NCBI RefSeq assembly: GCF_964188315.1
Contig: NC_135661.1
Location: 51,770,001-51,834,000 of the forward strand
Length of the DNA stretch: 64,000 nucleotides
Reading direction: 5' to 3'
Source: Podarcis muralis
Taxonomy: Eukaryota
The translations under genes and the position numbers were made by a program. Shown one piece after another: positions 1-64,000 of this stretch; the first letter of the stretch is position 1; every line of letters starts with the position of its first letter. The notes under the pieces were generated by a model. It was not told the origin of the DNA. It searched no databases and saw only the letters and a program-made list of their open reading frames with translations.

Positions 1-1027
1 TAAGGCATTGCAAGGTCTAAGTAAGGTGAATGATGTGGCTGCCTTATTCTGGTTACAGGTGGCTGAGCTGTAAAAAGTTAGAAAATATGGTTGCAGTAAT
101 CCAGGTGGTCAGAATGTTCTGGATTGGTTTTGCCAAAAAACAAAGGTTTTGACATGTTATAGTAGGTACATTCCAGAGGAAACATGTGGTATTTGAGTCT
201 TATCTGAGAGACTTGTGGCTGCATTTTGCTACCTTAAACAAGCTTGAGATGGTCATCATGACACTACCAAACTTCATGGTGGGGAAAACTGAGTGTTTCT
301 TGAGTGAATGAGTAAATGAAATAAAATCCTACTTGAAGTGGTTTTCTGGAGAAAACCAGTGGAACTTGATTGAGAGAGACTGTAAGACTAAAATGTTGAG
401 CAGGTGCCCAAGAGCTTGGTGTATTTAGAATTCTAACTATTTTCTTGCACAACTTGCCTGTTTTGTATCACTTTACAAAATACTTAGTAATTTAACCAGC
501 TTTCAGTTCTGTTTGTTTATAAATCTGCAGCAGTGAGTGTTATCATAAATGGAGAACAAAGCACAGCCATGAAGATGTTGGGCATTTGGTTAGATCATCA
601 TAATTTACGTAACATATGGACTTATTTATCTCTTAATTTTTAGTGTTCCTTATTTTGTCTATAACGAATACAGTAAGCTTTCATGTCTTGCCTCAAATCA
701 TTGCAGAATAAAAGTTATGTTTATATGAGATAAGGATTGTTTGTGTTTAAAAAACTGTTTGAAAATGAAACTGACAGATACAGTTGAGGCAATTATAATT
801 AACTGAAGTTATGAGCCAGTTAATAGAATGGTTGAATTTTGGAACTGGTTATTGGGATTCAAATCCCAGTTCAGCCTTGAATCTTGGAGCAAGTTATTTC
901 TTCCAAGCTTTGGTTTTTCTATAATTGTAGTGACTGATTTCCTAGTTGTGTGGGGTGCACACTAAAGTTGGTATAGACACAAGTACCGTATTGAATGCAT
1001 TAGTCTGGTTTATACATCACACTAAAC

Positions 1028-1164
1028 CAGGCATGGCCAAACTTGGCCCTCCAGCTGTTTTTTGGACTACAACTCCAATCATCCCTAACTAACAGGACCA
1101 GTGGTCTGGGATGATGGGAACTGTAGTTCAAAAACAGCTGGAGGGCCAAGTTTGGCCATGCCTG
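1028..1164. mobile_element. hAT-type palindromic MITE (~137 bp)
   Basis: Long terminal inverted repeats CAGGCATGGCCAAACTTGGCCCTCCAGCTGTTTT, with 8-bp TSD cactaaac/cactaagc. Confidence 0.8.
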
Positions 1165-1362
1165 CACTAAGCCAAAGGTAAACCATAGAGAGGTGATATG
1201 CATAACTTGTAAGCCAAACTATGACTTAGCAAGGTCATGTGATCCACTTTGCTCCTTCCAAGTTCTTTTTACTGTTGCACTGCACTGAAATAAGCTAAGG
1301 TTTGGCTTGACATGTTGGCATGTTGTCCGAAAAAGGGCTTGTGGCTAAGCGTTCACCTCATT

Positions 1363-1491
1363 CAGTGCTATTTTTCTGGAAAAAGAGGTACTCATCATGA
1401 ACGCCTCCCTTGTTCTCTTTAATGGCAATGGCACCCACCTGAGAAGTGCCAGAACTGAATTCCAGTGAGTTCCGGATGAAAAAAAGCCCTG
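1363..1491. mobile_element. Short hAT-type non-autonomous element
   Basis: Termini CAGTGCTATTTTT...AAAAAAAGCCCTG, with 8-bp TSD acctcatt/acctcact. Confidence 0.65.
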
Positions 1492-2881
1492 ACCTCACTA
1501 ATCATGAGCTGTTTGTAGGGGAACTTAGGAGAAATTTGTTGAGAGAGTTGTTGGCATACCCTAGGGGTGGGTATCTTAGCTGAGGTGTTTTTCTTGCTTT
1601 TAAAACATGTTGACAAGCACTGTATTCATTTGTGTAGTTGTGACTTGCAATATGTGCAGGCATGACTTGCCAAATGCTAGTAAAAGGCACCTTTTAAACA
1701 ATTAAAAATTGGGTAATGTAGTGAAAGCCATACATAATGGAGAATAATCACTTGAACTTTCTGTTTAAATTTTCATGTCTTCTCTGCACCATAGATGTAC
1801 AGTGAATGTGTTATTTTTTTTTGAGGGGGACTTCAGAGAGGTTCAGTTTGTTAGTTGAGGACAGAACAGAAGTTGCTTTAAGGTTTCATCACCATGTGTC
1901 ACAGCTGTAAAGCAAAGGCTGTAGGTTGAGGAATTGGGCAGGGAAAGGATCCTGTTACTAGGCAGACTTAGCAGCAATGTCATATTTTCTGGCACAGACA
2001 GTGAGAGCAGTTTCATTTTTCATCTGCTCTTGGCTAGCATCTCTGTAGCTTGGAGGGTAAATTGGGCAGGACAAGCAAACCACACATATAACATGTCCCA
2101 GTTCATACATAATGCTAAACAACAATTAAGGTTATTAAGCCAAGAGCATCCCATGGATTCTTATTTTCCAACAGACCATAATTAATAAACCATAGTCAAG
2201 ATGCTGGGTTGGGTTTTCATTTAACACCAAATCATGGTTTAACATTATGTGTGAATCAGGCCAATGTGTAGGTGGTTTCTTTGGACTCAATATTCTCAGA
2301 AAATACTATTGTGGAAGGAGAAGCATATCTCACATGGAGCACATCCAACTAAGGGAGATGCCGATGTACTTTAATAGTTGTCAGCGTTTGTTGCTCCTCC
2401 AAGGTATCTTCTAAGGTTATAGTATATCTTACATTATAAAAACAGTTACTTGATCATGCAGTTCAATGTGAGTTTGTCATGTCTGGGCTCAAACGTGTGG
2501 AGGAGAGGACAATTTGCTTTTATATGGCAGTTTAATTACTGTGTTAGCTTCTGTGATAATGCCAAAACAGTAGGCTTCTGGATTCTTGTCTAGAGACTGT
2601 ATAGTAATATTGGCATTGTCTAAATTTATTTGATAATGTTTTCCCATTCCATTCACCCTCATTAGTACAAGAATCTAGAAAATCACAATGAATAACTGAA
2701 ATACTTGGTGTGACCTTATACAGAATGATGACAGCAAAGCTTTTGTCATCCTTGAGTAAAGTCTGTGATATATGCCAGTTAAAGGATAGCTATAATATTA
2801 AATGTGGGATTAATTGTTGAGACTTGTTGGTCATACATAAGATAGGCTTCTGGTTAGTATTTTTACTGCTGATGTTTATAT

Positions 2882-3001
2882 CAGGTGTGGGGAAGCATCC
2901 AAGTGTTGAAGTACAACTCTCTGGCCATTGGCCATGCTTGTTGTCGGTGATGGGAGTTACAGTTTAGCAGTATCTGGAGGGCTGAAGGTTCCCCATACCT
3001 G
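2882..3001. mobile_element. hAT-type MITE, same superfamily as 1028-1164
   Basis: CAGGTGTGGGGAA...TTCCCCATACCTG termini, with perfect 8-bp TSD gtttatat. Confidence 0.8.
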
Positions 3002-5161
3002 GTTTATATGAAGTCTGCATTAGCTTTTGTGCTCAGTGATTCAGTTACATATATGCACAATATAGGCAACGAGTGATTTAGGTGTGTCCAGTATGTGCTT
3101 GACTTCGCACAATGCGCAGCACACTGAACTTGGAGATGACCTGAAAACCTTTCAAAAACATCACAGAAGGGATAGAACAGGGTGAGGGCAGGGATGGGAC
3201 AGGGCAGCCTTACGGAGGCCCCACCGACATATGTGCTTCCAGAATGTAACCCCCATGTAAATTGGTTGCCTGTATTACATATTGTCTAGGTCAGGCTTTA
3301 TTGCTTTAATAGCAGTCTGTGCTGTGAAGTTGAATTAGCCTAATGCTGGTGTGCCATCACCGACAAAAGGTCATTTGGCATGTGTATATACAAACAATGG
3401 AAAGCTCAACTTGGCATTTCTCTGACACTGGATTAGTGCAGAGATTATTGTCCTAAAAGGCCATGTCCCTTAGTTGTGCAATTCCTATATGGACAGCACC
3501 TCTTTGTAGACCAGAGTTGGAGAAGCTTTAGGCTTCCAGATATGGTTGGACTCGAACTCCCATAATTGCTGACAATTGATCATGGTGGCTGGTGTTGATG
3601 GGTGTTGGGAGTCCCACAACATACAGGAAGCCACAGGTTCCTCGTCCCTGGTGTGGGCCATAGTATGTGAGTGGCAATTTTACATGTGTGTGTGTTTCAA
3701 CATGTGTATACACAGTGGGGAAGGCAGGAAGATTCTGACCAAGTATATCTGACCGAAGTCCCCACATATAAGGGCATTTGCCCATGGTCTCTATTCAAAG
3801 TTTCATATTCATTCTCATACAGAATAGCATTCTGTTTTAAGAACTCTGCAATGTATTAAGTGCCCTTAAATATACTGTGAATCTGCTGCTGCTGTGTAGA
3901 TTATGTTCTCTAATGAGAAAACATCAGTTTGTTTAAAAATGCATGAGGTTTGGTGCTCATTTTGTTGTAGCCACATTTTAAACATGCATTTGTTGGCCTT
4001 TGTGCTGGAAAGGGTAGCTGTATAAACCAGTTAGACCTTTTTTGGGTCAAGATATACTAGAAGGAGGAATATTGCAAATCTTGGTCTCAAACAAAGCTAC
4101 AGGCACATTTAGCATTTACACTATACAAGTGAGAAATGTGTCAAACAATGTTGAACCAGCAATTGTATTGTTTGTTTAGCAGCAGCAATGACATTCTGCT
4201 TGTATTGTAAATCAACACTATCGTTTGAATCTTTTGTTCACAAATGTCTGTTTCACTGAACTGTAAAGTTATAGGCCCTGTTTCAATGTGATGCAAAAGC
4301 ATATTTTAGTAGTACAAGGCCTTCTTCAACAACAGATTCCTTTATTCCTGCTGTTTCTGGTTGGGGCTGCAAGGAAGGGATTGAAAGCATCACCTTCCTA
4401 GTTTAAACTAATGCTGGCAGTAAGTAATGAATCAAATTATGTATAGACTTCAACAAAAGATATGAAGATAATATTCCCAGCTGATGATATACTTCTAAGC
4501 AAAGCTGCTTTTTCTTTTTTTTCCGAAAGATGATGCCCAGCTTTAGTATGACCTTCAATAATTGAAGTACTTCTGTTGCCATTTGTGTGATCTGCGCTAT
4601 GTGCTGAGATCCTTTAGAAGTAAAATGTGAAGTACAGTACAGTTAGGCTGCTAGGTTTTTTTAACCATTGTTTGAAAGAACACACACAGAAAATGAATGT
4701 GCATGAATCTGGTACATGTGGTTTGGAAAGGATAGGCTGCTTGTTTTTTGTTTTTAAATAGTGTAGTGAGTATTGTCTGCCTTCAGGGATAGGGCAGCTT
4801 GTCTAAATAAAATAAGCATACTGAAGGAAGAAGCTCTTTTTCTGTAGAATTCAAATTTTACAGGAAGCTAACAAATTTGGTACACATCTGATGTTACCTT
4901 TTTATTAATGAATCAGACTTTTTTTTAAAAAAAGTTGAATGAATTTTTGTAATGATTTGGTCATATTATATTAATTTTATCTCTTGTGTCTTTATTTTAT
5001 ATTGCTCTCTTAGTATTTTGAAATGTTATCTGTTTTGGACACTTTGTTGAAGAAGGGTAATGGAATTGCTAGAAATGTCAGCGTAATGAAAAATTCCTAA
5101 AACAAAATATTTAAATAGTTTACCAAGTTACAATAACTGCACTTCAATGTCTGTCTTTCAG

Positions 5162-6284
5162 ATCTTGAACCTGATGACTGTGCTTCTGTGTGCATCTTCA
5201 GTGTAGATCATTCATCATCTGTAAATCATCCTATTTGTATCCCTTGTCATGGATTTCAGTCACATCATTCTCCTTTGTCTTCGCCTACTAGACTGCAGGG
5301 TCATAAAAGCTATGAAGGAATGTGTGAAGTACCACAATCCAAGTACAGTGCACTAGGTGGTCCTAAGACATTTGAGTGTCCTAGCATTCAAATTACATCT
5401 ATTTCTCCTAACTGTCATCAAGGAATAGAAGCCAGTGAAAATGAATTGCACACAAATGGCCCTCAAAATGAATATATGGAAAGGCCTTCAAGGGACCATT
5501 TGTATCTTCCTCTTGAGCCATCTTACAGGGACTCGTCCCTTAGCCCAAGTCCTGCCAGCAGCATTTCCTCCCGAAGCTGGTTCTCGGATGCCTCCTCTTG
5601 TGAGTCGATTTCTCATATTTATGATGATGTGGATTCAGAACTGAATGAAGCTGCTGCTCGATTTACCCTTGGATCACCTTTGGCATCTCCTGGAGGTTCT
5701 CCAAGGGGCTGTCCAGTGGATGAACCCTGGCAACAATCTTATGGATTTGGGCATGCCTTGTCACCTAGACAATCTCCTTGTCATTCTCCTAGGACTAGTA
5801 TCACAGATGAAAATTGGCTTAGCCCTAGGCCAACCTCAAGACCATCATCGCGACCTACATCACCGTGTGGGAAACGGCGACATTCTAGTGCTGAGATCTG
5901 TTATGTTGGTTCACTTTCTCCTCACCATTCTCCAACTCCCTCTCCAGGACATTCTCCTAGGGGAAGTATAACTGAAGACACATGGCTAAATTCTTCTCTT
6001 CATGGTCTGACTCCTGGCCTTTCACCTTTTCAGTGTTGTGCAGAGACTGACATCCCTCTTAAAACACGAAAGACCTCTGAGGATCAAACTGCCATTATAT
6101 CAGGAAAAATAGAGCTTTGTTCTGAAGAACAGGGTAGTTTATCACCATCACTTGAAACAGCAATAGATGATAGCTCTGGAGCCCAGCATATGTTAAAAAA
6201 AGACTTGTCTGGTGACCAATTTCTTTCTGTTCCTTCACACTTCACCTGGAACAAACCAAAGCCTGGCCATACTCCTATCTTTCG
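5162..6284 (+). CDS. NFATC3: NFATC3 exon 2 (regulatory NFAT homology region)
   Basis: Acceptor tttcag|AT at 5160-5161 and donor CG|gtaagt at 6285. Encodes DLEPDDCAS...PSIQIT (5380-5397)...[11 protein letters not shown]...CGKRRHS...DQFLSVP...[11 protein letters not shown]. Confidence 0.97.
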
Positions 6285-6845
6285 GTAAGTAATTGTGGGA
6301 AATGGACTACTTGTGCTGTTGTCTTTACATGTACATATGACTAGAAGTTGATACACTTTAATACAAGATAGTAAGTCTCTTTAGGCAGTTGTATTCCTAA
6401 GGTATTTTGTTGAAAACAAATCACCTAGTGCCTGAACATTATATTTCCTCACAAATTACAACTAAATAACTTGTAAATCATTGAATACGTGTAGAGGTAA
6501 TTTGGCCTAGACACAGACCTCATTCAAGCATAGTGCTAAGCTATTTTAAGTTTCACTTCCAGTTTTAACTGTTCGAACATGGATAAACTGGTCAATCTGA
6601 ACTATGGTTTAGGGAAACAAATCTAGCCATGGTTAATTTTTTCCCCATGGCTTATTTCCCCAGGCTATGGTGAAAATTAGTTAAGATAAATCAGTTTTGA
6701 TTTGGATATAACAATAAATTGCAAACACTTAAAAATGAAAGTAAAAGTTCCTGATCTCTTTGCAGCCTTGCCAGAGAATTAGAGACTAATAAAGAGGGCA
6801 GGAAGAGACACAAGCCCATAGTTTAGTGTTGTAAAAAAGGCAAAA

Positions 6846-7030
6846 AGGTAAAGGACCCAAGGATGGTTAAGTCCAGTCAAAGGCAACTGTGGGGTTGCAG
6901 CACTCATCTCGCTTTCAGGCCGAGGGAGCCGGCATTTGTCCACAGACAGCTTTCTGGGTCATGTGGCCAGCATGACTAAACTGCTTCTGGTGCAACGGAA
7001 CACTGTGTATCCAAAGTAAACCACAATGAC
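6846..7030 (-). mobile_element. Sauria SINE, partial (3' part)
   Basis: Shares aaggtaaaggaccc...ggttaagtccagtc...ggggttgc...catctcgcttt...ccgagggagccg...gtcatgtggccagcatgactaa with the full copies at 9226 and 19054. Confidence 0.8.
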
Positions 7031-8900
7031 CCAGTTCACATGACATGGTGAGCCAAAACTATGGCTTAGCATGACTATGCAAACATGGACTTCCAGAGAG
7101 AAGCTTGCAAATTGACACGCTGGTTGGAGCTGATGGTTGTTGGAGTCCAACAATATCTGGAGGACCACAGGTTGCCCAATCCTGCTCTGTACCCTTCCAA
7201 GCTGTAAACAAGAAAGTACATATGCTGCTGTTATGGTACTATACTCTGTTCTTTGCTAGATGTTCTACAGATGTGGTGTAGAAACAGATAGGAATTTCAC
7301 CTCTTATCTCTCCCCCTCCCCCTTTTCTCCACCAGAATGTAGCATGTTCAGAATCTTATGATCAAAGTACGGCACATCCAAACCATACATTTAAAGCACA
7401 TTTAACACATATTTCAAGCACATGGCTTTCCCCCAATAACCCCAGGAACTGTAGTTTATTAAGGGTGTTGGGAATTGTTGTTCTGTGAGGGGTAAACTAT
7501 AGTTTCCTCAGGATTCTTTTTTTGGGGACCCCCCCCCCTCAATGGTTAACACAGCACACTTTAGGTCTTTCCAATATTCAGCTGAGCAGCTACACAAATA
7601 TATCCAATTAGGGACGTGAAATGACAAGCCCCCTTGTTGTTTTGAACAGTGTTTAGCAGGGCCAGTTCCAAGAGATTTCAGAAGTTGCTGTCCAGACATT
7701 TTAGTAATTCAGCAAAGTCCAAAACTGCAGCACTTTTTCATAACCCTGGTTCCCAGTATCCTCTCCATCATATTATTGAATTAGATATCTTCATTTGAAA
7801 CAGTCTCATACACATCATAGACCATTTTTGCACAAATTTTAATGTTTGCTCCCTCCTACTAGATGATATGGATTTAAATGGGAATGTTAGTCACATAGAA
7901 TTCTAACAACTGCCTTCAATCAAAATATTATTCTCTTACTCTCACATACATTAAAGGCCCTCTGCAGTGCCCATATCAATGTTTAAAAGTAGTTATTTGC
8001 ATTGCCACATTTTTCCTTGGTTGGTTGCTTTTTTCAGATAATTTCATCTGGTCCATTGAAATTGATGGACAAGGCTAACTTGGGTACATTAATTTCAGTG
8101 GGTTTATTCCAAGGAGAATTTAGTTGGATACAGCCCACAGAGTTTATGTTGGGTATGTTGAACCCACTCTTCTCCTTTAGATCTCCCTGATAGAAAAATG
8201 AGAGTGCTTTAAATAATGCGTACCCATTTCCCTTCTTTTATCAGTGCAGTGGAACGAATTGGGTATTATTACTTAACATTTGTTTACTAGCCAGATGTCT
8301 GAAATCAGAAGGCTTTTTTAGATTTACTCTGATTTTGAATTAGCAATTCAACAATACTTTAATCCTTTTAGGGTTATCAGTCATGGGTTATCAGCCATAG
8401 CCATTGGTGACTGCCTAAACAGAAACAAAGTATATCTTAACTGTGTATTGCTCAGTAACATTAGAAACTAAGCTATACAGTATTAAATAAACAAAGCCTT
8501 CAAATATATTTGTTGACCTGGGAATAAATGTCCCCATAAATTCAGCAGGTACCTTTGAAGTTATTAGGTGTTAGAAGAATAAACAGCTTAATGTTTACGC
8601 ACCGTCTAATGGATCTTTAAAAATGCAGTTACATTTAAGAAGTTAACACAGGTGCGTGTGTTTGCCCTGTGGTGTTCCGATTTTCAGTCTTTTAGCAGTG
8701 GCAAACATTCTGACACCAGTTTAAATAAACTTTGGTGCTCTTAAGCATTAGCGTTGGATCCTGAAACCACAATTGCTTTGCATTTTCCTAGGAACTGGAG
8801 CCAGAAAGACAAACTTACTGGCTGTTGGAGCATCCAAACTTCCCTAAATAAATCTCCATGTTCAATTACCAATGTAATAGTGGAAGATAACCTACACATA

Positions 8901-9126
8901 CAGTGGTACCTTGGGTTAAGAACTTAATTCGTTCTGGAGATGCGTTCTTAACCTGAAACGGTTCTTAACCTGAGGTACCACTTTAGCTAATGGGGCCTCC
9001 TGCTGCCGCCACGCCGCTGCTGTGCAATTTCTGTTCTCATCCTGAAGCAAAGTTCTTAACCCGAGCTACTATTTCTGGGTTAGTGGAGTCTGTAACCTGA
9101 AGCGTCTGTAACCCGAGGTACCACTG
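8901..9126. mobile_element. Tc1/mariner-pogo (Tigger-like) MITE
   Basis: TIRs CAGTGGTACCT(T/C)GGGTTA...TAACCCGAGGTACCACTG, flanked by TA dinucleotides. Confidence 0.82.
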
Positions 9127-9225
9127 TACTTGATTCTTCAAAATTGTGTAGTGCAAGGTCAGAGGCAAAAGAGAGAGGAAAAAACCTTGAAATGAACAGT
9201 ATAGGCTAAGGCAACATTTGCTATA

Positions 9226-9589
9226 TAAAGGTAAAGGACCCCTGACAGTTAAGTCCAGTCGCGGACCACTCTGGGGTTGCGGTGCTCATCTTGCTTTACT
9301 GACCGAGGGAGCCGATGTTTGTCCGCAAACAGTTTTTCCGGTTATGTGGCCAGCATGACTAAGCCGCTTCTGGCGAAACCAGGGCAGTGCACAGAAACGC
9401 CGTTTACCTTCCCGCTGGAGTGGTACCTATTTATCTACTTGCACTTTGACGTGCTTTCAAACTGTTAGGTTGGCTGGAGTTGGGACTGAGCAATGGGAGC
9501 TCACCCCGTCGCAGGGATTCAAACTGCCGACCTTACGATCGGCAAGCCCTAGGCTCAGTGGTTTAGACCACAGTGCCACCACGCATCCC
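9226..9589 (-). mobile_element. Sauria SINE, full length
   Basis: tRNA-like head at the 9589 end and (ACCTTT)n-type tail at the 9226 end. 13-bp TSD aacatttgctata at 9213-9225 and 9590-9602. Confidence 0.88.
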
Positions 9590-11889
9590 AACATTTGCTA
9601 TACTTTGTGTAAATAGGTTTGGGGCAATTGATGCTATTTGCCTAAGAGCAGCTAGTAGCCTGACATGCAGTTTGACAAAAGAACTTAGGTTTAACAATAT
9701 TGCCCCTTGGAACAGGAAGCCTGTTTCTCAAGGTTAGAGCTGTAAAATAGAAAGAGTTTTGTGGCTGATCACTCTGCTCTTTGCCCACTTGCATGTTAAA
9801 GCAGTACACACTTTCTGCATTAGCTTTGCAATGCTTCTCTTGCTTGGTATTCCTTAGCCAGTTCTGCCATAGATACTGGGCACTGGTAACTGCTGTGCTA
9901 TCAGACAAACAAATATTTAAGTAATAACCATAAAGAATTCAATTAAGCCTGTCATAGTCAAGTTGAACTACAGTGTATGTGTCATTAGTGTTTTAAGTAG
10001 GCAAATGAGATTCTATGTTCAGATGCTGGATTTACTAAGTGGTTTCCATTTTTTATATGGTATACTTGGACTAGTTTTAGTCGCAAATAATTTTTCTGTC
10101 TTGGAGCAGTCAGCTGGGTAACTTTGAGGTGGTGGTGTATATTTGTTTCGTTTTTCATAAATGAGATCAATTTAGTGTAGCATTCTTAATAGTACATTGA
10201 CCTCTCACTGCAAGCGTCTCTTGATGGTGGGATATGAGAAATACTAATAAGCAAAAAAGGTTTTTGGGTAATATTCTCCCTAATGAACATTTAAAAAATC
10301 TGCATCTTTTCTCTGATAGTTTGTTTACTCAAAAATACATTGCTAGCAGATATGCTTTTTACCTTGCTCCCCTCTACTTATTTAAAGTTTAGCTCTTATT
10401 TTGAGTAATGCTGACATTTCTTCTGGTATTTTTGTAGGAATTCTCAGTGCTTCATTCTCTTTCCTCTAATGTTAGAGGAGAAAATAATAGTGAATAAAGT
10501 GTATGCATTTAATTATAATACAGCTGCTATTATTGTCTGCTATTGACAGAGCAGTTGCCAACAAGTGGTGATCGTTCTAATAAGAACTCTCATGATTTCT
10601 ATCAAGTTTGATAATACTATATTTGTATTATTTATTCATATATGCCCTTGCAGCTTGGGTGAACAAATTCACCTAAGTTTACAAGAAATGCATGCTTTCC
10701 TCCTTGGTTTTTCATCTTCTGAAACATGGAAAAAGGTGGATGGTAAGATGACTTAGCTAATTAAGGGTTCTGCTTCTAACCTGGAAAAGGCTGCATGGAT
10801 TGCATTAAGTTAGGAGGACAGCACTTAATTATGGAAGGTGATCTTAAGTAATCCAGACATCTATCAAAGAAAGCTATCTATTGAGAAAGAGGCAGTCTTG
10901 GCCATATTCAGTAGGCTAGGGTTTGCAGGTGTCTGTTAATGCTCCAGAGGAAAGCTTAGGCAATCGCTGTATTACAAGCAGCAGTCTTTCCATGACTTCA
11001 GAAATGTGAGTTTACAGCCTGGCTAATGAATATTTTGGAATAATGCAAAAGTTTATTGTGGGGAGGGGGCTCAATTACCATAGTTATTGGCTTTGTAGTA
11101 TTATACTTCATTGAAGAATGAATTTCAGATTAAGATTAATGTTAGCCTTAATAAGAATTATGGTTCTGAATGCAAGCTTAACTGCTCATGATGGCCACAT
11201 TGTATTTAAACAGTTTAAAGTAAATAACTTTTAAAATTTGATCCTGCTATGTTTGTTTGATCCTGCTTAGACTTCTGTTTTGTTTTGTTAGCCAATCTTT
11301 TATTTATAATGCTACAATAAAGATAAGTAAGAATCCCTCTATGGCTGCTAATAACATTTAAAAATTGTTTAAACATCTTGAAAGACCAGTAACAATAGAA
11401 AGCCCATATATGCATTCCTTAGACTGAATGATCAGGGGTTTTTTAAATAGATCTTTTAATGTATTTAAATAAGAACCTAAACTTCAATAACGCATAAGAA
11501 CAAAGAAGAAGAAAAAGGAAAACAAAACTGAGTGAAAACGAAAATTAAACTTGTACACAAATAGTACAAACTTGGGTTGCTTCATTCACATTCCCTGGAA
11601 AAACCTATTATTGGTGTTGGGGTAGTAATATTTTTAAAAATACTTGTTTTATTTTTAAATATCAGGATATTTTCTTTGAATGATCACATAGTTGGGCTCA
11701 AACTGTTCCACTCTTCTGATCAACTCAAGAAGTGAAATCTGTCCCAAGTAGGCCTCTCTCATAATTCTTAGTGGGTGAAATGGTTAATATGAAAGGAAGT
11801 GCTGGCTATGATATGCTGGACTAAAATATATGTTTTGGATGGGATCGTTGTTCTCTTTTACCAAGCACACAGCTTTGGGTGCACCATAT

Positions 11890-11999
11890 GTGGAATGGTG
11901 AGGGAGAAAGGGGACACTCACCTAGCCAGCCAGATCAACTGAATTAACCCTGGTAATCAGTGCAGTGAAAGATGTCATAGCCAGATGGCTCTCACATCC
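11890..11999 (-). pseudogene. 7SK snRNA-derived pseudogene (first ~110 nt of 7SK), antisense in NFATC3 intron 2
   Basis: The reverse complement GGATGTGAGAGCCATCTGGCTATGACATC...GTTGATCTGGCTGGCTAGGTGAGTGTCCCCTTTCTCCCTCACC aligns without gaps to the recalled human 7SK 5' end (about 91/110 identical by hand), starting at 7SK nt 1. Confidence 0.88.
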
Positions 12000-12393
12000 G
12001 ACCAAAGGATACAGGGCTTCTGTTAAGGGTTGGTTTTTTGAGTTAAATTTTGCAGAAGAGATTGGGTGAGGACTTCTGCATGCAGTGAAGGTTTATGAAA
12101 ATGCAACAAATGTCACTTTTGCACATGGTAGTCTCTCCTCATTCATACTATGTCCTTTCCATGGTGGCAATTGCCTTATAATTGACCACATTACCCTTGT
12201 CCAATGGTGGACAAGGTCCACCATTGCATGAAATATTTTACTGTATTCAATAGATTTTTATTCTGTTTGATTTTTGTATGCTCACTTTTATTACTGTATT
12301 TGTAGTGCTTGCTGCCCTTGGCACTGTTTAGGAGTTGAAAGTGCAGGGTATAAATGTATTAAATAATGAAATCTGTTCACTTCTTGTTTTTAG

Positions 12394-12556
12394 CACATCT
12401 TCGTTGCCTCCCCTAGACTGGCCTTTGCCTACTCAATATGGACAGTGTGAATTGAAAATAGAAGTGCAACCAAAAACTCATCATAGAGCACATTATGAAA
12501 CAGAAGGCAGTAGAGGAGCAGTAAAAGCATCAACTGGTGGCCATCCTGTAGTGAAG
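12394..12556 (+). CDS. NFATC3: NFATC3 exon 3 (start of Rel homology domain)
   Basis: ttttag|C acceptor and AAG|gtaaaa donor. Encodes [12 protein letters not shown]...[26 protein letters not shown]. Confidence 0.97.
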
Positions 12557-26499: not shown

Positions 26500-27462
26500 G
26501 TGAGTATATAACACAACATTAGTGAATTTTGTGTGTGTGTGCGTGCGCATGCATGTGTGTAATTGTATGCAATTTAATATAGAATGTTTTAAATATATAA
26601 ATAACAGAGCTACTAGCAATATATAATATAACTGCAAGTACTTGGCAATCATTTTTAATGATTTTAATGCAATTTCCCAACATTTTTTCACAATTTGTTT
26701 AATAACACAAGTTTAAGATTATTCCACAAAATTCTACAAAAATGCAAAAGTCAATATTATGTAGTTATTTACCAAAAAACCCTAAGTTATATTAATTTAA
26801 CCAAAATATCTTTTGAATTCTCAAGTCATGTTACAACTTTTCATCAGCCCTCATTTTGGGAATTGAAAAATTCAACACACCCTGCAACATTTCTCATCAG
26901 AAGCGACATTAGAAACTAGTGTAGAGCAACAGCCACTGTTTCTGCACATTCTAAGCTTTAGCTGCTTAGAATTATTGCAGTGTTTTCCCTTACCAAGGTG
27001 CTGCTTCTTACTTTCCCAGTGATTTTTAACCTGGTGGGTTTGCTATTCTTTCAGCAGGTGAAGGAGCCTTAAGTCTCCCCACCTCCAAGTGTAGCCTCTC
27101 TTTGCACTCCTTTTTTATGCAAGCCGTTCTGCAATAGCAGCAGCCACTAGTTATGAATTAATTATGAATGTGCCAAAACAACAATTTCCTTCTCTCCCCT
27201 ATTTCAGATTCCTCTTTGAAACCTACCTTTTCTATACAGTATTCATCTTTCTGGACTCTTTGCTAGCAGTTAAATCAAGGCAATTCTGTGTCAGTACTAT
27301 GCATAACTCAAATGTTGGGGATCTCGTGCATTGAGATACCTTTGGATTTTTAAAGGAAAACTAGTATGAAGGATTTTTACAGTCTGTGTTTTGCCTATCA
27401 TTAATTATTAGATTGCTTTTTTCAGTAATTTGATACTTCAACTAAAATCTTTCTCTTGATAG

Positions 27463-27518
27463 ATGGAAGGCCCCAGTGGGAGGTGGAAGGAAAAATAATT
27501 AGAGAAAGGAGTCAAGAG
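27463..27518 (+). CDS. NFATC3: NFATC3 exon 7 (56 nt; missed by the ORF track)
   Basis: ttgatag|AT acceptor and GAG|gtgagc donor. Encodes DGRPQWEVEGKIIRERSQE, and its phases match exons 6 and 8. Confidence 0.95.
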
Positions 27519-28855
27519 GTGAGCTTTCTTTTAAACGTGGGGAATTATTTTTAAATGTACTGTAGCCTTGTAAGCAGCTTGGCAGACACTTGAGCACAAT
27601 GTGGGTAGCCATAAATTTTCTCATTTTAGCAGAAAGGTTAAATGTTTAAGTATAACTGATCTACTTCATGGGTGTTTACATATCAGTAGGGGTGCAAAAA
27701 ATGTTTGCAGAATGTAGGAGCTAGCTAGTTTTTCTAGGAGTTGGCTTTGAGCATGGCAGTTAGACCAGAATTGGCCAGTAAGAGGAAGTTTTATGTTCTT
27801 TCTGCAAGGACTTCCCTGAAAGGTGGCAGACCCGACCTGGAATTCAGAATTTCTGATGCAGAGCCTTTCCTCCATTGAGTGCTGTGACTATCATGATTGC
27901 TCAGGAAGGGCTTATCTCAGTGGTAGTCATGCTTTGTGTGCAAAAGATTGCAGCTTTCAGTCTATGGCACCTCCAGGTGGGGGGTGAGAAAAATTCCATT
28001 ATGAAACCCTAGAGAGATACTGCCTGTCAGCTCTGTATTGTCTACATTGATCATGTAGGCCAAAGAGCTGTATCAGTAATGAGGGGAAAAGGCACCCACA
28101 TAATCTTATTGCTGCTTAATATGTTTGAGAACTGAGCTCTGGGTTTGAAAGAGCTCCTGAAGCTATATCCTGGGCAGGCCAGATTAATATTAAAAAGGTT
28201 TCTTTCTAGAGTACTATCTGGAAACAAGGAGAAAAAAAGATATTAAAACAGAGGAGGTGGAAAAGACTAAAAATGGGCGTCGGAGTAGTGGAAAGGAGTT
28301 GAGCCCAGGGGCTTGGGATGTAAAAGGAGCCAAAATGGTGTGAAGAAAAAAGGGGATAATAGATTTCCAACATACTACAGCAAATATAGCAGAAGTCCTA
28401 TATCTACCTTTTAGCCACAGAGAACCCAGCCATGACTAAGCAATTGAATTTGTGTGCCACTGACATGTCCAGTAGTCTAGATGTTTGGTTAGCAAATGAA
28501 AATTCTGGAATATACTTTACATAATTAAAACGTTAATATGGTAATTTGTCCTGCATCAAGGAACTGCATTATAAGAAATTTAAAATCACAGTTAGATTTT
28601 CTGTGACTTTTATTGATACAAAAGAAAGGGGATGGACAGATGGGGAGGTGGCCTATTGAACTTTCCCAGCGATGGCCATTCTTTAAAAACATGCCACCAC
28701 TTAAAAGTCTCTGCTTGGTAGCCTAACAAATAGTACAGTACTTTAGGGGAGAAAGCATATGCTTTGCCAGCTGATCTTGGAGAGGACGAGGCTTATTTAG
28801 GGGAAGATGTTTGCTCTTGCTTTTAATATGCAAATTTCATTCATTTTTCATTCAG

Positions 28856-28982
28856 GCTACAATTGTTCTTGAAGTTCCTCCATACCACAACAAAACAGTT
28901 ACAGCTACTGTCCAGGTGCAGTTCTATGTTTGCAATGGCAAGAGGAAAAAAAGTCAGTCTCAGCGTTTTACTTACACTCCAG
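28856..28982 (+). CDS. NFATC3: NFATC3 exon 8
   Basis: ttcag|GCT acceptor and G|gtacat donor. Encodes [42 protein letters not shown]. Confidence 0.97.
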
Positions 28983-30145
28983 GTACATGCATACCTTCTT
29001 TCTAGTATAAATCATGGGTGAAATTCAAAACGTTCTTTGTTTCAAATTTCAGTAGCACTTAACCTGGATTTGGGGTACCTGTTTTTTAAAAATTATTTTT
29101 GCAATTATATTTGGCTATGGCTATTAAAGTGCCTAAATTGGATCTTGATGTTTTGTACAACACTGTAATTCTTGGCAGCTGATAAAAGGTTGAGAAGTGC
29201 ATCCAGCGGTATTCTGAAAGCATTAATTGTAGCTCTTGACCCAAGATCAGGGGAGAAACTGTTTACCTTTTGAGCTTGAAGGTTAGAAACAGGAAAAACC
29301 CTTCAACATGCAGAATAAATGTGAATGTCAATGCTGGGTGGAAAATACAGTATTTTCACTTTATACACATCTCTCCCACTCTTGACAATCTGTCTCAAAC
29401 CAACCATATACAGCTTACTCAGATGTATATAGTATTACTGTCTTGAGTTAAACATATCAAGATGTCTAAAACAATAGTAATGGTACACACATTTTGTAAA
29501 ATTATGCCATCTCACTACACACAGAGATTATTAATTTTGAAAGCAAAATTTGTTCATATTATCATGACTGTTTACGTAAAATAAACAAGCTATGCCATAA
29601 AATGACAGTCAGACTGATTCAAAAATAATGCTTCCTACACTGAATTTTGACTTTGCATACTGAAATGGGTCTCAGCTTTTTAATTTTTGCATAAAGTGCT
29701 TGTAAAAAGTTCTTCATTCTTCACAATTTCCAGTGCTTATAATGTGAAAATCTTTAGGTAATGTAAACCTATATGATCAATAGTTGTGTATATTTCATTC
29801 ACTACTTTCAGCAAAGATTGACTCTCAAAGCAGCTTACAATTAAAATCTATACAAAGACAGCAGAGTTAGATATATGTGGGTTATTATAGCCAAGGAGAG
29901 GAGGGCACAATATTTTCTGGTTCTTGCAGTTGGTAGCAGTTCAGGTCCCAGGCTTTTCTTTCTGACTTCTAACAGCACAATTAATTCTATTATAGTTAAG
30001 TGTGGCATAGATTCCATCTTCAATATGGGACCTGGTGCATGCAATCTCTAACATGTACCTTAATAAAGATATATATTGCTTACCGTGGCTGGGAATGACA
30101 TCTGCATGAAACTCACATGGCTTCTTTTGGTCAGGATCGATTATA

Positions 30146-30386
30146 CAGTGGTACCTCAGTTTACGAACTTAACCTGTTCCTGAAGTCTGTTCTTAAACCA
30201 AATCCATTCTTAAACCGAGGCGCACTTTCCCTAATGAGACCTCCCGCCGCCGGTGCCCTTCCACCGTTTGGCTTCCGTTCATAGACCGAGGTAAAGTTCG
30301 CAAACTGGAACACTACTTCCACTTTTGTGGAGTTCATAAACTGAATAGTTCCTAAACAGGACTGTTTGTAAACCGAAGTACCACTG
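30146..30386. mobile_element. Tigger-like MITE, related family
   Basis: TA|CAGTGGTACCTCAGTTTAC...GTAAACCGAAGTACCACTG|TA. Confidence 0.8.
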
Positions 30387-30506
30387 TATGGTGATATGCA
30401 TGGCCTTGTACTGACTTGGGATAAGGTTGCATCTTATGTGACCAAGTTCTGATGTCCGTCATTTTATCTGTGAATTTAGTAAATAGTTGGTTTTCTTATT
30501 TCACAG

Positions 30507-31568
30507 TTGTACTAAAGCAAGAGAACAGAGATGAAATGGATTTGTCTTCAGTTCCATCATTGTCCTTGACTCGTTGTACAGGTGTCAAAGGACTCTCTTC
30601 TCTCCAAACTCAGCTGCCTTCACCAGATCCAGGGCTCTCGCATGATAGTTTACTTTCTACTTCACCTAGGAGCCTTGTATGCCCAGTTCAGCAGACGTAC
30701 ACATCCATGGCATCCTCACCAGTATCTCAGTTGCCACACATCCAGAATAGAAGCATTAGTCCAGGTGAAGAGCATCATGTTTTGTCTCCAGCTGTAGTCC
30801 ACCAATCTTTTCAGGTAACATCAGCACCTTCTGCGAGGCCTTCCTACCAGCCTATGCAATCTAATGTTATGTTTAATGGACAGACTGGTCTTCCCATGAA
30901 CTCTGCTTCCTCCAGCCAAGGATATGATGCAATTTCCTTTCAACAAGATGCAGCTGTACCTCCATTGATAAACCTTAGCTGCCAATCTCTACCAACAATG
31001 CCCTATCTTTCTTCAAGTCCAGTTTCAGTGTCAACTTCAGCTGCAACAGGAGGGCATCCTTCAGTCCACCCAACTCAATCAAGACAATCGTCACCTCATT
31101 TGCAGTCAATGGGATACCATTGTCCAAATCCTCTGCAAAGTTCTGTCTCTTCCACAATGACTCAGTCCCTGGGACACCCTTCCACACAGTTGCAACAAGT
31201 TACTTACCATTCTTCAAATCCAGGTAACACTTCATCGCCATCCCCAAAACCTTCTCATTCATTGGGCCATTCACCACGATCTGGGCCATCTTCTCCACAA
31301 TTGCAGCCTATGCCTTACCAGACTCCTAGCTCAGGACCCGCTTCATCTCCTCCTCCAACTGCTGTTGGTCACTCTGGACAACAGTCCCCACAGGCACACA
31401 GCCCAGGCTTGGGTGGAATTCCTGCAGCTTCATCTTTGATGCATCATAACATATGTGACTCATCTCCATTTTCACCAGAGGAATCAGCTGTTAACATTAA
31501 ACCTGAACCTGAAGATCGAGAGTTGAATTTTCAGACAATAGGGTTGCAAGACATCACTTTGGATGATG
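30507..31568 (+). CDS. NFATC3: NFATC3 exon 9 (S/P/Q-rich C-terminal region)
   Basis: tcacag|TT acceptor and G|gtaagt donor. Encodes VLKQENRDEMDLSSVP...IKPEPEDRELNFQTIGLQDITLDD. Confidence 0.96.
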
Positions 31569-31849
31569 GTAAGTGATGTTATAAGTGTAAGGTTGAATGC
31601 GTTTTTGCTTTTTTTAAAAAAGCAGTATATTGAAAAAGAAAAGGGGGGAAAACAGTATAATAAAGGATTACATTTGGAGAGCCTGATACATACACATGAC
31701 CTGGTTGTTGGCTTTCCTGTTTGTTGTAATATTGGTTGCAGGTATGCAACTGGGGAATGAGTGCTTGAGCATTTCATATATAATAATGCCTCTCTAAACA
31801 TGACTTTGTGTCATACTTTGAATGCAAAACAGGTAGTTGAAGAAAGCAT

Positions 31850-32040
31850 TGCTTGCTCCATGTGACAGCCCTTTAGATATTTGGAGATGACTATCGTATC
31901 TCCTCTCAATCTTTTTACCAGGCTAAACATACTCAATTCCCTCAACCAGGCCTCATAAGGCTTGGTTTCCAGACCCTTGATCATCTTGGTCACCCTCCTC
32001 TGCATACAGTCCAGCTTGTCAATATCCTTCTTAAACAGTT
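31850..32040 (-). mobile_element. CR1 LINE ORF2 C-terminal fragment
   Basis: FKKDIDKLDCMQRRVTKMIKGLETKPYEAWLRELSMFSLVKRLRGD...KYLKGCH is a typical CR1 RT C-terminus. Confidence 0.85.
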
Positions 32041-33617
32041 CATAGAAATAATTGATAGAAGACACTCCTAAATATTTGCAAAGCACAAACAATTTTTGAC
32101 AACTGACTGAGTGTCCAAAGTGCATAACTTGCATCCACTGGTCAAGGATGCTCAAGTCTCCTGGAATTATAAAAATATAATTATTTTAAAAAAATAATTA
32201 TATAAAAGAGTCCAAATAGTGGAATGAGTAGCACAATTACTTAGATTTTGAAAAGATTTCAAGATACTTGAGAATTTTTATATGAAATGTTCCTGTTTTA
32301 GTGTAACAATATGCAATCATTGTTAACTGGTCTGAGGTTATGTTAACCTTGATTTATGTTCAATATCAGATTATGGTTACCTTTTGCTAATCTGCTTTCA
32401 TTTCCTTATCCTTTGTATCTCCCATTACATAAAGCTGTGGATTACAAAAGCAAGGAATAAGGCTCTGTATTTAGGAGTTTGCTTTGGAACTAGACTATAA
32501 GGAGGGCTCATTACTTCACTTTCCCTATGAGCAGTATTCTTGGTATAACACTTGAAAAGGATGTTGCCTGATTAGTAAAACCTACACGTCCTGAAGAAGT
32601 CTTCATCCAAAATGTGTTGGGCTTTGCAGTATTTTATATCATTTGATAAAGTTAGATTTTAAGCACCATTTTGAATTTACTTTGTTGCCATTTTATTTCT
32701 GTGCCTTTTGCTTTTGGTGTTGTGTCCCGCCCCCCCTTCGGTATTTCAGAATAGCTGAGATGACTCGAATACAAGCCCACCTTCATTAAGAGGGAAACAT
32801 GAATTACCTCTTTTCAGTTACAGTAAGCCTGCTACTTACGCACATTTAACTTGTGCGCATTCAGCTTTATGTGCTTGGCAAAAAAGTTTTTGTTGTTTTT
32901 TTTTTGAAAGGTAGCTGGTGTCCAGGGAAAAAGACTTTAGCAATCCCACCTGCCATAGAACCCATATTTTTTTACTATACTGTATGTGATTTTGGCTTTA
33001 GGTGCAATCCCTTGAACATAACTGTCACATAAGTTGTGGGCTTAAAGTGTTTTGGATACTGTCCTGCTGCTGCTGGTTAGGTGACTAGAAGACATTTTGA
33101 GGTAGCTCAAGTGTGACTCCAGTTGCTCATCTTGTAACTTGAGATTCTTGGTTTTAAAGGCTCTGGGGTTCAGGAGCAGCACAGTTCCCTGGAACTCTAA
33201 AAACCAGGCAGTTCTGTGTAAATTAGGTTTAGGGTCTTGAACTTATAAGAAGATAGTAAGTTTCCCCAAAATTTACTTAAATTTCAAGTGAAAAACCTTC
33301 TGTTACACAATACAGTAATAACCTTTCCAAATTAAAATTGTTCTTCAGGAGCTCTGTTCCAACCTATGGGCATAGAAAAATAATTTGAGTATCAGATGGA
33401 GATGTCATAAGTTCCTAACAAAAGCATTTAATTCCAGAATAACATGTAATTAGTAATGATACAGTGGAGCTCCTTTTCAAGTGTACATAAATGAAAAATT
33501 TGGAGAACTCAATATGGTGGCCACCTAGTATAACTGATAATTCTAAGGAATTGCATTAAATAGCTTAATGGAGTGATCCGCTTCTGCTTCTTGTGTTGCC
33601 TGGGCACAGTTTTAGTA

Positions 33618-33859
33618 CAGAGGTACCTCGGGTTACATACGCTTCAGGTTACATATGCTTCAGGTTACAGACTCCGCTAACCCAGAAATAGTGCTTCAGG
33701 TTAAGAACTTTGCTTCAGGAGGAGAACAGAAATCGTGCTCTGGCGGCATGGCAGCAGCAGGAGGCCCCATTAGCTAAAGTGGTACTTCAGGTTAAGAACA
33801 GTTTCAGGTTAAGTACGGACCTCTGGAACGAATTAAGTACTTAACCCGAGGTACCACTG
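33618..33859. mobile_element. Tigger-like MITE (inverted relative to 8901-9126)
   Basis: TA|CAGAGGTACCTCGGGTTA...TAACCCGAGGTACCACTG|TA. The interior is the reverse complement of the 8901 copy plus a 16-nt tandem duplication. Confidence 0.82.
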
Positions 33860-35403
33860 TACTTCTCAAATTTAAGGTTTATTTGCCATGTCATTTGTTA
33901 CATTCTTACTAGTTTGGAGTTTTTATCACATTAGAACCCAAATGTGGTGGTGCAGTCTTGTCTGTTCCTAATTCAGAAGCAACATAACCTAAGGATCTGC
34001 TTTCTACAGTTCGTACCTTTCTTCCCTGAAACGTTTGTTTCCTATTCCACTTACTTAAAAATACCACAATTTATCTTGTTTGTTTGCTTTTAAATATTAG
34101 ATCATAGAATTATACTTCTTGAAATCCAAAACTTTAGCCATTTCTAAACTAGGATTACTGGCACATTCATGACTCAGTTGTATTGCGATTCACTTGTATC
34201 TGAGCAGAGGTTCTACGGTTTGCAGATAGGTTAATGCAGCCTGCCAATAGACTCTTACTTTAAAGATCAAAAGGCAAAGCAGATCGTTCCAGCAACTTTA
34301 TCAAGTGTCACTTGTCACCTGTTCTGCTTACAACTATACAGCCTCAAAATAATTTCCAAATGGTCAGCAGGTAATCAAGTAGTCCAGAATGCCAAGTTCT
34401 CAAGCTACATGTAAACAGGATTCCTTTTTTGCTCTCCTCCACTCTGGAGTATCTTATATAAAATACATACTGCCTAGAAGTTTATAAAACTGAGAGTAAT
34501 TCTATAAACCCAACAGCTCATAAAATACTAAGAAACACATAATTCCTTCTTCCTGGTACTTCTACTACTGGCACAATTTTATCAGATGAACATGCTTTTT
34601 CAGGGACTACTGGCCCTTTCCTTGCACACAACAACTCTTCTAACAGTGCTTTTAGGAATAAATCCAATAGATATTAAAGGCACTTATTCCCTGGTAAATA
34701 TATGGAGGATTCCAGTCAACAGGATGTCAGGGTTATAGATTATTCACTACTGATTTTATCCCACAGCATGAAAAAAGCCATAGTTTTTCCTTAATATTGG
34801 TATCAGTGTTGGCATCACTGTTGTAAGCATTTGTTAAGAATAAATGTCACTTAAGGCAAATATTTGAAGGCTCAAATGAAGAGAAACACCAGTAACGTGC
34901 ATAGAACTATAACACCTCCTGTGTTGTTTATCCAGTATTTAGTCTAGGTTGTCTCCTATTAGGCCATACAGAAATCAATGAACATTACTAACTTAAGTCC
35001 ACTGATTTTGACTTAGTTGGATACAAACCACATTCATCTGAAAAGTCAAAGCCAAATGTGGATCTCTTAGGGAAACTTTTTATGGTCTTAGAGAGGAATA
35101 AAGTGTTAAATAACTAAAGATGTGAAACTGTGCAGAAACATATTCCAGTTAGCTCCCCAAATTGAATAAATGTGGCAAACGTGTGTGCTGCAGACTTTGA
35201 AACCTTTAGCTGCTGGCTGTAAGATATCCCTAGCTGGTTTAGCTGCTGAGATGTTTTGGATGCGTTTTAAGCTCATAATTTTAAACTGTCTAGACCAAGA
35301 GACCAGATGGGAGTATTGGTGGGAAGGAGGTATAAGAAGAAGGTAGTCCTATAATAGTGGTACATAAGTGTTACTGTGTGACAGAGGAGGCAGGCTGGAA
35401 TGT

Positions 35404-35548
35404 AGGAAGCTGGCTTATGCAGTGTCAGGCCATTGGCCCATCTAGCTCAGTCAGAGGACATTTCTAGTTCTATCTGGAGATGCCAGGGATTGAATCTAGG
35501 ACTTTCTGCATTCAAAGTAGTTAGTTGCTCTACCACTGAGCTATGGTC
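35404..35548 (-). mobile_element. tRNA-derived squamate SINE
   Basis: Reverse-complemented tRNA-like A/B boxes (ggattgaatctaggac...ctaccactgagcta). Related copies at ~27905-28075 (+), ~51922-52082 (-) and ~56030-56180 (-). Confidence 0.6.
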
Positions 35549-36127
35549 CTTACTTACCCTTGAGAATAGGGAATGAATATTTGCAGATAACCTTTGTTTT
35601 TAATCTAATTACAATTTGAAACAGATTGTGTTCACTTCTTTGTTTCATAAACATAACCTAGGTTCTCACCGCAGTCAATTTCAGTATGCAGTCAATTTCA
35701 GTATCAACAGAAAAATTAACTGAACACTTAGCAGTAAATGTCTGGCTATCCCAGAGTTAAGAACGATACTATGTATAATTCTAGAAGGCAGAAGCAGTCT
35801 AATTCCAAATAATGTTTATTCCTCTGTGTTCTGATGTTTAATAGAAACATGCAGATGCAGCCATTGACTTGAACAGCAGTGTGTTCAATAGCTTGCAGTG
35901 CATATAAGGACAGTGTTGTCATTTGTAGTATGATAGGATTGACAGTGGATTTTACTGTATTTTATTTCTGTACTAAGGCATTATTTGAATCAGCATCAAA
36001 ATCACATATTTAAAAGAATAAAAGTGCAATACATGTAGTCCCCTGTCCTGTTACCAGTAGACTGACTTGTCAACTAATCAGCTTCTAACTTTAGAAATGT
36101 GGCAGTATGTTCCAAGTCTCTTAGAAT

Positions 36128-36200
36128 AATAGAATCATAGAACTATAGTTGGAAGGCATCCCAAGGGTCATCTAGTCCAACCCCATGCAATGCAGGAATC
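36128..36200 (-). mobile_element. CR1 3' terminal fragment
   Basis: agaatcatagaactatagttggaagg...gtcatctagtccaaccccatgcaatgcaggaat is the reverse complement of the CR1 3' end. Similar plus-strand ends occur at ~49540-49602 and ~62605-62690. Confidence 0.7.
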
Positions 36201-37974
36201 CTGGCTACATCCCTACGTGTACTCAAACCACCAACTTTCTCGCCAAATGCACTGACCCATTGAGCCACCCGAGGACCTTTGGCATAGTAAATTATTAGTT
36301 TCCGTTATGATGGAAAGATTTTGGCAGCATACATTCAAACCATTCAAAATTTAATTATTTATTGTAAGCTCTGCATGTGACATTCCTCAGTACTTTCAAT
36401 TTTATTAAAGTTTGTAGGCTGTTAAACATTGTGCTTCTTTAATTCTTTGCCCATGCTGACTTTGTGTGTAGTCCCAAAACAACTTCCTGGCCAGGCTGCA
36501 GAGTGTGTGGCTAAGAAAAGTGACCAACTCAGCCCCAAAATACTGGCCAACTGGGGGCAGGAGTAAGGATAATGATAGAGGGAGAAAAAGAGACTTTGTC
36601 ATCATTTTCTTCACCAATCTCAGTCCTGCCTGTGAATTTTTACAGGCACTTATATTACTACTATTCTAATTTATTAAATGTATTTACCACCCTTTAGCCG
36701 AGGATCACAGGGCAGTTTATAGTATAAAAACACAAAATGCATAATATGAAAAACAACACTACCTCCATACATAAAACATTGATTTCTCCCTTTAGCGGTA
36801 AGCATTAACTCTGCATTTCCACATTTTAAAATTAAGCTGCTGCTGCTATGAGATTGCAAGTTTCTCAAAGAAACCGGGAAGAAGAAAATAATTCCTCTGT
36901 CTGTTTCTGGACATGTTGGGACTTTGAGCGCAGGACTAGGATAACCCTGCAAAATTTATTTATTTTCAAGGTGATTTAACTAACTCAGAAGCAGTATGGA
37001 AAATAATTACCTCATGGGCCCACTACGCTATAGAAAAGGAACTGCAAGGAGAATCAATCTGTATTAAATCATGTTCTTGACAAATTCAAACATTACTTTT
37101 TAAAAACAAACTCGAGGTTGTTAGCCCTCGGGGCTCTTTGAAGGCATCTTAGCAGAACTGCTAGGTATTGCCAAAATTGCTTGGAAGCAATGACAAGTAG
37201 ACAGGGAAGAGCTTTTAGGGTAGGGAATGTGATAGCACGTGCTGCAGCTGAGAACAAATCCATTGAAGCTCAAGCATAGCTTAGACTACTGGAGCATTGT
37301 CTGTATCTATTTTAAGAGTTCTGTTTTCCAGAGTGCCTCACTGTGTGCTCTTCTGCATCTGATGGCTGATGCCCACTGACACATCTGGCAGTGTAGCTGG
37401 AGAGGGGGGTTGCCGCCAATTGAGAGTATTGCTGAGTTGCATATTTGTTTTGCATTAGCTGTAGAAGAGAAAGCTAGCTAGTGCAAGACACGTTGTCTGA
37501 AGCAGGGGCCCCCATATGTTTTTGCACTCCCATCAGTCTCACTGTCAGGGACTGGCTAGACACTAAGGAGTGGTGGCTGTATACTGATGAGTGGGCACCT
37601 GGAGAAGGGACCAGTGGAATGGCGGAGCCTGTAACAGTCGGGACAGGCAGGAGAGCAGCAGGATTGACGAGTGAAGAACCAGATGAAGGAGGAGGGAAAC
37701 ATAGGTCAGGCTGGTGTAGTCAAGGGCTTTCCACACCTCCTCCCCCTACCCCTACCCCCACCTCTCCTGCTCCACTGTCTCGCAGGACCAGAAGTGGATT
37801 GAAGTGGGATTGAAGTATGACTTTTGTATAAGATTAACTCCATGCCTCTTATTTAGAAATTAAGGCATACCACATGACATAAGTTTCTGAATTCATGCAT
37901 TGTTTACACCTACACATCCACTGTCAAAAATTAAACAAAAATTAAAGAAGACAGCTTGTTTCCAGTTGCATGCA

Positions 37975-38127
37975 GCTTCTGCAGCCAACCGGAAGCCACG
38001 GAACGTGCGTCAGACATTCAGGTTCTAAAGAACATTCGCAAACCGGAACACTCACTTCTGGGTTTGTGGCGTTCGGGAGCCAAAATGTTCGACTCACAAG
38101 GCGTTCGCAAACCAAGGTACAACCGTA
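37975..38127. mobile_element. Truncated Tigger-like MITE
   Basis: CpG-rich block ending ...gttcgcaaaccaaggtacaaccgta, a degenerate version of the TIR above. The left TIR was not found. Confidence 0.5.
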
Positions 38128-38535
38128 TTCCAACCAAAAGACAAAAAAAGACTGCTTTGATTCAGAGTGCATCAGAACGTTTTTGTAATGCATGCCTCAG
38201 TCCTGAAAATGTGACGTAATGATCTTTACTCGTGTGCAAAGCACATCACATTGCTCTGTGAATCTTTGAAAAATGGGATAGGAAATGTCTGACATTCTAA
38301 CTTTCAAAAAAGCATGATCTCTCCAGCCCCTTTGTATTGTTTAAAAGCTTAGTTTCATCCTGCATACGTTCTTTTCAATGATATTATAGAGATTTTTAAA
38401 CCTGTTCAGCTTTAACTGTGTTTAATATGAAATTATATAAATATCATCCAGAATGGAGTTTGGAAAATGTACCACTCAGAAAACAATATTTATGAAAACT
38501 GAACAAATACATTAATCCTTTCTCTTTCCTTTCAG

Positions 38536-38660
38536 TGAATGAAATCATAGGAAGAGATATGTCACAGATCTCGGTGTCCCATGGAGCAGGGGTGGCTATC
38601 CATTCTTCGCATGCATCTTCTGCATCTCTGGAGACAGGACTATCAGATGGAGCTCAGTAG
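38536..38660 (+). CDS. NFATC3: NFATC3 exon 10 coding part (last coding exon, stop TAG at 38658-38660)
   Basis: ctttcag|TG acceptor. Encodes VNEIIGRDMSQISVSHGAGVAIHSSHASSASLETGLSDGAQ*, matching the NFATx1-type C-terminus. Confidence 0.95.
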
Positions 38661-41600
38661 CTACTAAGCTTGTGACTTAGTGATCCAGAAAACTTCGCAC
38701 TTTTCCTTTGAGTAATGCTTCATCCCCCTCCTTAGATTTACTGTGCTTCCGACTTTGTGGCCTTGATGATCTGGAACAGTGGATCCTTTGCATAGCTGTT
38801 CTGGGAGGGTGGGGAAACGGTTACACTTCTAGCTTCCTAGGATGCTGTAAAAATTACTTTGTAAAAATGGACACAAAGAAGCAACCCAAGATACTTTAAC
38901 CATGAAAAAATACCAATGAGCTATGCTTGTTTTGTGCATTTAATAGAATACTTTTATATTAAGTGCTTAATTGTATGGAGAAATATAGTTTTGCTCTCAA
39001 TATGCACAGTACTGAATGTGGGAATTCTTTTTTAAAAATACACATCTTCATATGCTGCTTTTCCTTAGAGATATTAGGACTGTAATATAAATTTGTATAC
39101 CTTTTTGGGGGTCTTTTTGAAGAGCCTTTAAGCTTATATTGTTTGAAAGAGAACTTTTTTTTATAATGAAATCTTCCAGAGGCACAAAAGTACTTGTCAT
39201 CTTAAGCCAATGCCTTGGAAGTCTTGCGTATAAAAAAATAGCATTTTCTTTGGACTTTTAGGAAGCAAAGCCAAATGTAGGTCTGTTGTTCTTTATACAT
39301 TGAAAATCCTTGGTAGGCTGCAAAGAGACCATTCCATCATGGAAATATTGGGATTAAAATGACATTCCAAAATCTAACTTTTATAACTTTATACCCCTTT
39401 CTAGCACAGGCCCCCCTATAAGTGAAACAGGTTTTTCTAGTTCAGAAAAGTTTATAAAATGCTAATTTTTAAGGAGAGAACCAAGATTTTTGGATGCTAA
39501 AAAGCCATGCTCTATAAGGAAACCTTTTGGTTGGAATAGTTTTAAGTACGGGTTATCCACACTGTCTTGAAATCCCTCAGGTAGGGTTTTTCACTTAGTC
39601 CATGGTGTGTCTCCCCACCCCCACCCCCACCCCTAGACAAATCCAATTTATATCTCGTGTTACTCAGACTTGTTTCTTAAAATATTTTCTTTATAACATT
39701 TTGATACTTATGTTCATGGGGATTCCTCCTTCAAGAAATCTGATTAGTCCCAGTATGTAGTAAAGGAAATGTAACAGGTTTTGATAAATAGTGAAAAACT
39801 GTTTAGCCGCTCATGCTCTTAACAGTTGTGCTTAACACTGCTGACAGGCAGCTTTTTCTAGTAGTTAACAGACATCAGGGCACACCCACCATGAATTTCT
39901 CTCCTGCAAGCGCCATTGAAATTAGTGGGGACTGCCCTTCTGCAACTCCTGTTGTACTTCCAGCAACCCACACCATCAAGGAATCATGTTTACACTACAT
40001 TTTGAAATTTCAGACCACCTTGAATTAAAAAAAATCATGATTGGAGCTGAAACATCAGAGTGACACAACTTTGTGTTAGTATTTCATACAAGATGGGCAA
40101 TTACGAATTCATAATCCAAACATGTAAGATCCAGAATCCCCGTTAGATAGTATATTTATGTTGCTTTCTGTATGAATATTGAGTTCTTTAAAAAATTTGA
40201 AAATCCAGCTTATTCAGCTTTGACTAGCCAAATAAGAAAGAGGGACTCCAGATTGCTAAGAAAGCAATCAAGTAAATATTAATCTGGCCTGGCCTGTTGT
40301 AAAAACATTGTAAGTCTTAACTGCATCCCCAGTATATATGTGCAGAAAGAACATAAGAGCCCATCCAAATCAGGCCATCCTTTTCTGGAAATCTGTTCTA
40401 ACTCTGGCCCACCAGGTAGGAAGCCCAATGTGTTTTAATCAATTTCCCACATCTCCTGTGAAGAGAGCTTTGTCTTCTTTAAGCCTCCTTTTAGCTATCA
40501 AGAGGGCACTTACAGATATTAGCCCCAACTGGCAATGTTCTGCTGACTGATTTATCACTTGGTCTGCCAGTGGCCCACCATTCAGTGTAAAATAAAATAC
40601 AGTACATTCAGATGTTTTTGCTTATCTTCAGTGGAAACATAATGCCTGTCTTCTACAAAATTCCTAAAGTTTAGAATATATATATTTAACCTTGACAGTC
40701 AAAGCAAATGCAATTTTGGGGGTTAGAATTTACAATTCAAGAGGGAAGGAAGTGGCCTTCATATGAACAGCTATCTTGAATGCTTTAATCAGGTAGATGT
40801 CAAATTGGAGTAGCTCTTAAATTCATCCCTTTCCCCCAGTAAATTTGCTTTTAATTAACTTTTTGAGATATGTAATGTTATTAGACTACTGTTACTAGCT
40901 TGACATATATAAATATTAGAAATCAAAAGGAGCGATACTGTCATTTGGAAAAGGTAGTCTCTCTGTAGTGTTGCTTTCAAGTAAGTCTGTCTTCTGTTCA
41001 CATAAGTTAAATAGCTTTAAAAGAAGCTTAAGTACAGCTAGTTACATGTGTAGCACTTCACTCCTTTTTAAATTGCCTTAGCCTTTTCATGTCTAGTTGG
41101 TGACAATTCCTGCATTACAGTTTTCACTCCGTAAGTAGTAATGGGTCTCTAGTAACGATTGGTTGCAGGGAGATTTCAAGTTTTCAGAGCTTTCAATACA
41201 CCGTGGGGTTTTATGCTCTTTGGTGGTGTGCGGTGTAGCCTCTTCCCTCTCTAAGTCCTCCTGAGTAGTTTTGAATTTATATTTTTCCTAAAATGTGGGA
41301 ACCCAAACAATCCCGTGTTGCTATGCACTAAGTGAGCAATCCACCAAAAGCTGTACCATTACAGCCTCTCTCCATTTCAGCAGGGCTTGCACAGGGGAGC
41401 CCCTTGCAAGCAAGCTACTGAAACAAATTGAGATTTTTGCAGCTGTGGAATTGGCGGATGGTTCACAAAATCTTCTGATGCCTTTAAATACCTTGATGCC
41501 TGTAGATGTAGAACTGCTTTCCTATTTAAAACAAAAACATAGACTTTGGGTACTAAAAATGGTTGTATTTGCCTTGTAAACACTTCAGTGCAAGGGTCTT

Positions 41601-42365
41601 AATTTTATTTTAATGTTTTGCTTGTGTGATGCTATAGATTTAAAGACTTAATCTTGTGTAATGTAGTGGATATAAAAGCACATGATTTCTATTGGACTAT
41701 GCAACTTACCATTTTCAGCAGCCGCCGCCTGTGACTGGCACTTTGGCATCTACCTTGCTAGCCTCTCCCGCCTCCAAATCTGCACAATTGCTTTCTATGC
41801 TGATGTCCAATTTTTTTAAAAAAATATTATGGGAAGCATTCAAAAACAACTCTCAGCAGAAAGAGTGGAGGCTTTTGTTAATCAAGTGAGGAGGCAGTAC
41901 ATGGCCCATTTGATATGGGCTACTAAAAGCAGTTTTGGCTTTACCAAAGTTTGACCACAATCTGGCACTCATTGTAATAAACTCTTCATCAGAGAAATGG
42001 AACTGCCATCCTTTGTAAACCAAAGATTAAAGAAGAAGAAAAAAATGACAAATTTTGTTTGTATGCAAACAAAACTTTGAAAACTCTATTTTTGATACAC
42101 AGAATGAATGTCATTCCTTGAGAGGTTTGGAGACTATTCAAATTGAAGTTTTATATTTAACCATGTGGGACAATAATGATTTTAAGACTAAAGGTTACAT
42201 TCTAGATGTTTACAGAGTCTTGTATTGTAATTTCATGTACATTTTGTGTATTAAACCTTTTGTAAGTTATGATTGCAGTGCTACATGCAGAAATACAAAG
42301 GGAAAAACTTGCGTTTTAGGCTCTTGAATCATAGTGTTGAAATAAAGAAGAAAATGCACAAAAGT
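38661..42365 (+). other. Probable NFATC3 3' UTR (~3.7 kb)
   Basis: AT-rich and nearly repeat-free stretch after the stop. ATTAAA at 42250-42255 and AATAAA at 42341-42346 are followed by GT-rich sequence. The end point is inferred. Confidence 0.6.
42341..42346 (+). terminator. Candidate NFATC3 polyadenylation signal AATAAA
   Basis: Canonical hexamer at the end of a UTR-like region, with downstream gtgtgtgt tracts. Confidence 0.55.
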
Positions 42366-45300
42366 GTGTGTCTCCAATGAGGTGTGTGTACTATTTTGGG
42401 AGATTTGGAATGTTTTGCATGAGATGAGACTTTTCTCATGACCTTCTTGGTCCTTGGAGGATTTTATATTTTCTCCAGATTCCATAGAGATGCCCAAATC
42501 CATTCCACAGTCTCTTGACTGTAGTGCGCTTTCCACAGTACCTGTTCCACACAGTCCCTGTTTCACAAACTGCTGCGGTAACATTTAGATAACCCAGGAG
42601 CCAAATAGGCTTGCATGTGATTTAGAGTTCTTTCCAAGCAGTGTTCTGTCTGAATATCAGGAGGAGCACCCCCACAATGCATTTTATGAGAGGCAATAGT
42701 TCAATAGTAGAGCATGTTATTCTGGTTGTAGCATAAGGTTCCCAGTTCTGTCTCTGGCATCTTAATTGAAAAATAGTCTTTCCCTTAGTTTTCAGAGAGC
42801 CACAGTGCATCAGAGCTGCAGATTTGTTGCAAGATGGGCAGTATGTTTCTAATAACCCAAGCTACACTACCTGGTGACAGAAGGCTTGCCTGTACTGCTA
42901 AGGTGCCAGCTGTAAATACAGGATCAGTAGCTTTGAGGTTGGTAGTAGTTGCATCTGTCTATGTGAGGAAAGAGCAAGGATCCAGACCACATGACCTAGC
43001 AAGAGCCCTGACCAATTTAGGATTAGCCTCCTCGACGGCGCCTCTGCCTATATGGATGCTCCTGCAATATAAATAGAGGGGGTAGATGGAAGTGCCAATG
43101 ATTTCATATTAAGCCATGGTGGCCTAGGCTTTCTAAAGATAGCTTGGGGAGGCTTGAACCCTGCTCCACATTCTTACCATGTAATTAAGAGCTGTAATGC
43201 TGGAGCTGCAGATCGATTGACAGGAGGATAATTTGCTTGTGGGTTCAGGCTTTCCTCTCTCTGTAATCTGCTAGTGCTTGTGTGAACTGATGAGGCCAAG
43301 AGGTGCCGTAAAATGACTTACCCTCTGTGGAATGAAATTGTGACTCAAGCCCCCTCTCATACCTCTGCTGTGTCACATGGGGCAATTATTCCATAACTCA
43401 TTCTAGGCATCATCGCCTTACGATGAAGAGTTGTGACAAGCAGTTTGCCCTTCAAGAGCTAATTGGGTAGATGCACTTACTTACTTACTTGCCTGCCTAC
43501 ACTAGAAGAATTCTTTTGCTGGAACCCAGGAGCTAAGGGGTTTGTGTGCTGGTTCTGGGTCTGCAGAACTGGGTCTTTTGCTTGCATGTTTGGTTAAAGA
43601 GGTGTGAATTGTTACTTTTTTTCTCATTAAAATATAATCAATTTTCTCCCTCAAATCTACTCCACAGAATCTGGAGAGACAGATGGTATTGTGAACTTAG
43701 GCTCTGCACCTCGATCCTAAAAGGACCATATAAATTACTAAACAACACTCATCCAAGTTCACACCTTTTCTGAATAACCTATTTTATTCTCTCTCTCTTC
43801 CCATTACGAAAATGTGTTCATGTTCCAGTTTTATCATCAGCATGTTGTGAAATGTTTTTGCGTTTCCCTGCTGGTGGTGGTGTGTTTGGATCTCAGTTTG
43901 GAGGCACAGCTTCCGCTGCTTAGAATTTTACTATTTTCTCAGTTGCATCTCGCTTTTCCTCAAAGTGCAGCAGCTCCTGAAACTTAGAATCTGCATCACT
44001 TCCTTCACTCTCTTCCTCTTGGTGGCTCTTGATGGTGGTGATGACATCTAAAATCTCTTTCCTCTGCTTTTTTTATTGCACTATTATAAAAACCATAAAG
44101 GCTTGCATGCAGCTCACAATACAGATTACCTTTCAGGCTTACTGCAGTTAGCATAATGGAATAGCTGTCAGGTTTTCTTTTTGGTTTGTTTGTGCACAAC
44201 ATTGAACTGTGAATTGCTGCTGCCTTTCTCCAAATAATGTTATCCTTTTATACACCAGTGTGTGCACTTTGAGAATTTGCAGTGCTATATTATTATTATT
44301 ACACTAGGCAAGGTCTCATTTCAGTTGCCTCACAGTGCTCTTCTGCTGTTTACACACACAGGTTTTTAAAACACACACTAGCCTTAGGCTTTCTGCTCAT
44401 CCACACTGCATTTTTCAGTACTTTATAATTTTCAGCCCTGTTAAGATAGGACCATCCTAGGCTCTTCACTCATCACTGGTTGAATGCTTTTCGTTAATAG
44501 CTGTGCAGGTATACAGCTCAACTGTTAGGTATTTGCATTCAGCCAGTGTACAGTATGTGTACACAATAGCTGAGCTTGTGTGTGCATGGTTAGTCACATG
44601 TAACATTCAGTGACAGTGTGCTCAGACGTGAAGCATCAGTGTGTCGATGGGTGAGCTAAGATTTAAAAATGGGGGCCATTCCCTTGATGATGCCAGTACA
44701 CCAGAACTTAATCTGAGCTGGAGATGAAATTTTAGTAAGCAGATGGATATGATAAAACAGGATGGAGCATACCTGCACTATTCAACCGAACTGGCCTTTT
44801 GCTGCTTTGAATTCAGTCTCATCCGCCTGCGTTACTTAACAGCAAGGCTGTTCCTAAGCCCCTGCTGTTGCTGATGGCTTGAACATCCTGCAAGCAGTTG
44901 TTTTGGCGTTCCTCTGAGTTGGTGGAGCCAGTTTCACTTTTCCAGTTTTGTGCTGTGTTCCACTTGGCATCTTTTCAAGCTCAAGTGAGCTGTGCTAATA
45001 TTAATTAGCTGATGGAATCACAGTGGAAATCAGGATGCGGCATGTCAATACTGGGCTTCTCACCACCTGCTTTCCTGGACAGGGACATCCGCTGTGCACA
45101 TACCGTGCAGGGAACACCATCGTTCCCATCCAGCCCCGTCACCGCTATTAAATCAGAAAGATACTGTGACCTATTTAGCAGGCAAAGAGTGGTATACAGC
45201 ATGGCAGTAGCCGATGTGTTGCCTTCCAGTTGATGATGGACTTCCATCATCCCCAGCCAGCATGGGCAATGATTAGGGATGATGGGAGTTGTAGTTCAAT

Positions 45301-45375
45301 AACATCTGGAGGACATCTGGCTACTCCAGTATAATAAGTAATAAGAAAAACAGAGTAGGGCTGCTTGGGAGGCGG

Positions 45376-45413
<38 letters not shown>

Positions 45414-46250
45414 TGTGTGTCATCTGACCCATCTACTGCAGTTATTAAGTTTGCAGATGACACTACCATAATGGGTTTAATAACAGGTGGAGACGAATCA
45501 GCGTATAGAGGGGAGGTCCAAAAAATATCTACATGATGCCTAGGGAACAACTTGCACCTTAATATCATCAAAACAAAGGAGATGGTGTTGGACTTTCAGA
45601 GGAAGAGAGGAGAACTAGCCCCGCTGTACATTGGGGAGGGCTGTGTAGAGAGAGTCTCTTCTTTTAAATTCCTAGGAGTTTATCTCAGTGAAGACCTTAC
45701 TTGGAAAATCAGTACAACCCAGGTGGTTAAGAAAGCCCAACAGAGACTCCATCTCCTCAGAGTATTGCAAAAGAACAATGTCAATCAACATTTGATGATC
45801 TCCTTCCACCAGTCCACAATGGAAAGTGTCCTTTCATACTGCATCACGGTGTGGTACGCTGGTTTGACACCAACTGATAGGAAGTGCCTACAGAGGGTGG
45901 TGAATACAGCACAATATATTATGGGCTGTCCTGGATGACATCGCGGAAGAACGTTGCCTCAGGAGAGTGAGGAAAATTCTGAGGGATGATTCACACCCTG
46001 GCCAGCACTTTCTTGATCTCCTGCCCTCGGACAGGAGATATAGAAGCATGATTAGTTGCACCAACAGGGTAAAGAACAGCTTTTATCTGTGGGCTGTTAG
46101 GCTGCTGAATGAAAAGATAACAACAGGGCAACTGACTTGGGTTTGGTGGGTGTGCGTCAGTAAATGAGGGGAATTAATACTAAGAGGTGAGTGGAGGGTG
46201 CTTGTGTAATCTGACTGTATACAAGTTGTACAAGTGACAATAAAGTATTT
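45376..46250 (+). mobile_element. 5'-truncated Rex1/Babar-like non-LTR retrotransposon (RT C-terminus and 3' end), inactivated
   Basis: YTHNCVSSDPSTAVIKFADDTTIMGLI...KTKEMVLDF...FKFLGVYLSEDLTW...KKAQQRLHLLRVL...ESVLSYCITVWYAG. It carries an in-frame TGA near 45534 and a frameshift near 45930, and ends tgacaataaag. Confidence 0.8.
45378..45410. repeat. (AC)n microsatellite at the 5' end of the Rex1/Babar fragment
   Basis: Direct reading. Confidence 0.92.
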
Positions 46251-46382
46251 CATATGAGGGGAAGAGACCAGCTAAGTTTGGCTGAAGGCTTTTGTTGCCT
46301 TCTACTAGCCACATTTTTCTGCTCAGCCTCACTGTTACTGAGGGGCAGTTATATTGAGTGTTTAGAATGTAGAAGAAGAAGC

Positions 46383-46850
46383 TGTTGCACCAGTCAGACC
46401 AGTTTCTGTAAGATTATCTGTAAGATAATGCTCTTAGCTGGCCATTTACATGTCCAAAGAGATTGCCCTGCTGCTACAGAGACAAATGGGTGGCTCTTTT
46501 CCACCTCACATGGCTGAATGCAATGCCATCCCAGGAGGGAGAGCAATAGAACAAGGGAAGCTGTGTGTGAGAGTGTTTTGGGGGGATTCTGGAAGCTGGG
46601 GACACAGCTGGTGTGTTGGACCCCAATATGTGACTTGGGGCTTCCCTAGAAACCTAATGGAGAAGCAAAAATCTTCTGGAGTGTTAGTTCCTCTGTCCTA
46701 TGTTCCTCTGTCCTATGTTCAGGTTGTACATGTGCAAATGAAACCACATATAAAGACACCACAGTCTCTTTTGACCTTCATTCCAAGGAAACAACCCTGG
46801 AAAAGAGATATGGAGCCTCTCACTGCTCAGAGATTGAGTTGTGTGCAACA
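46383..46850 (+). mobile_element. Probable solo LTR (Gypsy-like)
   Basis: ~470 bp bounded by perfect 8-bp inverted termini TGTTGCAC...GTGCAACA, with an internal ATATAAAG and a 15-nt tandem duplication. No clear TSD. Confidence 0.5.
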
Positions 46851-49800
46851 ATAAATATACTTATAGATTAGTAGCTAGTGGCCCTCCTGATGTTGCTGAA
46901 ATTCAGCTCCCATTGCCCTCTAACCACTAGTCATGCTGACTCATTGAATGTTGCGCATGAATAACTACAAAAGTGTGCATACCAATTTTTGTGTACAACA
47001 GGTACAGAGGTTGTATACTTGCTGAATTCAACATGTGAATAATACCCTCTATGATGCTGCTTTAAATGTATAGTGCAGATGGGCGTTTATATCTGCAGCA
47101 GGGGTGATTGGTTTTTTTATGTTTCATGAGAAGAGAAAACAGAAAAGGGGGAGATTGCAGAAAGAGAAAGCGCTGCCTTACCCAACAGATTATCCTGAGT
47201 GAAAGATCCCTGCTTTGCAGGAATTCTGTGTACTGCAAAACACACCAACACACCAACGCAAACCCAAAACATCCCTCCCCCCATATTACATGATCTGGAA
47301 TCAAATGTGGGACAGTTCCCCCCCTTCCAGGGCAATGCAGAGGTATCAGGCAGGCCCTGCCTCCTTCTACCCACCTTCCTCCCAGGTGCTGGCCTCGCCT
47401 TCAGCTTCATAGAAGAGCTATTAAAAGCTGGCCAAAGCTGTTTTCGTTTGCCACAGTCTCCCTTGACACCTCTCAGACCTGCCTCTTCCCCTGCCCTCCT
47501 GCCAGCAGCATCCATTAAATTACTATTTCAAGGATGTAACAAGAGGCTTCATTTATATATTTCCAAGCATTCAGCAAGCTGCTTTCTGTATCGTACATTA
47601 GGACAAATGGTACCCATAATAATATAAAATGCTTGGGAACTTGCAAAAAGGCAAGAAATATCCCCCCACCCAAGTACATTGTGTCCATTGACCCGATAGA
47701 CTCACAGTAATTAGAGTGATGAGGCAGGGCCAGATTTTAAGGGGGATTTATTTACTGGGTGAAATTCTGCAAATCTGCTTGGAGAGCAAGCAAATTTGCA
47801 TGTGGAGTTAAATCAGATATCTTGGAAGAACTCGATTCTGTTCCTTTTGATGGTGGTCACAACTGAAACAGCCCCGCAATGTAATTATAGCTTGCTCTTT
47901 ACACTGGCTAGAATAAAGTCTGGATTCTTGCATTGCAAGAAAAACAGATCCAACAAAGCAGACTTAGTAGACACCTAATCAAGTCTGACTCATTTGAAAT
48001 CACTTAGATAGCCAGGTGTGGCTGAATAAATGCAGTAAGAACATTTGAGGGCACTCCACTCAGTTCTGTGTCTGGTGTGACCAAAGGTTCCACAGCCCAG
48101 AATCCTCTGCAACCCACTAAGGATTCCTCAGCAGAGAAGACAATGTGGAATGAGTTCCCTGGATGAAGAAAGCTTGAGAATGCTTGGCTTAAGGTGCAAC
48201 AGTTGGCTGACAGTTAAGAGTTGCAGGAGTGAGTAATGTGCTATTTTCATGTAAAGTGTTTAAGTCCAAGTTGATTGCCCCCCTACCATCCTCTTCTGCA
48301 AAACATGAAAAGAAAAACCCCCCTCTATTTTAGACAACTAGCTTTTAAAATAGGAACCAATTTCACATGGCTTTCTTAAAAAAGCATGCATAAACCCAAC
48401 CTTTTGCATATAACATGAGGTCACAGGCAAATTAATGTTTCCAAAGATAAACCTGAGAAAAGTGTGTGATAGGATGGCCATGTGTTCTCCATTGCAGAAG
48501 AGAGTCCTCTAATTTAATTTCATCTGTTCTTGAAGGACTGTCTAGTCCCAGTTCAGGTTCAAGAGGGTGGAAGCAGAGTTGAAGCTGCCCATTAACAGTG
48601 AGCTCCTTAACAGCAGACTGAGCAGGCAGAGCTCAGCTGGCCACAAAGCCTTACACGTTACAACAGCGAGCACTAGTTCAACCGGAATTAATGTACATTG
48701 CTTCTAAATTTCCATGTATGTAAACACATTTGCCTATGAACATTTTACCCATCCTTTTTGGAGGCAATGTAAGAAGTGGCCATCATGTGTGGAAACACAT
48801 ATTTCCAAATGCACTAGAAAGAAATTTAAGCTCCAATTTAATGCAACAGCATTTCTCAGAAAGTGCGTTCCTGCACCTATGACTAAAATGAGGACCAGGC
48901 AGAGTGAACGACTGAGCATATATTTTTGGAAGGTCATTACTGTGTTATCATTAGTGCAAGTAATTCTTACTATAAGGCCATAGCGTCTGCATCAGATTTT
49001 GGTCCTTGCTCTGTCAAATTCAGTGTAAAGGGGACACCTACTGGTAGGATGGGTTTGTGGCACATTTCTTAGGGCTGCCTACTGGGGAACCTGCAGCCTT
49101 GTTGATATTGCTGGACCACAACTCCCATCACCCCAGCCCACATAGGCAATGCTCAGGGATGATGGGAGTTGTAGTGCAGCAACATCTGCTGTGGTTACTG
49201 TGGAACGGTGCCATCAGGAAACCAGCTTTTTCAGTTTTCCAGAGAAGCAGCTGTGTTTGCTGAAAGAGACCGAGAGCTTCACAGCACTTGAAAGTGGCTT
49301 TCCCCAACATGGTGCCCTCCAGATGTTTTGAACTACAGATCCCATCAACCCTGGTTATTGGCCATGAGGCTGGCCCTGATGGGAGCTGGCATCTAGCAAC
49401 CGCCGGAAGGCCACAAGTTCTCCATTCCTGCCACAGACAGAACTTTCACATCACCTTACCCAGAATGCTTTTGAGCAGAGAAGATTTGCACTGAAAGGCC
49501 AATCAAAGGTTGAGGAATCCAGTGAGGTAGACACATGTATTGTAGGGGGATTCAACTAGATGACACTTTGGACCCCTTCCAACCCTACAGTTCTATGATT
49601 CTAACTGCCCAAAGACAAGTTGAGACAAGCATGCACAGACCCAGGAGAGTGAAGCTGAAAACACCTGCTAAACATTTAATTGCTTCATATCTGTATCAAA
49701 TATAAAATAGAGAGCGGAAGGCAAGTTCATAACAGAAAGGTTATTGGAAATAAGAACCGCCCAACTCACACTAACTTATTTGTGTCTTTTAAAAACGATA

Positions 49801-49929
49801 TGCAAATTGTTGTTGACTGTATGGTGAAGGAAACTTGCAGAACCTTTTCAGTGTGACATCTCTGCAGGTTTCCAATCCAGGGTTAACATCAATCTAGAGA
49901 AAGTTCAAGAAGGCCAGGGTTGTTGTTTT

Positions 49930-51242
49930 TTCCTGCAAGCATCTTTTTATTTATTATATAAAGAAGCATACACCATCATTTGACATGGGAGGGAGAGGCT
50001 GATTCTCTCCTTTAAGTACTACTCCAAGTCGTATGCTCTTAGCAAAAAGAAAGTAAGACTAGACTGCATATTCAGGTACCTAAGAGCCTCTTGCAAAAAT
50101 GGGCTCCTTCTGGTTTCTTCTGCTGTTATTGCACATTTTGAGAAAAGTCCTGGATCAAGGCACGGTAAAAACAAAATCATTTAGTGCTTCTACAGTAGAT
50201 GTTTCAGCACACGCTACGCAACATAAAACTATATTCTTTGAACACATATATACATACTCACATAAAAAAAGAGTCATGCACTAATTAGGGTGAGATTTCA
50301 ACTTCTCTGGTTGCTTCATAATATACAAATAAAGAATAATGTTGTAAACAAATGGCATGCACATAAACTAAAGCAAAATATGCTTTATACAATATCTGAG
50401 AGCTATGATGCTTAAATAAAACAAAATATAATTTACTAGTCCTCAATGTTTATGTGCCATTCTTGTCCTACTGAAATTCTTTGAAGTTCTGGATCTTTCT
50501 TCGTTTGGTTTACAGGTTGGCAGCTTGAATGTTAGGAGACAGATATGGCTTTATTTCATTTACTTACTTGTGTCATACCCAACAAAATGATACATTTCAT
50601 TTTTATTTTTTTTTAAAAGAAACTAAAAAGCTTTTTCTGCAATTTCATTTGGATACAGCTTTCCAAGTTATTCTCTAGTGGAGTAAAGGAAACAATATAA
50701 ACATTCAAACAAAGTTGTTTTTTTTTTGCCCAGCCACATTTCAGGAAAACAGGCTTCCACTAGCCAACTTTCAAGGCAAGGGCAACCCCCACCCCTCCCT
50801 GCCGCCAACAACTGCAACAGCAGCAACAACAAAACTTTTGGCAAGTTTGGATTCAAAATGAAATGAAAATTTGAAGAATTCTACAGGCTTCGGTTTCCTC
50901 TCCAAACTGATACACAGAAATAAAGTTAAATTAAAAATACATCTGTTGTGGTTACAACTGGTGAAGTGCTACAGATTTATCTCCAAATTAAGTGGGGGGT
51001 GGGGGATTTTCATGGCAACGCTGCTGAAATCAAACATCCTAGCACTATTTTTTTTTGGGAGGGGGGAGGGAGGTGTATTTCTGTCCCACTCAGATGAAGA
51101 CACTTGCGAGGATTGTTTCCCAGGCACATCAGGAGGAGAAGGCACTTTTGAGTGAGGGAAGATGGTGTTCTTAAAGAAAGGGGTGAATTTTGAGCAGGGA
51201 TTGTCCTCACTCCTGCCCACCCCACAGAAGGTCCAGCCTCAG
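49930..51242 (-). other. Probable ESRP2 3' UTR
   Basis: AT-rich, repeat-poor region after the terminal-exon stop. Minus-strand AATAAA at 50602-50607, 50550-50555 and an overlapping pair at 49946-49955. The site actually used is not determined. Confidence 0.5.
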
Positions 51243-51401
51243 TTAGATCAGGCAGAGTTCCACACAGTGTCTTCCCAAGTGGCATCCACTTCTCTCGGCC
51301 ACGGCTTTCTTTGCCGAGTCCAGGTTGGGGAAAGTGACCAGGGCTTCTCCGCTGGGCTGACCACTGAAGTTGTAAAGCAGGAGGATGGAGTCTCCATGGA
51401 G
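51243..51401 (-). CDS. ESRP2: ESRP2 terminal exon, conditionally coding: second half of a fourth RRM
   Basis: Long pyrimidine tract and ccttgcag|CTC acceptor in phase 0. Encodes LHGDSILLLYNFSGQPSGEALVTFPNLDSAKKAVAERSGCHLGRHCVELCLI*, containing the GxPSGEAxV signature of hnRNP F/H/ESRP/RBM12-type RRMs. Confidence 0.8.
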   Translation of the reverse strand, partial: LHGDSILLLYNFSGQPSGEALVTFPNLDSAKKAVAERSGCHLGRHCVELCLI

Positions 51402-51566
51402 CTGCAAGGATGGAGCAGAAGGGTCAGAGTGGGAAGGCTTGGACCCTGAGAGATTGAGGAGAGGAGGAGGAGAGAGAGAAGGACCACACCTGGAGAGCCA
51501 AGCTCCAACACAGCACCTTGCAACCCCAACCCTCACTGAAAGCAGTTGTCACCACTCTTGGGGATT

Positions 51567-51810
51567 ATAGAAGAAGAGCTTGGATTTGATATCCCGCTTT
51601 ATCACTACCCGAAGGAGTCTCAAAGCAGCTAACATTCTCCTTTCCCTTCCTCCCCCACAACAAACACTCTGAAGTCTCTCAGCCCCACTCACCTCACAAA
51701 GATGTGTGACTAGCCCAAGGTCACCCAACAGCTACATGTGGAGGAGCAGAGACGCGAACCTGGTTCACCAGATTACGAGTCTACCGCTCTTAACCACTAC
51801 ACCACACTGG
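51567..51810 (-). mobile_element. MIR-like (CORE) squamate SINE
   Basis: Minus-strand head ccagtgtggtgtagtggttaagagcggtagactcgtaatctggtgaaccaggttcgcgtctctgctcctcc and (ttc)n tail. A related plus-strand copy lies at ~60395-60570. Confidence 0.65.
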
Positions 51811-52529
51811 CATCTTGGCAATTGTGACTGGACTCCATTGGGGAAGAGGAGGAGAGCAGTCAATGGGAAACGGGTGACTGTACTGATGCTATTCTCAAGA
51901 ACAGAACAGAAAAACCTAGGAAGCTGCCTTATACCGAGTCAGACCATTTTGTATCATCTACAATGCCTGGAAGCCATTCCCCAGGATTTCAGGGCAAGGT
52001 CTTTCACAGCTCTACCTGGAAATGTTGGGAGTGGAACCTGGGACCTTCTGTATGCAGAGCAGATGCTCTGCTGCTGAGTTACATCCCTTCCCCAATATGA
52101 TTTACACTACGTCAGACTGCCTTGTCCAGGGATTGTGAGCCTGTGGCTCTCCAGCTGCTGCTGGGCTACAGCTCCATCATCCCTGACCATAAGCCATGCT
52201 GGTTGCAGCTGAAAAACAGCTAGAGACCAACCTGATGTTATGCTTATGAAGGGCAGCAAATCCTTTCTAGTTTGGGATAATTCAGTCCCCACTGGTAGTA
52301 GGCCTCTGCTTTTCAGGGCAGAGAACTTTCCCAATCCCATATCTGAGAACTTAAGAAGTATCTGCTGGATCAGGCCAGTGGCTCATCTAGTCCAACACCC
52401 TGTCCTCACAGATCTCCATGGGACAACTGCAAGCTGGACATGAGTTCAACAGCACTCTGGCACACTTGTGATTCCCTGTAACTGGTATTCAGAGGCACGA
52501 TGCCTCTGACAGTGGAGGCAGAACAGTGC

Positions 52530-52870
52530 CTTATCCTGCATGAATGTGGCTAATCCTCTTTTAAAGCCATCCAAGTTGGTGGCCATCACTGCATCCAGTG
52601 GCAATGAATTCCATATTTTCACTATGTGCAGTCTGGATTAAATACTTCTCTTTGTCTGCCCTGAATTTTCCATGAGTTCTAATGTTATGTGGGCGAAAAA
52701 CCTTCCTCCATCCACTTTCTCCATGCCACACTCCATGCCTCTTACCCTTTTTCTCTATACTCAAAAGGTCCAAATGTTCACAGAGGAGTTGTTCCATCCC
52801 ACTGATAATTCTGGTTGCCCTTTTCTGAACCTTTTCCAACTCTACAATATCCTTGAGGTGAGAAGACCCC
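52530..52870 (-). mobile_element. Degenerate CR1 LINE 3' fragment
   Basis: EKVQKRATRIISGMEQL, plus GCSDGHQLGWL*KRI-type CR1 3' sequence. Confidence 0.75.
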
Positions 52871-53284
52871 CCTGAAATGCACAGTGGCCAGAATCTAGGA
52901 CTTCAATCTGAGATTAAATGCTTCTTCTCTTTATCATGAGTGGCTTTCTCCAGAAGATTTCCTGACCTTCCTTATGTGAAACTAAGATGATCAGTAAAAG
53001 ATTAAAATGTGCATGGGCAGACACACATGAATGTGCCAGGTGTCAAGAGATAATACCTCACGAGAAATAACTATTATGCACACAAAAACAGGGGCGGGGG
53101 GGGGGGAGAAACCTGGGGTGCTAGGAAGGAACCATCCCACCATCTCTCCTGGAGAAAGGCTTTCCTTTGAACCCACTGTCAGGGCTGATAACTCCTGCAA
53201 GAGTTCTCATGTACAAAGCACCACACAATCCTTAGCCATGAAACACAGGCCCTTCCTAGTCCAGAGAAGGCAGAACCTGAAGCT

Positions 53285-53355
53285 GGGGAGGGGGAGGGAG
53301 AGGGAGAGGGAGAGGGAGAGGGAGAGGGAGAGGGAGAGGGAGAGGGAGAGGGAGA
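53285..53355. repeat. (GGGAGA)n hexamer repeat
   Basis: Direct reading, about 10 perfect units. It is (TCTCCC)n on the ESRP2 sense strand. Confidence 0.92.
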
Positions 53356-53673
53356 AAGCCCCATGTCTAATGAGTAGTTGCTCCTACCCATGAGTTTGAG
53401 TTACACCCATATTCTAATAGGCTACAGTCCCATATAAGGCAGAGTTAGCAGTCTTTTCAATGACCAAGACTGAACTTGGATTGAAATCCCCAGGTGGTAT
53501 TCAACAGTAGTCATACTCAGAGTAGATTCAATGAAACTAATGAGCATGTCTAACTACAGTAATACTCTTAATTTGCTCTGTGTTAGGGCTTAATTGAATA
53601 CAACCACAGTGTCCTAAAGCAAAGGGCTAGGACATGGCTGTAGAGATTTTCAAAGTATGTTCCAGGGAACCCT

Positions 53674-53674
<1 letters not shown>

Positions 53675-53713
<39 letters not shown>
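53675..53713. repeat. (GT)n microsatellite
   Basis: Direct reading, ~19 units. It is (CA)n on the ESRP2 sense strand. Confidence 0.92.
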
Positions 53714-53717
<4 letters not shown>

Positions 53718-55775
53718 TACATATATTGAAGCTTTCTAAGAGTTACTTAATGGGACATTTCCCTGAAAAGCATCCTGGCCACATTACTGAGCTTTCCCTT
53801 GCCATATGCAGATGTAGATGACTTGCTTCAGAATAGGCCTACCTTCTGTCTTTGTGGGCTATCTGTGCATTCTAAAACATGCCTCAGGGCTCTGCAACAG
53901 GGGTGGGGGACTTCAGGTGGTGCTGGACAACAGCTCCCATTATCCCCAGCTAGCATGAATCACAGCCAGGGATGATAAGAGCTAGAATCCAGCTACATAC
54001 ATCTGGAGAGCCACATGCTCCCCTGAGCACATATCCTAAAATGTGTGCAGCTTACTTGACAAAATTAGTCAGTGTGGAAAGGCACCACTGAAGGTAGACC
54101 ACCATTAAATTGGAGTGGAGAAAAAGAAAAAAGATGGATATAGTCCTACAATGATGGTGCTCAGATATGTCAATTAACACTAGCCTGACGTTCTGGCTTG
54201 GACATCACATCTTTCTTTAGCACATGCACACACACTCACACACTCCACAAGGTCAACTTAAAACAAGCAAACAAATGCCTACAGTTGAGATTTGACACAC
54301 AGGCTCATACCTACGAGTTTGAACAATACAGTAGCAAAATATGGGTTTGTCCACACAAGTGGTTGCTTGATGTTACTGGAGAATGAAATCTGATACATGT
54401 GTGTTATCCAGTCCCAGAACCCCCACATTTAGCAGCGGCCACAACCCACACTGGTTGCCATATTATGTCTGCAGGATCTGAACAGGAGGTTTCATGCACA
54501 TGGTTGGCTGCAGGATGTGCTCCTCAGCAATAAGGTGATAAAATGACATCTGCAGCATTAAAAATCCCCAGGTGTTTCAGGCAACACAGTCTTTCTGGAG
54601 GAGAGTGATGCCAAATGAAACTCAAACTATATGTAAAGTTAATCCTTCTCAACAGATTTCCTGTGTACTTCTTCGGATAGTTCCCACTGGGGTAGGTCAA
54701 ACTGTCCTGGGGCTTTAGTGCTTCACATGCTGCTTTGGAGATTCTCATGACAAAATACTCCTTGCACAGGCAGGTAGCATATTGGGGGGAAATGAAGAAA
54801 ATACCCAGGGTTGGGGTTTTTGCAGTTACACGCATCGTTCATATGAGTTCCCTTAGCTCAGTGTGTGTGTGTTCGTGTGTAAATTGGAGGCAGACTTAAA
54901 CCAGTATGTGTTTTCTCAAAATGAGCTCTCAGAACAAAGGGCTGGCATCTTCCTTGCAAAGTTGTCAATAATGCAACCTAGTAATGCTGCCTCCCAGGCA
55001 CCCAGCACTTCCCCTGAGGATTGGCCTCACACCTGCCAGCTGTAGTACTGGCTGCATCATCAAAGGAACTTGGTGCTTCCTTATTCCCTTGGAATGATGC
55101 AGTCTCAGTATTGTAGAAGAGGGAAGAGAGATCAACGCTGTGCACTTCGGACAAGGGGGTGGGGAACTTGTTGCCCTCCATATGTTGCTGGACTTTTAAC
55201 TCCCATCAGCTCCAGCTCACACAGCCAGTGGTCTTGGATGATGGGAGTCGGAGTCTAGCAACATCCGGAGGGTCACAGGTGCCCCCTTCTCCTGCTCTAC
55301 ATATAACCACAAAGCATGGTAAATTGGAAGAACTGGTCATGACCATTGAAACTTGTCCTTCAGTGCCCCAATTGATAATGTTTTGCCTTCATTGCCTTAC
55401 GTCCAACAGCAGAAAGATCCTGTTACATGCATATATGCCAGAAAGCAGTCAATATGATCATGTTAGCTTAAAACAAGAGAACCCTTACGGAGTGGAGAGA
55501 GAATGCCAAGCAGACAAAATCGCCAGCATTCCCTTTCTCCTCCAGAGGTCTCCAGCATCATTGCCACCATTAGGTTAGTTGATTCATGCCAGGCGCCGAA
55601 GCAAGGGAATGTTAGTGAGCAGAGTCCCCACCACAAGCTAGGAAGGGAGGATGCAAGGAGGAAAAAACCAATTTCCCACCACTCCCAGCCGATCATTTTG
55701 CCCTCTTTCCAATCACCACCAAAAGGCTCCACCTTCTGCCAATCTGAGCTTACCTTCACTGGAGGTTACAAACAC

Positions 55776-55865
55776 TTACAAACAAACCCAGTCTTTCGGT
55801 GCTTGTAACACACTCCTTGCTTGGTCGTTGATCTGAATAAGGCCATTGTAGTCGTCAGGTGCATA
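55776..55865 (-). CDS. ESRP2: ESRP2 stop-containing penultimate exon, coding part (exon extends to 55754)
   Basis: ctgtag|TAT acceptor. Encodes YAPDDYNGLIQINDQARSVLQAPKDWVCL* (ESRP1/2 C-terminal WVC motif). Donor GAAG|gtaagc at 55753. Not in the ORF track. Confidence 0.92.
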   Translation of the reverse strand, partial: YAPDDYNGLIQINDQARSVLQAPKDWVCL

Positions 55866-58800
55866 CTACAGTACAAGTGTGATACATAAGGTCAGCAAGA
55901 GAAGGGGCAGGTCATCTTGTTACCAGCAAGCCACACAGACCAGCACTTGCAAATGTCATTAGGGAAGGGGTGGGGAGGAGTCATGGCTACAATTGTCAGA
56001 GGAAGATACAAGTCAGGCACTGGGTCCACCTAGCTCAGTGTCGTCCACTCTATTCCGGCTCCAGTATTTCGTGCAGAGAAGGGTTTTAACCTTCGCCTGC
56101 TACCTGAGCCTTTCAACTGGAGAGAGAAGGGATTGAACCTGGGACCTTCTGCATGCAAAGCAAGTGCTATTTTACCCAATAAACTATGTTGGCTGCCTGT
56201 CTCCAGGATCTCAGAAGCAAGGGTCTGCCCCAGCACAATGTTTTGAATGGGGATGCCAAAGAGCAGCGTACATTCTCAGGCCCTTTGTTTCTTTGGGAAG
56301 CCCCTTGTCCCCATGCCCTGGAGGCATCCACCTGAGGTGCCAGAATCTATGTAAGCAAAAGCATGGCACAACCTACAGGACACCATCAGAAGTCTAGCTA
56401 ATGCTTGGGCACCTTTAGATCACATTCCAGGTAGCACTTATGTTTTTAAAGTCACCCATAAGCCTCTTTACAAAAGCTGCAACTGTCAGAGATCCAATCT
56501 ATAAAGCTGGGTTAAGCAACAGCAAGGCATACTATGTTACAAGCCCAGAGTGTCCTGGGAAAACTAAAATGTATTCTTGGATTGTGACAAATAAGAAACA
56601 AACAAACAAACAAAAACTGAATTAAGTCACATTAAAAACATTTTAAAAATAGTCCATGGATCTACAGAGCAGAGCTAGTTTCTGACTTGGGCAACTTGAC
56701 CAGTCAGACCAAGCCCTGGAATTAACACCAGATGTATTAGCAAACTATGAACACTCATTAATGGCCTAGTGTTAAAATGCAACCCCGTGTCATCTGTCAA
56801 ACACTGCCAAGCACCAGCTGTTAAATATTATAAGGGTGATGAAAGCAAACACCAAAATATAATTTAATTGGATGACAAAAGGTTGATTTCAAAATACAAC
56901 CTGTGAATGGTTCACAAATATTGGACATCAAATCTCAGAGCGGTTTTGGAAGCAAATTGGGAAACACAGTTCTAGAATTGTAAGAACTAGACGCTCCCTC
57001 CCCCCCAAAAAAGTTCATTTTTCCAAAGCTTCAAGTTTCACACCCAAAGAAAGAACAACATACAGAAGAGGTTCTCCACTCCTCCATGCCCTCAATCCTA
57101 TATAGACAAAACCATAAACTAGGAGATGTTTCTGAAATGCATCAAGAACAAGTCAGGCAAGATGCTAGGTTTCTAAAGAAACCCAGAGCAGAGAAGACAT
57201 CTTTGTGCAAGCATCTATTTGAAAGAAAAGGAAGTCCACCACAATGAGGTCTCCTGTCCTGTTAAGTGGGGACCAGAGATAGAGAATGCATATGCCTCTG
57301 GCATTTTGCCATCACTTTGTGTCACTGCCCCCCTCAATCTTTCTGCTTCTCAGTGATATCTGGTCATCATGTCCTATTGGAAAGCTGCAGGGGCAGACAC
57401 AATAAGACCCCTTTTACTTCCTGGGAAGGTGAGGCAGTACTAAAGCTCAGTATAGGTTGGAAAAATAAGCACATATATGTGGAAGTGGATAGCGGTCTTT
57501 AAGCGCTTGTTTATTCATGAGAAGACATGGGGAAGAAACCTTCACCAGGTGTCATTTTGAAACCAGATGGTGGACCAAAATGCAACTCAGACATGATTTC
57601 ATCTATTCTTTTTTTTTGCATGGGTTCAGCTCTTCTCATTATACCATTGCCGAACTTGACATGAGGGTTCCCAGGGTGGGATGGCAGTCTTTTTAGCATT
57701 TGGATGCCAGCCACCATTTTGAATCACGATGGCAGACCAAAATGTGACCTTGGTGTGACTTCACCCCAATTTTTGGTGTGATGGGTCCAAATTTACAACC
57801 TGCACTATCCATTTAAAAATCACATTTTTTTTGTTTCTAAAGATACATGGGCAATGCCACTCACTCTTCACTAGTGAATAAATAGAACAGACGCTATACT
57901 ATTTTGCTGCAAGGATGTATTATAACCCTTCCACCAGCCGTACAGAATCAAGCTTCAATACTACTGCAGTGGGAAGTCAGAATTTATGTTTCAGCTTTGT
58001 GCACCATGCTACAAACTGCCTTATGCTGCACAGTAAGAACTGTGACGCTGTAATGGGCCCAGACAGCGCCCTTGAGAAATGCAGAACAGTGTAATCTAGA
58101 GTCATTTAGCTTCTATGCAAGATGTCACACTTTCAAACTGTCAGGGCAACACCCTTTAAATAACCTCCCCTGCATCCCAACCCGATTCAATCAATCATTC
58201 TCACACTGATCCACACTGGCCAATGGCAGCAATGCCTCCAAATACAGCACTAAGTTCTAAGCATGACAAACAGCAAGAAGATAATTCAATTAGATGTAGC
58301 AGCGCAGGCCGAGTTCAGAAATAGATTACAGAATGAGATAAGGAGGAATTCATTTTTCGAGAGACCCTAGAATAGGGTAGGGCTGCTTAAGGAGATTTGG
58401 GGGAAGATTATAATTTGTAAGAACACCTGTTTGGCAAGAATGAGGACCTAAAGAAGGATGATGAAAGCACACAAGTATTCTCACATAAAAATGGTGGTTT
58501 GGAGGAAACAAAACAGAAGATAATGCACACTGAAAATAATCAATTATTCCCAATTTTTAAAAATCATTTTTACAGCTGCAACTTTGAATTGATCAAAAGC
58601 ATCTGGATAGACTAAAACAGGGGTGGGAAATCTCAGGCCTGGGTGGGAAATCCTCCCAGGTTGGAATGTTTCCTTGATCTCTGACAATGCCTCTTGCATA
58701 CCTGGAGGATAGAGGGCTGTGCTGAGTGTATGGAGAAACTAGCCAACCATAACAAAGGTTAAAAATAAACCACATTCTTGCTCTATCCACTTTTGCCTCG

Positions 58801-59670
58801 GGCATGCAGTCACCAGAAGACTGCCCAGAAGGGAATATGGCCCTTGGTTTGAAAATGGTTCCCCATCCCTAGACTTAAAAAGAAAAGAGAGCTGTTCCCA
58901 ATAAGTTCAACATAAGGTTGCTGTTAGTCTCTCCCCCCTCCCCATTTAATGCAAATGTTTTGAAAACTGAATGGCAAATTTTGTCTTATAAGGCGTTCAT
59001 CTTTCCTCTCTGCAAGATTTGTCCATTTGCAAGCCTTGTCTGTATCATCTTTTCCCCTTAGAAGAATGGCTTCTCATGTGTATGCAAATTGGATGATAAT
59101 ATAAAGATGGAATTAGCCCTACATAGTTGATGGGACACCATTTCATTTACATGTATGACTGGCAAAGGAAACAACTGCTGGCAATTATAAAAGAAGTGGG
59201 ACCTGAAAGAAGATGTTGAAGTGTATCCTTTCCAGCTAGAAGGAGTACTCCTGATTCCAAACTGGCCATTTTCTCCAAAACAAGGCATTTCACTCCCAAT
59301 CCCCTTTTCCAGCAGATACCCAACATTCTGTGGTTACCCAGATACGAAGCCCTTGTGCTATTTTTGTTGGTTGGTGGTTTGTTTGTCTTTGTACCCTTAG
59401 GGTCCCTTCTTCATTTAAAACAAATTCTGCAAATGTTGGGATTGTCCCAGGCATGAAGATTCTTCCTTCTCAGTGGCCCTGGTTTGACTTCCTTCCTGTT
59501 AGCCTTCACTAGACCTGAACAGGAGTGATCCTCACTGCAACGTTTTGCTGCAGGATCCGCTTGATTAAATGTGGAAACTGCATGATGCAAGAAGTTCCGG
59601 CTGCAGCTCTCAGCTGAGAGGCTGCCTGGTGACACAGACGGTGAAGCAAAGGTAGAAACCCAAGACTAAC

Positions 59671-59848
59671 CTGATATCCCTGGAAGAAACTGAGGATTTC
59701 CTTCATTCCTGCATTATAGGGCAATCCCTGCATCCGGACAAGGGCACCAGGCTGAGGCAGCATTGGAGTGTGCGTGGCTGAGGCAGCGGCTGCAACTGCT
59801 GCTTGGGGTGCTGTGATGTACCCTACTGTGGTCGGGGACACCGGTGGG
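59671..59848 (-). CDS. ESRP2: ESRP2 exon ending in a half-RRM ([25 protein letters not shown])
   Basis: tttccag|C acceptor after a 94-nt intron, and a phase-0 donor CAG|gttagt. Confidence 0.94.
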
Positions 59849-59942
59849 CTGGAAAGAAAGGAAAATGGTTGGTCCAAGGGCACATGCAGGTGCAAAAAGT
59901 TCACCCTATCTGGAAAAGTTACCAGCCTAAACAGGATAGTAC

Positions 59943-60162
59943 CTGGGGTAGTAAGCTGTGTAGTTCATGTAAAGTTGAGCAGCCTGAGTTGGGTAGTAGG
60001 TCACAGCTGGACTAGCGGCGGCGGCAGCGGCAGCAGCGGCAACAGCAGCCGAAGCCTGCTGGGACCTGGTTTGAGGCAAGAGCGCTTGCGACTGATATAA
60101 TGCCGCTTCTGTTGGGATCACGGCGGCAGCTGTCTGGAAGGCATAGGCTGGAGGAGAAAGAC
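59943..60162 (-). CDS. ESRP2: ESRP2 exon (Ala/Tyr/Pro-rich linker with poly-Ala)
   Basis: atccacag|GT acceptor and AG|gtacta donor. Encodes [23 protein letters not shown]...[11 protein letters not shown]...[10 protein letters not shown]. Confidence 0.93.
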
Positions 60163-62725
60163 CTGTGGATAAAGATCACAAAACAAAACCCCAAAAGCAA
60201 GTTAGCAAAGACAGAATCCATTGGACAGGTGAGGCCCCGGCCCTCTGTCCCAGGAGCTGCTGGCGGGAAAACTTCCAAGTGGAGTTCCAGCCTTTTGAGT
60301 AGGTATAAAATTGAGGGGTAGGTTGCTAGTTACTACCATCATTGCTACTAGTGGCTGCCATTACTTGCTGGTTGCTACTATCATGGCATTAGGGGCTAGA
60401 ATGGTGGACAAGGAACCTGGGAGACCCTGGTTCAAATCTCCACACAGAGCCTACTAGGTGATCTTGGGCCAGTCACTGCCTCTCAGCCTAACCATACCGC
60501 ACAGAGTTGTTGTCAGGATAAAGTGGGGAGGGGGAGAACTGTGTCTGCCACATGAATGTAATAAATAAAGTTTTGGGCAGCTATGGGAAATTAACTGGTG
60601 TGCTGGTAAACTTTATGTCGGCTTACATTTCCTTTTATATTTTAAGCGAACTGTTACTTGTTGAACAGTTAGGGATATTGTGATATCAATACATTTAATT
60701 ACACATTATGTTTATCATGCTGTTGTATTTTGACTTTTTTTTGTAAACCACTTTGAGTACACATCTGTGGAAAATGCTATATACAAACAAACCGCATGAC
60801 CGAAGTGCAAATGTGGAGTACAAGTTCACACTTTGAAAGGTGAAACTGGTGAGCAAAAGCTTATGTGATGGGCAGTGCATGGTCATCTGTTCAGAATCCT
60901 CATCAATGAGTTTCGCAGGTTTTTTGTCCTTTCTCGGGAGTAGCAAGGCAAGTTTCTGGTTCTCATTGTTTTAAGTCAGTGGTGGGGATCCTGTCCCCAC
61001 AGGCTTATTTTGGCCATTTCCCCCAAGCCATGTCCTTGATGTCATACGTGACATGTGCCTCCCTCCCAAAAGCTGATTTTACTATTGATCAGCAGCACCT
61101 GAAAATCCCCATGCCTTTGACACGCATGGTTTGTTTCACACAGGAAAGGAAAAGGTGACAGATGACTCTGCCCACCAGTTAAAATGGCCCATTGGGCTTT
61201 GGGAAGGTCAGGATCTAGCCCACTGACTAGGCCCAGCATCTTGATTTAAGTATAAACATGAGTGAACCATTTCTTCTAATATGTGTTAAAAGCCAGCAAA
61301 TGTATTGCTGAGTTACTTTACTGAAAGTAGTTCACGGATGTGTGCGTACATTGCAGTATGTTAAAAGAATATGCATGCATTTGTAGGCCTTATTGTATGT
61401 TGTGCTTATTATAAATGGACCCTCATTGCATATTCTACTTTATTGGAAAGCTTGGTGTGTCCTCTTGGGGCTTTATTTTCTGGCTGTTGTTTTTCCTCCT
61501 GTCTGTAAAAAGCAACTTAAGATTGGTAGGCTTGGCAGCATAAGCTCAACAGTCACTGTGGCATCAAAACAGCAATAGTTGCTTTTAGCCCTGGAAACAA
61601 CTGGTCTATATTTTTTCACAATCCTTGTCTCAACTACATTTTAAGCCATGAGCTGTCTAGCAAAATGTGGAAGTCACCTACCCATACTTTCAAGTTCTGG
61701 CTCTTAAGCCACCCTTTTATTGTCCTTCAACAAAACAAAACCCAAATGCCAAGCTGCAGATATCATTGCTTTGGTGTGCAATAAATCCAGCCACACTGTT
61801 TATAAAGTGTTTTAAGACCGTGAAAATGCATTGTTTCATCACTCAGTTTTGGTCCATCAAAACCCTTGTCCCAATAGATGCTCTGTCTTCAACAACAAGC
61901 TGTGTCCCTGAAGACCAGCACCTCCCTACTGCAAAGAGGTAGTAGGAGATTAATCTCATTGGCAGCTGCAGAGCAAATTGCTTCAATTAAAAAAAGAAAA
62001 GCACAAAAAATGTAACTGCCAAGCAAGCTCTGCTAAAGGTGAAATTTATTGCAGAGATTTTTTGGGGTAATGAGGTTAACACAGTCCCCCAATGAAAGCA
62101 AAGTACATAATAATTTGGGGGGCATCTCTAGCTACCAATACTCCCCAAATATTTTAAAATACAGGGCTGCAGGAAACCAATGCAACCCTTCATCTAACAC
62201 TACACAATGAAACTAAGCATAGTTACTTAAAAGTATGTTCCACTGGCTGCAATCCTATGTAGACTTTCCTGGGAGTAAGTCCGACTGAACTTATCAGGAC
62301 TTAACTTTCTAATAAACGTACATTGCACTGTTAGCTGGTTAGAATAGTTCAGGCCAGTTTTAACTGGCAAGCGTTATTTTTTATTACATTTCTGTCTTTC
62401 CTTTCTTCCATTATTGAACTTCCTACAGACATTATTTGGTGTTAAGATTGGCTTGGGATGGGGGCTCTCTTCTTAATTCCACCACCACCACCTGAAGCGT
62501 GGGGAATGGTGGTAACCCCAAATTGTGGAAATCACACTCCACAAAGATGCACCTACACACTATCATGACTCAGCTTCCACTGTATTCCCATCTGTCAGGG
62601 AGTCTTAAGCTGTCATTCCTGCATTGCTGGGGGGTGGACTAGATGACCCTTGGTCCCCCAACTCTACAATTCTATGGCTGCATGATTCTAAGCTGAAGCT
62701 GCACCTTCTTGCCACAGCTTTTGAC

Positions 62726-63070
62726 ATGTTTGAAGGAGCGTCTCCACCCCCATCATTCTGCCCGGATGCTGAGGTCCAGCGCCGAGGGCCTTCTGGCGGT
62801 TCCCTCATTGCGAGAAGTGAGGTTACAGGGAACCAGGCAGAGGGCCTTCTCGGTAGTGGCGCCCGCCCTGTGGAACGCCCTTCCAGCAGATGTCAAAGCG
62901 ATAAACAACTACCTGACATTCAGAAGACATCTTAAGGCAGCCCTGTTCAGGGAAGTTTTTAATGTGTGATATTTTACTGTATTTGTGGTTTTTATGGAAG
63001 CCGCCCAGAGTGGCTGGGGAGGCCCAGCCAGATGGGCGGGGTATAAATAATAAATTATTATTACTATTAT
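62726..63070 (+). mobile_element. LINE (L2-like) 3' end
   Basis: ORF2-like remnant QRAFSVVAPALWNALP...LTFRRHLKAALFREVF, then gggcggggtataaataataaattattatt tail. Confidence 0.72.
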
Positions 63071-63815
63071 GTTTATTTTTTGGGGTGGGGGGGCACTATT
63101 TTGTTTTATTTAACCTATTTTGTGCTGCTTTTTTAAGAATTGTTATGCATTTTATGATTTATTTTTTACAAATGGCTTTACAGTACTTGTTTTTAATTGT
63201 AGGATTATATTGTTGTGACCCGCCTTAGGACCTTATGGTGAAAGGCAGGTAACAAATCTTATAAACAAACATGCAAAATAAATGAAACTCAGGATAGGGG
63301 TTCATGTGGATTAAAAGAGGGTAGGACAAATTCATGGAGGATAAGCAAATTTGCTCTATCATGTGCCCTCAAGACCATGCCCTGGGTATGCTTATATTAG
63401 GGCTGTGAAAGTTTATTACAGATATCCTTCCCTTCTAGCAATGAATGACAGTCTCCTCCCCCCTAAAAATAATAATAAATAAGTTACCCTTGACTTCCTC
63501 AAAAAAGGCACCTACATTGAGAGGTTGCCGATACACATACTCAATTCATTAAGATAAATAAATCAAAAGTATAGTTAAAAGGCAGGTGATCAATCAGCTA
63601 AAATTATTGAAGCGGTCGACAGCCCTAACAGCTTCAGAATCACATCTGATTTGGGGCCCAGCTTCCAATCCCAGCCTATTCACGGAGGAGTGATTACAGA
63701 CTGCAACTCAACCCAAGACAGAGAGGGCAAGACCCCCACCGCAGCGCCATCAGCACCTACCAGAGCGTCCCCCGTTAGCAGCACAGAAGAGAGCAGAAGA
63801 ACTTGGGAGACTTAC

Positions 63816-64000
63816 ATGGTAACTTACATGGTGGCGGAGACAAGCCACTACGATTTAAAGTGCCACCCATTAAAACAAAATTCATCTCCTCTCCTGAACA
63901 CTGGAACACTTCCACGTAACGGTCCTTCATCATCTTCTTGTGACACTTCTGGGCCACCAGGAAAGCCCGGTCAGAAGATTTCATCTGGATAAAAGCATCG
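63816..64000 (-). CDS. ESRP2: ESRP2 exon encoding the end of RRM3 and GLSPPP(CKLP); truncated by the window edge, alternative end at 63828
   Basis: Encodes [57 protein letters not shown], followed by two CAT|GTAAGT donors 12 nt apart. Confidence 0.93.

What the first reader, a model, noticed from the sequence alone, without database searches (positions are those of the whole stretch)
51243..59848. Hidden fourth RRM in ESRP2, completed only when the stop-containing exon is skipped (3-RRM/4-RRM splice switch)
Seen: exon 59671-59848 ends in phase 0 with the first half of an RRM ([25 protein letters not shown], beta1-alpha1). The next exon (55754-55865) stops translation (YAPDD...WVCL*), leaving the half-domain orphaned. 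The terminal exon has a phase-0 acceptor at 51401 and an intact 52-codon frame, LHGDSILLLYNFSGQPSGEALVTFPNLDSAKKAVAERSGCHLGRHCVELCLI*. Joining 59671 to 51401 gives a 77-aa unit, the size of a full RRM. Its last 34 residues align without gaps to this gene's own RRM3 end ([34 protein letters not shown] vs EALVTFPNLDSAKKAVAERSGCHLGRHCVELCLI). Known: ESRP1/2 are described as three-RRM proteins. GxP(S/T)GEAxV is the loop-3/beta3 signature of the hnRNP F/H-GRSF1-ESRP-RBM12 RRM group, and the recalled RBM12 C-terminal RRM (EILDFFYGYQ...GMPTGEAMVAF) resembles this unit. Inference: reptile ESRP2 keeps an ancestral RRM4 that is switched on or off by one cassette exon, and the same sequence serves as 3' UTR in the canonical isoform. 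The loop-5 Arg-Tyr of qRRMs is His-Cys here, so RRM4 may bind RNA differently or act as a protein-interaction module. Automated annotations of non-mammalian ESRP2 may already contain this isoform; I cannot check that.
Basis: partly seen in the sequence, partly recalled or inferred. Interest (0 to 1): 0.9.

Follow-up and report, generated by a model that had tools for sequence, protein, structure and literature searches.

The report
ESRP2 alternative fourth RRM exon
The lizard ESRP2 gene carries a conserved last exon that completes a fourth RNA-binding domain when a small stop-containing exon is skipped; databases already hold this isoform for many vertebrates, and this animal's RNA-seq showed only the three-domain form.

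Summary
On the minus strand, exon A (59671-59848) ends in phase 0 with half an RRM. Exon B (55754-55865) stops translation after ...WVCL. Exon C (acceptor at 51401) holds an open 52-codon frame ending at 51243.

The open frame is a real coding exon:
- It passes the Pfam RRM_1 cut-off on its own.
- The joined unit of the nearest lizard relative folds as a full beta-alpha-beta-beta-alpha-beta RRM (pLDDT 95.8).
- dN/dS among five squamates is about 0.12.
- Nucleotide identity falls from 83-89% to about 50% just outside the frame.

It is not hidden or specific to reptiles. The exon-B-skipped isoform is already annotated for ESRP2 in squamates, birds, caecilians, ray-finned fishes, sharks and marsupials, and for ESRP1 in gar and skates. 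The reviewed zebrafish Esrp2 entry (Q7ZVR8) contains this RRM. Spliced transcript contigs from a duck-type and a carp-type run carry the A-C join.

In three RNA-seq libraries of the window's species only A-B (73-91 reads) and B-C (64-73 reads) junctions were listed, so exon C served there as 3' UTR. I found no paper that mentions a fourth ESRP RRM. Verdict: real, ancient and functional-looking, known to databases but apparently not discussed in the literature. The switch itself is unshown in this species.

The parts
59671..59848 (-). ESRP2 exon A. Its last 25 codons (59745-59671) encode beta1-alpha1 of RRM4 and are shared by both isoforms. The donor is gt at 59670-59669.
   Evidence: Translation. 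Junction 59671/55865 has 73/91/75 reads. dN/dS of the last 25 codons among five squamates is 0.008.
55754..55865 (-). Exon B, the stop-containing cassette. It has 29 codons (YAPDD...WVCL), TAA at 55778-55776, 22 nt of UTR and a gtaag donor. It produces the 3-RRM C-terminus.
   Evidence: The exon is conserved in squamates and a marsupial with the stop 19-24 nt before the junction. dN/dS is 0.14, and dS is lowered (0.29) in its last 15 codons.
51243..51401 (-). Start of terminal exon C. Its 52 codons plus TAA encode beta2-beta3-alpha2-beta4 of RRM4. This stretch is 3' UTR whenever exon B is included.
   Evidence: Pfam RRM_1 hit. Junction 55754/51401 has 73/64/67 reads. dN/dS is 0.06-0.21 among squamates, with a mean of 0.12. 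Identity is 83-89% inside the frame against 47-58% in the next 156 nt.
49950..51242 (-). Rest of terminal exon C. It is 3' UTR in both isoforms and runs on below 49950.
   Evidence: RNA-seq depth is continuous at 36-157 from 51342 down to 49950.
55786..55787 (-). In-frame GT directly after the Trp codon of exon B. Some gene models in other species (P0157, P0158, P0180) use it as a donor to read exon B into exon C.
   Evidence: Sequence; models. No such joint was listed in the reads here, so these models are probably prediction artefacts.
55560..55753 (-). GGU/UGG-rich stretch at the start of the intron after exon B.
   Evidence: There are 21 GGT/TGG in the first 200 nt against an intronic mean of 7.5, which is the top 0.6% of windows. 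Other squamates and the marsupial have only 5-12, so the stretch is not conserved.
63790..63999 (-). Upstream ESRP2 exon with the end of RRM3 (DAFIQMKSS...VEVFQC), cut by the window edge. The tblastn match runs a little past the exon's 3' end.
   Evidence: tblastn with the relative's protein P0341.

Best explanation
Exon C is the true last coding exon of an ancient four-RRM form of ESRP2. Exon A ends in phase 0 with beta1-alpha1 of a hnRNP F/H-type RRM. If exon A is spliced directly to exon C, 52 more codons supply beta2-beta3-alpha2-beta4 and the protein ends in a complete fourth RRM. If the 112-nt exon B is included, translation reads 29 other conserved residues (...WVCL) and stops 22 nt before the last exon junction. 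By the established 50-55-nt rule that is too close to trigger nonsense-mediated decay. The mRNA is therefore stable, encodes the familiar three-RRM protein, and carries the RRM4 half as 3' UTR. Both endings are kept by purifying selection, so both proteins are probably used. Shown: the exon anatomy, the two inclusion junctions in this species, the fold, the selection, the wide annotation, and A-C spliced transcript contigs in a bird-type and a fish-type run. Inferred: that this lizard makes the A-C mRNA in some tissue or stage, and that the two proteins differ in function. In squamates and birds the loop-5 Arg-Tyr used by qRRMs for G-tract binding is His-Cys. RRM4 there may bind RNA differently or serve as a protein contact.
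For: Anatomy.
Pfam: RRM_1 on the 52-aa piece scores 21.3 bits, covering profile positions 28-67 of 70. In Pogona ESRP2 isoform X1 the joined unit is the best RRM_1 stretch of the whole protein (681-749 = profile 2-69 of 70; RRM_1 scores 69.6 bits for the whole protein).
Fold: AF2 on the joined unit of the nearest relative (72 of 78 residues identical to the window) gives pLDDT 95.8, pTM 0.83 and E-H-E-E-H-E order. Nearest solved structures are the RBM12 C-terminal RRM (2EK6/2EK1, 39% identity, TM 0.91), then Glorund, hnRNP H, GRSF1 and ESRP1 qRRMs.
Selection: dN/dS of exon C is 0.06-0.21 among squamates, 0.12-0.16 to a bird, 0.20-0.27 to a marsupial and 0.22-0.35 to a fish. Conservation drops sharply outside the frame.
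Annotation: the isoform is annotated in Pogona, Anolis sagrei, snakes, ducks (cluster of 575 sequences), parrots, caecilians, bichir, sturgeon, gar, over 60 teleosts, sharks and rays, and marsupials. ESRP1 with RRM4 is annotated in gar and skates. Swiss-Prot Q7ZVR8, zebrafish Esrp2, residues 658-735, matches at 67% identity and TM 0.99.
Transcripts: contigs L005 (2343 nt) and L008 (3237 nt) carry exon A joined directly to exon C in a full-length ORF.
Deep ancestry: proteins with an ESRP-like N-terminal domain and a C-terminal RRM that best matches this piece occur in Chromosphaera and several other protists.
Against: In the window's own species the A-C junction was not seen. Three bulk RNA-seq libraries gave 73/91/75 A-B reads and 73/64/67 B-C reads. 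My estimate from the depth tables is that exon B depth is about 0.9-0.95 of exon A depth. No loose end at 59671 or 51401 was among those listed. The lists are cut, so fewer than about 25 reads per run could have gone unshown. The tissue of those libraries is unknown, and no other tissue could be laid. The loop-5 Arg-Tyr and the loop-1 Arg are replaced, so RNA binding by RRM4 is not assured. The structure was predicted for a relative's sequence, not the window's own join.
Confidence: 0.8

Rival explanations
1. Relic in this lineage. The lizard always includes exon B, the RRM4 half is never translated, and its open frame has simply not decayed yet.
For: Only inclusion junctions were listed in three libraries, and exon B depth is about equal to exon A depth.
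Against: Pairwise dN/dS of the window against four other squamates is 0.11-0.21 at dS 0.31-0.70. There are no indels, and the stop sits at the same codon. Identity falls to about 50% just past the frame. The reference's one odd residue (Asn 26) is Ser, the conserved residue, in essentially all RNA-seq reads (259 of 260) and in the X9 contig (position 51325).
Confidence: 0.12
2. The stretch is conserved as an RNA element of the 3' UTR (regulatory sites or structure), not as protein.
For: It is 3' UTR in the dominant mRNA.
Against: Substitutions pile up at synonymous sites (mean pS 0.41 against pN 0.07 among squamates). The peptide is a recognisable RRM half by HMM and completes a confident fold. 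No Rfam family matches.
Confidence: 0.03
3. The four-RRM isoforms in databases are artefacts of gene predictors that prefer the longer open frame.
For: Some models are clearly forced. P0157, P0158 and P0180 read exon B into exon C through an unsupported donor, and the Amazona model is flagged low quality.
Against: Two short, intron-free contigs from sequencing runs carry the A-C join in a full-length ORF. A carp-type 3-RRM transcript contig also exists (P0267). The reviewed zebrafish entry has RRM4. Selection on the frame needs translation.
Confidence: 0.03

Closest known systems
Zebrafish Esrp2, reviewed UniProt entry Q7ZVR8 (736 aa)
   Same: Its residues 658-735 are the same C-terminal RRM (67% identity and TM 0.99 to the lizard-type model). 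Carp-family RefSeq models show the same pair of endings: 735/736 aa with RRM4 and 709/710 aa ending ...EWLCL.
   Different: The teleost tail ends ...CCE, and loop 5 is His-Pro rather than His-Cys. Papers on zebrafish esrp2 that I read count three RRMs (PMC11344038).
RefSeq/Ensembl predicted ESRP2 isoforms with the exon A-C join (Pogona X1, Anolis sagrei X2, Anas acuta X5, Sarcophilus, Mobula and others)
   Same: They have the same exon join, the same 78-residue unit and the same stop position. Identity to the window's unit is 66-72 of 78 in sauropsids.
   Different: None is identical to the window's protein. I could not tell whether this species' own annotation lists the isoform.
RBM12 and RBM12B C-terminal RRM (PDB 2EK1, 2EK6, 2CQP)
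   Same: This is the nearest solved structure (39% identity, TM 0.91, rmsd 0.9-1.0 A). It shares the ...FF.GY... and SGEA.V.F motifs.
   Different: It belongs to a different protein with a different architecture. This is paralogy at the domain level only.
qRRMs of hnRNP F/H, GRSF1, Glorund and ESRP1 qRRM2/3 (PDB 6DHS, 4QU7, 5UZM, 7VKI, 7VKJ)
   Same: The fold class is the same (TM 0.85-0.92). The GLP-aromatic loop 1 and the SGEA beta3 signature are present.
   Different: Loop 1 has Gln for the usual Arg in all vertebrate RRM4s. Loop-5 Arg-Tyr is His-Cys in squamates and birds. Arg-Tyr is kept in bichir, sturgeon, skate ESRP1 and protist homologues.
Conserved stop-containing ('poison') cassette exons of RNA-binding proteins, such as hnRNP L exon 7 (PMC6885243) and those of SR proteins (from general knowledge)
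   Same: It is a small, highly conserved cassette exon with an in-frame stop inside a splicing regulator's own gene. Synonymous change is reduced in part of the exon.
   Different: The stop lies only 19-24 nt before the last junction, so by the 50-55-nt rule the mRNA should escape decay and encode a stable alternative C-terminus. The inclusion form is the dominant mRNA here.

Membership tests
RRM domain (Pfam PF00076 RRM_1) | Profile HMM match at or above the curated cut-off | tested here: met
   The window's 52-aa half alone scores 21.3 bits against a cut-off of 20.7, on profile positions 28-67 of 70. The joined unit in Pogona covers profile 2-69 of 70 and is the protein's best RRM_1 stretch.
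RRM domain (Pfam PF00076 RRM_1) | beta1-alpha1-beta2-beta3-alpha2-beta4 fold | tested here: met
   AF2 on a 34-sequence alignment gives pLDDT 95.8 with elements E2-7, H15-21, E32-36, E42-50, H53-63, E74-77. The sequence modelled is the nearest relative's (72 of 78 identical to the window), not the window's own join.
RRM domain (Pfam PF00076 RRM_1) | Canonical RNP1 octamer and RNP2 hexamer with aromatic residues | tested here: not met
   By my reading, beta1 is LVRMQG and beta3 is GEALVTF, so only one aromatic remains. This is the usual state of the qRRM subgroup and not a sign of decay.
qRRM subgroup (hnRNP F/H, GRSF1, ESRP, RBM12) | Loop 1 R-G-L-P-(W/F/Y) | tested here: inconclusive
   The window has Q-G-L-P-Y. 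Gln replaces Arg in all vertebrate RRM4s, and the protist homologue P0007 keeps Arg.
qRRM subgroup (hnRNP F/H, GRSF1, ESRP, RBM12) | Loop 3/beta3 (S/T)-G-E-A-x-V | tested here: met
   The window has P-S-G-E-A-L-V-T-F. Gly 44, Ala 46, Val 48 and Phe 50 are nearly invariant or invariant in the alignment.
qRRM subgroup (hnRNP F/H, GRSF1, ESRP, RBM12) | Loop 5 R-(Y/F)-(I/V)-E-(V/L/I) | tested here: not met
   The window has H-C-V-E-L. Arg-Tyr is present in bichir, sturgeon, skate ESRP1, the P0157 model and protists.
qRRM subgroup (hnRNP F/H, GRSF1, ESRP, RBM12) | G-tract or GGU RNA binding through the loops | not testable with these tools
   This needs binding assays.
ESRP2 orthologue | Exons collinear with, and highly identical to, annotated ESRP2 | tested here: met
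   The ESRP2 protein of a related lizard (P0341) maps to four collinear exons of the window at 70-91% identity. Exon A is identical to the corresponding stretch of P0271, a 772-aa protein in the ESRP2 hit list.
Regulated cassette-exon switch (3-RRM/4-RRM) | Both inclusion and skipping junctions seen in transcripts of the same species | tested here: not met
   This species gave inclusion junctions only, from three libraries of unknown tissue, and the listing is truncated. Both forms exist as transcript contigs in carp-type fishes (P0222 and P0267). Both are annotated side by side in many species.

The most novel reading that the evidence does not exclude
ESRPs are ancestrally four-qRRM proteins: an exonuclease-like domain plus four RRMs, an architecture already present in protists. 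Jawed vertebrates inserted a decay-immune stop exon that lets cells choose between a complete RRM4 and a conserved 29-residue tail. The two proteins would differ in RNA targets, partners or localisation. The three-RRM picture drawn from human and mouse would then be a derived state in which placental mammals lost the RRM4 option. That would give the ESRP field an untested layer of regulation in fish, frog, chick and lizard models.
Probability: 0.4. Interest if true: 0.55.

Novelty: already known. Interest (0 to 1): 0.38.

Why it matters
ESRP1 and ESRP2 are master regulators of epithelial splicing, and work on them uses a three-RRM model taken from mammals. Most jawed vertebrates keep a selectively maintained alternative ending that completes a fourth RRM, and the standard zebrafish Esrp2 sequence contains it. 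Rescue and variant-testing experiments in zebrafish and other non-mammalian models may therefore be using a protein with an extra domain that nobody has characterised. It also explains why ESRPs end in a highly conserved 'orphan' beta1-alpha1 segment. The sequences are already in public databases. What is missing is recognition and function, not discovery of the exon.

Tried and rejected
1. Direct search for the A-C junction in this species. Both read-laying runs had to be split because the span exceeds 6,000 bases, so the junction could only appear as loose ends at 59671 or 51401. None was listed. The lists are dominated by intronic repeats and cut at about 25 reads and about 80 reads, so low-level skipping is not excluded.
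2. The cluster is enriched in the window but not conserved in four squamates or a marsupial, so it was not adopted as the mechanism.
3. In-frame donor after the Trp codon of exon B, as used by models P0157, P0158 and P0180. No read support here. It would put a 26-residue insert in the alpha1-beta2 loop, so it was treated as a prediction artefact.
4. The idea that the 3-RRM tail completes the half-domain in another way. AF2 on the 55-residue ending gave pLDDT 57.7 and pTM 0.26, so there is no confident fold in isolation.
5. Literature. Five searches on ESRP with fourth, four, C-terminal or extra RRM, RRM4 and qRRM, plus two papers read, found no mention of a fourth ESRP RRM.
6. Rfam scan of 49000-60500 found no family.
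7. The snake protein P0342 was not on record for a DNA look-up, so P0351 was used instead.
8. Placental mammals. A search with the marsupial RRM4 listed no placental protein covering it. This is only absence of annotation, because I had no placental genomic DNA to test.


Full report
OBSERVATION

- Exon A (59671-59848), read from 59847, ends ...[25 protein letters not shown] in phase 0 before a gt donor.
- Exon B (55754-55865) reads YAPDD...KDWVCL, then TAA at 55778-55776, then 22 nt and a gtaag donor.
- Exon C follows a good pyrimidine tract and ag at 51403-51402. It is open for 52 codons to TAA at 51245-51243.
- The window starts inside ESRP2. The end of RRM3, an Ala-rich linker exon, exon A and exon C are collinear with the ESRP2 protein of a related lizard (P0341).

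IS THE OPEN FRAME A DOMAIN HALF?

The 52 residues alone match Pfam RRM_1 on profile positions 28-67 of 70, at 21.3 bits against a cut-off of 20.7. A HMMER scan of 1.8 billion representative proteins found 148 RRM proteins at E<=0.001. Many of these match best at their very C-terminus.

In Pogona ESRP2 isoform X1, which has the A-C join, the joined unit covers RRM_1 positions 2-69 of 70 and is that protein's best RRM_1 stretch.

I modelled the joined unit of the nearest relative, which is 72 of 78 residues identical to the window's join, on a 34-sequence alignment. AlphaFold2 gave pLDDT 95.8 and pTM 0.83, with the order beta-alpha-beta-beta-alpha-beta.

Next come Glorund, hnRNP H, GRSF1 and ESRP1 qRRMs.

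In contrast, the 55-residue ending of the three-RRM isoform is not predicted to fold on its own (pLDDT 57.7). It is nonetheless highly conserved, with 22 invariant columns.

IS IT UNDER SELECTION AS PROTEIN?

I took exon C DNA from four other squamate genomes, a duck-type and a carp-type transcript contig, and the Tasmanian devil genome. There are no indels. The stop is at the same codon in all the tetrapods and one codon later in the carp-type sequence.

| Comparison (Nei-Gojobori) | dN/dS |
|---|---|
| Among squamates | 0.06-0.21 |
| Squamates to bird | 0.12-0.16 |
| Squamates to marsupial | 0.20-0.27 |
| Squamates to fish | 0.22-0.35 |

Pooled over the five squamates:

| Segment | dN/dS |
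|---|---|
| Exon A, last 25 codons (shared RRM4 half) | 0.008 |
| Exon B | 0.14 |
| Exon C | 0.12 |

Nucleotide identity of the window to the other squamates is 83-89% inside the frame. It is 47-58% in the next 156 nt and 46-53% in the intron just upstream. This pattern rules out conservation as a UTR element and argues against a decaying relic.

In the RNA-seq, 259 of 260 reads and the X9 contig have C instead of T at 51325. This turns the reference's unusual Asn 26 into the conserved Ser.

IS THE ISOFORM KNOWN?

Yes, in databases. Searches with the RRM4 region and cluster look-ups show the A-C isoform annotated as ESRP2 in these groups:
- Pogona, Anolis sagrei and snakes
- ducks (a cluster of 575 sequences) and parrots
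- caecilians, bichir, sturgeon and gar
- more than 60 teleosts
- sharks and rays
- marsupials

It usually sits beside a ...WVCL isoform of the same species. ESRP1 with RRM4 is annotated in gar and skates, so the arrangement predates the ESRP1/ESRP2 split.

The best Swiss-Prot structural match is zebrafish Esrp2 (Q7ZVR8), residues 658-735, at 67% identity and TM 0.99. The reviewed zebrafish sequence is therefore the four-RRM form.

Two short intron-free contigs from public runs carry exon A fused to exon C in a full-length ORF: L005 (2343 nt, duck-type) and L008 (3237 nt, carp-type). This is transcript-level evidence, unless they are processed pseudogenes.

Proteins with an ESRP-like N-terminal domain and a C-terminal RRM that best matches this piece occur in Chromosphaera, Galdieria, Chlorokybus, Acrasis and Palpitomonas. 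Similar proteins from Cyanophora, Pelomyxa, an ostracod and a nematode also came up, but their best match is not always the C-terminal RRM or the N-terminal domain was not detected. RRM4 therefore looks older than animals.

With the marsupial RRM4 as query, no placental protein covering RRM4 was listed. This fits a loss in placentals but does not prove one.

I found no paper that mentions a fourth ESRP RRM. A 2024 zebrafish/human ESRP variant study counts three RRMs (PMC11344038). The 2017 evolutionary study of Esrp does not discuss RRMs at all (PMC5703972).

WHAT DOES THIS SPECIES EXPRESS?

Three bulk RNA-seq libraries of the same species, plus one set of contigs, were laid in two pieces.

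| Junction | Reads in the three libraries |
|---|---|
| 59671/55865 (A-B) | 73, 91, 75 |
| 55754/51401 (B-C) | 73, 64, 67 |

One 2683-nt contig joins A, B and C. Exon C is transcribed continuously from 51401 to below 49950, so in these samples the RRM4 half is the start of a long 3' UTR.

From the depth tables I estimate exon B at about 0.9-0.95 of exon A depth. No loose end at 59671 or 51401 was among those listed. The lists are truncated, with floors of about 25 and 80 reads. Skipping is therefore at most a minor fraction here and may be absent. The tissue is unknown, and I had no further read-laying runs.

MECHANISM

Exon B is a conserved cassette whose stop lies 19-24 nt before the last exon junction in every species examined. 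By the established 50-55-nt rule this should spare the mRNA from nonsense-mediated decay. Inclusion then gives a stable three-RRM mRNA, and skipping gives a four-RRM mRNA.

Three features are nearly invariant among five squamates: the last 15 codons of exon B, the 22 nt after the stop, and the 12 nt before its acceptor. Synonymous divergence in the last 15 codons is about half that of the neighbouring exons. This is typical of regulated exons.

The GGU-rich cluster after exon B noted earlier (s1-184814) is real in the window but is not conserved. I do not rely on it.

RRM4 keeps the qRRM signatures GLP-Tyr and SGEA-x-V. It has Gln for the loop-1 Arg in all vertebrates, and His-Cys for the loop-5 Arg-Tyr in squamates and birds. 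Bichir, sturgeon, skate ESRP1 and the protist proteins keep Arg-Tyr. Whether sauropsid RRM4 still binds G-rich RNA is open.

VERDICT

The feature is already in public annotation and in a reviewed UniProt entry, so it is neither hidden nor new as a sequence. The switch is not demonstrated in this species. What remains of interest is that the literature I could search does not mention the domain, and that its function and regulation are untested.

Noticed in passing
window 55754-55823 and 55866-55877 (minus strand): The last 15 codons of exon B, the 22 nt after its stop codon and the 12 nt before its acceptor (CTTGTACTGTAG) are almost invariant at the nucleotide level among five squamates. dS there is 0.29, against 0.55-0.86 in neighbouring coding sequence. 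This suggests splicing-regulatory elements inside and beside the cassette exon.
   Followed up: partly
window 51325: The reference has T (Asn at codon 26 of exon C). In the three RNA-seq libraries 259 of 260 reads, and the X9 contig, have C, which gives Ser, the residue conserved in all other squamates. The reference allele is private or an error.
   Followed up: partly
window 51542-51811 and 56123-56263: These intronic repeat copies show very high RNA-seq depth on both strands, many loose ends and inverted joints. They are interspersed repeats expressed from many loci. No Rfam family matches. They swamp the loose-end tables and hide rare junctions.
   Followed up: no
L001:64880-65035 (Amazona ochrocephala ESRP2-like): Exon C of this parrot copy has an in-frame stop and many replacements, and no exon B was detected in the locus. 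The model is flagged low quality. It may be a decaying duplicate, because another parrot (Lathamus) has an intact RRM4.
   Followed up: no
It is not conserved in Anolis, three other squamates or the Tasmanian devil.
   Followed up: partly
P0007, P0029, P0034, P0023, P0055 (protist proteins): Proteins from an ichthyosporean, a red alga, a streptophyte alga, a heterolobosean and Palpitomonas combine an ESRP-like N-terminal exonuclease-like domain with several hnRNP F/H-type RRMs, the C-terminal one best matching this piece. The ESRP architecture seems far older than animals.
   Followed up: partly
window 51048-51060 and 50269: Length polymorphisms of 2-3 nt appear in the 3' UTR between the reference and the RNA-seq individuals.
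   Followed up: no
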